Source of the DNA: Sphaerodactylus townsendi
Lineage: Eukaryota
DNA: 64,000 nt
Direction of reading: 5' to 3'
Assembly (NCBI RefSeq): GCF_021028975.2
Contig: NC_059434.1
Coordinates: 54,436,001-54,500,000 of the forward strand
A program made the translations under genes and the position numbers. How positions within the stretch are numbered: position 1 is the stretch's first letter; each line of letters starts with the position of its first letter. The notes under the pieces were generated by a model. That model saw nothing but the letters and a program-made list of their open reading frames with translations, was not told the origin of the DNA and did not search any database. Shown here piece after piece: positions 1-64,000 of the stretch.

Positions 1-519
1 AAGACTTTTTAACTTCATTGAATAATTTAATGAGCAGATGAATAGGAATCAGATCCTGGAATGTGATGCAGGCATTAGTCCCAAATTTCCAGAAGCAATA
101 CCTGTCAAATTGCTAGCGCGCATTAGTGAGTTTCAGTTTGTGAATTAAAAATGTTTATTTTTAATCCAATTTCTAGAGAACCCAAGTCACTGACAATGTG
201 CCAGAGAAATCATTTCTTTATAAATATTTGAAAACTACATTTTGCCAGTGAGGTTCATCTTTTTCATTTGATGTAATGTCTGGCCTTTAGAAAATGCCAT
301 ACAAAGCTATTAGGATAGCTTCACCAGTGTTAAATGGTAGAAGTAAATGGTGATTGCTGAGAATAATATGCTTTGCCTGTAGCCTAAGTGACAAAAAGGC
401 TGAATAACTTTATTACCTTTAATAGGAGTCTCAGCTATGCTACTATGAGCAATCAAACATCACTGCTATGAAATGACTACCTGTGGGTGTCAGAAAGAGT
501 GCTTGGTTTCAAATTCCAG

Positions 520-655
520 TGATGTTGCTGTGTTAATCCATTCCAGGAAAATCAAAAAGAAGTCTTGTGACCTCTTAAAAACGAACAGATTTATTGAAAC
601 ATAAGCTCTCATGGGCTGGAGCCTATTTAATTTGATGAATGAAGTGGGTCAACAA
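520..655 (-). mobile_element. Penelope-like element terminal fragment (degenerate)
   Basis: tttattgaaacataagctctcatgggctggagcct matches the family at 38840-39055 (cataagctttcatgggct). Confidence 0.45.
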
Positions 656-924
656 ATGTAAAATATGTAAAATATAAAATATATTAAAATATGCACACAT
701 AGATTTTAAAAATGAATAGTACATGAAAAAGTCTTGAGATGCAAGTATAATTTGGGATAATTCTAGGGATAATGCAGAAATATAAAGATAAGAACAGTGA
801 AGAATTTACAATTTTGGCCTTGTGTATAATACAGCATGTAGCACATATAAAATAGATGCACTGTTGGCAGAAGCAAACACTACTATGGGAAAAACAGTAC
901 TGCTTACGAGCACTATTGTTCATC

Positions 925-1945
925 TATTGGTCCTCTGTGGTTCATCTAGTGGTCCTCTGTACAGGCACACATGGGACTACACTTGTGGAGGTGAGCTGTG
1001 GAGCTTTTTGATAGCAAATTAAGAGCTTTGGTCCACTAAATGGGTGCTCCGCTCCCTCTCCCCCAGCCACAGCTTGGGCTAACCCCAGGTCATGTGACTG
1101 GGGAGGAAGGGCACACCGTTCCCTCCAGATCTTCCTTCATTGCTGTGAGGAATCACCCTTTGTTTTATGGCAGACCAAAGCAGGGAAGGAGGGAGGGATG
1201 TGTGCCTGTGTAGAGTCCACTAGATGATCAAAAAATTATGGTAAGCAACACTTTATTGTCATGACTTCTGTGCAGTCCCATGTAGGAGAATGGCAAGCTT
1301 ACATATTGTAGAGATGGGTGTGTAATGTCTGCAAAGCACAGAATGCGAAACCGCTTGACTCACAGTCATTTCAGTCCTACCATTGACAGCCACAGTGTAC
1401 CACTTGTTAAAAGTCAATAGAGCAGACCATGCTGTTGCTTTACAGATGTCACATTGAGCAGCTAGGGTCTTGGTAGACAGCATGCTGAGGGTGACTGGGC
1501 AACAAACCTTTGACTTGTGGCAAGACAACTTAATAGCAGATGTCACCCTACAAGACAAACTGGTAGTAAATCCAACAGACCCTTTCTTGGGTTCCCTGAA
1601 ACAAACACTGTATAGCTTCTTAAAGGACTCAGTGCTGTCAATGGGCAAAACAGTGGGAAGGTCCCATACTTAAATGGCTTCCCTGAAGAATACCTTGGGG
1701 CAGAGTCAACTGAGAGCCAGATGAGGTGCCTCTTGAGGAGACAGGCTAGGAGATCCAAGGGATTCGGCCATGAGCCTGTCTTGATGAAGGCCCTGCAGGA
1801 CACCATTAGTGCCTTCCAGAAACAACTGCCTTTTTATTAAAGGTAGATCCCCCACTTGAGACTTAATGTCTTGAGAGTGGATGGCAGGAGAGAAGCCATG
1901 TGTGGTACTATATGATCATCCCAGACACTACTGCCCCAGCAGAGA
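925..1945 (-). mobile_element. DIRS-type (tyrosine recombinase) retrotransposon remnant, 3' end
   Basis: ORF 1259-1648(-) contains IDSTESFKK..VCFREPKKG...SAIKL...ICKATAWSALLTFNKWYTVAV...VSQAV, resembling the C-terminus of DIRS YR (ICxAATWSS.HTF.KHY..DV). 925-1300 resembles DIRS terminal/ICR sequence (ggtaagcaac...gtgcagtcccatgtagga). Confidence 0.7.
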
Positions 1946-2655
1946 TGTCTGCAAATTGCGCCCGGGGCTTCAGCCGAGAGGCGCAATTGCGTGGGGGGAG
2001 GAACGAATGGAAGCCTCCCTTCCCGCCGGCCAGCCGAGGCTGTCACGTGGCCGGGTACCGGCACATGGCAGGGGCTTTCAAGTCGCCTATAAAAGGCGGC
2101 GTCAGTGGGAACCGGCCTCTTTCGAGGCCGGCTGCTTTCAAAGGCTCTCCCTCCACTCCCATTTTGAGGGATTATTGGGGTTCTTTATTGTGTTGTATAT
2201 TGTCGCAGTTCACTGGGAGGTTTGGTCATAAGAGCACACCCTATTTTGGGAAGGCAGTAGCTTTCATGCCAGACCTTCCCACCTCGGGGCCTCCATATGA
2301 GGTCCGTGGTGGCGATAGAGCTCTCGAAAGCAAAGCCTTGGGGCCGTGCTGAGAGCTCGTTGCCCGGCAGGGAGGGGTGTCACAAATTGGATTTGCATCC
2401 ATGTGGCAACTAGTAACTTCCTGTTCCAGTTCCCTCGGGGGATGTGCCGGACAGGGATTCTGTCCGAATGGCCTAAGGGGTCAGCTGGGGCTGCCTTATA
2501 ACCAGGATCAGCGGTTTGCTGCCTGGGGGCCAGGATGTGCTCTGTTATGCTCGCCCAGCTTCAATGTTTTTGGATATATGTTAAATAAATTTGGGCTGCG
2601 GCCGACTTCTTTTCCAACAAGTATGTGTCAGTGTATTTGTTGGAATGAGTCTCCA
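1946..2655 (+). mobile_element. CpG-rich LTR-like terminal repeat (Ngaro/DIRS- or Gypsy-type)
   Basis: Sharp GC/CpG island; starts TG; TATAAAA at about 2088; AATAAA at about 2584 followed by a GC/GT-rich tract. No TSD found. Confidence 0.45.
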
Positions 2656-2860
2656 CACATCCCCATGCAACATGTTTTGTGGCATTCATTTGAATTTTAG
2701 CCAATTTTAATTTCTTTTGACCGCAAGAAGCCAATGGACTTCATTTTGTCATCAGGGACATATATTAGAATAGGAGCCAATCTTCCCCCTAAGCAATATT
2801 GCCCCATCATTACAGCGTAATTCGCAACCTGGAGTACCATTACTTCCAGAGAATAAATAT

Positions 2861-3367
2861 GGGGCTTTCCGCACTACAGAAGGGAGCTAAGGTCGACTCG
2901 GTTCCCTTCAGTGGGAGGCGATTCCAGGCTGTCTGCACAGCAACTTACTTGGCCCCCTGGAACCGAGCTAAGTGGGCGGGATCATCTTGGTGCCTGTTTC
3001 GCTCCTCGATCGTGATTGGAGCTTGTATTACCATGGGAAACGGGAGCTTTCTTTTTTTTACAGATGTTACAGTTTACAGTTTACAGTTACATGCCCGCCA
3101 TGACTCTCCCGTTCTGCACATGCCACAAAAGCAGCTCCTGATTGGTTGAACGGATGAGGTGTCGTTTTGATGCGTCCGCACTTCGAAGCTTCGAAACGGT
3201 ATTGACCTTGTTCCAGCAGAAAGGTGCAGTTCATAACTGCGACAGGGATGTTGCAATTATGAGGGAGGGGAACTGAGACAAAACAACATTGAGCTCAGTT
3301 GCAGTGCGGATACACTGAGGTGAACCTAGATAGAAACCAGTACAACTCTGTCAGTGCGGAAAGCCCC
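2861..3367. mobile_element. PIF/Harbinger-type MITE
   Basis: Perfect TIR GGGGCTTTCCGCACT ... AGTGCGGAAAGCCCC; TSD not clean. Confidence 0.75.
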
Positions 3368-3516
3368 TTAGAGAAGAATTTTAAGGTGCACAGCAGCTTT
3401 TCTAGGCCAGACAACATTTTCAGATGAATGAGAGACACCACCTACTAGGAAATTCAGTAGTAATTAAAGATACAGTAGTAATTAAAGATACCTAGCAGAA
3501 AGACACGTGTCTCAAA

Positions 3517-4017
3517 GGCAGTTTCCGCATGGGGAAACAACAGCGCTCCAGGGACGGAGAAAAAAAAACAGTCCCTGGGGCATTGTTTGCACAGTGGCTC
3601 CCCTGGCTCCCCTGAAGTGGCTGCCGCTTCCGAAACTCACTTGGGGGCGATTTTTTAGGAATATCCCGGCTGCCACCCATTGCCGAGCAAACAGCAGTGG
3701 GTGGAAACTGACGTATTCCCGTGACTCTCACGGACAGCTTTTCCCTGCCTTTCGTCGCTTTGAGAAGGGAAGGGGACATGCCTCCTTGCCTCTGTCGCTT
3801 CAGCCATTGCTCTGGCCAGGGGGTGTGTCCCTTCTATCCTGAGAGCGACAAAAGGCAGAGAAAAGGTGGGCCGCTGTTCGGGGGGCTGCGCGGCTGTGCG
3901 GAGCATGCTCCGCCAGCCACGCAGCCTGTGGGGCTGTTCGTGCGAATGGCCCCAGGGCTTGCATGGGCATCAATCATGTTGATGCAAGCCTGCAAGCCTG
4001 CATGTGCAGAAACCGTC
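3517..4017. mobile_element. PIF/Harbinger-type MITE
   Basis: Imperfect TIR GGCAGTTTCCGCA ... TGCAGAAACCGTC; internal inverted core (ggggacatgcc...ggtgtgtcccttc) shared with other copies. Confidence 0.65.
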
Positions 4018-5426
4018 ATGGCAATTGGATGAGTTTTTATCACTTGCACTGACACATACAGGCTCACTCTCTCCTTGCTCTGAAAAATTCAAACTATTTT
4101 CAAAAAGTTGCAGTGACAGAGCACGGGTGAAGTTTCTGCAAAAGAATCCTTCCTTAATTATAAAAGTGACAATGGACTACAAAAAAAAGGTTGGCAAAGG
4201 TAGTTTTCTGCAGAAATGTAATATATGTACATAAAATTATAATTGTGTAATGTGATATATCTATCATTTTTCTTTCAAATAAACACCAGTGGCCAGAATT
4301 CTCCTGCCAGGCGGCCACCAGTTCCCACCACTGAGAAAAGTGTGCAGAGTGGCACCTACTTTAGCGATCTGTAATATAAATCCCTTTCTCTACTATGCTT
4401 GAAACATGGGGGAGGGGTGGACTATATTTGAATATGGTACAACTGTCTTTAAAAACTCCTTCCCCTGGCTCAAATGTGTGACACATGCAGACTGCATGGT
4501 TGCAGGTTTTCCAGTAATTGGAAAGCTACTAGGTTTGACCTGATGAGTCCAGGGCAGAAGTGAGAGGAGTAGCGGTGGACTGTAAAAGCCCCTTCCTTTT
4601 AGTGACAGAATCTAAGGTTTGAAGGCTAGCAATTTTGTTGAGGTTGCTTAGAAACCCGCACAATGGAAATTGAGTTCTCAGAAGACATTCATTTCTTAAA
4701 TGTATAGGCACTGTTTTTTGTTATTGCAGGTGGAGTTAAGCCCCAATCCCTTTAAAAAATTTCCTGCAAACCTGGGGCTTTTCTCCACTTTGCAGAAAGA
4801 TCTGTCTTGACTTTCATGGCTCCAATCTCTAGATTTAAATATCCACAGATGGAGCCATTCTGAGAATGAGTTATCGATTAAGAAATTCTTCAGTGGTAAC
4901 ACCAACAGCTTAATCTGGGTTGTTTTAGTAATTCTGGGATACTTGACAAATTTCCAGGATGGGCCGTAGAATCACTACCACCATGCTTACCACTCCCTCC
5001 TGGAGACCACCTCCCACCAAGACCACCAAGCAAGGGGCAGATACTTTATAGTTTCCTCATTTGGGTTTTCAATGATCCCATCATGCAAGAAGAATCTGAA
5101 GAGACTAGCTTGAGAGAGATCTGCCACAGTGGTAGGGCTGCTGTTTTGTCTGGGGAGGAAGGAGGGTGAAGGAAGCCAGGTGATTTGGCTTGTTGATTTG
5201 GTAGCTCCCTGCCTCACAGATCTACCTCAATAATTCCATATTGGCCTCTTATTGATATTTTTTGGCCTGTGTCATTCTGAACATTTGCATTGTATTCCTA
5301 GGTAAAGAGGCCTTCTGTATGAAGAAGCAACAGAGTTCTGATTCCATAACATATAAGAGAACAGAAACTAGATAGCTGTGACTAAGGTTCTTCTTCCAAA
5401 ATGCTGACTTCTATATTTTCTTTTAG

Positions 5427-5580
5427 GAAGTCTGCAGTGACGTATAGAATAAGAAACTCTGGAGCTCTGGGGAAAATTATTGATTTTCTTTTATGCCATG
5501 CAATTCGAATTGACATTTGCAACAATCAATACTCATGACAAGTATCCTTGGCAGACATTACATTATAAGCCAAGAGCATG
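5427..5580 (+). other. Candidate spliced exon of an unidentified host transcript (non-coding, 5' UTR or start-containing exon)
   Basis: Polypyrimidine tract and acceptor (ctatattttcttttag|G) at 5426/5427; consensus donor (ATG|gtaagt) at 5580/5581. All three frames read from the acceptor hit stops, but internal ATGs stay open to the donor (MTSILGRHYIISQEH..., MQFELTFATINTHDK...). Protein not recognised. Confidence 0.45.
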
Positions 5581-6652
5581 GTAAGTATTTATTTTAGACC
5601 AACCCTAAAACATTCCATAATTCTGTCTTTCTTTGATTCCTTTTTTGTGTTCTTTTAGTCTCTGCAAATCCTAAATATTCCTCCCAATCTCAAACCTCTG
5701 GGACTTCTCAAAGGATTGCTCCCTGACACTATCTGTGTTTATAAAGGAAAAGCCAGGATTAAAAATTCCATACCCAATAGAGTCACATAGTTTACATTTT
5801 AATTTTTCCCCAAGTTGCTTTTTGAAGCTGGCACAAATTGTCTGGTTAATAAACTTTGAGCTTTAGGCCTAGCCGCAATATGCATTAAACCAGATAAAAT
5901 GAAATATCAGTAAACAGGTAAGTGACATGCCAGATATATTCCAACTATGAAATTGAAAACGTGAATGGAACTCTTTGTTTATGATGTACTCAATTCCAAG
6001 AACACTGCATTGCAGAGAGCATTTAGCTTGTCATGTACTTCTATTATTTTATTTTCCACTTCATTTGTTTCTATTACACAGCCTTGCACTTTATTATTAT
6101 TATGGTTTGTATTGTTGCAAACATTGACATTGTATTCTGATCTGGTTATTTCAGCAGAACTTTTTGTCATCTTTTAAATACAAGTTTGAGCAAAGTTACA
6201 ATCAATGTATTGAAGATGAAATCTACAAATCACTTGCCTTTTTCATCTTGGCTCCTTGTAAGTATTGGGTGTTTTTTCAGTGCCTCATTTTTTTTGTTCA
6301 AATTACCTTGTACTCTGTCACAGTTTTCAGCACCTTTCCTGTGTACTGAAGGAGAATCAGGGCATAGGAACTGAAGATTACATTTGGATGTACTGACTGA
6401 ATTTCTCAACCTGAAGAAGTCTTCATGCAGAATTTCATTTTGTGAATGATTTGCTATCAGCCTCAATAATTGGGGGTGGGATGTAATAAAAATTACACAT
6501 AGTTTTTAATTTGTTCCTCATTTACTCCTTACATTCAGCCATGTATGGAAATTGTAAAAATGTGTATGAATTATGGAGTTGATGGGAAGCAATTCCTCCA
6601 TATCATCTCCACTTTCCCCTCACTCCACTTTCCCCTCGCTCCACTTTCCCCT

Positions 6653-7107
6653 CACTGTTTCTGCACAGCCAGAGTAGTGCGGCTGCATCGGCACAGCTGC
6701 GTAGCCCCACAAACGGCTCCTTGTCTCCTCCTGGCTTCTGTCACTCTGTGGAGGCCAGGGGACATGCCCCCATGGCCAGTGACAACTGCAGGGACGGAGG
6801 CCAGGAGGCGTGTGCCCTGGCCTCCACAGAGCGATGGAAGCCAGGAGGAAGTAAGGAGGCTTTGGGGGCCAGCACGGGGAAAATGCTGCCTTCCACTCAC
6901 TGCCATTCGCATGGCAGCAGGTGGAAGATGACACTTTTGAAAAACCTTGCTCCCCAAGTGAGGTTCAAAAGTGGCATTTTCGCGGCACTTGGGTGGCACG
7001 AGCACAACACTGCTGCAATGCAACAGCACCTGCTGTGCAAACAGCTCCCCAGGGATAGTGTTTTTACTGTCCCTAGGCCGCTGTTATTGGGCTGTCTGGA
7101 AACAGCC
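6653..7107. mobile_element. PIF/Harbinger-type MITE
   Basis: TIR (ca)CTGTTTCTGCACAGCC ... GGCTGTCTGGAAACAGCC; same internal core and the gtgcaaacagc subterminal motif. Confidence 0.65.
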
Positions 7108-8094
7108 TTTGTCCCCACTCTATTTAACTCCCCATTTGTTCTTCAACTGCTTAAGCTATTAGAACTGAGTTCAATATCATCTTAGAGACCAACAGAATGT
7201 ATGCTTTCAAGAGGCAAATTTCTCTTCCTCAAATAAGTTTTCAACCCCATCTAAAGGCAGGGAGGAATCCACCTGTGGGAATGATGCACAACCAGCAGAT
7301 TTTCCCTCCAGGGCCATTTTCCCCAGCAAAGGGGTGAAACTGCCAGCGTGCAGCCCCTCCCACCCTCCCCAGCAGTGAGATGCAGCACAGGTTGCTTTGG
7401 CAGCATCTCCATGCCTCTACTACTGGCACAGGGGAGGCAGTTTGGGGGGCGTTGCTGGGGAATTGCTCCCTCCTGGCCATTCACCACCGGCAGTTTAGAC
7501 TTACGCTCCTGAAAAGGGGGTGTAAGTCAATAGAGCCCAAAGAGGCTTTTTGGTGGCAGGGAGGCTTTTTCTCTTTGCAAGCCTTCCCACGCCACTGTGA
7601 AGTCTCTCTGGGAGCAGTCGGACTCCCTGACCATGTGCTTCAGCCGGTCACCTGGCTGCTTGGATGGCATTGTAAGACTCAAATCTAACTGTTCTACTGC
7701 AGACCAATATGGCTAGCCTCTAAAACTGCCTCTATAGCACTCTTTAAAGTCTCAACCCATTTCCCAGCCCTCATCTCCAACCAATTTTCCCTCTGCCAAA
7801 CTCATGTTAAGTCTCACGTCCTTACATTCACCTCTTCAGAAAACAATTCCTCATCCCCTCATTCATCCCCTTCCTCCCAAAATTGTCTCTGGGATCCACT
7901 TGAATTTGGACTGCATCATTTACTCCAGAAATGGCTCTGAATTCTATATAATTATCGATGTACTTTGATAGAGCTATCTTTTTATAAAACACCAAGACTC
8001 TGTCTCAGCTCTGAAAAAAAATGAGTGTCTCATATTGGATAGTAGCAGCCATCAAATAACTGCCCTCTAAGACATGTCATGGAGCTATTTATTT

Positions 8095-8265
8095 ATTTAC
8101 TTCATTTATGCCCCACTTTTATCACCAATGGGAACTGAGAGCATTCTTACTTCATTTTTTTGTTCTTTTTATCCTCAAAACAACCCTGTGAGGTCAGTTA
8201 GGCTGTATTCACACCTGGGTTTCTCAGACCCTAGTCCAGCACGTTAACCACAATGCCACTTTGAT
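8095..8265 (-). mobile_element. Degenerate tRNA-derived SINE (Squam3-like)
   Basis: tttatttatttacttcatttatgccccacttt...aacaaccctgtgagg...ctagtccagcacgttaaccacaatgccac is the reverse complement of a tRNA-head SINE. Confidence 0.5.
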
Positions 8266-8468
8266 TCTCTCAAGAACAAGAGATAGCACCACATAGCTAG
8301 CCTTCAGTAAAGCAATCCCTCTTTATGAGCTTTACAGATCAAGAGCCTGAACCCAGAAGCCCATCTTCATGAGACAGTAGTCCCTATATGTCAAAGCAGT
8401 GTGGTGCTGAATGTTTTATTCTCCTGGCTGAACCTGTACCTGCCTCCAGTTAGGTCTGCTTGCTAATG

Positions 8469-8660
8469 TGACCATAAAGAAGAAGAAAAACACTTTCTAG
8501 ACACAGTGCATAACAGACTTCTCTCTGTGATACACCTTTGAAGATGCCAGCCTCAGATGCAGGCAAAAAGTTAGCAACAAGATCTTCCAGACCATGGCCA
8601 CACAGCCCGGAAAACCCACAACAACCAGTTGAATCTGGCCTTGAAAGCCTTCGACAGTAC
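8469..8660 (+). mobile_element. Penelope-like element terminal repeat (pseudo-LTR) with decayed hammerhead motif
   Basis: gaagatgccagcctcagatgcaggc...cagcccggaaaacccacaacaacc...gaaagccttcgaca; homologous to 38379-38546 and 42957-43090. Confidence 0.75.
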
Positions 8661-9641
8661 ATAGATACTTTTAACTTTCTATGGTTTTAATTTTTGGAAG
8701 GAAGACATAAAGCAGTCTGAATAATTTATTCAGTAATTCAGTTGAGACTGTGCCTCTATGAGGAGAGGATTTTCATGCCTAAAACTAGGTGTAAAACTTA
8801 CTGAAAAAAATGCTGTGTGCAGTTGCAAAGCTCATTGTGGGGCACATTGGGATCTAATAAGAAAAATCTACCAGGAGCAGATCTCGCAACATACAACATT
8901 GCATACCTGAGGGTTTCCTAGATATGCAGAACTCTCTCACACCTCTGTGCTTGTCCCTGCTAAACTAATTTTGTCATCTTTCTTCATTATTAGATGTAAT
9001 CATCATGTAAGAAACATGACCTGTGTGGATTGGTTAATATACATCAGCTTCTTGAAAATCTAATTCAAGGAAAAAGTGGACATAAAGTAGTCTGTATAAT
9101 TTATTCAGTTTATTCAGATAATTTATGGTTTGTTGGAGAGTATACCTCTTACTTTAAAATGCATATATTGAGAAGACAGTCTTTGTACATTACATCAGGT
9201 GTTTAATATCTCTTTAAATGAAGGAGCTTTGCTTAACACTTCCCAAATTAGTGAACCGTGATTTGGAGAAATTGTTCTGTTTGTAGCTGATTAAAATAAG
9301 AATTGCTAACATGCTGCAAAGATGTACAGATGCTTAATAAATTGCATTCAAACAAACTAATGTTAACTAATTAAAATGAATACAAAGTAACGCAATTTGT
9401 ACATAGGACAAATTCCTTTCACACAAAATGCCCAGCAAATGACATTTCATTGCATTCTATAAGACTGTTGTTAAGGAAGGCTTTTAGAATTGATTGATGA
9501 TTCTGCTTCTTTATTTATCTGATTGTTATCAGACTCTGGTCCTAATATGATTTTGACAGCTTTTGCCACATTGTGCATATAATTATTTTCTATCTTTTTT
9601 GGGGGGCGGGGTGTGTGTGTTTTAGCTTGATTTTACTATAT

Positions 9642-10214
9642 GGCCCATTATGCATGGAAAGGTTACCTTGAGGCTCTTAGATCCTTTCTGCATAGCAAAT
9701 GTATAATAGGTTGCAGTCAGGATAAAGAAACTCATTTTCCTGTTTCTGCATTCACATGCATCCATGCAGGCAGTGATTGGAGGCCATGAAAACAATCTAG
9801 GTTGCTGTCACACCTTCTCATGGAGGAGAGTCTGTTTTTTTATTTTACTTCCCATAGATACATAGCTATGCAGGCATGCACAATTGAACCCCCACAACCA
9901 TGCTGATGTCTCACTATACAACCAATCTGCACCTGCGTAGCTATGGAGATGTAAGCTGCAAAATAAAAAAAGGAAAATGGAGGTGAATAAAGTGCTTCCT
10001 GCCCAGCCATTCATTTGCAAGCGGCTGTGACCCGGGATTTTTTAAAAGACTTGCCAATAGCATGATTCTCAAACAAAACCCAACGGTTTGGGGAAAATAG
10101 TGTGGGGCAGACTCAATTTTAGGGGTGAGATCTGTGTAAAGTCTCTCCCCCCCCCCCAAAAAAAATGTTTTTTACCATCTTACACCCGTGTTTATTGGGC
10201 CGTGTGGAAGGGAC
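9642..10214. mobile_element. Degenerate Harbinger-type MITE
   Basis: GGCCCATTATGCAT ... GTGTGGAAGGGACC termini; right half is homologous to 34700-34892. Confidence 0.5.
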
Positions 10215-11778
10215 CTTAGCTGTGCAGTGAAGCTGTAGTGTAGTCTCCTCACATTTCTCTGTTTGCACGCAAGAAGCCATTCTCTGCCTACTCTGCAGCT
10301 TGGTTGCTGACGTCTCAACAGGACTCTGCTTTTACTGGTTCTCTTAACTCTGCCCATCACCACACTCTTAAAGGCACAGATCTCATCACACTCAGTAGAT
10401 GCAAGGACTCTCTTACAGTCCTTTAAATTACAGTTATATTGATATACTATGATTGCAGTCATATTAAGATTGTAGCCCCTTTCAAAAGTAACCCCCCCCC
10501 AAAAAAAGATGCAAAGCAATTCCCTGCACCACACTCTGCTGAAGAAGGGAACCGTGTCCTAGAATTGATATCTCTCACCCCTCACATCCACATACGTATA
10601 CTTCCTGCTGCTGCCATGGGAAGGGAGAGAGGCTTGTTGTTCAATGGTTAACTCATCCCCACCTCCCAGTCTTTTGTTAACTGCAATAACTCTGGAATTG
10701 AGAGGATGAAGGAAATGGCTGATCCATCATTTAGAGGTTTTCAAATGCAATAAACGACCGTGGTTTTGCAGTGATTCTCTGTTTACACTTGCATGTCAAT
10801 ATAATACTTAACAAAGATTAATAGCAAATTTGAAAAGGGAGAAGGGAAAAGGTGTACATGGAAATGAGAGGAAGTGCAAAAGGCTGGTGGTAGGCAGAGG
10901 GAAGATGTGCTCATAGGCAAATCTCCCCTACTCTAAGAATAAATGAAATTAAAGTCACAATTAAGGAGCATGATGTTGCTTGGCCCAGGGAGAATGGAAA
11001 TTGAAAGTGGGGCTTGCTGAAATACATCTGTTCAAGAAATTTTGCTGCTACAGACATCTGCTCCTGCCACACAGAAGATGCTTTGTTAAGTATTATATTG
11101 ACATTCAAGATCACCTGAAAATTAGGTGGTAAAATGAAATGTTTTGAGCTGATTATTTACATTTTAATCAATGGTAATCTACTTTTCCTACACTTATTTG
11201 TATGTTATTAGAGATGAAAGAATTCTATGGCTACCACAAACAGCTTTATCAACTCTGGTCTTCATGTATAAAAGATCTTAAAACCCTTTTTAATCTTCTC
11301 ACCAGTATCACTGCAAACAACTTATAGTCATTGTTGAAAAGAGAGATTGGTCTGTATTGTCCTTCTTTTGGAATCAAAATATTGGCTTTTCTCCATGTGT
11401 CTTGCAGATTCCCATTTTGTACAATCTCATTCCTTGTTGCTTAAAGTTAATTCATCAATATTTTTTAATAATATGGTACTTTTAAAATATAATATAGTAC
11501 TGGTAGTCCATTCAGTCCAGGTGCCTTATTTAATTTCACTTGCTTAAATTGTTTAATTTGACCCAATTTCTCATAACAAGACTACTATTATGTCACATGC
11601 ATCAGCTATTGTACTACTGCATGTTCTGGCCTTAGCACAAATATTCTGCTAAAAAACTTGATTTCTTTATTGTCTTGAAAGCTTCACAGTACATAATACT
11701 CCTTTTGTTTCTGTTATCAAGGATCTCATAAAATCAGAAAAAGTTCTTGTCTGTTCTGAATCTGAGTATATGAAGCTT

Positions 11779-11981
11779 NNNNNNNNNNNNNNNNNNNNNN
11801 NNNNNNNNNNNNNNNNNNNNNNNNNNNNNNNNNNNNNNNNNNNNNNNNNNNNNNNNNNNNNNNNNNNNNNNNNNNNNNNNNNNNNNNNNNNNNNNNNNNN
11901 NNNNNNNNNNNNNNNNNNNNNNNNNNNNNNNNNNNNNNNNNNNNNNNNNNNNNNNNNNNNNNNNNNNNNNNNNNNNNNNNN
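11779..11981. other. Assembly gap (others at 14018-14261, 53702-53892, 58077-58218)
   Basis: Runs of N. Confidence 1.
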
Positions 11982-11992
11982 TTGTGAACTTA

Positions 11993-13118
11993 GTAGTCCA
12001 TGGGGTGGTAGCGGGTGTAGGGCGAGATGGACATCAAGGCATGCCCGATGCTCTCGATCCGCCGGGGGGGCGATGTCAGTGGAGCCCGCTGTCACGAGTA
12101 GAGGACTCCATCGCCTTGGCAATCTGCTTTCGTCAAAGTACTTCCGGCGGTATGGTTCGCGGCCGGACGATCACCAGGAGCAGCTTAAGGTCCCACATCT
12201 TGTCGGCGATGGCCTTGATCCGCTCGGGGCTGTACAGGCTGGTCCCGGCAATGAAGTTCCCGGGTTCCACGATGCAAACCTTCACGTCGTGGGGGTGCAT
12301 CTCATAGCGCAGGCAGTCAGAAAACGCCTCCACCCCAAACTTGGTGATGCAGTAGGGGGAGCGCGCGGGGTTGGCCATCTGCCCCATCATGCTGCTGATG
12401 TTCACCGCGCGGCCTTTGGCTCTGCGGATGAGAGGCAAGAAGGCCTTGGTGGTCTGGATCGTCCCCCACAGGTTCACTTCGGCCACCTCCTTGTAGGTGT
12501 CCATGCTGGTGAATTCCACCTCTCCGAAGGTGGAGATGCCGGCATTGTTGACCAGACCCCAGACCCCAGTGTCCGGATTCTTCAGGGTGGCAGTCACGTG
12601 ATCGGCGGCCCAGCGCCCGCGTCACTGCGCTGTCACAGAGCGTTCCAGCTGTACACCGTCCTCATGCGATTAGCTGTTCACCATGCTGTCGAGATCTTTG
12701 CGCCCGCGGCCGCCCGATCCTTCATCAGGCAGCCGGTAAATGTAAACAATAGAGAGCCCTTCTCATGCAAATTACTTGGCCCAGAGGCTGAAACCAAAGC
12801 CCGAGTCGCAGCCCGTGATGAGGACCGGTCGCTCGCCGATCGCGTCCACGTCTGTCACATATGTCCGCCGGCCCGTTTGGGTCAAGACCGAGAAGGAAAC
12901 CTCCGGCAGGGCCCCGAGTCTGGTTGCAGCATCCTTGCAGTGCGGGGCTTTGGTGGCCAGGCGGGCCAGAGGCCGGGAGAGGAGCTGCGTGGCAGCCAGC
13001 AGGGTAGCCATGGGTGGGTGCAGTCCGAGGCGTCCTCTCCTCCCTCGGGGGGGGGCGACAGCAGCAGCAGCAGCTCCGGTGACCGGCAGGCCCTCCCCTC
13101 CCTCCCTCTCTCCCCAGG
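11993..13118 (-). pseudogene. BDH1: Processed (intronless) retrocopy of D-beta-hydroxybutyrate dehydrogenase, mitochondrial (BDH1); 5' UTR retained, 3'-truncated, frameshifted
   Basis: ATG at 13011. Minus-strand frames give MATLLAATQLLSRPLARL...GRRTY...VLITGCDSGFGFSL, then [36 protein letters not shown]...[21 protein letters not shown]...[18 protein letters not shown], then YTRYHPMDY. All match vertebrate BDH1 (SDR TGxxxGxG, NNAG and YxxxK motifs). No introns; stop/frameshifts near 12775 and 12190; direct repeat TTGTGAACTTA at 11982-11992 and 13119-13129. Confidence 0.95.
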
Positions 13119-15082
13119 TTGTGAACTTATTTTTAAGGAATCTCCACCAGCTGCTAAGAGTGTAACAGCACACAACTATTTTAAGTAGCAATGGGGAGAA
13201 ATAGCAGCTTAGCAATGCGCGAGGCAGGCTGGTGTAGGGATCTTTTAAAAAGACTATGTATACCAGAAATGGCTTGAAACGTATTTGCAGAGAATTCACA
13301 AAAGACCAAATTGCAGTTTTAAATATTTTTTATATAGAATTTTTTGGTTGCAAACAATCACACACAGTAAGAAGTCAAGGGCACATATACACACAGTTCG
13401 GGGAACAAGTGAGTTTTAAAGTTTTCATTTTCTAAATTCTCTGGAATTTACCATGCTGGAGCTTGCTGGGCTGAACTAATTAGCTTAGCTCTTCCTATTG
13501 TTCCTAAGTACCCAGGACAATGGGTGTCAATTGCTCTTAAGATTAAAATCAAGGAAGCACAAGTGAATGGCTTTTATGCAGAAGTAACTCTGTAGAAACA
13601 CCTTGCCCAGGATATTCAGATTTGGCTGGAGACATTTTAGATCGGGGATAAGGTGAGTGGTTTAGGAGAGTCATAACAAAGGTGGAGGCAGGCAGAAGCA
13701 ACCCTTTTGTTGCTGGCCCTGGTTTTCCAGAAGAGAGATAGGGAAATGCAGTATCTGATGCTAAGAAGTGGCTTTTCCATATTCTTCGATCTTAACGAGA
13801 ACTATCTTTGCAAAGGTGTGGTAATCAAGCATGCCCACTCCAACAAAATGAGACCTCCAAGGTTATGCAGGAGTAACTCATCCCTCTTGATTAGATTTTG
13901 TAAAGCAGACCTGTCACCTTTGGACATGCTGCTACCTGCATAGAGAAGTGTATGACAACTGGCTTCTGCCAATATGATTTTTGAAGAAAATTTTATGGCA
14001 ATAATAATATGGGGGGTNNNNNNNNNNNNNNNNNNNNNNNNNNNNNNNNNNNNNNNNNNNNNNNNNNNNNNNNNNNNNNNNNNNNNNNNNNNNNNNNNNN
14101 NNNNNNNNNNNNNNNNNNNNNNNNNNNNNNNNNNNNNNNNNNNNNNNNNNNNNNNNNNNNNNNNNNNNNNNNNNNNNNNNNNNNNNNNNNNNNNNNNNNN
14201 NNNNNNNNNNNNNNNNNNNNNNNNNNNNNNNNNNNNNNNNNNNNNNNNNNNNNNNNNNNNNGAAAGAAGAATCATCAGAGCATAGATGATGAATTTCAAT
14301 AGCTGCCCAAGTTTCAACATGTGGATAGGCATAATAAAATAGGCTTATCCAAGTGATGGAGTACAACAGTTAAGGAAATCTTTAAGGCAGGGAAAACAAC
14401 TTTCGCAGGCATCCATAAATTAATCACAGTAGGAATATCATATCTCTGCTGCTGAGCACAGGGAAGTGGATTTAGTGCTGGAAGGTTTCAGTAGGCAGTG
14501 ATGGAACGGTGGTTGCTGAGAGACCAGCAGTATCTGGCATGGATGCAGGTGATGACATTGTCCTGTAATCATCAGCCATCTGCTTGCATTTCATCTGCAG
14601 GAGCAGTAACCCACCACTCTAACTCCCTGTGAACCATCACTGGAAACCTCCCATCAACAGAATTAGCTATTTACAGAATTTTAAACCAGCAGTCTTCCAA
14701 CATCTTGATTTTTAAAAATGTATCCAAAGGGAAATGGGTGATATCTTTTCCTTTAAATAATTCTTTTTTCCCCACAGCTACAACAAATGAATTCAATGAT
14801 GCAGACCCAGTTATTCAAGTCAAGCCCTTTTTTTCTCAAGCAGATGACTCTAAGGCAAACAGTTGTTAATTGAAAAGATGGCGCTTTGAATACCTAGCCA
14901 CTGATACATTTGAATCCTATCATTTGGGATCTTATCATAGCCTTTAAAACAATTTGGGCTGGAGATTAAAATTCCCACTATGGGTAGGCCTTAAATAATA
15001 CGTGTCACTGACAAAACAGTCCAGCTGCTGCGAAATAAGGGAAGACCCAGCTAGTCCCGTCTCATATCACATTACTATAGAA

Positions 15083-15230
15083 CAGGGGTAGGGAACCTGC
15101 GGCTCTCCAGATGTTCAGGAACTACAATTCCCATCCGCCCCTTTCAGCATGGCCAATTGGCCATGCTGAAAGGGGCTGATGGGAATTGTAGTTCCTGAAC
15201 ATCTGGAGAGCCACAGGTTCCCTACCCCTG
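15083..15230. mobile_element. hAT-type fold-back MITE
   Basis: Almost perfect 148-bp palindrome CAGGGGTAGGGAACCTG...CAGGTTCCCTACCCCTG centred on GGCCAATTGGCC; exact 8-bp TSD CTATAGAA (15075-15082 and 15231-15238). Confidence 0.92.
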
Positions 15231-15549
15231 CTATAGAACTTAATCTTTACTTACCTTTTGTCAGGCTATCATGTTTACCTGTAATTGAGGCTTTTTTACA
15301 CCAGGACAAAAATTAGTCCTCCATCACACTCTTCTTCAACAGTGCACGTTGGACATTTAGATCTTTGCACTTTATGTATATATATTGTCTTGTATATTGC
15401 ACTTGTAATTATTGTTGTTTATATTATTATCTTTTGTATGCACATATAATATAATTCAGCTTCTAATTATGTGGTAGTCTTTGTGTTGTAGGTACCTGTT
15501 TTTTCCCCCCCCCTTGTTTCCACAAAACAATTGTTTGGTTGAATACACA

Positions 15550-16497
15550 TGTGAAAACCTGTTTGCTTCCCAGTCTAAGCCTATACTGAAAGAGGGAACT
15601 TTGAATCTTTTGTAGGGTGTGGAGAAATGGCTCCTTCCCCTCCTCCCCCCTTCTCCAATCAGGTATCATAGATTTGGAGGACTTAAAAATTCCAGAGGAA
15701 CATCAGGAAGAGTTACCTGACCTAGGGGGGAAAGATATATTGACCAAGCCTGACCAGGTCAAAAGAGGGTTGGGTCTGGGAACTGATAAATCTCTGGAAG
15801 GAGAGAAGTGAGAGTTGTTCTCTTTCTCTTTTTGCTGGGTCACTGAAGGGAGCAGATCTCTTGCTGAGGCTGTAAAGGGAGCAGCCATTTTTGAACCATG
15901 AGCTCATCCAGGGATCTCACTCAGCCTGCAGGTAATGAGAACTCTTTGAGAATTGCAACCTTTTAAGCTTTAAGGACCTACGGTCTTTTCAACAACTTCT
16001 AGGGTATGTTTAGGGAGAGGGATAGAGGATTTGCATTTATATCTCCTTTGTTTTGGAAAACCTTGCTCAATCTCATATAGTGCTAAAATATACTTGTAAC
16101 CATTTTATTTTTTAATAAATACTGTTAAACCTTAGATGTGGAGAACAGTTTTCTGTACCAAGAATGCTCCACCATCTTGGATGCACTGTGGCGAACCTTT
16201 GGCACTCCAGATGTTATGGACTACAATTCCCATCAGCCCCTGCCTGCATGGCCAATTGTCCATGCTGGCAGGGGCTGATGGGAATTGCAGTCCATAACAT
16301 CTGGAGTGCCAAAGGTTCGCCACCACGGCACTATCAAAATAGGAGGGGGGAGGAAGGATAGCAGCTGGTGAGCAGCTTTTCCTCCGGGACCTCCAATCTG
16401 CCCTGTGGAACCCAGGAGAGGAGAACCAAGGGAAACTGAGGCTAGACCCTGGGAGAGGAATAGGGCCTGTCAGGCAAAGCAAGCCTGTTCTGCCACA
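15550..16497 (+). mobile_element. Probable solo LTR hosting the MITE at 16184
   Basis: TG...CA ends, AATAAA at about 16114, LTR-like composition; TSD not found. Confidence 0.35.
16184..16328. mobile_element. hAT-type fold-back MITE, related subfamily
   Basis: Palindrome gtggcgaacctttggcactccagatgttatggactacaattcccatcagcccc...; same core as 15083-15230 but different termini. Confidence 0.8.
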
Positions 16498-18855
16498 TAG
16501 GAAATAGCACTTGCAGTAGAAAAAAACGAGTTTGAACACTATGTTTTATAGTTTTATGGGATTTCGTTTGTATCCAAGCTTAAAAATAATTTGATTCTCT
16601 TGAATTAAATGAGAAAATTTTCAGAATACATCCCAACACAAAGCTATCCAGAAAATACAATTCAACTCAACCTAGTTGCTAATGTCATGTGATATATAAT
16701 CATAAAAAAAATCTCACCACTACTGAGGAGCAGCAAAGCAGACAGTCAATTAAAGGAGCTGTTCTTCCTGGAAGACCCTTCACCTTCAGCAAGTTTCCTC
16801 AGAATGATGAAGGATTTTTTCTGAAAGAGAGGAGATCTGGAAGAGACTTTGGAACTTTTCTCTGAATTCCTTTTAGCACCCCCCACTCTTTTTATACTTT
16901 GTCCAACTCACCTCCCATCTAGCTTTTGATATCTGCTGATAAAATACCGAACCCCAAACCTAATTTTGGATTTTTACCAACTTGCTGATGAGAGCTTCCA
17001 TATGGATTTTGGCAAAAATTCTTTACATGGCTACATAATTATTATGAGGAAACACTCTAGTCCTTAATAGATTACCCCTAACCAAAGTCCTATCACTGCT
17101 AAATCATGTCACCTTAAAAGCTGCAACTGATCCAAAGCTGTTTTTGAATATGATCCAAAACCTGAGTATTTAAATGCATGAAATTTCAGATTTTTCTGCA
17201 TGGTCACTTCCCCAGCTCCCATCATGCTTTAACTCATCAACATTAGGTATCCTTAGTCATTAGAACCTTAGACGTAATATTATTATTATTATTATTATTT
17301 ATTCAACTTGATAAACCACTCTACCCCAGAAGGGCTCAGAGCAGTTTACAACACAGAGAGACAATAAACAACAGATTGCAAAAGGGCAAATCGAACAATT
17401 CAATTAAAATCAATAAAATACAATAAAATTGTGATGTGGGAAAGGGAAGGTGGGAATACAATGAAAGCTAAACTCATGCTGATCTCCTTCACTTTTCCTG
17501 CAAAGGGAGAAGAAAAGTATCTTTTGGAAACGGTAGGGATTCTCTGATTTGACGAGAGGTGACCACTGAAGAGGGTTAAATGTATATGTAACTTCGAATC
17601 AAATCCAAGAAAATGTATGTTCAATCCAGAGGAGATCAGAAGTGTGTAAATGGACTTCATCTGTGATAAGTCTCATTTTGCTTTCCTGTGGTTAAGCACT
17701 GCACTGGCAGGGTTGCAAAACTAGGTGGGAGCCCATAGGGTGGTGAATCAATACTTAATATATGTACACTTTCTCAAATGGCTGCCTGTCCAGAATTCAA
17801 TGAAGTCTTGTGGCTTGAGCAGGCCAATTTCCCAGTCTCTCTCCTTTTCCATCTACTGATCTTCCTTATTTGTATCTCCTTTTCTTGCTCAGTCCTCATG
17901 GTACCATTTTAGAAGCACTGTTCTCCTTTTGGTTACTTTTATACTTCCGGAGGGCCCCAAAAATGTAAGAACCGTTATGTTTTATATGGGCAGTCTCATT
18001 TTACTACTTTCATGAGTGGTGCTTTCATATTAGATGGAGTAAATGATTAATGATTTTAGTGGAAGAACAGACTACTTTTTACATGGAGAATGTACATTCA
18101 CAATAAAGGTGACCTCCTTTCTCTCATAGTTCCTTAATATAATTAAGCAGGGAACGTAATATATCACACTGTATATATATTTATTCAGCTGTTCTGTTAG
18201 AATGATATTTACCTTCAATTCTGTTTTTGTACTTTTGAAGCATTGCCTTAACATTTAGCATGCAGACAAATGTGTTTATTAGCATAAACTTGCACTTAAC
18301 ATTTATTCTATAGGCCTCTAGATAAAAATCAGAATTTTCTTATAAGGTCAAAAATATAGAAGATGTAAATGTTACAGCAGAAAGCCAGGAGGCTCAAAAA
18401 GAGTCTCACATAAACTGGGCATATTTTCAAATATGTTCGAACCTATGAATGACTTACATAAAAAAATAAGTAAGTACTGAACAATTTATATCATGATTCA
18501 TTTTTGTTCTCATGAAAAAACATGTATACTATAAACAAAACCTTATAATGGCAGATAGTGGGGAAATATTCTAGATATGAATTTAGTTCAAGCCCACACA
18601 CTTTGTGATGGCACAGCCTACCAAACCTGCTACAAACTCCTGTCATTACAATGGAAGGGATATCTGAAGTGTACATTTGTTTCCTTAATGGTATTGCAGA
18701 GTTGACAAGATCATTTTCATCCAGTCAATTTTCTATTTTTGTCTACTTCTTTAAGGACATTTTAACATTTTTGTAATTTTTATGTTATTTTTAAACAATT
18801 TGCTGCCTTTGATAAGTAATACACCACAGCACCTCTTGTAGACCAATTTATGAGA

Positions 18856-19043
18856 ACCAGCATGGTGTAGTAGTTAAAGTATCAGATTAGGATCTGGGAA
18901 ATCCAAATTCAAATCCCCACTCAGCCATGGAAACTTACTGGGTGACCTTGAGTCAGGCAACAGCAAACCACTTATGAATGTCTCTTCCCTTGAAAATTCT
19001 ATGTGGTTGCCATAAGTCAGCTGTGACTTGACAGCAAATATAA

Positions 19044-19076
<33 letters not shown>
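18856..19076 (+). mobile_element. Sauria-type SINE with (CA)n tail
   Basis: tRNA-like head (tggtgtagtagttaaag...ttcaaatcccc) and BovB-like tail (gttgccataagtcagctgtgacttgacagca), followed by (CA)n. Confidence 0.75.
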
Positions 19077-19080
<4 letters not shown>

Positions 19081-20971
19081 ATCCTGTTAAAACAGGTATC
19101 AATTTTACTGGTAACATTTCTGTCAAATTTAATTACAGTGGGATTTGATTCTAGATATGCAGAATTAGAAAACTAAATTAAACTTCAATCTGAGCCAGTG
19201 TTGCCATGAAATTTGGCGAAATTTCTGTTGCAGTTCCAGAAAGAAAGCAGAAGCTGTGTTTTCAAGACTCTAATGAGACACCATACATGAATAGTGAGCA
19301 GGGATAATCTGAATTTCTCATACCTGTAGTTTCAGGGATATCCTCATTTTAATTCCATCTCGCGCTTGCATGAGCTGAATCTGCAACTTTTTAATGTTCA
19401 TGTCATTTTCACTGTCATTGTACCAAATTTCCCCCATTAAATGTACATGTTACTGTTATTTGTGCATCAATAAATTAAAATAAATAAAATAAATTTGATT
19501 CCAAAATAAAATGCTCATTCAACCAAGACAGCATATATATATAGTGTGTAGAAAATTGTCTAAAAAAATATTAGGATATATTTGAGGTCTGTGATTAGCA
19601 AAACTCAGGGAAGAAAGATTTGAATCTATCTTCCTAAGCATGAAAAGGAGATTGCGCAAGAAATAAAAGGGTGATTGTCACTGACGCCTTCTTATTTCAT
19701 TCAGTCTTACATTGTTGTCATCCTTCCATAGGTTTGATTTTTATCCAATGCATTTCCATGGATATCTTTCTATGAAAGGAATATGATACATATGAAAGAG
19801 ACATAAGAAAGGTATGCTAAGAATCTGGTACAAATAATGAAAATTTAACTTCTTTTCTATAGAATAATGACACGTACTTGAGACCTGTACTGCTGAAAAC
19901 ATGCCACTCATATTCTTCAGAGTATTCTTATAAAGCTATTAAGATACAAATAGAAATAGCTTAAAAGCCACTGTGGAAATATGAATGACACTTTCAGAGC
20001 CCTAGAGATACCAGAAAGCTTCTTCAGTCTTCAGGCTCCAACTTCAAGGGTCCTCAAATGCAGGATAGATATATGTTTACTCAACAAGCCCCAAGGTTTA
20101 CACTTCTCCAGGCATCCTTTGTGATAACATATCAAATTAATCATACCTAATGCACTATTGACAGAAATGGAAATGTGCTTGTTTATTGCAGTACTAATGA
20201 AATGGGCTGTATATTTGTGTTCAGTTCTTTTCTCACTTTCAATTGTACAAGGAACATTACCGATTACTGCAGGAAATAATTGTTGCAAATTGATACAGTG
20301 AGTTGCAGTGAAAAAAACTAACATTGTATTTCACTGTATCTTAAATTTTAATCTGCAAATTCTAATAGTCCCTTTTCAAGTAATAGTGTTTTATACATTG
20401 TATACTTTTGACATATTGTACATATATCTAAATATTCCTTTTTCTATTGCAGAAATATTTGTGCTATAGGCCAGCCTATTGCCAACTTCCTAATACAAGC
20501 TTTGGAAAAGCCAGAACAGTCATTCATATCAGCAAGGGACAACACTAAGCACAAACCTCACTGACCAAAAAAAAAAAAACTTTATCCATTGAAGTGGATA
20601 GCACTTCTTGTTGACACAGCACTTTTTGTTAGAGGCCATTAAGCAAAAGGGGAAAATATCATTCCCATTGGCACTAAAAGGTTCAGAATCTGTTCTCTCT
20701 GAAGTTAAAGATCATGCCACTTCTGACCTTGAAGGTTACTACTCACCGGGTGATGCACCAACTTTATTAAAACTGTATTAAAACAAGAGGGCTCTGTTCA
20801 CAATAAAATGGTAGTTTCCAATAGGAATTTACATAATTATATCTAACTAATTAGTTCAACATAGTCTTCTTACAACATAGTCTTCTTTCAACTTCGGGGG
20901 TGGGGCAGTATAGAAATTTAAGAAACAAACAAACAAACAAACAAACTGTTCATCACATGGAAAATGGAAAA

Positions 20972-21092
20972 AGCAGCACTGATTTGAGTCCAGTAGCACC
21001 TTTGAGACCAGACAGCTTGGTTTGAGTCCAGTAGTACTTTAGAGACCAGCAAGATTTTGTGGGGCATAAGTGTTTGAGAGTCAAAGCTACCC
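20972..21092 (-). mobile_element. Penelope-like terminal fragment with internal tandem duplication
   Basis: tttgagtccagtag(c/t)ac(c/t)tt(t/a)gagaccag occurs twice, then caagattttgtggggcataagtgtttgagagtcaaagct; related to 7160-7235 and 40110-40175. Confidence 0.45.
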
Positions 21093-21093
21093 T

Positions 21094-21140
<47 letters not shown>

Positions 21141-21341
21141 AAAGCACTTGGTGTCATGGATCTTTCCTGTATCTCCCCACTGCAGCCTGTTATCACCCCT
21201 CCCCAATAAGTTCATTCTAAGGGTCAGAGGAGATTTGATTGATGCATGTCATTCATGTGAGATGAAAGATACTTTGAAGCTCTTCAACAGACCCCAGAAA
21301 AGGGCCATAAAATGCTCAAATTGCCAACCATGCAGAGAGGA

Positions 21342-21912
21342 TGTTCTGCCCCCCAAGTGAATCTTTTTTTGGTACCCTGTACTTGGCTAGGACAGAGTGG
21401 GGGAGACATAAGCCAGCTTCAACAGTTCAAACTATAGGTTTATTACTCAGGAGAATTAAGACCCTAACTCCTCCCTTGGGTCTGTCTAAATCAAAGTACT
21501 TGCTTGTCTTGAGCAGATTTGAAGCTGTAGACTGTTCTTCTCTTGGTTGCTTTCAAGAAGGTCCACTGTCTTGCTTCCTTTTAGTTCTTTCAGTCTTTGC
21601 CTGGTTCTAATTGCTGTTAACCTTAACTTGTACTGCATATATCACCATAGACTACTACGGACCACCATATATGTCACGAATATTACAGTCTCCAGCTACC
21701 CTTGGCACCTTGTTCTTACTGACTGGCTAGAGCTAAAACAGGGGATTGCTGGGTAAAGAAGAAAGACTGCCTCTTGGGAAATGTCTTAAAGGGACAGGGG
21801 CTAACTAAAATTCCCTCCCTTAGAAGACTTTACAATGAACTAAACCCATGCTAACTATGGGGAAACTGAAGCTTAATGAGGGAATAACAAAAGCCTCTGT
21901 GGGGACATGACA
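21342..21912 (-). mobile_element. Solo LTR
   Basis: TGTTCTGCCCCC ... GGGGACATGACA imperfect inverted termini; TTTATT (poly(A) signal on -) at about 21439; 5-bp flanks GAGGA/GATGA. Confidence 0.65.
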
Positions 21913-22294
21913 GATGAGTTTCTGTGGAAATGTAACAATTGTCTCAAATTGTCATTTGTATAATGCTGCTTCAAAGCTAGGTCCATGCAGAGGTGGAAGG
22001 GAACCTGAATGTAAAGGGCTAACTCCTCACACTGCCTGTATGTATGACATGCTGGGAGTGGGTAGAGTTTAGAACTCAACCAGAGCTGCTGATGTAATTT
22101 TTTTTTTTGGGGGGGGGGGGTTCTTGGAGGGTTCAAATGTGTTCTATGTATAGACCTGTAGTGTTGGCAGGGAGTTTTTTGGCCTTCTCTGGTCAAAGAG
22201 GGAATTACACTTCTAGGAAAAGAAGAATTTCTATCTCAGGTTCTAAAAACAGAGTAAGTTCATCTCCTGAACTGTGTAATAAAGAGGGAGTTGA

Positions 22295-22297
<3 letters not shown>

Positions 22298-22358
<61 letters not shown>
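22298..22358. repeat. (GA)n microsatellite
   Basis: About 30 GA units. Confidence 0.95.
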
Positions 22359-22362
<4 letters not shown>

Positions 22363-24425
22363 TGTCAGAAAGGAACCAATTGTTAGCAATCTGCATTCAG
22401 ATACCTACCACCAACCTGGTTGCTCATAAACATGCAAATACACAGAGAGAGGGTAATAGGAATCTGGGAACTCTGTACTCTGAAAATAAATGGTATCCCA
22501 AAACATTACTAAATGTAATAGACTGAATTCAATTTTGGTAGTGGTGCAACTGAAGGTAAGGGCAGGATGTAGGAAAGTGTGCATTCAGAAATAAGCACAC
22601 ACATAGAAACTCCTACCCTAATAGGACTGTGTCCTGTGTTCTGAACAAAACTGCCATAAAGATTGGGCCGTCTCCTTTTTGTTCAAATGAAACTCTTACT
22701 AAGTTCTGTTTCCTCTATCAGCAGAAGAGGAAGGTGGGAACAATGTCATCCTTTTCTTTCTACTTCCTGTACCCCACTCATAGCCTGTAGCATTTTGTCC
22801 ATGATATTCCACAACTTCCATCATCAGATAGGAGGGGGGGTCATAGGGAGTTGTTTGGAGAATAATAATATATGAAAGACTGACAACTACACAGACCTTC
22901 TTCTTTCCATAGGTCAGAAGCCTCTGAAGAGGAGTTATCTAGGAAGAAACCAGCCTTGGCAGAAACCCAGTACACCAAGTGTAACGAGCAGGAGGAGATT
23001 TTGACAAAAGGTCTCCAGCCTTGTAGCTATTCCTGACTCCCAGCCAGGCACCAACTGTGGGAATCCAGGCCTTTAGTTCATCAAACTCACTTGCAAAGTA
23101 ACACAAGCAGCGTCTGAGGAATGAACTGCACCTTAAAAGATGCAGCTCCCAGTTATTGCATATATGCCCCTTGCTTGAAAGCAGTGAGTCTTCTCATGAT
23201 GAAAGCTAAGGTCTACCAGCAAGTACAAAGTGGGGCTGGGTCAGCAAACAATTGTGTATGCAACTGTGGGTGATTACTCCCAGCTGTGTTGACACCCATC
23301 TGCTTTGTCCTCTGGAAAACCTAAACTTTGAACTGGAACTATGTGACGTCACTCCCTTGGATTGCCCTTGACTGTATGATGACTGTATGATGGATTTCTG
23401 GCTTCTTGACTATGGACTAATACAGGCTTTCTGCATACTGTGCATAACTGTTTCCTCGGCGTAGAATTTCATCATTTTTGTGGATGGAGGACTGATTTTA
23501 ATGGTTTTATAATGTAATTTTGTCACGTATGTTTAAAGACATAAAGGCAGGATACAAATTTTGCAAATAAATAATAATAACTAAACCAGAAGCTGAATAG
23601 TGGTCTCAGAAATCTCTGAAACAAAAAAAAATAAGAAAATAAAAATAACATGACAGTAAAGCAGCAAATCATTTGTGCTGTCCTGATATTGCAATTATGT
23701 AAAGCTAGAATGAGTTACAAACACTGGTAAAACAGGCTGGTGCTTGGGATTTACCATGCAATCCTAAGTACAGGTACTCCATTTGAAGTATATTGAAGTT
23801 GATTGGCTTAAACAGAAGTAACTCTTCAAAGGATTTAAATGCCTGTGTGCATCCTATGATTCTCCAGCTGGTGTGGAGGGGTATAGGATGGGATGGTGCT
23901 ATAAGGATTGAAGCATTAGATTTATTTCTGAAAAATTCCAGCAACTGAGTTAAATCAAGGGAAAAAGAAAAAGCAGCAGAATGATTGTAGTTTTCTATGA
24001 TGGAGAATAGGTCAGATATGTTTTGACAGAAGCTGAGGTTCATGTTAACTGCTATATGAATCAATGTTAATGAAGTGAACTGACAGAGCAGTGATTGTCA
24101 AATTGGACAAGCAGCTGGTTTCCCAGTCTTGGAAACAGCTTTTTATAACTCAACTGCCATTGCTACTTTTTTCTTCGTTCTTTAAAGGCCAGACTGTGAA
24201 ATTGGGAAAGGGGTAGAAAGTGAGAGAAAGTCAAGAGGATGAGAAGACAGAGATAGATTGATTCATATAACTTTCAAAGTGATTTTGGCAATAATATATT
24301 TACTGACATGGCCTTCAGAGTGATTTCAGTTATATTTAAATCCTGTAGTTACCATGCATATCTCTGGAGGATTTTGTATGGGCTGAAATCACTGGTGTTG
24401 GCCCAGTAAAAACACTGTTTAAAGG

Positions 24426-25050
24426 GGGAACTTCCCACAGTTGCCACCTCCAAATCAAGACAGCGCTGCTCTTTTCTCTTCCAAATGGTGTTTAGTTGAC
24501 TTGCTAAACTACTGAGTCTTTGGAAAGCAGCAGCGTCCACCTGGTACCGAGCAAATGGCACCGGGTGGATGCTGCTATTTTCCGGCATGCCGCTTAAAAA
24601 AACCCTTACCTCCTCATCCCTGCCTAGCTCTGTCAGGATGAGGGGACACGCCCCCTGCCCTCTGACCCCCGGGCAGTGGTGGGATCCAAAAATTTTAATA
24701 ACAGGTTCCGATGGTGGTGGGATTCAAACAGTGGCGCCGCCGCACACAAGCACCTGCAGTCCCTATTGGGCAGGGAGGTTGCTTTAGTAACCCCTTCTCG
24801 GCACTCAGAAAAAATTAGTAACCACTTCTAGAGAAGTGGTGATAAATGGTTGGATTCCACCTCTGCCCTTGGGCCATTGTCAGGGTCACGGGGGCATATC
24901 CTTTCATCCTTATGGAGCTATGCAGGAATGAGGAGGTAAGTTTTTTTAAAAAAAAAACCAGCATGCCTCATGCAGAGGAGCTCCGGGGCTGCCCGCACAC
25001 ATGTTTGCAAACAGCCCCAGGCCACTCTCATAGCCTGTGCAGAAACCACC
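24426..25050. mobile_element. Harbinger-type MITE interrupted by a hAT MITE
   Basis: Right TIR GTGCAGAAACCACC; shared core ggggacacgccccc...gggggcatatccc is split by the insertion at 24674; left end approximate. Confidence 0.55.
24674..24865. mobile_element. hAT-type MITE (nested)
   Basis: TIR CAGTGGTGGGATCCAA ... TTGGATTCCACCTCTG; 8-bp flanks CCCCCGGG/CCCTTGGG. Confidence 0.75.
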
Positions 25051-27021
25051 TCTATTTAGGACCAGGCTAACAGTCAAATACTATCTTTTCTAAGTACTCA
25101 CATTTCATGCTGCCATCACATGGCATCATATATTTTCTAATCCATAGTTGGTAATTGATGTCTCTGCATCCAACAGCATGTAATATTTATCCAAATCTTG
25201 GACATCTCTTGTTTGAGACATGGCAGTGGTAACAAGGAAAAGGAAATTATTCTAGTGCAAATGATTTAAGAACTTCAACCTTATATTTTATTATTAGCAC
25301 GAGAGGAGAAAGAATGTAATTGCTTTTCTGTAATTACAGGAAAATCATTATCCGGATCATCCATCTGCTCACTGATTGGAAAAGCTATGTATCTTTCAAT
25401 TACTTAATATCATTGCATTTGTTTTTTTCTCTACTGAAGATAAATTTAACGTCCCCCAAGATGCATACATAACTATGTATGAGAGGAGCGGCCCCCTAGT
25501 TAGTTACTTTCAATGATTCACAAGAATTTGGGGTTTTTTGTATTGCAGTCAAATGACTAATTATTAAATTCATTCCCAGGTCATCACTAAAATGCTACAA
25601 ATGGACCTATTTCAGAATTACTTACACACATCAAGCATTAACTGCAATTTCTACCCTTGATGCATTGTCCTTTAACCCATGCTTTTAATACAAGTCAAAA
25701 AGGAACTGTTATTGATAAACATTTATTTGATTTACTGGCTATCTCTAATGGCAACTTTTAAAGCCTTAGCGACATTATTGCAATTTTCAGTATCAATTCA
25801 TGCTTTTGCCCTTTTTAGTTATGCAAGTTTAATAGCAGCATGCATGATTTTAATAAAACAATTTAAACTGTATTTACATCAGTGTTGAGGGAGGGAACAG
25901 TTTGATCAGCATACCTATTTCAGAGTATGTAATAACAAATATATGCTGAGCCTTCAAAGATAGGCAGTGAAGTGTAACATCTGAAATAACCCTCAGTTGT
26001 GCACTGTCAAGGTTGTTCTGCTTCTGCTTACTTCATCTTTTGATTTTTAATTACAATCATGCTTTCTATTTCTTTTAACTTCATAGGGCTGCCAAGTGGC
26101 CAGAATTTTAAAAACTTGGATGACTGCCAGAACTGGAGAATGCACAGCCAAGAAAAAATATCATATAGATTTTTTTAATTGTTAGCAAGCTTCAGTGCTA
26201 CTCCAAGAGAGAATCTTTGAGGATTCTACTACAGAACTGCTTACATGTACACAGTTCCCTCAGCAAAGCAGAACCAGAGTTTCTTGTCTTTTTAGTTGAC
26301 TGAATACATATCATCTTCTACCAGACCTCTTTCAAACATTGCTGTCTGCTCCCTCTAATTAAAGACCAAATAGAAGTCAGTGAATACCACACAAACATTT
26401 CCTAGGCTGATGTATGTGTGTATGGGGTGGGGTGCTCTTCTTCCAAAAGAAATACACTTTGAGTTCAATACACTTCACACTTAGACCTTAGCACAAAAGT
26501 TGTTACCTTGTATAAAAAATTATGATCTCAATGTTCAGAGAAACTCAGACTAAACCCCAAGTTTCTGAAAGTAACACTATTAGCCTTCTCTCTATATATG
26601 TTTATTTCAGATATTTATTTATTTCAGATATTTTGCTCATTCTCCCCTACAGCAAACATGGACTAGTTTATTTCCATTATCAAACATGACTTAATGTTTA
26701 GAAATATATTTGCCCATGACAAAATGTATCCACAGACAAAACAGAAGAATAAGCACCACCAGTAAACTTGGTTTTGAATTTGTGTATCCCAAGAACAAGG
26801 TAATTTTCAAATGTCCTGCATCACACTAAAACATGGTATTACCCACTGAGATGGAAGAAATCATTTACTAGCAACTATTTGGAACATAACATGCATCTGT
26901 TTGTGTTCCTACCACCCTTATGAATAAAGCAGAATGATATATGAACCTGCTTGATACCAAATCAGGCATTGGCTTTTCTTGCTTGGAATTATCTACTCTA
27001 GCTTACAATGGCTCTCCAAGG

Positions 27022-27509
27022 TAGGCTTGGTCAATACCCTAGAAATTCAGTAAAATTCAGATTTGGATTTATTCTGGCATAAAATTATCTGTATGCCCAA
27101 ATAATACAAATAGCATATTCGGATATACCATACCCAAATATTCAGGTCCTTCTGATTTTTTTTTGTATTTTTGGTGTTGTTTTGCATTTGGCCGGCAGGG
27201 GGTGCAATATGAAAGCTACTGGTGCCAACATTTCAGGGTATCATACAGAGACTGTTCTAATGACACCACCCAAGTTTGGTGATTTTTGGTTCAGGGAGGC
27301 CAAGGTTATGGACCCCCAAAGGGGGTTCCCCATCCCCTATGGTTTCAAATAGGAGCTAACAGGAGATGGGGGTTCATCCCTTTGGAGCCCGAATACCTTG
27401 CATTCGGATTTGTTCATATTCGGACAGGACATATTTGGCCGATTTTGGCCTGAATTTGCCCATATTCAGGCCAAATTTGGTATTTGTTGCACCCAAATCT
27501 CCAAGCCTA
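27022..27509. mobile_element. hAT-type non-autonomous DNA transposon
   Basis: TIR TAGGCTTGG ... CCAAGCCTA; 8-bp flanks CTCCAAGG/CACTAAGG; subterminal attc(g/a)g repeats. Confidence 0.65.
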
Positions 27510-27594
27510 CACTAAGGCTCCTAACACCTCTTTCTAGACTAGGGCATACTGTGCATGCCTTGTTTACCCTGTGGCAGTTTGTTCTGCAGTGGCA

Positions 27595-27727
27595 GGCAGA
27601 TTCCGCATGGGCCCAAAACAGCGGTGTTAAAACTGTGTACATTGTTTTAAACCATTTACTTTTACATTGTTTTAAACCATTTCACACTGTTTTCACACCA
27701 CTGTTTTTGGCCCATGCAGAATCGGCA
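27595..27727. mobile_element. Short Harbinger-type fold-back MITE
   Basis: GGCAGATTCCGCATGGGCC ... GGCCCATGCAGAATCGGC; same family as 35442-35581. Confidence 0.8.
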
Positions 27728-27799
27728 CCACTGTTTCTCTGTTTACATGCAAGGAAGTTCTCCACTGATTTCTTCAAGCTGATGCACCATTTGGCCTGA

Positions 27800-28025
27800 G
27801 AGTCAACATGATGTAGTAAGTAAGAGCAGTGGACTCCATTCTACAGGGATAGGTTTGTTTTCCTACTTTATACATGAAGCTGTCAAGTGACCTTGGGCTA
27901 GTCACAGTTCTCTCAGAATTCTGTCAGGCCCACTAACCTCACTAAGTGTTTGTTGTGGGGGAGAGAAAGGGAAGGAGTTTGTAAGCCACTTCGATACTCC
28001 TTACAGGAGAGGGGAAAAGGTAAAT
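27800..28025 (+). mobile_element. tRNA-derived SINE (Squam3-like)
   Basis: gatgtagtaagtaagagcagtggactc...gtgaccttgggctagtcacagttctctcaga...gtaagccacttcgatactccttacaggagaggg. Confidence 0.7.
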
Positions 28026-28640
28026 TTTCCCATTTAGTTGTGTCCGACCCTGGGGTACTACTGCGAGCAGTGATTTTATAGGCAAACCATTTTTGTGGGG
28101 TAGTTTGCCATTGCTTTCCCCCTTCATTATTCTTTTCCCCCTAGCTATGAGCTAGGTACCCATTTACCAACCAAGAAATGGATAATCTAAACTCCTCTTC
28201 TGCCCTGTTGCCTTTGGGGGTGGGGGAGGGATGTTAATGTTCTATCGCTCATGCAATACACTGTTAGTGTGAATTTTTTAAAAAATAGAATAATTGATCC
28301 CTGGAAATGGCTGCCAAGGAGTGAGTAGAACTTTTATTGAAAGCGCTCCTGAGAAATGTTGCTGGTTTCATTAGGGAAATATGCTAACTGTCCCACACAA
28401 CCTTCAGAATCTCTCAGGCACAGTTTAAAGATACTTTGCTCTTTCTTCTGTTCCAATGGTGATACTGTTTTATTCCTTTGTTTTCTCCAGCAGTCTGGTC
28501 ACATGTACTCTTCCATTTTCTCTTATCCCTTTCTTCAACTTCTGTCTCTTGCTTTCTTCTCTCCAATTCAGGGTGACTGGGATCACCTTAAAGGCAGACT
28601 GAAGAATGAGGCAGTCTTCCAGTCCTTCAACAGAAACCCA

Positions 28641-29200
28641 GGCCCTTTCCGCATGGGCCAAAAACGGCGGCCAGGGGACGGCAAAAACGCCATCCCCAGG
28701 CCGCCGTTCGCACAGGTGGCGCTGCTGAAATGCAGCAGCGCTGACCTGGCTCCCCTTGCCCTCCCTCAGGGCAGCATCAGGCCGCCCTCAAAAACACCCG
28801 TTTAAAGGGTAGTTTTTGAGTAAACGAGATGTCGTTATGCCCAGAAAGGGAGCGGTGCCGAACAGCACCGCCCGAGAAGGCACGTTAGTTTCTCCATCCC
28901 TCCTCCCACTTACCTCCATCGTAACTGTCCATCGCCTTCTGCTGTCACTCCTAAGACCCTCCTCTCACTGGCCCAGCCTCGATCCCCTGGAGGTGGGAGG
29001 GGCAGCATGGGTGAGAGCTTAGGAGGACAACAAGCGGCTGACTAGTGCCGCATGAGGTAAGTGGGAGAGGGATGGGGAAGAGGCGGCTCTGTGTGGAGCC
29101 GCCTCTCCTGCGCCGGCCTCTGCTGGGGCCGCTCGCACGCTTGCGTGCGAACGGCCTCCACCCCCACGCCTGCAGAATTCTTGCCCATGCAGAAAGGGCC
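28641..29200. mobile_element. PIF/Harbinger-type MITE
   Basis: TIR GGCCCTTTCCGCATGGGC ... GCCCATGCAGAAAGGGCC; exact 3-bp TSD CCA; homologous to 39348-39870. Confidence 0.9.
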
Positions 29201-30516
29201 CCAGTGAGGTAGTAATGTAAAATATTAATTCAATCTCTCCCATCCTATCTGGAAATGGTATCTTGAAAGATACCTCTGTAGATATTTCAAAGACAGTGGA
29301 CAAATCACAATTTAACAAAGATCCTTACCACACAGAAATAAACTGATCCAGAGATATAGGTACTTTTTCCAGTCATATCAGAATATTTTGAGAGAGATAA
29401 AGCTTTTTTTCTGAAGTTTTGTCTTCAAAATCTTTGACAAGTTTTGCTCCTGGCAAATTTTCTAGTAATTCAAGCCCTCCAAGTCTGAAGCTGAATTGCT
29501 CTGATTTGATGATGTAGCATCACACAGTCAAGAAGCTAGAGGGTTCCAAGGATATCTACTGAAAATTGCTTTTATGAGGCAGCATCATCCATCCAGCATT
29601 TTTGTGACAGATCACTATACACTATCCACACCTTGATCAGACCTGATGATGCACTCAGATGCTTGCAAAGCAAGGGGGTTGACACAAAAATTTAAGTCTT
29701 CACTTCTTGTTTATCATGCTACCATTTTGAAATACAGGACTTCAGATCCTGCATCATGTACCTCTTTACTATAAACTTGGGCTATCTGTAAAATGTCCAA
29801 TTTCTGAATTGAATAAGATCAAAGCAAAAGAAGATGGAGGCATAACTAAAGCATTTCTTCAAGGCCAGTGAGTCCGAGTTTATAGATGAGAAGTATATAA
29901 TGCAGAGAAATGTTACAGTAGGAACTGCTGGTAATCACTGGAGATAACTTGTTAGGGTTGCCTTCCTCCAGATGGTGCCTGAATCTCTTTCAGAATTACA
30001 ACCCATCTGCAAACCCCAAATATTAGTTCTCTTGGGGAAAAATTGCAGCTTTCAAGGGTGGCACCAAATAACTTCACCAAATTACCCCTTAGCGGTTTTT
30101 ACCTGAAACCTCAAAGAATTTCCAAATCTATGGCAGCCAAGCAAAATTGATAGCAAAAATTTATGGAAGGTGAGGAACAAATGACATGTGAGAAAGATGG
30201 GTACACAGGATAGTCCTGGTTTAGAAATTCGGCAGAATGGCATCACAGAGTATGGGTATGAACTTTATTACTTTGAGAAAGGCATCCTTTGTGAAAACAT
30301 ATTTGAAAAAAGAAACTAGCAAATGAAGACAAAAGATTATAATTCAGCATACTCTCTGCTAAATTAGATTTGTTCTTACAGTGAAGTGCTTTTCTTAAGG
30401 GACCACAGGGTACTGTGATCCCCCCCCTCGCCGCCCATATTCTTAAATGGGCATAATTTATTCTACATCCTCAGCAATTTGCTGGTTTATTCTGCAGCAA
30501 TGCAAAGCCAACCAAA

Positions 30517-31019
30517 GACGGATTCCACACAGGCGGGGGCAACGGCATACCACCAGCATATATGATGCCAGTGGAGCCCCAGGGCCATTGGTACGCTGAG
30601 GTGCAAACAGCCCCAGAGCAGCTGCTGCCCACGAATGCCCACCAAGAAGAAGGCACCTCCATTTACTTTCCCCACACACTCCTTCTCTCCTTGCCGAGTT
30701 CTGCAGGGACAGGAAGCCACACCAATGCTGCCCTCCAACCCCCAGGAGGCAAAGGGCAGGATGGTGTGCCTCCTCATCCCTGCGGAACTCAACAAGGAGA
30801 GAAGGTATGTGTGGGGAAAAATGGACGCGCCAAAAAGCAGTGCCAAAAAGCTGGTGCCATTTGCATGGTGCCGACAGGCAAATGCTGTTTCCCCAAATGT
30901 TTCCCAGGGAAAAGCATGGTGCTGCCTCGATTCAGAGGTGACAGCCATGCAAACAGTGCCCCGGGAATGATCTTTTTACCTTTCCAGGGTTGCTGTTTTT
31001 CACCCATGCAGAATCCTCC
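30517..31019. mobile_element. PIF/Harbinger-type MITE (diverged)
   Basis: GACGGATTCCACAC ... ATGCAGAATCCTCC; AAA on both flanks; internal inverted core. Confidence 0.6.
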
Positions 31020-32217
31020 AAAGTGTTTCCTTTGTCCTTTCTACTAGCCATTCATTTCTATTGCATTTCTTGCATTTTCCCCTCCCCACTTTTTAAAAAG
31101 CAGCTGATCATTGTGGGGGTGTCTGTTTGGCCTTGGTATACTGTGGATGCTGGCATCTGAACATAATTGTATGCTATGTAAAAATAGTTACTATTTCAAT
31201 CTTTTTCAAATTCACTGCCTTTTAGTTCCTTTGAATTATTTCTTGTTTTTGTATTAAGAGATAAGATAAACAGAAACACTCAATTTACCTTCTTGGTTTG
31301 ATTCATTACAGTTCTCTATCCTGATAGCCTTACCTTCCTTTCCTTCTTTGTCTCCTCTTTAAACTATAAACATTCTCAGTTCCTTAAATGTTTGCTCATA
31401 CCTGGTCTGTAGTTATTTTCATTTCTCCTCTCTTAACCTCCTTTCTTTGTGCTGTGTCATTTTTAAGATAGGGATTCCTCGGCACTCTGTAAAGGCAAAA
31501 GCTGTTTTCCCTCTCTCTCCAGGGGGATTTGGAAGCGCCAGAGAGGAGAAAGATAAAGTGCTCTCAGGGAGAATTCATTTTTAATTTAAAAATTCTTGCT
31601 AACTGGTTTGTTTTCCCCTTGTGTATTTGGACATTTGTACAGCAGTCTTGGCTACACTGTGACTAGAAAAAGGACTGGAACTGTCTCTGCGTCTGATAAT
31701 CAGTTTACTTTAAGCTAGAAAGTAGTAATCGATTAATCAGTGTGACAGCTGAAATGGCTTCATTAAAAAATCAAAAGAATAAAAGTTGAATACAATTAGA
31801 AAGGCAAAAGGGACAGGACTTGAAGAGAAGCTCATGCAATTCAATTAATTATCAGTGGGAGTCACAGGGGGTTATAAAATAAAAAAATGCAGAAGCTTGT
31901 TATTGAGTTTTTTATATACTCCAAGTAATAGCTGGCTAGGAAAAAAGGATGGCCATGTCTCTACTATGTCTTTTAGCGCTTGTTTTATTCACTTAATAAA
32001 CGCATGTAAACAAGAAGTGTAATTTCCTGCGAAAATTATGAAAACCCAGCTTGTGCTGGAACTGGGTTGGGATTCTGACAAAGCTGCCTATATAAGCTGC
32101 TCACTCCAGTGACAAACTACTTAACAGTAGCACAGATTCTGGTACCAAGGGCCTGCAACAAACCAAGGTGCCAACTTTGCTCTCATCACGAGGCTCGCAA
32201 AATCAGCCATGCCATCT

Positions 32218-32380
32218 CAGTTTGGTATTTCAGAGTGGAGTAGTGGTTAACAGCAGTGGACTCTAATCTGGTGAATTGTATTTGTTTTCCTGCCCCTTCA
32301 CATGAAGCCTTCTGGTTGACCTTGGGCTAGTCACAGTTTTCTCAGAACTATCTTAGCCCCACCTATCTCACAAAGTGTCT
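32218..32380 (+). mobile_element. tRNA-derived SINE (Squam3-like), 3'-truncated
   Basis: gtagtggttaacagcagtggactctaatctggtgaa...gaccttgggctagtcacagttttctcagaact...cctatctcacaaagtgtct. Confidence 0.7.
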
Positions 32381-32401
32381 CCAAAACTTTGTCAGTCTGA
32401 A

Positions 32402-32800
32402 TTCAGAAGTCCCAGAGTAGTTTTACGCGTTCATTTTCAGTGACCTTTTCAGGTTTGTGATTCCACCAGTTCTTTGTCACAGGCAGATAACAACAACAAC
32501 AACAAGTAAAGAACCAACACTGATGTAAGTCAATAGCAGAAAACTGCTCAAAGTTCAAAAGACAAAGAGTGAATACCATAATAATACAGTGCAAAGCAGA
32601 AGAAAAAACTGGCAAAAGAAGGTTCTGCATGGACAGTTCCTGGAAAAAACTGAGGGCAAAACTGACAAGGAAAAAACCTGGTTGTGGCTCACAATTGGAA
32701 CTTTGAAAAAGGAGACTGAGAGCTTGATTCTTGCAGCCCAAGAACAAGCAATTTGAACAAATGTCATCAAAGCCAGAATTGAAAAGTCAACTACAGATCT
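32402..32800. mobile_element. R4/Dong-clade non-LTR retrotransposon fragment with internal inversion
   Basis: Minus 32402-32489 encodes YLPVTKNWWNHKPEKVTENERVKLLWDF; plus 32505-32800 encodes KNWQKKVLHGQFLEK...TWLWLTIGTLKKETESLILAAQEQAI*TNVIKARIEKSTTD; (CAA)5 at the junction. Confidence 0.75.
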
Positions 32801-33294
32801 TGTAAACAGGGTTGTCAGCTTGCAACCCCTAGAAAAAGTGAAAACAGAGGCCTAAAGATTGGCATTTATGCCAGCACTGCAACATCACTCCCAGTGCAAT
32901 GCCAAAAGTGCTGTCACAGTGTCAAGGCAATGTTCTAGGATTTGCCTGAAAACCTATGGTTTTACCATAGATTTTCAAGTGATTCCTAGAATGTCACCTT
33001 GAGGCAATGAAGTCAGCAATGATTTCACATCATTTGTGTGACCCTGATTTACGTCTCATTTTTGCTCCTAATTCTCCTCCAAGCAGCAGCAGGTGTCAGG
33101 GGCCAGGGAAGAAGGACATGGCCTCCCTATACAAACCACTTCTGGCAGCCTCTTCCATAAAGAGTGGAAAATACATGAGAAGACGCAACCTACATCAAGG
33201 ACAAGACAACCTGGAATGAACAACTGGTCACAAGGTCATGAATCCCAGGACTGGAGAGTTCAAAGGCAATGTAAATATCAATATTAATGACAAG

Positions 33295-33588
33295 AAGAAA
33301 AATATTTTGGATTTATACCCTTCCTTCTTCTCCTGTAAGGAGTCTCAAAGTGGCTTACAGACTCCCTCTCTTCCTCTCCACTCAACAGATATCTTGTAAG
33401 GCAGGTGGGGCTGAAAGAGATCTGAGAGAATTGTTTCTAGCCCAAAGTCACCCAGCAGGCTCCATGTGCAGGAATGAAGAAAGAAATCCAGCACACCAGA
33501 TAAGAACACACTGCTCAAGTGGAGTAGTGGGGAATCAAACCCAGTTCTCCAGATTAGAGTCCACCACTGTTAACTACTACACCATTCT
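33295..33588 (-). mobile_element. tRNA-derived SINE (Squam3-like)
   Basis: Reverse complement of the family at 47137 (ggggaatcaaacccagttctccagattagagtccaccactgttaactactacacc). Confidence 0.75.
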
Positions 33589-34440
33589 GTAAAAGGAAAC
33601 ATATACGTGTGTGGGAGGGGAGGAAGCAGGTGATTTTATGAGGTTGAATTGAATTTTTTATTATGTGACTGATGATATTTACTGAATTGAATCTATTTTT
33701 TCTTTAACTTTTGTGACTTGGATGATATTTGTTCTCAAAGCCACTGCTCTGCAGCTAAGAGTGAGGTAAAAGGAAAAAGCATCACTCAGCAGTACGTGAA
33801 GAAGGGCAGAAGTCAAGAGATTTAGAAATAAATCCCCAATGGCAGCCAATTAGTCATTACATTTACTAGCCCCCACACCTGTTGTTAAGTGAGTGTTTTT
33901 GCTCTCACCCTCCCTAAGGGCCCAGTAGAACTTTATGAAATACAGTGACAAAGAGAACTATGACACAGCTCTAGTTACAAAATATGCCTTTGATGGCAGT
34001 TAATCAAAGGATGCCATGAGCTCAACAATACCGTCAATAAATACAGTGGGGCTGAACCTCTACAGCTATTGTTTCAGCTATAAATCTTAGAAATGCTTTT
34101 TCTAGCAACAGCAGTGCTTATAAATTTAGAGTGCACTCTCAGAAACATACAAAGGACAGGATATACTTCATGATTCCTTTACAGGGATCACCACAAGCAT
34201 TTACTCGAGCTTTTTGTTACACAAATACTTTATTTATGGAAATGATATCTATTTCTCTTGTACGTACATACATACATACATATGCACACATCCACAATTG
34301 AGTAGAAAGTGAAATGCATTAAGGGATTGTCTTCTGCCATGAATATAAGAAGATAATCCCATCAGTGATCCATGTAGTTCAGCATGCTATTTCACACAGC
34401 AGCCAACCAGTAGCCCTGAAGGGCCAACAAACCAGATACA

Positions 34441-34580
34441 GCCCCCTTCCGCACATGCAGAATAATGCACTTTCAATGCACTTTGCAGCTGGATTTTACT
34501 GTGTGGAGTAGCAAAATCCACTTGCAAACAATTGTGAAAGTAGATTGAAAGTGCATTATTCTGAATGTGCGGAACGGGCC
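34441..34580. mobile_element. Short Harbinger-type fold-back MITE
   Basis: GCCCCCTTCCGCACATGCAGAATAATGCACTTTCAAT ... ATTGAAAGTGCATTATTCTGAATGTGCGGAACGGGCC; exact TSD ACA; same family as 58756-58896. Confidence 0.88.
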
Positions 34581-35441
34581 ACAGAGGTCAATGGTGCCCC
34601 CTATCTCGGTTTTGAAAAGTTTACTGCCACAGATATGGGGGTTTACTAACCATGGCTAGTAGTCATTGATGGATCTGCCCTCTATGAATCTTCTTAACAC
34701 GGGAGCAGCTGCAACACGGGATTTTGCAAAAGGATTGCTAGTTTAGCAATTTTTAAAAAAATCCTGGGTTGAGGGAAATAAAATAAGGCAGACTCATTTT
34801 GGGTGAGTGACCCATGCAAAGTTACCCCCCCCCCAAAAAAAAACAGTTTTCATTGCATCCTACACATGTTATTTTTGTCCTGTGCAGAATCTATCATAGA
34901 AAGGGAGGGTTTTTTTTAAAAAAAAAATTCTTCTTTTAATATTGTACCAGGACACATGGTGACTGCATTCAACTGACTGGCAAAAGAAACCACTTTTTCA
35001 TATCATGAATACTTACAATATAGAACTGATTGCCACAAACATAGTGGTGGCATCCAACTTTTTTAAAAAAAATCCTAAATAAGTTCATGGAGTTTATTCA
35101 TGGCTATAAGCAATAATGGCTAGATGGAACATCTAGTATTCAATTTACTGTTGAATACATGATTCAGGTAGGCTACAACAGGGATTGAGACCTTTGTACA
35201 CTGGTCAGAAGTTACCTGGAAGCCACTAGTTTACTTTGGTCAGTTTCAGCAGTATTTTTCATATATTATGTATTCTTCTATTAAAGTTTTACTTGTTATT
35301 ATAGGCACAGAGTGGCAACTTATGTCTTGAAAATAGCTCTGTATTAATTTTATCATTATCTGTAGTTGTCCATCTTATTAACATGCCAATGTATGAAAAG
35401 AGTTCACTATAAATCCACTTCATGCCTCTAGCAAAATCTGT

Positions 35442-35581
35442 GGCTGATTCCGCATGGGCCAAAAACAGCATTGTGAAAACGGTGAGAAAGCAGTATAAAC
35501 CCTTTTACACTGTTTCAAACCCTTTTACACCATTTTCACACCGTTTTCTCACTGTTGTTTTTGGTCCATGCAGAATCAGCC
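35442..35581. mobile_element. Short Harbinger-type fold-back MITE
   Basis: GGCTGATTCCGCATGGGCC ... GGTCCATGCAGAATCAGCC; exact TSD TGT. Confidence 0.9.
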
Positions 35582-35614
35582 TGTGAATGTCCACAAAGGC
35601 TCATCCCACAATAT

Positions 35615-36034
35615 GGCCGTTTCTGCACGGCGGCGGAAGGGGTCGGGTAGGCGTACATGACCCTGTGGGACTCCTGTGGGATCGTTCGCATGAACGGTCC
35701 CGGGACGACGGCGCAGAGCTGCGCCGTCGTCAGGGTGACCTACCAGTCCTGCGGCCCTCTGGCATGTTGCTGAGGCCAGGGACATGCCTGGGGGACGCGC
35801 CAAAGGGCCACAGGACAGGTAGGTCACCTGGACATGGGGGAGGGAAGGCGCCGTGGAGCCGCTGCCATTCACACGGCAGCGGCTCCAAGCCGCCGTTTCC
35901 CCAAAACCTCGCTGGGCAAGCGAGGTTGGGAAACGGCGGCTTCGCCCCTGTGCGAACGGCTCCCTGGGGACGGCATTTTTGCGGAAGGGGCCTCTGAGCT
36001 GGCCTCCCTGGGGACGGCTCGTGCGGAAGGGGCC
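35615..36034. mobile_element. CpG-rich Harbinger-type MITE with duplicated right terminus
   Basis: GGCCGTTTCTGCACG ... GCGGAAGGGGCC; the right end appears twice (ending about 35992 and 36034). Confidence 0.8.
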
Positions 36035-36129
36035 TCTAGCTGGTTTCTAGCACCACACTTTTTGTTCTGTCATGTAATCTGTGTAAGATATGTATCTACC
36101 TTTAGGCATAATTTATTTCTTTTATGGAA

Positions 36130-36574
36130 TGTTAGGTCTCGGACTTTGAATCAATAAATGGACTCTGGGTTGTTGATCAGCAGCATTTATTGATAGGTAT
36201 CGAAGCACCCAGCTTGATAAATTCAGTTCTGGTGAATCTTTTTGCTATCCCCTTTATTCAGAAGGTAGTCCCCCCTCCCAGTTTCCCAAATAATGTGAGA
36301 AAGACTTATTTTGGAGCCGAGACACCCCAAGGTCGGTAACAGATAAAGCCAACTGGCCTCCTGCCCCTACAGGACAAATGAAACATCCCATTTTCCATGA
36401 GACCAGAAGTGTCATGGGTAAGCCTAGTTATTTACTCAGCATTTGAAGCTGTAAAGATCAAGAAAAGAATGTCCCATTACAGCAGTGGTAACATATAGCA
36501 GACTGGTTACATATATCTTTCAGCAATTACATTGTTAGGCATGCATCACAATCAACTAGGTACAATCCCTGACA
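36130..36574 (-). mobile_element. Solo LTR (ERV-like)
   Basis: TGTTAGG ... CCTGACA termini; 6-bp flanks ATGGAA/ATGGAG; TTTATT poly(A) signal on -. Confidence 0.7.
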
Positions 36575-37529
36575 ATGGAGTGATTCTGCGATCTGTGAAC
36601 ATTTATGATAAATTAGAACAACGTATTTTTAAGCAATTTATGCCACTCAGCACCATTACAATTGCTCCACATTTCAAGTGCATATGATTCTAAAAGAGCT
36701 CTCGGAGAACATGCTTCAATTTTGGAGTGTGTCACAGTGCCAGCAGACTGGTCTTTTGATTTGGTTGGCATTTACTAACTGCGAGTGGCTATCAAGTTAT
36801 GAAGGCTATGAAGGCTTCATTTATGGAAGTGTAAGGAAAAGCTGCTGCTTCTTTTAGAAACTAATCCTCGTTTCCTTCTGTTCAGCCACATAATAGTCTG
36901 CAGTTCACAAGTACCAACTACTAGCTAGTATTGTAAAGATGGAATCAATAGTATAATCCTATTAAATGCTATAAAGAAGGCTACTTTTCTGATACACAGT
37001 GAAATCCTCTTAATTTTTTTTAAAGTGAAAGGTGTTTCTACATGAAAGTAGAAAAGCTAGAGGAAATTGTGATTTTTTAAAAAATTCTTTAGCATCATAG
37101 TCTTATCATTTACCTTTCTGTTCTAAAAGCTCAGGAAATCATAGAATTATAAGCCTTGAAGTAAAATTATGCATTGCTTTACTACCATCCCAATTTTAAT
37201 AAATTGCAAAGTATTCACTATTTGAATACAAGTGATCCCTTACCATCTGGAATTCTCATAATATAGAGAATTGCTTATAGTTTCTGATTAAATTGTATGA
37301 CAACTCACTGGATAACAGAAGGGCTGTAATTTAGGAATTTATAGCACAATCCAAAGGAAACTTTCCTGGGACTAAACCCTAGTGAATAGGCCTGAGTAGC
37401 ATTCAGAATAGTATTGCTCATTAATAAGCAGTGATTCTGAAAGATCACTAGTCCAACACAGGGCTACTTGGGATTCAAAATGCAGCAGTGTGGGTCTTTA
37501 CTGGGACCCCATAGCAGACACGTACTCAA

Positions 37530-38200
37530 CCAGCTGCATTGGTTCCAGGTGGAGTACTGAGTCAAATTCAAGGTTCTGATGTTTACCTTCAAAGTCCTAT
37601 ATGGTCTAGGGCCATCCAAAGGATACTGCATTCCACAAATGGCAATCTACTGGTGATCCTTGGTCTGGTAGTGTGAAGAGGGGATTGGAATGTTAGTCCA
37701 TTACTGCTTAACACCTGCTGTGAAGTTTGCTGTCTGTGTTATCTGTACTACTTGGCACTATTCCCAGACTGGCCCAGTCCGGCATGTGAAGGTTTCTGTG
37801 GGGGACGGACCACAGTTCTCTTGGATACTTTTCTATAGTCTTTTATCTCATTGCTTGCAAGCCTTTGAAGGGAGCTTCAGCCTTTCAATAAAGATCCTAT
37901 TCTTCTATAGAGATTCTGATTGTCTGGTCTCAGTTCGTTACATTTTGTGAGCAAACTTCAGTGTACAATCTCTGCCAGTTTACTGTACAAGATTGTACTG
38001 TACTAGATCCCACAGAGCCTGGGTCTCACTAAACAGAGCGTTCCACAAGTTGGGTCATGCCTAGTCAGACCAGGACCAGGGCTTTTTCAACCCTGACCCC
38101 AACTTGTGGAACACTCTGTTTAGTGAGACCCAGGCTCTGTGGGATCTAGTGCAGTTATGCAGGGCCTGTAAGACAAAGCTGTTCCATCAGAGCTGGTTGA
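37530..38200 (+). mobile_element. L2-type LINE 3' fragment, interrupted by an insertion and an inverted duplication
   Basis: 37531-37613 reads QLHWFQVEY*VKFKVLMFTFKVLYGLGP; 38060-38190 reads TRTRAFSTLTPTCGTL...RACKTKLFHQS. Both resemble L2 ORF2 C-terminal motifs. Confidence 0.65.
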
Positions 38201-38378
38201 AGCAGCGACTAATGGCCTTTCTCTTCTATTCCACCTTCCATCTATAAGTTATAACGATGTATACATTCAAATCAATTAAATATCAACTGATAGCATCTAA
38301 ACATTCTATCAATCAAGTAAGTAAAATGTCTGAGGCAATGATGCCCAAAAAAAAAGAAAGAAAAATTGTGTAAAAAAG

Positions 38379-38546
38379 GTGACCGTGATGAAGAAGAAAA
38401 ACAGATACTTTCTGGACACAGCGTATGACAAACTTCCCTCTGTGATACACCTTTGAAGATGCCAGCCACAGATGCAGGATGAAACGTTAGGAACAAGATC
38501 TACCAGACCACGGCTACACATCCCGGAAAACCCACCACAACCAGTC
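38379..38546 (+). mobile_element. Penelope-like terminal repeat with partly decayed hammerhead
   Basis: cctTTGAAGAtgccagccacagatgcaggatGAAACGTTAgga; homologous to 8469-8660. Confidence 0.75.
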
Positions 38547-38839
38547 AATCATTATTATTTCTATTTTAGTGATAAATAACTAGAATAGGGAGATTAAGAT
38601 GATAAGCATTTATTGTCATTGTGCATGCACAACGAAATTTACAAGCATTCCCCGATGCACACTATTTCTTATGAAGACTACCCCCTCCCTTGCCTGTATT
38701 TCTATAGCCCTTCGGGGATGGGACGGTATAAAAGTCCAAACAATATAGCTGAGCAGCAATTTTAAAATCCTGCTGAAGTCTTGTTTATTCTTTGGATGCA
38801 TTTTGAATCATTCCAGGAAATATTAGTATACATTAATGG

Positions 38840-39055
38840 CAGTCTTGAGGCATCTTAGAGGCTAACAAATTTTATTCTAACATAAGCTTTCATGGGCTAC
38901 ATCTATCAGCTCTAGTCCATGAAAGCTTATGTTAGAATAAAAAATTGTGGGTTGTAGTTCACAAAAGCTGATACTAGAATAAAACTTGCTAGTCTTTAAG
39001 ATACCAAAAAGGGAAAAAACCTCTTGGTTTATTTTTGCTGCAACAATGGCTACTC
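38840..39055. mobile_element. Penelope-like fragment (second family) in inverted arrangement
   Basis: 26-bp inverted arms ttttattctaacataagctttcatgg (38870-38895) / ccatgaaagcttatgttagaataaaa (38917-38942). Confidence 0.6.
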
Positions 39056-39137
39056 TTGCAATATTAGAATTTTCTCAATGCTAATTTTCTCATGTTTAAA
39101 CACTCTTTGTAGCAAACCCTTTCACAGCTGGTATCAA

Positions 39138-39275
39138 CTGGTTGTTGTGGGGTTTCTGGGCTGTGTCACTGTGGTCCGGAGGATATTGCTCTTAACATTT
39201 CACCCACACTTATGGCTGGCATACCAGATCTATCAGACTATGACCATGCATCCCAAAAAACCCAAATCACCCAAC
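39138..39275. mobile_element. Penelope-like fragment with inverted halves
   Basis: ctggttgttgtggggtttctgggctgtg...tggctggcat followed by the reverse-orientation agatctatcagactatgacc...aaaacccaaatcaccc. Confidence 0.6.
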
Positions 39276-39347
39276 CCCGCTTATTAGCTTTGATTTTCAT
39301 TTTCTCTATATTCTTCTCCAAAGTTGATTACTTAAAAGTCTAACTAA

Positions 39348-39870
39348 GGCCCTTTCTGCACGGGCCATATACGGCGCCCTGGGGATGGCAAACATGCCGT
39401 CCCCAGGGAGCCGTTCGCACAGGCAGCGCTGCTAAAATGCAGCAGCGCCGACCTGGCTCCCCTCCACCACCCCCAGGGCGGCATCAGGCCGCCTCCAAAA
39501 ACCTCCCTCCTGGGGGGAGGTTTTTGGAAAACAGTGCATTCCCGCTGGCACGGTGCGAACGGCACCGCCGGGAACACGCTGTTTTCCCCATCCCTCTCCC
39601 ACTCACTTCGTCACCTTCATCGCTCTACTGGACTGCTGAGACCTTCCCTCGTTGTCCTCCAACCCCTGGAGGTCGGAGGGCAGCGTGGGCGACAAAGGCG
39701 ACGAGGTGAGTGTGGGGGGATGGGGAAGAGGCAGCTCCATGCGGAGCTGCCTCTCCCGCACCAGCCTCTGCAGGGGCCGCTCGCACGCTTCCGTGCGAAC
39801 AGACCCCACCCCTCCACCGGCAGAATTCCTGCCGGTGCAGGGGCGCCCTTTCTGCAGTGCGGAAAGGGCC
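39348..39870. mobile_element. PIF/Harbinger-type MITE
   Basis: TIR GGCCCTTTCTGCAC ... GTGCGGAAAGGGCC; exact TSD TAA (canonical for Harbinger). Confidence 0.92.
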
Positions 39871-40764
39871 TAAACATTACAAGTGACACAAGTTAGGACA
39901 TGGGTGCCAACTTGAATCACTGTCACATGTATGAAAGGTGGAGCCCTCCGGGGATGGGGTGGTATAAAAGTTTAAAAAATAAATAAATAAATAAATAAAT
40001 AAACTTACCTTGAAAGTATTCTGCTGCTCCATTTGGTTCTGTGAATTAAACATGGAGGAGGAAGGAAAATGGTGTGGGCGGGAAGCAGGAAATGGTGTGG
40101 GAAGAGTAAGATTAGAGTTCATTAGCTCCAACAAGATTTTTGGGGTATAAACTTTCAAGAGACAAAACTCCCTTTATGTGGGAAGGGAACTGAAATCCGC
40201 ACCCCCCTTGGCCCCCCCCACCACTATGCTCATTAGTCAAATGCAGTAATGGTATAGTTACAAACTAAGTTCTATCATTCATATGTGGGACAGTGAGTCA
40301 GGCAACCATGCCCCACTCATAGTGCCAGAAACATCTAGTTCGATTTTTATTCATCACTCCGCATCACCACTGGAGCTCACACATTAGCCTATGCACGATT
40401 TTACTCTAGGAACTTCACTGTAGGAATTCTGCTTCCTGTGAAGAACCCCCACATCGATCATTTCCAATCTGGTAAACATTTACCCACAAGAAGGAGTGTG
40501 TGTGAATTGTGTAGCTCATCACCTTTGATGGTTGCACGTGCATCTATTTTCATTCTTTTCCATTAGCTGGGAAGCCATAACTTACTGTTAATGTCATTCC
40601 TGTTCCCATCAAGAAATGGAAAAAAAAGTCCAAGGCACCTCAGGGATACCACCAAAACCATTCCCAGCTTTGTCTAGCTTAGTTCTAATTAAATCAGTGT
40701 TTTCAGTGGTACTAATCATAATTTGTGCTCAGAGTTCATATCCCTCATGGAACAGACATGCGAA

Positions 40765-40829
40765 ATTAAAATTTAAACAAGGATGTTGACCATCAAATGG
40801 ATGGTCAACATCCTTGTTTAAATTTTAAT
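40765..40829. repeat. Perfect 30-bp inverted repeat with 5-nt loop
   Basis: attaaaatttaaacaaggatgttgaccatc-aaatg-gatggtcaacatccttgtttaaattttaat. Confidence 0.95.
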
Positions 40830-41849
40830 GGTAGTTTTTCTTTGTCATTTTGTATTGTTATTCTTTTTTCAGCCAATAACACCATGGAGGGGAAAGCAGA
40901 GGGCATAAATCCTTTCTCAAGCATATAATCAGTGCTTTCTCCTCCTACTCTGCAGTTCTTATCTAAACTGACTACTGATGTGGATACTACTAGCCTTTAA
41001 AAATTCTGAAAATCTCCTTTTATATATCTCTCAACTTCTCATCTAGTTAAACCTTCATAGGCCTATTCCCATATACATTTTCATACATAAATGAAGGATA
41101 TACATCTGTTCTTGAAAGGAAAGAGCCATAACAGTTTTTTGTACCTACAATGAATTGAGAAATGTATGTTTGTTTTAATTATTCCCATTAGCCAATCTTC
41201 CTATTCCCTAGTCTTCAGTTTTGTCTTCCTACCTGTCAGTCTTTCCCTTGTAAAAGTTGGCCAAGTTGCGCTGTGGCTGTATGCTTTCCAGTTGACCACT
41301 CATAGTGAACAATCTTCTTCCCCCCATTCCCAATGCTCTCATCCTCGGAATTCCTTAATGGAGAAGAGGAAGCAAATGGAGTAGTAGTAGAAAATGATAT
41401 CACATCCATATGGAGGCAACAGCACAGCATCTAAAAACTACTCAACAACATCCACAATAGTCTAGAAACTTCCCCAAATATCTATGTGTTTTGATACAGA
41501 GATCGGGAAAATTCCTAGTTTATCATGACCACTGTTATATCATTGGTGCTAGTCATTATGATGACATAATATCTGTTCCACTGTCATCTTCCCTGATTCC
41601 ACCCCAAATGCTCCCTCCCACATTCAGGCCCTTGGTCCAGTTGTGTGATGGCTATCACCCCTAGGATTAATTATGTGGTGGCCTCTGGGCCAGGCAGGCC
41701 AAATTTGTGGGCAGCGAGACTCCAGTCATTGACCCTGGGCCTGTGTCCAGCGAGTCCTTCTCCATTAGGAAACATTACAGGGAAGAGGGCTATATTGGTT
41801 TACAATTATATTACTGGTCCTCTCCCCCATGGCTTTGTTTTATTGTGAC

Positions 41850-42203
41850 CTTCGTGACATAAGGTTCAGTGAAAAAGAACCTGAGAAGGTCACTAAATAT
41901 CATGATTTGAAGATGGAGATTCAGCAACTATGGCAAAAACCAGCTGAGGTCATCCCAGTGGCAATAGGCACCCTGAGCACCACTCGAAAAACTCTAGGGC
42001 TGTACCTGAAACACCTTCAAATTGACAAAATAAACATCTGTCAGATTCAGAAGGCAGGCCTGCTGGGATTTGCACAAATACTACATCGATACATTACAAC
42101 ATTCTAGGCCTCTGGGTGAGGCATGAATTGTAATGAAAGACCAACAACAGCCAGCTAAAGAACTGGCAGCTGGGATATTAAACAAAATAAAATAATAATA
42201 ATA
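41850..42203 (+). mobile_element. R4/Dong-clade non-LTR retrotransposon 3' end
   Basis: RFSEKEPEKVTKYHDLKMEIQQLWQKPAEVIPVAIGTLS...QIQKAGLLGFAQILHRYI* resembles a REL endonuclease C-terminus; short 3' UTR and (TAA)n tail. Confidence 0.8.
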
Positions 42204-42956
42204 CTTTGTTTTATTTTGATTTGCTTTTGTGCAGAGGAATTTCCTTTTTTGCATTTAAAGTGTCAAAATGTTCTTGTGAGGAGATTTGTAAATTCGATAT
42301 ATTTGTAACCATGGGCCATGAATGCAGCTATGATTGGGGCTGGCTGAAATCTTCCTTCCCAGTTGTTTAGATTAGGAAATATATTGCTGGGATCAGAATG
42401 CTGCTTATTATTTTGGAAATATGAGTTATTAGCTATGATATCTGGGGCCCTTGGAAAATGGATCTTGATTGAATGCCTCCTACAGTGGGCTTGCATATGT
42501 GACTGATAGAGGAGTGGCTCCACATTCCTTTTCTCTTTGGTCTGACTTAGTACTTCTTGATATTAGTCCCATTCAGACTCCTTCAAGTTTTCTGGGTCCA
42601 CGTTGAAATGTTTGTGTTTACAGAAGGAAAGTAAACAAAAATGGGTGTCCTTGTCTAAGGTTCTCATGCGCATTATCTATTGACAACGTGCTTCAGAATT
42701 AGATAGGCAATTTTTTTAAAAAAAGATTTTTTTATACAACAATACTAAAAGAAAACCGAAAGAAAAACAATTTTACAACAATATACATTGATACAATTTT
42801 AAAATTTAAAGTAGTGTAGATCCTACCTAACTTTTTTTTTTAGATTGGCAATTCTAATGTATCCAGGCTACTCCAACTGGAGTCAAGTTACACATTATAA
42901 ACTACCTCCCATATTCCCCAACATTTGGTCAGCTCCCTGAAAGCTGATTGGATATT

Positions 42957-43134
42957 GTATTGTCGAAGGCTTTCACGACCGGAATCACTGGGGTGCTGTG
43001 CGGTTTCCGGGCTGTATGGCCGTGTTCTAGCAGCATTCTCTCCTGACGTTTCGCCTGCATCTGTGGCTGGCATCTTCAGAGGATCTGATAGGATCTGAAC
43101 CTATCAGATCCTCTGAAGATGCCAGCCACAGATG
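42957..43134 (-). mobile_element. Penelope-like terminal repeat with inverted partial duplication
   Basis: gtattgtcgaaggctttcacgaccggaatcactgggg...cctgacgtttcgcctgcatctgtggctggcatcttcagagg; perfect 35-bp inverted arms 43058-43092 / 43100-43134. Confidence 0.85.
43041..43083 (-). ncRNA. Minimal type I hammerhead ribozyme
   Basis: Minus strand: UCCU-CUGAAGA-U-GCC(agccacagaugca)GGC-GAAA-C-GUC-AGGA. Core CUGANGA and GAAA present; stem I UCCU/AGGA; stem II GCC/GGC; GUC cleavage triplet; minimal palindromic stem III (ACGU). Confidence 0.75.
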
Positions 43135-46100
43135 AGTAAATCAGGAAATACTAAACCACATATTTCGAAACCACAACACCAGACCTATTAGCAGCCTTCA
43201 GATTGGCTCAAGTATCTACATTGGATTGGTTGTTTGAAAGCTAGACGCCATACATCCTCCTGCTCATTGCAATATATATATATATATTGGCTGCATCCCT
43301 ACAACTACACCTATACCCACACCTACACACACACGCACACACATTTTGTCCTGCAGGTGCAGGGGTGCAGCCAATATTACAAAATGAATGTATTATCTTA
43401 AATGACTATCAGCTTCTGTGGACAAGAATGTAAAGTGAGAATTGGTGCATAATGACTCATAAAATGCAGGATTTGTTTTTTAAAGAAAACAAAATCTGAA
43501 TATCACTTTGATGCTTTGGCTCATATGAATCAAACTGCAACTGTTCCAATGACAATGGCTTACTGTTCGTACATGATATATACATATCATTACTCTGGCA
43601 TGAATCAGAAGACAAATGTGCTTTTTGTCATGCATAGCTTATAATAATTCTTCTTAAATATGTAGTAGTGTAATATAAATAGGTCTAAATGAGAACAAAA
43701 TATTCTTGGAATTGGAAATATTTTGATGACTTATCCAGCTAGGAAAATGTACTGAATAATATGTGAATGTGACATGTTTCCCCCAAACACTCCTTTTATG
43801 TTGAAGAAACAAGAAACAGATCTGTAGTAATCAAGTTTACTTTATATAGCTTATTTACCTAATGTATTCAACCAATTCCCCTGAATATAAAACCATTTCC
43901 TAGTTACCAGAAGACCCTTAGAAATATCATTATATCATTCTGAAATATTAATTTATTTTCTTTTATAGTCAAACTTTCTCAGTAATAACTCCTATAACAT
44001 TTTCAAAGGAGAAACTGAGGATTATATAATCCATCATATGTTGTTGTCAGGACCAATTTTGCTGGATCTGTCCTATAGGTTAACTTTGGATAGCTCCTAG
44101 ATCTTCATTGGACTGGCACGTCAGTGTGGATCTCAGTGGAATAAATAAAGCAGTTGTACAAGTTCTATGATACTAATGGACTGATACTCTTTGCACTGCT
44201 TGCTTTCATAAGACAGCAAGTACACAATGTTCACAATATTTTAGCTGTTGGTCTTTTTCTCTTCTTTGAACATAGTTGAAGCAGAATCTTCAAAAACAGC
44301 TTTAAACTCCTGGCAAGAGTCCTTCAAGTTATTTTCAGTCATCTCTTTTATATTGCTGCAGGCCATAATACTACATCTGACAAAGATGACCACATGCCTC
44401 CAACCACTTATGGTTTTCACTCGCCTTCCACATAATGTTGTGATGTCTCTCTTGGGGTTTTCTCATGGACCACTGGACTAATGCTGCAGGCTGTTGCAAT
44501 GGTTATAACTTTTTCATTCTTAGTGGGTGGCTGTTGCACATTTGGATTGGCTCTGCATTGGTTGCAGTTGTTGATCATTGGAAGTTGATTGTTAAATGGG
44601 AAATTGTTTTTAAAGGTCTGTGCTGGAGACCGCTTGGAAACCTTTTATTAAAATTTGCTCCTTAAACAAGTGTGTTACAGTCTATTTATTACTTATGAGA
44701 TGGTAGAGTGAACAATACCATTTCAGATTGCAGGTTTATATAGCATTTTAATGCTTCCCAGTTATAGTCAAAACACACAACTCCAGGAGAAAGTTGCTAA
44801 TGCAGCCCTCTTCCTTGCTGTGCTACTTATGTACTTGCAAGTCTTTTGTGCAATTCTACCACTTCAGCATACTTACCATCTCATTGTCGTTCGACTGAGC
44901 AATATGCTCATGATTTAATATGCATGTTTTAACTTTGTAAAATATGAAGCATTAATAATCCAGTTGCTTCTGGGAATATACAGAGCACATTTCTATTACA
45001 GCATTTCTCTTATGGCAGTTCAGGAAGTGGTAACATTTTCAGCCCAAATATGTCCATTTGTAAAGATGCCCTTGTGAGGAAGGTTGTATTGGCTACTTGA
45101 CCAGACACACTTACAGCAAGTGGAGCCCCTGTTGCTCGGCACATGTGTTGAAGTTGCCTAACTATGATTCTGATATGGTAGCCATTATCCTGAGCAACAT
45201 CTCAACCCACCAATGTTCCTTGTTAAATCATACTCATTCTGTTGGATAGTCAAGGATCTTGGTCCTTTAAGAACCATTCAGATTCTTTACCCAGTAATTG
45301 AGCAGAGTGCAGCATTCAACCTGTGTGTGGGTACAAAATCATTCAGATTTTGTCTATTCAAACTAATATATTTCATTTATTGTAGGAACTTAATTTCTAG
45401 ATAGGATATAGCTTAAGCATAGTTTTCTAATCTGACTAGGATAGAAGGACCACTAGGATCTGATTAGGATAGAGGGAGATACAGGACCTGCATCTTGCCT
45501 TTATAGTGGAAAGATGGAAAAGTGTATATGCATGTGATAGGAGGTGTGAGAAGAAGCAGGAAGGAAGGAAATTTCCCTGACAGTAGCAATCTACACATCA
45601 AAGTGATAGTGTCAGAGTACTAAGGAAATGATTCCCAGTATCTTGATCACTCTGTTTGACTCTTTAGTCAAGTACCGCTCTGAAGTCTAAGGTTAAGAAA
45701 CAGCACAAAGTTCTCCACTTCCAACACACTTAATGGAGGAAGGGGAATCTAAAGGGAACAGATGTTGCATGAAATGTTAGTGTCACTACCAGGTGGAGAT
45801 TCTGAAGTGTCATTGATGCGCTGACCAATACTTCAGGATTTTTTCTAGTCAGAAAAGTTTGGACATCCCTCTGTATGGTGACATTAATGTGTTGTGCAAC
45901 ACTGCATCATCCTGCCCGATTCCCTCTGTAGGAATGGGACACAGGTCTGATGATTCTAAATCCAGATTCACACAGTTGCACTTAATGTACATTATTTTAA
46001 GGCACGTGAAAAATAGGGAACAGGAGTAAATATCACTTATGAAACAAAATTAATTTCCTAAGATACATTTTGGTTTTTCTATGAAACTAATTTAAGCAGT

Positions 46101-46662
46101 GTTTTTGTTTGCAATTTAAACAATCAAATAAAAGGTCTAATTCAGGTCAACAATGCAGATGAATTTTGTGAAGTTAATTTTGTAGTGACATAGTACAAAA
46201 ATGATAAAAATGCATTTGAGATATGAGTGCAGCAAACTACAAGAGCACAGGATGACATTTCAAAAGCCGTGTATTTTGATGAGACTTTACAAGCTGTGTC
46301 ACCATGGTAAAATCAATTAAGATGTTTTGTCTTTAATACTCTATTTAGTACATTAATATTCTTATACTCTTCAAACTTTTCCTATGTACCAAGATTGAAC
46401 CCTTTAACCCCATGTTAGCATTGTTTGAAAATTTCAGTCTATTTATTCTAGAATAAATAAGTGAAGCCGTGTTCAGGGAAACAGCTGCCCTATGGTCCCC
46501 TGATAATCACAGCAAATACACACGCAAAATGGAAGAACACAGGCAGGAAAGTGTTGAATTGCATCCCACAAAACTTTTTGCTTTATCTTACCAAATCTTC
46601 TTCTTTACTACAGCCTGTACACTGTAAATGTAGATCCCATGATGCCCAGCATAAACTCTTGG

Positions 46663-46825
46663 TAGGGTTGCCAACAGACCTAAAGACAAAGGCCCTGTCT
46701 CTGTAACAGAGACTTATTGTGTGGAAACAGCAACTGAACCAGTTCATAGCATGAATTAAATGAATTTACCCATAAATAAATAAATGTTAGGACATTTTTT
46801 TTCCTCCAGGCAGTTGGCAACTTTA
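46663..46825. mobile_element. hAT-like MITE
   Basis: TAGGGTTGCCAAC ... GTTGGCAACTTTA termini; TSD not clear. A related element lies at about 29952-30140. Confidence 0.55.
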
Positions 46826-47065
46826 TTTTCAGGTGATCAAAGGAAGCATCTCCACCTACTTTCATTAGCAGAAAAGCTGGTTGGACCCAATCCATTTATT
46901 AGCAAATTAGTACTGCAAGGACTTTGATTCCCTGCTCTGCCGCTTGAGCTGTGGAGGCTTATCTGGGGAATTCTGATTAGCCTGTGCACTCCCACACACG
47001 CCAGCTGGGTGGCCTTGGTGTAATTTGCATGTGTTGTGGAATCCACCCATTTTAGCATATGTATG

Positions 47066-47134
47066 TAACACTGCCATACAACCCAGAAAACCCACAACAC
47101 CCTAGTGATTCTGGCCGTGAAAGCTTTCAACAAT
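47066..47134 (+). mobile_element. Penelope-like terminal fragment
   Basis: ccatacaacccagaaaacccacaacaccctagtgattctggccgtgaaagctttcaacaat. Confidence 0.65.
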
Positions 47135-47136
47135 TC

Positions 47137-47420
47137 AGTGTAGCATAATGGTTAAGAGTAGTGGACTCTAATCTGGAGAACTGGCTGTGATTCTCCATTC
47201 CTCCACATGAATGGTGGATTCTTATTTTGTGAACTGGATTTGTTTCCCCATTCCTACACATGAAACCTGAGGCTGACTGTGGGACAGTTCTCAGAACTCT
47301 CTCAGCCCTATCTACCTCACAAGGTGTCTATTGTAGGGAGAAGAAAAGAAGGAATTAGTAAACCACTTTGAAATTCCTTACAGGAGAGAAAGGTGTGTAA
47401 AAATCCAAATTCCTCTTCTT
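47137..47420 (+). mobile_element. tRNA-derived SINE (Squam3-like), full length
   Basis: ataatggttaagagtagtggactctaatctggagaactgg with an internal duplication, ...cctcacaaggtgtctattgtagggag...aatccaaattcctcttcttc tail. Confidence 0.8.
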
Positions 47421-47849
47421 CATGTTCTTTGTTTTCTTTGTCTTCATTGTCTTCATATTTGTCTTTTTGTCTTTGTCTTCTTATAGAAAGGAAGGCCCTA
47501 TTTGTGTTTATAGAAAAATAAATAAGTAAATAAATCACTGGGATTCTATTTTTTTTTTAGGAATAATGATCATGAATAATAAATTAACATTAGTCTTTCT
47601 TTTCTGAAGCACTTGCATGATACCTTCAGGGATTCTCTAGTAGTACTGAAATTTCAGTGTACATAGACCAGGAATGACCCATGAGTTTAGACAGAGTTTT
47701 TGAACCAAATGTAAACAAGTTCCGTAATAATCAATATAGCTAACAATGTAATCTTAAACAAATTTACCACCTTCTGAATCCATTGAAATTAATGGGTTAG
47801 AAGACTGTTACTCAGCTTATGATTGTACTGTAAACTGATTTAAATCATC

Positions 47850-48843
47850 CTGGAGAGAAGTAACTACTGGGGGTGCTGCAGGGTTCTGTCTTGGGGCCAC
47901 TACTATTTAATATTTTTATCAATGACTTGGCTCATAGAACAGAGGGAATGCTAATCAAATTTGCTGATGACACAAAATTAGGCAGAGTGAATTATTATCC
48001 CAGAGATCAGGGTCAGAATTCAAAATGACCTGAACAGATTAGAGAGCTGAGCCAAAACTAACAAAATGAACATCAACAGAGAGAAATATAAGATACTACA
48101 CTCAGGAAGAAAAAAGGAAACCAACATATAAAAGTTGTCACTCATTTTATATCTGTGCATTGGTTTGACAACAGTATACGTGAAAGGGATCTGGAAGTTT
48201 TAGTAAACCACAAACTGAATATGAGTCAGCAGTGTGATATGGCAGCCAAGAAAATAAATGCAATTCTGGGCTGCATGAATAGGAGTATAGTGTCTAGATC
48301 AAGGGAAGTAATAGAACCACTCTGTTCTGCATTAAGTTGAACCTCACCTGGAGTCTTAGTGTACACAGTTCTGGGCACCGCAATTCAAGAAGAAAGGATA
48401 TTAACCCAAATAGGAGCGAGGTCAAGAGGAGAACTAGGACATGGAAAAGGTTTGGAATCCATACCCTACGAGAAAACACCTAGGGAGCTGGGTATGTTTA
48501 GTTTGGTGAAGAGAAGGTTAAGACATTACATGATATCCATCATTAGATATTTGAAGGGATGTCATGTTGGTGAGGCAGCAAGCTTGTTTTATGCTGCTCT
48601 AGAGGCTAGGACCAGGAATAGTGTGTTTAAGGTGAAGGAAAGGAGATTCTACCTGAACATTGGGAAGAACTTCTTGAGAGTAAATATTGTTCGACAGTGG
48701 AATACAATATGGTGAAATATCCTTCTTTGAAGGTTTTTAAACAGTGGATAACCATCTGTCAGGAGGCCTTTGATTGTATATTCCTGTATGGCAGGGGTTG
48801 GACTTGATGGCCCTTGTGGTCTCTTCCAATTCTGTGATTCTAT
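47850..48843 (+). mobile_element. CR1 LINE, 5'-truncated 3' end (degenerate RT)
   Basis: [25 protein letters not shown]...IKFADDTKL...ERDLEVLVNHKLNMSQQCDMAAKKINAILGC; ends cttccaattctgtgattctat (CR1 3' octamer repeat). Confidence 0.93.
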
Positions 48844-51074
48844 TAAATCCAGACACTTGCTTAAATAGCAAGGAAGATTGCCCTTCCTATTTAATAAGAG
48901 GAGCTGTGGAACATACTTACTGCATAATGATGAGGTGAGGAAATAATACTGACACAATTTCTGCAATATCAGCACATTATTTCATTGGAGATTTAGGGAC
49001 AACAAAATCACTCATTCTGGATTCTGTGCTGCAAATAGTTGATATAGATTTCTGAATGGCCCTTGACCCACTGGAACAATAACAAATGTCTGAATCCATT
49101 CACTGATATTGTTAACATGGCAAAGGTCGGTAATGGCTAGACATTGGAGATTCACTTGTGATAGAAAGAAATAGCAAGCAAGGAGCACACTGGAGGAAAC
49201 ACTTCAAACAAACAGAAAGAAAGCAAAAAAAAGTTGACTACTGGGTAAAAACAATCTTGTTGTTGGAGACTTTCCGTATGTAATAATATCCATTATATAT
49301 AGCCGTGTATGCTTAAGCAAGAATCCTTGAGGAAAAGGTGGAAAGTGTATTGCAATGCACAAAGAGTAATCTTGGAGACAGCCTTCTGAAGTACAATTCT
49401 TCTTCCTAATCAATTTTCATCTATTGAAAGAAAATAATAATTTGCAACTATGCAACTATTCAATCTCTGCAGAGCAATGGCTTTCCTGGAGAGCTCAATG
49501 AACAATAAACTAATTTGAATGGATCTTGAAGACCTGTTCACATGTCACACTAATGTAGGAATGTCAGTTGGCCTCCGTAGTCCATGGCTGCTGTCATTTC
49601 CTTGATTTCAAACACCAAGTTAAGTACTAAGGAATTGCTGGCAGATGAAATTATTCTCTTTGGCCAAAGTCTAGAATTCCACAATTCACAGCTGCCGACT
49701 TCATGGTTCACAGGCAGGGTTTTTGCCAAGCTCTTGCTATATCATGAGTAAACTCCCTCTGTGTTAAAGGAAGAAAGACCTATGAGGCAAAGCTGGTGAA
49801 ATAAAGCTCAATTTTCTGGATGAAAGAACCATCAGAATGTGAGGTGTGGGTCTAGTACTAGATCCTTGCTAATCAGGAGACATTCTTTTAACTTCTAATT
49901 ACTGGTTATTAACAGTGTTGACACAGTGCTTGGTTTTGCTATGCAAAGTAGCAATAGCGTTTTGTTTTCCATTTTGATTCTGTTCTGCAGGTAATCTGCA
50001 GATAATCAATGAATTCAGGAGGTATACCCTAAACTAAAGAATTTTTTTGTCAGTTAATATGGTGGCACCCTGGGGTACAATTCTGTTCTCATTCAAGCAT
50101 AAGTAATCTCTGTAGGTTTCAGTAGCATATTAACTGGCACAGGATTAAATATTTGCAGAACTTGTCACCATGGATGCATGCTTTTTATTTTAATATGGGA
50201 GATTTTATCGAAGAGATAAAATAGAAACAAAATTGGCCTTCTAAGTTGGTCACTTGTCAGGCAAGGATTGAACAGGCTTCCTACAAGAATAGGTGCATGG
50301 AAAAATCATGTTTAGTTAATCTAAACAAGTGTGCCATATGTTTTTCCTGCTTAGCTTCATACAATCACCACATAGTCATTCTGATGGATGTGGAGAGAGA
50401 ATAATGTAGAAATTATTATTATTTATTATTTTATTAAACTTGCTACCCTGCCCTTTCCCAGCCAGCCCTTTCCCAGTGCTCAGAGCAATTAACATATATA
50501 GTTAAAACAATCCAATATTCTAATACAAATAAAGAACAAAAATCAGAAATAGTTATAAACTAAACAATAAAGCCTGAAATAATCAATGCTACTGCTTTAG
50601 GCCAGGAGGTTAAAATTTAATCAACTAATAGGTACCAACAAGGGCCCCGTTAAGACTAAACCACATTCCCCACACCATTCTCCTTTATTTATCTGTATGC
50701 TTCTTCATTAGGGTCTCCCTTTCTAAAACACCAGAAAGACCTGCAGGGAATATATAGTCTGTAATACAGGAAGACCTGCATTTTCAGGAGTTCAGAATTT
50801 AAGGCTATTGCTGATTGATCTACGCACAGAAACTTTGATACTGTTGATAATGTATTAACTGAAACTGCAGATAATGTATTAAAATGGTGTTTTCAGACAG
50901 TCAAGGAAGCTTCTGAAGTCCAACACTTGGTGATGCCCTTCCACAATCTGTCTAAATTGGTGATTTAAAAATTTTGCACTGGTGGCATTTCTCTACATCT
51001 TTATTCCCTACCTTGACAGTGATTCCTCTCAGTGCATTTTGGCCCAAATCTTACAAGTTGCTGTTTTTCACTAT

Positions 51075-51599
51075 GGCCCTTTCCACACATGGGCGGAAAT
51101 GCACCTCCACTGGCATGAATCATGCTGGTGGAGGCTCGGGGACCGTTCACACCCTAGCATGTGAGCAGCCCTGACTTTCCCCTCAGCCAGAGAGGAGTGC
51201 TCATCACAGACCTACCTCCAGTCATCCTCCAGTCACCGTCCCATCCCAGCATCACTCGTGGGAGACTACCGCAGAGGACCATGCGCTGCCCTCCAATCTC
51301 CAGAGGGTCAGAGGGGCAGCGTGGGCAGGACTCTGCAATATCAGAGTGACAGCTGGATGGGACGGTGAGTGGAGGAGGGAAAGCTCAGTGTCTTCCCACT
51401 GCCAATTACTGTTCACACTGTGCTGACAGGAAGATAGTGCTTTGGAAAAACCTCGCTTGTTTAGCGAGGTTAACAGGGGCGGCTTCACGCTGCTCCCAGG
51501 GCGCCAGGATGGTGCTGCTGCAATGCAGCAGCACCTCCTGTGCAAACAGCAGCCCAGGGCCCAAGTGTCACATAGGTCCCAAGTGTCACAGAAAGGGCC
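51075..51599. mobile_element. PIF/Harbinger-type MITE with rearranged right end
   Basis: GGCCCTTTCCACAC ... CAGAAAGGGCC; related to the 28641 and 39348 family in opposite orientation. Confidence 0.7.
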
Positions 51600-52440
51600 C
51601 AAATGTCACATAGGAAGCTAGTAACCTTTGCTCAGTCACTTCACCATCTCTACAGCTTCTTCTAAGCCATAACTTGTAACAAGACTTTCCTTGCTTTTCT
51701 TGGCTCTCCACTCTTGGATGTTCGTAGGGAGCAAAAGTCTGCATATTGGACTAGGTAAGAATCTTCTATGTGCAGCTGTTGTCCAAAATCCTTGTTTTAC
51801 AAAATAGCCAAACATATAGAGTATGAAGCTGCCTTTGAAGAATGTCCGTAAACATCAGCTAGCCTGCTGACAAGTTTGAACTATCAACATCTCTTGAAAG
51901 TATTTGAAGAATCACACAGGTTGATATCTTCAATGCTCAGTTAGAAATATTATTTTTACCACAAATTCTTAAATGCTCTAGCATCTAAAATTCTAGTTGC
52001 TTCCATGTAAGTCTGCACAAGTGTTATAGTCTGCAAAGGAAGCTCTGCTACATAGATGAGTCACCATAGGTAGGTGGTCAATACGAATTTATTTGTGGAG
52101 TCTCAGTTATGGATCTTCCATTATCCTCAACATTGTACTTTCTATTGTCTTTTCAGCTGAGATGTTTTTTATGTTTGACAAAGGCTTCTTACATGGCCAA
52201 TTATTTTTCTTTTTGTTATTATCCTCACTAAGTATGTTGATTTTTAAAATGTTTAATTAGCAATAACAAAGGATTTAAAATATTTTATCTGCTTGCTAGC
52301 AGATACATATATTATTACATTTTACCACAACTTATTTGTATTAAAGTGGTTTACCAGATGCATTTTTGGATTGTATAATTTCATGCTAGAATCCACTGAG
52401 ACTACAGTATATAAATATATTAAATAAACAGATATTCTAG

Positions 52441-52607
52441 GTATTGTCGAAGGCTTTCACGGCCGGAATCACTTGGGCGCTGTGTGGTTTCCGGGCTGTA
52501 TGGCCGTGTTCTAACATTGTCTCTCCTGGCGTTTTCGCCTGCATCCTGTGGCTGGCAGTCCCGAAGAATGCAGGCGAAGCTTTGTCAGGAGAGAATGCTG
52601 CTAGAAT
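52441..52607 (-). mobile_element. Penelope-like terminal repeat with inverted partial duplication
   Basis: Near-identical start to 42957; followed by the reverse-oriented atgcaggcgaagctttgtcaggagagaatgctgctagaa. Confidence 0.8.
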
Positions 52608-53963
52608 TTCTGGCCCTTGTCCGCTAACTCACAGCTCCCACAACATAAACTGTCCTCTAGGGTTTTAAAAAACCCTGCAGTTTAAGAAGACAGTCAGTCA
52701 TGGATCTCATTTCATCTCATATAGTTGAAATTCAAGTTCCCCTAGCCTATCCAAAAGCTTATTGCAAGCTGCATTATTCAGTTTAATGCATACTGAATAA
52801 AATAATGAAAGAAATTATTCAGGCCTTATTAAAACATCTGGTTTATTCTGGTCTAGTCCCACATTGTAAATAATTAATCTATTTTGAAACAACTAATCTG
52901 TTGCAAAGGTCACTCCTATAAGTGTAACACAGAGGTCAGATTTCTTTGACAACCATTTTAAGTTTTTGACCTTAACACACACCTCCAAAAAACAAAACAA
53001 TAAAACGTCTGAATGTTATTAACGTCATTTATGTGGCATTTGTTTTCATTTTTTCATTGACCAGAATTCCTCTCCATAATAACATAGATATTTGTGTGAC
53101 TAGTTACTGGGCTATTTCCACTTTTTAATGTTCCTCTACATTCTCTCTGTCACTCATGTCCCTGCATCTCTGTCACTCATGTCCCTGTCCAGTCATTACT
53201 AATTTATGTGGTTGTCATAATGCAATTGAAAGTGTTTTGAAATGGTAGTGTTTAGTGTCCAGCTGGGTAGCCCTGGTTGACCTAGTGTAATTGAGTGCTT
53301 TCCTCATGGTGAGGGGCTTTTATGGTTTCTCCACTGCTGATGCAGCTGCAGATAAAGCACAGCAGCAATGGGACTTCGCCATGGCACTTAATCCTGCAAT
53401 GTTTCTGCTCCAGTTCCCCAGCAACAGGCAATTCTCTTCATTTGGGCCACCAGTTCTTTCATATTTTTTAAAAAATTAAAACTGGAATACAGTTATATAC
53501 TGCTATAATAATATGTGAAATGGGTTCTGATAAATCTCATCTTTCATTTGTTTCAAAGAAAGTTTCTGGCAACTTCCATTGTACAGATATACTTTCCCCT
53601 TATATCTCCACAAGAGAAAGAACTAGAAGCTTATTTTTAAAATGAAATGTGAGAATTCAAATAAAATGTCACACTTATTATAATGGCACATTCATAGAAT
53701 GNNNNNNNNNNNNNNNNNNNNNNNNNNNNNNNNNNNNNNNNNNNNNNNNNNNNNNNNNNNNNNNNNNNNNNNNNNNNNNNNNNNNNNNNNNNNNNNNNNN
53801 NNNNNNNNNNNNNNNNNNNNNNNNNNNNNNNNNNNNNNNNNNNNNNNNNNNNNNNNNNNNNNNNNNNNNNNNNNNNNNNNNNNNNNNNNNNNGAGTTTTC
53901 CCGCCACACAGTAACCATTCAGTCTTTACTGCATTATTTTCCGAACTGTAATTGGAAAGCAGA

Positions 53964-54304
53964 CAGAGGCGTAGCTAGATCAGAGTGCGCCTGGTGCACA
54001 CTGGCTTTTGCGCTCCCCGCAGCGCCCCCCATGCCCCCCGCGGCCCCCTTACATTTCTCAGGAGCTCCTGGGAAATGTAGTTCCCACCAGGCCCAGGCAA
54101 CGCAGGCATGCTTCTGCCCTGCTCCATTCCTAAAAGTAAGTGGGGGGGTGCGCCGCAGGGGGACGCAGTGGGGGGGCCTGTGGGGGGCACCATGGGGGTG
54201 CAGAGGGGAGGGGGAGGGGGATTTTTCTGCCCCCACGTGACTAGAAATGGTGCGCCCGGTGAGTTGCGCAGCCCCCTCTCTGCCCCCTGGTGGCTTTGCC
54301 ACTG
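53964..54304. mobile_element. GC-rich hAT-type MITE
   Basis: TIR CAGAGGCGTAGC ... GCTTTGCCACTG; 8-bp flanks AAAGCAGA/ACAGCAGA. Confidence 0.75.
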
Positions 54305-54930
54305 ACAGCAGATTGGAGAAATACTGAAGAAAAGCTGAGGGAACCTAGGAGGTTCACAAATGCACCATACAGCTGTGAAGATGAAGGGGGAGTGTCTTCC
54401 AAGAACAGTGAGCTTGAGACTCATAACCTCTGTAGAAATGTCATTCTAAGATTTGCAAAGGAAAAGGTTTTAAGAATACATATGAATGATCTGGGGAATC
54501 TGTTTTTATTGTTTCCCATGGTCAGGGCCGGATGGGAACACAACCAGTTCCACCAGTTAGCCCAGAATATGAGCAGGGCTTTCAATGTGTCTGAGTGCTG
54601 GTTGTGTGCCCACGGACCGGCAGCAGGGAAGAGGGGTTGGCCTATACTACCATCAGCTGCTCCTACATTGGAGGCATGGAATGACACATATTGCACAGGA
54701 ACCACGGGGATAATCAAACAGGACAAGGGAAGAAATTGCCTGATCTGTTCATCCCTCAGAAAAAGCAGAAGGGAGGGGTAACACCACCACCCACTTTTTC
54801 AGTACCAGATAAGTCAAAAAGATATGAATTGGGGGATTATCCCTCATGTGAAAGAACCTCGGTTCTTTTCCGGCTGGGCCGGGTGTGTCAGGATAATCCT
54901 TGGCTTAAGCAGGACCCTGAATTTCTGTCT
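54305..54930 (+). mobile_element. Endogenous retrovirus fragment: integrase C-terminus plus env SU N-terminus (gamma-type env)
   Basis: DWRNTEEKLRE and HTAVKMKG resemble the IN C-terminal region. Then MNDLGNLFLLFPMVRAG (signal-like) WEHNQFHQLAQNMSRAFNVSECWLCAHGP...GWPILP with a CWLC (CxxC) motif and N-glycosylation sequons. Continues after a frameshift as ELGDYPSCER. Confidence 0.7.
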
Positions 54931-57489
54931 AGTGACTTACTACTACATTCTAGATCATTTATTTCCACAAAGACCATTTTTGCATAGTACAGTCCTAAAA
55001 ATATTTTTTTTTTCATGGGAATAAACCTTTTTTAGAAGACTTGAACACAATTCTGGAAAGGATTGTTCTGTCAGTCAGCTACCAAGCAAGAATTTATTAG
55101 CTATATTCATAGAAAGCAATTGGAAAAAATGCACTTGTTAAATTATAGCCCAAAATTTGCTGAATTGAACTTCTGCATGTAGATGTTGGACCTTCACATA
55201 TATAAAACTAAGATTATATATAATTTATGCATGAAGTTTACAGTGTAATTATGTATTCTGTCGAATGGACTGTACAGTTTGTGTGTAAAATATCTTGGTT
55301 ATGGAATTATAAGAGAAATCACATGGCAAATAGCAGAGTTGCAATAATTGAAATGTTAGGGACAAATTTGTTTTCTTTAAAAAATTATAAGGAAAATTAT
55401 GAGTTTTTGTTTTCTGTTTAAATCCACAGATTGTGTTCCACAGATTATGTGGGAACTAGACATTATAAATATATATCACACACACACACAAAGCAGAAAA
55501 AATCCAAGTTATTATACTTGTCAAGCATGAGAAATCTGTGTCCCAGATTTCTGTGTCCCAGGGAAATCTAAAAAAAAATTGGCACCATTAACATCTATGG
55601 GAAATATTTTGAGACTTGGGAAGGTGGTGTTTTGTTTTGTTTTATGGTAGAAGTGCCAAATTTGCAGCATGGCTGCAAATTACTCTCCTTACAAAACCCC
55701 TGTGAAGAGGTTGTTCCAGCTACAGTATCAGGCAGATTCACACTAGCCTGACAAGGACCTTTGATCTCTGGATAGGAAGCCAAATTCCTTTGAATAAATT
55801 ACACAAAGGAAGCTAGTGGCCAAACGGTTGTAGATCAGAAGTTGATTGGGGGGGGGGGTTAGGAAACAGAGTTTACCTGAGAACCAAGGGGAAAGAACAA
55901 AGGGAATTCTGATCCAGGCAGGGTGTCAGAACCTCCTTTGACCAGACAATTGAAACACTTGTTGATGAACAAAGATTTCTTTATTGCAGGCAAGATAAGT
56001 CTCGTACAGCACCAAGACGTCTCTGCCGGTCCAGCAGAGACTTCAATAATATAAAGTAACCAAAAAAACTCTTTCCCCCACCCACCATTCCATTCCACAG
56101 CTGCAACTACAGGCCGAGGTATGTGTCCTTCACTAGCTAGCAGAGGAGATGAAGTCAAGAAGCAGCAAAATAACACTTTCACCTAACAGATTGACACAGA
56201 CCAGAGTTCCCTTCCCACAGCCCCCAGGTCAACCTGACACCGGGCATGGGAAAGCAACTCCTGATCCCAGGTCTAAAACAAAACCTGCTTGGAACAATGC
56301 TATAGCTGAAAAATCTATGTATTAGAACATTTATTATTTTCTGTTTTTCAATAAAATCTTTGGAAAACTTAGCGGTTTTTAAGTATTTGGAAAAAAGAAC
56401 CCAAGATTTATAAGACAGGCATGGATAGCCACATCCCCCAACTTTGGTTCAGGTGTAATTTTATGGGCCCCTAAACAATTGAAAACTCCAGTGGAAGATG
56501 TGAACACCCCCTTTGGGTACCCAAAAAATTGGACCTCCTGAACCAAACTTCACCAAATTTGGATGTTGCTCTAAGGAGCTAGATTTTAATGGGCCAATAG
56601 ACTTTAATAGGTCAATGTCACAACCGAGAATCCATCTGAAAAAAGTTCCCACCACTGACTATTGAGAGGATTGATAATTGGTTTCCTCCAATTGCATTCA
56701 ATTGGAGTTTCTGGAAGAGTCTACAAGGCTGTTTTTCAAAGTACAGATACCAAATTTGGAGCACAACTTCTGGTGACTCTTCTCGGAAAAACTCTGAAGT
56801 TTAATGAAGTTTAGGTGGGGAAGGTCCAATTCTATGGGCACACAGTTTTCCTTTATTTGTGTGGTCATAGAATTGGACATCCCACCCAAACTTCACCAGA
56901 CCTGGGAGTTTTCCTATTGTATTTGTATTATTAATTAAATGCACAGAAATAATGTGGGTGATGATAGATCACAGCAACTTTTTTAATTGGTATGATTTTT
57001 TTTTACTGTTTCAGTACGTTTTAATTGAAGTAGGAAGTTAAGCCACTTACTGAGGATGCAGCAAAGAAAAATAGAATTTGTATTGGTATTTAGGGTGACC
57101 TGTATTAAAGAATTTCTGTTTTGTGTATATGTATGTGAAGAGTTCAGAAAAAAGGAGCAGGGTCAACAACAATAACAAAACAATAGAGGGGAAAATCCAA
57201 TAGTGCAGCATATTTCTTAATATATGTGAATAAACACACACACTTTTCTCCTATTAATTACATAAAGAATAGTTATTCTATAATGCTAAATTATATAAAT
57301 AGGGTGGATGGTTTTTTTTACACAAAATGCTGCATAAAACAGCAAATCTTTCAGAGGTGATTTAGTAATCTTTTATCAAACTATTGCAACCAATTTACAC
57401 TTAAGTTCATTGTTTAAAAAAATGTACACTTCCGGGTTAATTGTTCCTCTTGATTAATTACAAGGAGTATTTCCTATTCTCACTGGGAT

Positions 57490-57800
57490 CTTCAGATATG
57501 AGGGAGGTAACAACAAGAGACAGGGCATTTTCAGTGGTAGCACCTGGCCTTCAGAATATTCTCTCCCAACAGGGTCTTCTGGCATTCACTTCACTTTCTT
57601 TTTTGTGCCAGGCCAAAACCCAGCTTTTAACCTAAGCTTTTAATTTGGTGGTTATCTTATAATTTTAATTGTGTGCTTCTATTTTGTAGACAATTTTGAA
57701 TGCTATTCACAGTCAATGGCTTGCTTTAAATATTGTGATAGTTTCAATTGTAAGCTGCTTTAAGCAGTTTTCTTAAGAGGCATCCTAGAAATGATCCAAA
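57490..57800 (+). mobile_element. L2-type LINE 3' end (degenerate)
   Basis: TRDRAFSVVAPGLQNIL...FLCQAKTQLL followed by an AT-rich 3' UTR and gtaagctgcttt. Confidence 0.6.
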
Positions 57801-58755
57801 ATACATAAGCAAGCACAATCCTGTTTTGTGCAACTGAGAAAAAAATTATTGCTCTGCTGCATATCAGACCATAAATTCTTACAGTCTCAGCTTATAGCTG
57901 AGACCTTCAGACACAGTGATCATGTTTCAATATTTTCTGGCCTGGAAACTGACCTTCAGCCATAAACAGGCCTGCCAATCAGCTATTGTTTTTAACCAAC
58001 CCCGCCAGTTATAGAACATCTGTGCCAGATGTCAGATAAATGTTGGCTGTCAAAACAGAATAGCTGGTTTGCTTTTNNNNNNNNNNNNNNNNNNNNNNNN
58101 NNNNNNNNNNNNNNNNNNNNNNNNNNNNNNNNNNNNNNNNNNNNNNNNNNNNNNNNNNNNNNNNNNNNNNNNNNNNNNNNNNNNNNNNNNNNNNNNNNNN
58201 NNNNNNNNNNNNNNNNNNCATACTAGAAACATGTAGAACATTTATTTGATAAAATGGATTCAATGAGTAATTACGCTTCAAAAACATTAATCCTTAAAAT
58301 GCCATTAGATCCTGTTCATCTGTGTGGAATATGAATGGATGTGATGTAGCAACAGTAAATATAAGCAACACTTGGAAGGGGTATTGACCTCTACCTAGCC
58401 TCTGCATCTCGACAAGTAGCAATGAGGACTCTAGCTGCCTGGAAAACACCTGGCTAAAGACAATGCTTATTTCTTACTCATTTTTACCCAGGTATGTTGA
58501 TCACAGTGGAATAGGAAGTTGAAAGAGAAGGACTAAGGGCCTAGATCCAATTGGTTGATTAATACCATACTTCTGATGGTGCAGAAAAGCAGAAACTAGT
58601 TTGGATGCACATGGTTCTGTGCTGACAACTGATTCCTGTAAATGAAACGTCAGCTTATCTCCTCATTCAAGGCCAAATTTGTTACTTGTACTAAAGCCTG
58701 GGTCAGGTATGTGAGGAAGCAAACATTTGGCAGATGTGTAACAGTATGACACCTA

Positions 58756-58896
58756 GGCTCCTTCTGCACGTGCAGAATAATGCACTTTCAAACTGCTTTC
58801 AGTGCTCTTTGAAGCTGCGTGGAATAGCAAAATCCACTTGCAAACAGTTGTGAAAGTGGTTTGAAAATGCATTATTCTGCGTGTGCGGAAGGGGCC
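58756..58896. mobile_element. Short Harbinger-type fold-back MITE
   Basis: GGCTCCTTCTGCACGTGCAGAATAATGCA ... TGCATTATTCTGCGTGTGCGGAAGGGGCC. Confidence 0.85.
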
Positions 58897-59004
58897 TAAG
58901 AGAGAAAAGGAACAGCTGAACCAGCAGCCTAGTGAAGCAGCCAGCAGCATATATGTCCAGACCAGTTTTCCTGCATGGTCTTTACTCATTCTTACAAACC
59001 TTTA

Positions 59005-60230
59005 AAATTGTATCTTAATGGCAAATTGGTTGTACAAATTAGATCTTTCAAATACCTTGGGCTTAATTTTATTTATTTATTTATTTATTTTAGATTTTTA
59101 GATTTATTAGCCGCCCTCCCCCGAAGGGCTCAGGGCGGCATACAACAATAAAAGCATAGTAACAGTTAATATAACATTAAAACCAACAACAGCACATTCT
59201 AGTAAAGTAATATCTCGGGGAAAATTTTAAAAAATAAAACTCAGATGGCGATACAACACTCCCTTTCCATCCACCCTCCCACCCCCCGTCATCATTGTGC
59301 TAAATTGGTAACTCATAGAGAAAAAGCAGTAAAAAGCAGCTATCTGAAATCAGCAGTGGTTTTGACATTTTTCTTCTCAAAGGGTCATACAAATATTCCA
59401 GCCGTGCTAAACGTCTTCAGCATGACATGGTTCAGCCACTTCTATATGGTGTGCCTTTATGGCTTGGACATTGGAATAAGGTAGTCGAAAGAGTTCAGAA
59501 AAGTTTTTTATATAAGATCTTTGGGGTACCGCACTGTGTGCCCTTTGCCGTACTCTTTCTAGAAGCTGGTGTGAGTTTTTTTTAGAAACCAGAGCATGGC
59601 TTATTACTTTCAAATTCTGACTTAGGCTCTGTTTCAGCACCAACAAGAACACTTTAATGTTCTCTGTGTTACCGGAACTATTGTCTTCTGAATGGTGGCA
59701 ACTTGTCAACCCAAAAGTCCAATTGTTGGCCTGTTCCTTGAAGCCTTATATATGCTGTCATCTAATTAGATATTCCGCATCCTAAAAACAAGGCTTCTAG
59801 ATCAGGAATTTCAATTATTATTATCACCAGCCATAAAGTCATGTTCCCCATTATATCATAATATCCCTCTTATCCACAGGCATACAGCTAAGTATCTTGA
59901 TCTTCTAACAGTGCCCAGACAGAGATGGATCCTAACTAGGACAAGGTTTAATGTCTCCCCATCAGCCATCACCCTTAAGTCAATTCCATTCCAGGACAGA
60001 GTCTGTGATTCTTGCCCAAATCAGCTGGAATCAATCAGCCATACTTCATTTGATTGTCCGAAGTACACAAAATCGAGAAGCTCCTTGCTTTGTAGTGTAT
60101 CCAATGACAAATCCAGAGTCATAGTGACATCTAAATTGGGTTTTTCCTCAATAGTAGTGATGCTGATATTCTTGAAGGAGTTGCAAAGTTTCTTTTATAG
60201 GTATCTGCACTTCATTTATAAGAGATATAA
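59005..60230 (+). mobile_element. Degenerate non-LTR retrotransposon 3' half (RTEX-like), interrupted at about 59065-59295 by a reverse LINE/SINE tail
   Basis: LYLNGKLVVQIRSFKYLGLNF (RT thumb FKYLG), LYGVPLW, ETRAWLITFKF*LRL, RVCDSCPNQLESISHTSFDCPKY (CCHC knuckle). Confidence 0.65.
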
Positions 60231-60851
60231 CTTTGGGTCTTTTAATATATATATTTATACTTTTAATATTATAAATTCATGTTTTTACATAAACACACAC
60301 AAATTTAACTAATTAATCTATTACGTTTCTCCTTTGCTTCTGCAGCAGCTGCCTCTGCTTCAGCCTTCTGGGCACAGCTGGCTCATTGCTGGGTTCCCTA
60401 GGAGGATCTGCAGGCTCATCCACCTGCATGTCATCTTGCAGGGAAGGGCTGGGGGTTGAGTCTGCTGCCTGGTCTTCCTCAGGAGAAGTCAGCTCTGGCT
60501 GCACTGTGTTGCGAGGTTCTGCCTAAGAATCCTCTGTAATTTGCTAAGTACCCAGGAACTGGCTCATGACTGGCACAAAGCTGTTTAACATGGAATTTGA
60601 TTAAATCTTTGATCAAAAATTCTAGGTAATTTGTTTCAGGGCCCAACTTGCATATAAAAATAAGTGTTTATTATTGGTCTATGACTTTAAATCAATCAAA
60701 CAAATCAAATCAAACCATTTGAATTCTAGTGAATTCGAATATTAATATTTTGACATACTCAGTATCTATGGAAATTAAATAGTTTTGTTTACTGACCACA
60801 TACCTGCACATTGAGAAGTTCTGATGGTTTTGAATGAGAAAACTCTTATGG

Positions 60852-60961
60852 GCATTTTGTAATATTCGTGTTGTTTACATAAGCCGAATGTAATGAAGTT
60901 AACAAGCATTTTGTAATGTTCGTGTTGTTTACATAAGCCGAATGTAATGAAGTTAACAAGC
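60852..60961. repeat. 54-bp tandem duplication
   Basis: gcattttgtaat(a/g)ttcgtgttgtttacataagccgaatgtaatgaagttaacaa twice, one mismatch. Confidence 0.95.
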
Positions 60962-63900
60962 TCCTTCAGCAGACAGCACAATTGCTTGCCATGCATCTGA
61001 CTCCCGAAACAAACAACTACATGAATGCTTTAGTCAACTGATCCAGTCTCCCATCTCGGTCTCCCTACAAAAAACACAAAAATCAGCCTACTGTTTCTCA
61101 GCCTGTTCCTCAAGCCAAAGAATCTTACCATCCCCAAATGCTTGGTTGTTTTATTCTAAAATCTGACGAGAAGTTCTGACAGATCAAAACTACTTCCTCT
61201 CATAAACTCCTATTGATGAAATATCATAAATTGTCCCCAGCATCTGTAATGCAGTTCCTGACACAAATGTATTATTTCTTCTATAAACATGCAGCACACA
61301 GTAAGGGCTGCCTTCCTCCTTAAAGATTAGTCTCGCTTAATCTGAGCAACACGCACAGTCTGCTCTGCCAATAAATTGTAGAGTATCAGCTGATAAGATC
61401 CATGCATTCCTATACCATCACACACTGTAATGCAGTAATCCACATAACTGCAACTTTTTTTATCCCAAGCTGAGGAAAGCAATAACATATCTCAAGAGGC
61501 ACACAGAAAACCTCTTGTCTAAGAATGTTCAGAGACAAAACGTCTTTCTTTTCAAACAAAGTCTCGTATTATAGTGAACTAACATAATTTTGCCATGGAT
61601 GTTCACGTGTATCCTGAGGAACTGGATGAAATACCAAACATTTATCTAAAACTGTGCCAAAGTTCAACACACTGTTGCACAAACTTTATTAATTTTTAGA
61701 GACTAAGACTGCAACCCTATGCAAGCTGCCCTGGGACTAATGGAACACTTTGAGCAATTATACCAAGCATATGAAGGATCAGAATGAAAGAGGCTGCAGT
61801 CTTTTCTCATTTTTCATCTTTTAGAAAATAGTATTGCCCAGCAACTGCTTTTTAAAAGATTCTTATAGATGAGCCTTTGACTATAAACTTATACTCAAAA
61901 TGAAGCTCATTGAGTTGACAGAAACCTGTACTCAATAGGGGAGTAGTCTCATTATCACTACAGTACTAAGGTTCTTTGTCTGAAACTATATACTGTTGAA
62001 ATCAGTCAGTGCAGATGAACATTATTAAGATGGCAGATATCCAATATATTTTTACTGCTCATGATTTGCAGACATATTTAATAAAACTTATAGTGGCATG
62101 AAATGTCTTCAACTTTAAATTGGCAATGGAAACTTTCTCCATTATTTATTGCTGTCCACAGCATTCCCAGTTTTCTCATTGGCTGACAAACAGAAAGTAT
62201 TCTGGGTGAGAATCTCATGTCCAAATTCTGCACTAATTGCAGAGAAGATGATGAAGAGCCACAAAAGGTTTTATCGTTTAAGAGGCTTCAAAGAAGGCAA
62301 TCAATTGCCTGAGTTCTTTTCACATATTCCCTGTCTCCAGTGCCTCCACAAGCATTCTTGGCTTGGCTGTAGAATATTAAAGAAAACCTTGTCCCTTCCC
62401 CAAGTCACCTTATATTTACAGTATTCAAATCAAGTGTGTCATGGGACAAACAGCTATATTTGCAATGATGACCTCTATTGGGGGAACTCCGTTTAAAATC
62501 ACTATGGAGTCTGATTCAGGACAGTGGAGCAGAGAGGGAGCAAGAACTCCTGTCTTCCTCTCCACAACATTTTCTGATGCCAAAACTGTATTGGGCAGAT
62601 ATTATTTGCCAAGCTATAATGTGTGAACCCTACATAGTTATACACTTTAGAATGAGACATTTTGACTTTGCAGTATTTGCTGTTACACAAAGTGTTTTGT
62701 TCATAAATCCACCCTTTCTCCATCAATGTACTCTAGTTGCTCCACACCAGAAATCTAACCACCCAACATACACATCAATTTATTATATCACCCTTTATAT
62801 CTTCTCACAGCCTTATTTATTGCCTCAGGCACTGATCAAACAGCAACAAGCAGAGATGGAAGCTAAACTTATGATGGAGGTCAGTTGACTGGTTTTACAT
62901 CTAGGAGATTGTACTGAACTTGAACTTTGTAAACAATCCTTACAAATGTGTAGTTTAAGGCACTTTGTGTTTGCCTTTCATCTCCTAGTACAGATTAGCT
63001 CTGGTGTTATAAAACTACTGTACTCTGGATCTTGAAGACCTACTCCATACATTGTCAACACAAGGTGAGTTACACAATCAGTTTCTTTCTCTCTTTCAAC
63101 ACCACATGCCCTTACCCCTGCCCATCGTATACCCAATGGAGTTGTTTGTGCTGTAATACTTGTGGTTTCCCACTAAATGCTGTCATAATGTTGCTTGTTT
63201 CAGCATTAAGACATAGCAAACAGTGAAGTGTCTTTTGAGAAAAAAGAATAACAAGCATCAACCACTCGGTACACTTGTCTGTGAAAGAATGAGGAAACTT
63301 CTGCAACTCCAGGGGACAAGGTATCATTTCTATAAAAATAAGCAGTGGAAAAAATATCTGAGGCTAATTAATGATTTCGGAGGGGGAAAATAGTATGTTG
63401 TGTGTATGAAGATGAGTATGAAATTACCCATCTAGGATACAGATAAGCATATCCATGTGTCTTTGAGCATATATACTTTCTTCTATTTGCAGTTCTTGGT
63501 CAATTTGAGACAATGGAAAATAGAAGCAAAGCAAAATTTTAAGGTCGTGGAAGGAATTGACATCAGTTTTGTTTGCACTTATCTGGCTGAAATAGGTCAA
63601 AATGTATTTTAAAACTTAATGATACAGAGCTAGTAAAGCTTTCAGGTAGATGAGCAATCAGATTATGATAGAAAAATCTTTTTATTAAGTGATAAATATT
63701 CTATTCTATTTTACATGTTCAGATCGGATTTTTTCTCATTTTCTTTCTTGTTTGAATTTAACAGAAGGCTTAATACCACCACTATCAGTATAATTTTTAC
63801 TCATTTAAATAGCTAACAGCATGTCTGCATAAAAAAAATTGTGACATGAAATAACTTTTTGTTCCAGTGTGCCACATCATATGCTTTGAATATTTCAAGT

Positions 63901-64000
63901 TCTATCCCTGCCAAGCATGTGTCAAGTAGTGTAAAAGTTCCAGAATTTTTAAATTTTTCTACAGATTCACCACATGTGATAAAAAGAGCCATCCACTTCT

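What the first reader, a model, noticed from the sequence alone, without database searches (positions are those of the whole stretch)
11982..13129. Tailless BDH1 retrocopy: full 5' end, 3' end truncated inside the CDS, no poly(A), clean TSD
Seen: TTGTGAACTTA flanks both ends (the left copy is cut by the gap, so the TSD is at least 11 bp). The insert keeps about 107 nt of GC-rich 5' UTR but ends at ...YHPMDY, about 20 codons short of the BDH1 C-terminus, with no 3' UTR or A-tail. The target's first bases (TA on the sense strand) match the next expected mRNA codon (TAY) and create an in-frame TAA. Known: typical L1 retrocopies are 5'-truncated with an A-tail; tailless copies arise by internal microhomology priming. 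Inference: an mRNA was internally primed by a LINE RT at a non-canonical nick (AAAAA|TAAG), possibly by a non-L1 LINE of this lineage.
Basis: partly seen in the sequence, partly recalled or inferred. Interest (0 to 1): 0.7.

Follow-up and report, generated by a model that had tools for sequence, protein, structure and literature searches.

The report
Tailless BDH1 retrocopy inside lizard LTR
A lizard genome carries a spliced DNA copy of the ketone-body enzyme gene BDH1 that stops 23 codons early, has no poly(A) tail and sits between two 15-base repeats inside an older LTR; it was likely pasted by a LINE-1-type enzyme that started copying inside the mRNA, a known route of which this genome holds many other examples, and its many small insertions are likely assembly errors.

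Summary
Window 11993-13114 (minus strand) is a processed BDH1 copy: seven parental exons joined, 103-nt 5' UTR, ending 23 codons before the stop, with no 3' UTR or tail. The TSD is 15 bp, not 11, and the flanking N run is not an assembly gap. The copy interrupts a solo LTR. All 29 sister LTRs fetched show the empty site with one copy of the 15-mer, so no target DNA was lost. Overlap with the mRNA is 2 nt. It is not special here: 24 of 40 U2 5'-end copies and 2 of 6 other mRNA copies are tailless with TSDs. This genome's young L1s make 13-19 bp TSDs at relaxed sites, so a non-L1 enzyme is not needed; Penelope (11-14 bp) remains possible. The copy's three insertion-rich patches continue into the flanking LTR and are missing from short-read contigs, so they are likely long-read errors. 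No contig bridging the 3' junction was seen. Tailless retrocopies are a published class, already reported in the green anole, and this scan has noted them on other DNA (78 notes). Verdict: new member of a known kind.

The parts
11993..13114 (-). Processed BDH1 copy, 1122 bp, 62.7% GC; exon junctions near 13047, 12914, 12841, 12720, 12567 and 12414
   Evidence: protein identity
13012..13114 (-). 5' UTR, 103 nt (parental non-coding exon 1 spliced to exon 2); ATG at 13011
11978..11992 (.). Left copy of the 15-bp TSD (3' junction); 11991-11992 is the 2-nt overlap with the mRNA; 11992-11990 reads TAA in the parental frame
13115..13129 (.). Right copy of the 15-bp TSD (5' junction), CAGGTTGTGAACTTA
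13130..13136 (-). TT|AAAAA, a canonical L1-type nick site 5 nt outside the TSD, present once only
11962..14033 (.). Host solo LTR (sisters TGTTA...TAACA, about 1.1-1.25 kb, 4-bp TSD in many), interrupted at its nt 17-31, with an internal deletion of about 250-330 bp relative to sisters; flanked on both sides by GGAA-type microsatellite; orientation not determined
12612..12793 (-). Two insertion-rich patches (exons 4 and 5), likely unpolished long-read errors
12055..12200 (-). Third insertion-rich patch (last exon), likely unpolished long-read errors
13195..13395 (+). Stretch of the host LTR with the same insertion excess (median 10 insertions and 1 deletion against sisters; sister against sister 0 and 0)

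Best explanation
This is a single, spliced, tailless BDH1 retrocopy with a 15-bp target duplication inside a solo LTR, likely made when a LINE-1-type enzyme nicked the LTR and primed reverse transcription inside the mRNA's last exon on a 1-2 base match. Steps: (1) shown: the source was spliced mRNA of the C8 gene; (2) shown: the LTR site was duplicated over 15 bp with no loss; (3) inferred: first-strand nick on the window's plus strand at or next to the TpA step, with the freed 3' end (...CTT or ...CTTA) pairing at the Tyr codon 23 codons before the stop; a nick at the canonical site 5 nt away, followed by trimming of the unpaired T5 end, gives the same product (about 25% of this explanation); (4) inferred: copying ran to the mRNA's 5' end, and the second strand was nicked 14-15 nt away; (5) inferred: the copy is likely a dead pseudogene; its frameshifting insertions are likely assembly errors, and the TAA at the junction is likely chance.
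For: Introns absent at six junctions. Empty site with one 15-mer in 29 of 29 sister LTRs, a few with single substitutions. Young L1s with intact ORF2 are present: 14 of 17 fetched gave tail-adjacent TSDs of 13-19 bp (median 17.5), 4 starting with T, and only 4 matching TT|AAAA at 5 of 6 positions. Tailless class in the same genome: all 40 U2 5'-end loci stop at U2 nt 26-41, and 24 of 40 have 10-17 bp TSDs, 6 starting TA; their TSD starts are weakly L1-like (z 3.5). FTH1 copies L176 (16-bp TSD, 4-nt overlap, no tail) and L179 (cut inside the CDS, 11-bp TSD) are tailless; L177 and L167 are tailed, so a poly(A)-using enzyme also copies mRNAs here. Short-read contigs of X1, X3 and X4 carry copy-specific alleles across exon junctions with 0 differences, and the X3 contig of the last exon ends exactly at 11991, where copy and parent part. 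Published models: PMC5322556, PMC4476161.
Against: The site itself scores poorly on the L1 matrix at the TSD start (-2.7) and only 0.7 one base in, against 1.6-8.2 for the 14 L1s that built the matrix; a score of 0.7 or more turns up in 23% of random three-position windows. Tailless U2 TSDs are shorter than L1 TSDs (median 13 against 17.5, P 1.7e-5) and equal Penelope's (11-14 bp in 8 hand-picked stubs). The priming site is not A-rich, unlike the human consensus TT/WAAAAWW (PMC5322556). A 2-nt overlap is close to chance. No contig bridging either junction was seen. Trimming as a general rule failed in the U2 set (p 0.15).
Confidence: 0.62

Rival explanations
1. Same anatomy, different enzyme: a Penelope/Poseidon element or a non-L1 LINE (RTE/Bov-B, or the 1141-aa family seen in L163-L165) copied the mRNA in trans.
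For: Penelope stubs here have 11-14 bp TSDs with A at -2 in 8 of 8 (hand-picked from 20 rows). The BDH1 site has A at -2 and an ATT across the nick, the motif that anole PAc cuts in vitro; PAc also starts inside its RNA without homology (PMC11167929). Two 1141-aa LINE copies have 13- and 19-bp repeats, one starting TA. TA at the TSD start with TT 10-11 nt upstream loosely recalls the Bov-B Tn-TA signature (PMC13295347).
Against: PAc needed the first 172 nt of its own ORF as template in vitro (PMC11167929). U2 tailless sites have A at -2 in only 8 of 24. Tn-TA needs three T; here there are two, and only 1 of 24 U2 sites has TTT there. No Bov-B or Sauria-type tail was found in the fetched DNA (not a genome-wide test). 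15 bp is above the Penelope lengths seen.
Confidence: 0.2
2. An ordinary tailed L1 retrocopy (nick at TT|AAAAA, 20-bp TSD) later lost its last 23 codons, 3' UTR, tail and the five A's in one deletion that used the TA overlap.
For: A canonical site (score 5.3) lies exactly 5 nt outside the TSD; chance of such a site within 8 nt is about 4%.
Against: It needs a deletion ending exactly at the end of the A run in a young insertion. 20 bp is above all 14 L1 TSDs measured. Primary tailless copies are common here. The X3 contig ends at the same point.
Confidence: 0.08
3. The true copy has an open frame: a retrogene for a 325-aa BDH1 lacking the last 23 residues, stopped by the TSD-made TAA, possibly driven by a TATA-like motif in the LTR about 200 nt upstream, and under purifying selection.
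For: The frameshifts are likely errors. In clean segments there are 9 synonymous and 3 non-synonymous differences (pN/pS 0.11; P 0.015-0.04 against a neutral copy at equal rates). TATATAA lies at that distance in 28 of 29 sisters.
Against: All three amino-acid changes hit conserved residues (R 98 of 104, V 83 of 89, R 84 of 84), and two are CpG transitions. Outgroup-like contigs put some synonymous changes on the parent's branch. If parental synonymous sites run three times faster, the excess vanishes (P 0.17-0.29). The missing tail has a fixed length in 100 of 105 homologues; its role in lipid activation is recalled, not checked. No RNA evidence.
Confidence: 0.06
4. The LTR element captured the mRNA by template switching during its own reverse transcription.
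For: The copy is flanked by LTR sequence on both sides and is 3'-truncated and tailless, like the cases in PMC5131818. Copy and host are of similar age (about 2.5% from the parent; host 2.3% from sisters).
Against: In those cases the mRNA replaces internal sequence, TSDs are absent and microsimilarity has a median of 6 bp. Here a continuous LTR is interrupted with a 15-bp duplication, the overlap is 2 nt at one end only, and only one BDH1 copy was found.
Confidence: 0.03
5. The whole insertion is an assembly artefact.
For: The region is visibly error-rich.
Against: Spliced, copy-specific alleles appear in contigs of X1, X3 and X4, which also hold intron-containing parental pieces. The TSD is exact.
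Confidence: 0.01

Closest known systems
Tailless retropseudogenes (Noll et al. 2015, PMC5322556; methods, first results sections, section 19 and passages read)
   Same: 5'-near-complete, 3'-truncated, no A-tail, TSD within 8-35 nt, overlap between target and RNA at the 3' end; the paper reports 5S/U2 tailless forms in the green anole as the only non-mammal.
   Different: The source is a spliced, normally polyadenylated protein-coding mRNA of 1.1 kb cut inside the CDS. The priming site is not A-rich, and the site does not fit the human consensus TT/WAAAAWW. The paper's supplements were not opened and may list mRNA cases.
3'-truncated snRNA pseudogenes (Doucet et al. 2015, PMC4476161; section 8 and passages read)
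   Same: Short 3' overlap; the paper notes that a T before the purine run is absorbed into the TSD and shifts the apparent nick, as with T|AAG here. Its Table 2 gives 25 3'-truncated and 0 poly(A) U6 copies in Anolis.
   Different: snRNA rather than mRNA; human sites resemble TTTT/A more closely.
LTR-mediated retroposition (Tan et al. 2016, PMC5131818; passages read)
   Same: LTR sequence on both sides, 3' truncation, no tail.
   Different: Here there is a 15-bp TSD and an interrupted, not replaced, host; the paper itself separates such cases.
Poseidon/PAc internal initiation (Frangieh et al. 2024, PMC11167929; parts 1-2 of 4 read)
   Same: Internal start of reverse transcription without homology; cuts at ATT.
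   Different: Shown only on the element's own RNA; copies here are fold-back stubs.

Membership tests
Processed pseudogene (retrocopy) | Parental introns precisely absent | tested here: met
   six junctions; spliced contigs
Processed pseudogene (retrocopy) | Dispersed from an intron-containing parent | tested here: met
   copy on C10, parent on C8
Tailless retropseudogene (Noll 2015) | 3'-truncated by at least 10 nt, no A-tail | tested here: met
   23 codons and the 3' UTR missing
Tailless retropseudogene (Noll 2015) | TSD of 8-35 nt | tested here: met
   15 bp, empty site in 29 of 29 sisters
Tailless retropseudogene (Noll 2015) | 5' end complete within 5 nt | tested here: inconclusive
   exon 1 present and spliced; start site unknown, no RNA holder listed
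Tailless retropseudogene (Noll 2015) | Complementarity of target and RNA at the 3' end | tested here: met
   2 nt only; near chance on its own
Tailless retropseudogene (Noll 2015) | Made by L1 machinery | tested here: inconclusive
   TSD length in this genome's L1 range, site score marginal, Penelope not excluded
Canonical tailed L1 retrocopy | Poly(A) tail at the 3' junction | tested here: not met
LTR-mediated retrocopy (Tan 2016) | mRNA replaces part of the element, no TSD | tested here: not met
   continuous host with a 15-bp duplication
LTR-mediated retrocopy (Tan 2016) | Microsimilarity at both switch points | tested here: not met
   2 nt at the 3' end, none evident at the 5' end
RTE/Bov-B Tn-TA insertion signature | TTT about 10 nt upstream of a TSD starting at TA | tested here: inconclusive
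   TA present, TT (not TTT) at -11/-10; no Bov-B reference set from this genome
Functional retrogene | Open frame, transcription, purifying selection | tested here: inconclusive
   assembled frame broken, likely by errors; pN/pS 0.11 but explainable otherwise; expression not testable

The most novel reading that the evidence does not exclude
In this lizard lineage, priming inside the RNA is a main route of retrocopying, not a rare side product: ordinary polyadenylated mRNAs are often copied from their 5' end to an internal point without using the tail (3 of the 5 mRNA copies that could be classed, counting this one), at relaxed sites and with TSDs about 4 nt shorter than those of L1's own copies. 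That points to a lizard L1, or a Penelope enzyme acting in trans, that does not need poly(A).
Probability: 0.3. Interest if true: 0.55.

Novelty: new member of a known kind. Interest (0 to 1): 0.28.

Why it matters
By itself the locus is a clean textbook case, unusually well controlled because many sister LTRs preserve the empty site. Its use is as a pointer. Human L1 relies on poly(A) for copying other RNAs (established knowledge, recalled), and reptile retrocopies have been little examined: searches for 'retrocopies'+'squamate'+'target site duplication' (1 paper), 'retrocopies'+'gecko' (6, none on this topic by title or start of abstract) and 'tailless'+'mRNA retrocopies'+'reptile' (0) found no survey in the held library. 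If tailless mRNA copies are as frequent as this small sample suggests, lizard genomes offer a direct test of how a non-mammalian reverse transcriptase chooses and primes its template. The locus also warns that apparent frameshifts and divergence in this assembly can be sequencing errors.

Tried and rejected
Error-prone copying (for example by a repair polymerase) as the source of the insertion patches: rejected. The flanking LTR, which was not copied with the mRNA, shows the same excess, another young retrocopy does not (L176: 1 insertion, 1 deletion), and a copy-type X4 contig lacks the 10 extra bases of exon 4. A twin-primed inversion in organism B: the opposite-strand joint 12461/12840 in X4 joins two GATC sites, as proximity-ligation libraries do, so it was set aside. 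Primer trimming as the general cause of short tailless TSDs: not supported in 24 U2 copies (p 0.15; A-richness upstream only p 0.03). LTR orientation and class: 42 pattern hits for a primer-binding site; six followed up were all solo LTRs, so the class (Gypsy or ERV) is open. Dating copy against host: both about 1% per branch, so order comes from structure, not from the clock. Window palindromes were checked as Penelope stubs and look like MITEs instead. Rfam found nothing in the window. Family searches for EF-Tu D3 and cyclophilin gave no usable retrocopy. No RNA holder listed. The protein Atlas did not hold the sequence. Schmitz 2004 was not held. A literature search on the BDH1 C-terminus gave only a listing, not read.

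Full report
What is there. The window is G000:C10:54436001-54500000. Its minus strand carries a BDH1-like sequence from 13114 to 11993. A DNA search of G000 found the copy itself, seven exon matches of one gene on C8, and a 72% identical paralogue beside that gene. All six introns are absent from the copy, and the parental borders are GT-AG. A 142-aa clean stretch hits D-beta-hydroxybutyrate dehydrogenase: 482 proteins at E <= 1e-30, best 96%, lizard proteins on top. The copy keeps 103 nt of 5' UTR (parent 114, the difference lying in a GCC/GCT repeat) and ends after YHPMDY; 23 residues follow that motif in 100 of 105 homologues.

Junctions and target. The 11-mer occurs only at 11982 and 13119 in the window. 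In G000 the left copy continues, giving an exact 15-bp repeat that cannot be extended. The N run hides no BDH1 sequence, only the end of the host repeat and a purine-rich microsatellite. Laying short-read contigs showed that the right flank is a very high-copy repeat. A search with it gave 2331 candidates, 40 scored, and 29 sister loci. All 29 carry the uninterrupted site with one copy of the 15-mer followed by the T run, a few with single substitutions. The sisters begin TGTTA, end TAACA, run about 1.1-1.25 kb, and many have 4-bp TSDs: a solo LTR. The host spans about 11962-14033. So the mRNA copy went into an existing LTR at its nt 17-31, duplicating 15 bp and deleting nothing. At the 3' end two bases (TA) are shared with the mRNA. 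At the 5' end the copy starts within exon 1 with no clear extra bases.

Independent support. In one search (four runs, contigs only; X1 and X3 are one sample), X1 has contigs at 12350-12511 and 12790-12952, X3 at 12790-12952 and X4 at 12457-12604. All cross exon junctions with 0 differences from the copy, and the same runs hold intron-containing parental pieces. The X3 contig of the last exon aligns over its whole 282 nt and stops at 11991, the exact point where copy and parent diverge. No listed contig bridges either junction, so this is indirect support.

The odd divergence. Against the parent, three patches (302 bp) hold 29 insertions (47 nt) and 3 deletions. The other 691 bp compared hold 17 substitutions, 1 insertion and no deletion (comparison ended at 12054). 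The adjacent LTR shows the same bias: median 10 insertions and 1 deletion against 29 sisters, while 162 sister pairs give 0 and 0 with equal substitution counts. In one search, an X4 contig with the copy's allele at 12826 is 10 nt shorter over 12715-12840, matching the 10 extra bases of exon 4. One contig at about double depth covers 12772 in X1 (42 against about 20) and X3 (211 against 101-111). The patches are therefore likely uncorrected long-read errors. A 191-bp stretch identical to the parent (12189-12380), where X4's copy-type contig has 3 differences, suggests polishing by parental reads as well (inference).

Is it unusual in this genome? No. A 25-base U2 start matched 108 places. I fetched 40 loci covering 41 of the 49 exact matches (8 left out: known or likely full genes, one already seen, and small contigs). 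All 40 stop at U2 nt 26-41. 24 of 40 have a TSD of 10-17 bp, median 13; 13 start TG or TA, and 2 fit TT|AAAA. Five protein-family searches gave 9 candidates, 6 of them processed copies. L176 (FTH1, 16-bp TSD, 4-nt overlap, ends just before AATAAA) and L179 (FTH1, cut inside the CDS, 11-bp TSD with one mismatch) are tailless. L177 and L167 end in A runs. L178 and L206 could not be classed. The sample is small and hand-curated.

Which enzyme? Of 20 long RT frames fetched, 17 are L1-like (one has Transposase_22 upstream; most pairs are 35-59% identical) and 3 belong to another family. Fourteen L1s gave a TSD next to the 3' end (dropped: one tandem, one ambiguous, one without): 13-19 bp, median 17.5, motif roughly TY|AAAAT, 4 starting with T. 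On a matrix from these sites the BDH1 target scores -2.7 at the TSD start, 0.7 one base in (T|AAG, allowed by the overlap) and 5.3 five bases out (TT|AAAAA). Chance levels are 23% and 4%. L1 is therefore adequate but not proven. U2 TSD starts are weakly L1-like (z 3.5), but their lengths are shorter than L1's (P 1.7e-5). Earlier scan notes pointed to Penelope stubs with 12-15 bp TSDs. In my loci, 8 clear stubs of 20 rows have 11-14 bp repeats and A at -2 in all 8, which the U2 set lacks (8 of 24) but the BDH1 site has. PAc cuts ATT and starts internally, but needed its own RNA in vitro (PMC11167929, parts 1-2 read). The Bov-B Tn-TA signature (PMC13295347, parts 1-3 of 7 read) is only loosely met.

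Function. In clean coding segments there are 9 synonymous and 3 non-synonymous differences. The three changes hit conserved residues, and contigs of X6 place some synonymous changes on the parent's branch. I read this as a young neutral copy beside a GC-rich parent, and leave 6% for a truncated retrogene.

Known and new. The anatomy meets the definition of a tailless retropseudogene (PMC5322556), which reports such forms in the green anole. PMC4476161 lists 25 3'-truncated and no poly(A) U6 copies in Anolis, and PMC2912911 (passages read) extends the class to many non-coding RNAs. It fails the defining tests of LTR-mediated capture (PMC5131818). The scan holds 78 notes with 'tailless retrocopy' in at least 25 genomes, including a lizard mRNA case, all unchecked by me. 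Supplements of these papers were not opened and may list mRNA-derived lizard cases. Verdict: real, a new member of a known kind, interest 0.28. What is worth following is the frequency and enzyme of tailless mRNA copying in lizards.

Noticed in passing
window 12055-13395: Insertion-biased errors run through both the retrocopy and the LTR; other findings in this window that rest on small indels or frameshifts need read support.
   Followed up: yes
L082, L084, L087, L089, L091, L093, L103, L106 (U2 copies): Many tailless U2 copies carry one or more extra GT units at the 3' junction, as if the enzyme slipped and recopied just after priming.
   Followed up: no
L146-L162: At least a dozen divergent L1 lineages with intact ORF2, target motif roughly TY|AAAAT and 13-19 bp TSDs; L152 ends without an A-tail at a TSD starting TA; L150 is a tandem with an 840-bp repeat.
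   Followed up: partly
L176 and L179: Two tailless FTH1 retrocopies; L177 and L179 start within one base of each other, just downstream of a TATA-like box of the parent, so 5'-complete copying occurs here.
   Followed up: partly
G000:C8:111739841-111745014 (L009, L012): A second BDH1-like gene, 67-75% identical in exons, lies head to head with the parent.
   Followed up: no
X6 record 25 (window 12790-12870): Organism D has an 81-nt contig piece across the exon 3/4 junction, though its other contigs hold introns: possibly the same or another BDH1 retrocopy.
   Followed up: no
L163-L165: A young 1141-aa LINE family (97-99% identical copies) with a long ORF1 and a 3' end ...AATAAAGGCTTGT; clade not determined; window 59770-60312 looks like a relative (weak zf-RVT hit).
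   Followed up: partly
window 15087-15226, 16193-16324, 34440-34586, 58756-58902, 27593-27726, 35442-35583: Short palindromic repeats of three families, MITE-like; the first has an 8-bp flanking repeat (hAT-like; name recalled).
   Followed up: partly
window 42957-43134: Fold-back Penelope-type stub with hammerhead core; fragments also at 8539 and 38454.
   Followed up: partly
window 48341-48715, 32403-32786, 54263-54781: ORF remnants that look by eye like CR1, R4-type LINE and retroviral env pieces (names recalled; Pfam gave no hit).
   Followed up: no

What the first reader, a model, noticed from the sequence alone, without database searches (positions are those of the whole stretch)
42957..43134. 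Apparently intact minimal hammerhead ribozyme in a Penelope-like repeat, paired with a perfect antisense arm
Seen: the minus strand of 43041-43083 has every hammerhead core element (UCCU-CUGAAGA-U-GCC...GGC-GAAA-C-GUC-AGGA). An adjacent 35-bp perfect inverted copy (43100-43134) is complementary to stem I, the CUGAAGA core and the 5' strand of stem II. Sister copies (8469, 38379, 39138, 52441) have core mutations, and two are also inverted. Known: Penelope-like elements carry minimal type I hammerheads with a palindromic stem III that cleave mainly as dimers, and often show inverted pseudo-LTRs. Inference: short non-coding ribozyme-bearing copies are dispersed through this locus. In a minus-strand transcript the antisense arm is made first and would sequester the ribozyme, acting as a built-in off switch.
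Basis: partly seen in the sequence, partly recalled or inferred. Interest (0 to 1): 0.7.

Follow-up and report, generated by a model that had tools for sequence, protein, structure and literature searches.

The report
Penelope hairpin scar, not ribozyme switch
This self-cutting RNA motif is one of about 9,000 identical copies left by a Penelope-type jumping gene, and its mirror-image arm is the family's usual insertion shape (probably mis-assembled here), so it is likely no off switch, but a small class of other copies begins exactly at the predicted cut site, a likely DNA record that these weak ribozymes do cut in living cells.

Summary
The hammerhead and the 35-bp inverted copy are real, but ordinary. 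The exact 43-mer occurs 8,991 times in this genome. It is the 5' end of a Penelope/Poseidon-type ORF: the ATG lies inside the ribozyme, and an 819-aa RT/endonuclease copy was found. Inverted arms accompany 51 of 76 unselected insertions, equally with or without an intact core (p=0.59). The arm's 35-bp limit is likely an assembly error: a relative's empty site shows the insertion runs to about 43190, and 43135-43190 is a deletion-ridden continuation of the arm that short-read contigs do not support. The off-switch reading is not supported. Family-wide, 5' ends pile up at -12, about 31 nt below a TATA box (likely the transcript start; 4,580 junctions). A second sharp peak lies exactly at the predicted cut (+30): 24 of 64 unambiguous ends, and both arms in 18 of 43 short-gap junctions. 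This is likely a record of in vivo cleavage of about 1% of templates. I did not find it in print; this scan's unreviewed notes report it in other genomes.

The parts
42956..43091 (-). Long arm of the insertion: element positions about -18 to +118 (+1 = A of ATG at 43073); promoterless 5' end of a Penelope/Poseidon-type transcript
   Evidence: 97-99% identical to the best genomic copies; coordinates
43041..43083 (-). Minimal type-I hammerhead motif; predicted cut between 43045 and 43044 (C+29 / A+30)
   Evidence: 8,991 exact copies
42957..43073 (-). First 39 codons of the element ORF (MPATDAGE...), with the ATG inside the ribozyme at A9 and the extra nucleotide before stem II
   Evidence: same start as the 819-aa ORF in natural copy L131
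42956..42990 (-). 'Tail': the stretch between the two priming sites (+83-90 and +111-126)
   Evidence: 3' ends of 101 arms: 51 short, 49 long, 1 other
43092..43099 (.). Head-to-head junction with a short templated duplication
   Evidence: sequence; similar junction inserts in L002, L047, L053, L056, L059
43100..43134 (+). Clean part of the inverted arm (element -19 to +16, sense on the + strand)
   Evidence: 35 of 35 complementary to 43058-43092
43135..43190 (+). Garbled continuation of the inverted arm (to about +85) and probably the right target-site duplication; likely an assembly error
   Evidence: alignment p about 0.0014; empty site joins to 43191; contigs of 4 of 4 runs match only from 43191

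Best explanation
This is a short, promoterless, head-to-head insertion of a very abundant Penelope-type retrotransposon, whose inverted arm is likely the second of two cDNAs made during insertion and likely not an evolved regulator of the hammerhead. Shown: the motif is the 5' end of the element ORF; insertions usually have one arm ending at about +118 and one at about +85, with a target duplication of about 12 bp; 5' ends pile up at -12 and, less often, exactly at the predicted cut (+30). Inferred: the enzyme nicks both target strands and primes at the two internal sites. These sites occur near the 3' end of the mRNA (giving long copies) and also about 100-130 nt from its 5' end (giving run-off copies like this one). 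-12 is likely the transcript start below a TATA box. The two cDNA ends are joined by microhomology or short templated inserts. Any read-through RNA is predicted to fold into a long hairpin, so this copy would be silent as a side effect. The visible 35-bp arm is likely the correctly assembled part of an arm of about 100 bp.
For: 8,991 exact ribozyme copies and 18,585 matches to a core-independent 29-mer. 76 of 101 unselected arms have an inverted partner; 65 of these 76 are long/short pairs; 64 of 101 have a duplication of 8 nt or more. There is no link to core state (17 of 25 intact versus 28 of 39 mutated, p=0.78; insertion level p=0.59). ORF-bearing copies L131 and L135 start at -10 and -15 and carry the same inverted arm; L135 has an 11-bp duplication. 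54 of 101 5' ends lie at -21..-5. Junction counts are 4,580 at -12 versus 52-165 at four downstream positions. The TATA run starts 29-31 nt above -12 in 6 of 10 matches listed. Either arm can reach further 5'. Empty site and unsupported 43135-43190. The architecture is described in PMC8557442 and PMC3846280; two priming sites in PMC11167929.
Against: No RNA data test the start site. In 4 of 10 matches (a longer-spacer variant) the TATA run is 36 nt above -12. -12 is also a GATC palindrome and follows a pyrimidine tract plus CAG, so microhomology or a 3' splice site may sharpen or explain the peak. The true sequence of 43135-43190 was not seen: the carrier runs laid 0 contigs, and the evidence is half-depth of one bin plus contig lengths. 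No target duplication could be read at this locus. The 101-arm sample comes from the first 6.6 Mb of one contig and needs an exact 29-mer.
Confidence: 0.88

Rival explanations
1. The arm is a selected antisense off switch that keeps an intact ribozyme from cutting a host transcript (the first reader's idea, or purifying selection that favours locked copies inside genes).
For: The hairpin is predicted far more stable than the ribozyme fold. The clean arm is 35 of 35 matched. Three carrier runs (two organisms) join the left flank to the element.
Against: No co-occurrence with intact cores. The geometry is automatic. A perfect arm is expected for a young family (97-99% identity). The insertion is absent from a relative about 2-3% diverged. 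No host exon was found near it. Lone minimal hammerheads are reported inactive without a partner or protein (PMC4209133, PMC11167929).
Confidence: 0.04
2. The arm arose by fold-back (snap-back) second-strand synthesis on a single cDNA, not from a second RNA-templated cDNA.
For: Many junctions are perfect palindromes at GATC, CTAG or GGCC. Templated duplications occur at junctions. The two arms share the +84 variant in 19 of 20 callable pairs.
Against: The short arm ends at a fixed second site (+83-90) that matches the second RT start reported for PAc. Either arm can be the longer one at its 5' side, by hundreds of bases. Many pairs have different 5' ends.
Confidence: 0.15
3. 43135-43190 is a real, heavily mutated arm (error-prone repair in vivo), so the 35-bp arm is genuine though still a by-product.
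For: 7 of 76 partner arms in the sample end early. The carrier sequence at this place was not directly displayed.
Against: Contigs of runs with 0 differences from the window's flanks (X19, X21) stop matching at 43191 and hold about 28-40 further letters. The deletion-rich pattern fits reported base-calling failure at inverted duplicates (PMC7229812). Similar garbling occurs at 52441, and kb-long G runs abut other elements.
Confidence: 0.2

Closest known systems
PAc / Poseidon_Ac of Anolis carolinensis (Frangieh et al. 2024, PMC11167929)
   Same: ORF starts at stem II of the hammerhead; cut lies inside the ORF; two priming sites near +111-118 and about 30 nt upstream define the tail; RT plus C-terminal endonuclease of similar size.
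   Different: The cut is 29 nt after the start codon here, 26 in PAc. The authors found no RNA-seq reads ending at the cut, whereas genomic 5' ends here peak at it. I did not find a 5'-end hot spot in the text I read. Sequence identity to PAc was not tested (the GenBank supplement is unreadable here).
Minimal hammerheads of metazoan Penelope-like elements (Cervera and de la Pena 2014, PMC4209133)
   Same: Type I, 4-bp helix I, extra nucleotide between A9 and G10.1, G10.1-C11.1 pair, palindromic 15.2-16.2, thousands of dispersed single copies, pairs on opposite strands 100-700 bp apart.
   Different: Helix II here is 3 bp plus a mismatch plus 2 bp, not 7-8 bp. That paper had no in vivo evidence of cleavage.
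Canonical endonuclease-bearing PLE insertion: inverted 5'-truncated pLTR, tail, 8-10 bp TSD, TATA/Inr in the pLTR (PMC8557442; PMC3846280)
   Same: Head-to-head arms, 30-40 bp tail, palindromic junctions, TATATATA upstream of the ORF start.
   Different: PMC3846280 explains junction palindromes by self-priming on an antisense template; the end distribution here favours run-off at the 5' end of sense RNA (inferred).
Non-LTR retrozymes (bioRxiv 10.64898/2026.07.22.740005)
   Same: Short, hammerhead-bearing, pLTR-related, dispersed.
   Different: Retrozymes are head-to-tail tandem units. This is a head-to-head dead-end insertion of the autonomous family.

Membership tests
Minimal type-I hammerhead of metazoan PLEs | Core CUGANGA, GAAA, UH | tested here: met
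Minimal type-I hammerhead of metazoan PLEs | Helix I of 4-5 bp; extra nucleotide after A9; G10.1-C11.1 pair | tested here: met
   4 bp, extra U, G-C pair; features as listed in PMC4209133
Minimal type-I hammerhead of metazoan PLEs | Palindromic helix III that cannot close as a monomer | tested here: met
   ACGU; 2-nt loop, below the hairpin minimum
Minimal type-I hammerhead of metazoan PLEs | Enlarged helix II (7-8 bp in Schistosoma) | tested here: inconclusive
   3 bp + mismatch + 2 bp; Rfam hammerhead models gave no hit
Minimal type-I hammerhead of metazoan PLEs | Self-cleavage as a dimer or with protein help | not testable with these tools
   Indirect only: family 5' ends peak at the predicted cut
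EN+ Penelope-like element, Penelope/Poseidon type | Single ORF with RT and C-terminal GIY-YIG endonuclease | tested here: met
   L131, 819 aa: Pfam RVT_1 E=1e-12, YVDD at 506; GVY-700/CSC-706/YIG-712 read by eye; Pfam did not call the endonuclease
EN+ Penelope-like element, Penelope/Poseidon type | No Zn-finger-like linker between RT and EN (unlike Neptune/Nematis) | tested here: met
   no CxxC in the protein; criterion from PMC8557442
EN+ Penelope-like element, Penelope/Poseidon type | Terminal repeat, inverted 5'-truncated copy, 30-40 bp tail, TSD | tested here: met
   family-wide; the TSD is not readable at the window locus
EN+ Penelope-like element, Penelope/Poseidon type | Phylogenetic placement with Poseidon | not tested
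   no reference sequence available through the tools
Non-LTR retrozyme | Head-to-tail tandem monomers | tested here: not met
   head-to-head single insertion
Antisense-gated ribozyme switch | Arm tied to intact cores and two accessible folds | tested here: not met
   p=0.59-0.78; 45 kcal/mol gap

The most novel reading that the evidence does not exclude
The family's insertions are a map of its germ-line RNA ends. Most short palindromes are run-off copies from the capped 5' end, and about 1% of arms were copied from RNA already cut by the minimal hammerhead. Both arms share the cut end far more often than chance, so the two cDNAs come from one cut RNA or from a co-cleaved ribozyme dimer in the RNP. 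Because the cut lies 29 nt inside the ORF, it removes the cap and start codon: the ribozyme itself, not the antisense arm, is the element's off switch for translation.
Probability: 0.65. Interest if true: 0.62.

Novelty: new member of a known kind. Interest (0 to 1): 0.36.

Why it matters
The locus itself is ordinary and warns that arm boundaries in hairpin insertions can be assembly errors. The family-level pattern matters more. Whether minimal Penelope hammerheads cut in vivo is open: PMC4209133 had no in vivo evidence, and PMC11167929 saw no reads ending at the cut and found cleavage dispensable in vitro. A single-nucleotide peak of insertion ends at the scissile bond makes the question testable in any genome and in the existing PAc assay.

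Tried and rejected
Rfam scan: no hammerhead hit, only hairpin/miRNA-type matches below their thresholds. RNA evidence: no RNA holder listed, so expression, strand and start site are untested. Host gene: of 75 long frames only three sub-threshold Pfam hits, and 0 of 70 candidate exons hit; the only gene found is an SDR frame 30 kb away. Short or non-coding exons may be missed. A spliced first exon at -12 was considered and not seen: flanks 5' of -12 junctions share no sequence. General CpA lability as the cause of the +30 peak: in the control window +57..+43 (two CpA, one UpA), 0 of 50 listed sites were symmetric at +51 or +57 without microhomology (read by hand); in the 15 scripted sites no position held more than 2 of 20 unambiguous ends. 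AGGA-microhomology joins (19 of the first 100 hits) can arise without cleavage and were left out of the peak test. A longer-spacer subfamily shifting the 5' peak could not be resolved. Pfam on two ORF fragments was blank. PDB search gave only weak RT hits. The Atlas look-up gave no result. Lunse et al. 2016 is not held; seen only as a citation in PMC6765202.

Full report
Coordinates. Element positions are counted from the A of the ATG inside the ribozyme (+1 = window 43073, minus strand). The predicted cut is C+29 / A+30 (43045 / 43044).

1. Observation. The minus strand of 43041-43083 has every listed hammerhead element and is the only hit of a generic type-I pattern in the window. 43100-43134 is a perfect reverse complement of 43058-43092. 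Rfam found no hammerhead family at E<=10. The exact 43-mer occurs 4,479 + 4,512 times in the genome, control 0. The four named sisters have core changes. 8469 and 38379 are another subfamily (77-79% identical), and only 52441 showed an inverted arm.

2. What the repeat is. Copy L131 carries an open 819-aa frame that begins at this ATG. It has an RT domain (RVT_1, E=1e-12), YVDD, a C-terminal GVY..CSC..YIG motif read by eye, and no CxxC linker. This fits a Penelope/Poseidon-type element. The lizard element PAc also starts its ORF in stem II and primes at two internal sites near +111-118 (PMC11167929; parts 1-2 of 4 of the text read; three text supplements searched without hits; figures and the GenBank file not visible, and Fig. 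S2 may bear on the end pattern). The host is probably a squamate reptile (inferred from that likeness).

3. The inverted arm is the normal product. I took 101 arms on C1:1-6.6 Mb (the 100 listed plus one found in the fetched DNA), chosen by a 29-mer outside the ribozyme (18,585 genome-wide). Their 3' ends fall at +83-90 (51), +111-126 (49) and elsewhere (1). 76 of 101 have a head-to-head partner; 65 of these 76 pair a long with a short end; 64 of 101 show a duplication of 8 nt or more. Partners accompany 17 of 25 intact, 28 of 39 mutated and 31 of 37 truncated ribozymes (intact versus mutated p=0.78). Per insertion: 13 of 21 with an intact core versus 38 of 55 without, p=0.59. ORF-bearing copies have the same arm (L131, L135). 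The layout is in print (PMC8557442 and PMC3846280, passages read; PMC4209133, parts 1-2 of 4).

4. The 35-bp limit is probably an assembly error. In run X23 one 3,066-nt contig covers both flanks and joins the left flank to 43191. The insertion therefore spans about 42957-43190 and is absent from that organism. In X19, X20 and X21 the left-flank contig runs into the element. Their right-flank contigs cover exactly half of bin 43164-43217, that is from 43191, and hold about 28-40 more letters that do not fit the window, if the microsatellite in between has the same length. X19 and X21 show 0 differences from the window's flanks. 43135-43190 aligns to the arm's continuation with many deletions (7 of 5000 shuffles). 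Missed and wrong bases at inverted duplicates are a reported nanopore failure (PMC7229812; abstract and Results read); the platform here is unknown. Against this: the carrier sequence was not displayed (0 contigs laid), and 7 of 76 sampled partners also end early.

5. Folding. The 43-mer alone does not fold as a hammerhead, and its helix III cannot close. With the arm, the hairpin is -73.5 kcal/mol against -28.1 for a ribozyme-compatible fold. Sequestration is therefore predicted, but it follows from head-to-head geometry on either strand. No host transcript was shown: no exon candidates hit Pfam near the locus.

6. 5' ends record RNA ends. 54 of 101 arms end at -21..-5, 28 at -13..-11. Genome-wide counts with three excluding letters give 4,580 at -12, 69 at +28, 165 at +30, 93 at +32 (17 are one-base deletions) and 52 at +38; the patterns differ slightly in degeneracy. 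A TATATA run begins 29-31 nt above -12 in 6 of 10 matches listed and 36 nt above in 4. ORF-bearing copies also start at -10 to -15. Among the first 100 hits at -12, the preceding base is T in 22 and C in 2 (read by hand), as expected from an untemplated A on a run-off cDNA. I infer that -12 is the transcript start, and that short copies are primed at the sites near the RNA's 5' end. The GATC palindrome and a splice-acceptor-like sequence at the same place are confounders.

7. A peak at the predicted cut. Of 43 head-to-head sites with both arms reaching +32 and a gap of at most 14 nt, both arms end exactly at +30 in 18 (by hand; all 18 confirmed by script), one arm in 13 more, 5 are ambiguous and 7 do not. 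In a wider window (first 50 of 110 sites), 18 sites with microhomology were set aside. Of the 64 remaining ends, 24 are at +30, against 1, 3, 2 and 1 at +28, +29, +31 and +32; 9 of 32 sites have both ends there; site-level p=2e-8 under a uniform null. 14 of 16 double-ended sites scored have the long/short layout and 13 of 16 a duplication. There is no native palindrome at +30, and the inserts are mostly absent or short A/T runs. A control window with two CpA steps shows symmetric joins mainly at native palindromes (CTAG 6, GGCC 4 of 50 listed, of 168). Among 28 sites, 2 were false and 4 had no partner; of the other 22, the partner ends at +30/+31 in 8 and at -10..-16 in 9. None of the 101 unselected arms ends at +30/+31. 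The excess is roughly 200-250 arms, about 1% (rough estimate). The simplest reading is run-off on ribozyme-cut RNA, with coupled templates. A stall at the ribozyme or cutting by a nuclease is not excluded. Scan note e1-9830462 reports another family where junctions fall mostly 6-7 bases past the cut. The window's own copy is not of this class.

8. Novelty. The locus is a new member of a known kind. I did not find the cut-site peak or the run-off reading in the passages read or in searches (open-access library only; most hits were seen as listings). PMC6765202 (passages) and bioRxiv 10.64898/2026.07.22.740005 (abstract and first part of Results; supplements closed) do not report it in what I saw. 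This scan's unreviewed notes describe both patterns in other genomes and silent hairpin-locked copies in this and other genomes. My notes on both patterns came before or with those look-ups; they are not independent support.

9. Verdict. Real motif, ordinary insertion, no evidence for an evolved switch, and a probably mis-assembled arm. Interest 0.36, carried by the family-level evidence for in vivo cleavage.

Noticed in passing
window 11983-13188 (Pfam hit on the minus frame 12136-12621): Short-chain dehydrogenase frame (adh_short E=8e-28) in a CpG-rich stretch, apparently one exon; the + strand shows a long open antisense frame.
   Followed up: partly
window 52441-52640: Sister insertion of the same subfamily with an inverted arm; its centre and right arm look garbled like 43135-43190, so its 'core mutations' may be assembly errors.
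   Followed up: partly
L037:1545-3043, L034:2137-3043, L132:5410-9901, L133:5395-9001, L156:1-1108, L202:1-251: Runs of almost pure G or C, up to kilobases long, abut or lie near elements; in L037 the run starts where the inverted arm is expected. Probably assembly artefacts; some 'no partner' calls may be false.
   Followed up: no
L102 (G000:C1:105807074-105810101): An arm that starts at the predicted cut (+30, within a 4-nt microhomology) and continues past +118 into the ORF: a candidate long cDNA from a cut unit-length RNA.
   Followed up: partly
L131:2799-5255, L135:2779-5755: A natural copy with an open 819-aa ORF, and a complete insertion (inverted arm, ORF with a frameshift, terminal repeat, 11-bp duplication); both lack the upstream TATA box.
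   Followed up: yes
window 15110-15203, 16209-16302, 6724-6851, 27586-27734, 39586-39725, 43284-43377: Other hairpin-shaped repeats (MITE-like); source of the sub-threshold miRNA hits.
   Followed up: no
L161 (G000:C1:4970876-4971060), L028: Head-to-tail and tail-to-tail arrangements also occur; one joins this subfamily's 3' part to the other subfamily's 5' part.
   Followed up: no
window 59770-60309: Weak zf-RVT hit (E=0.009, below cut-off), probably a LINE remnant.
   Followed up: no
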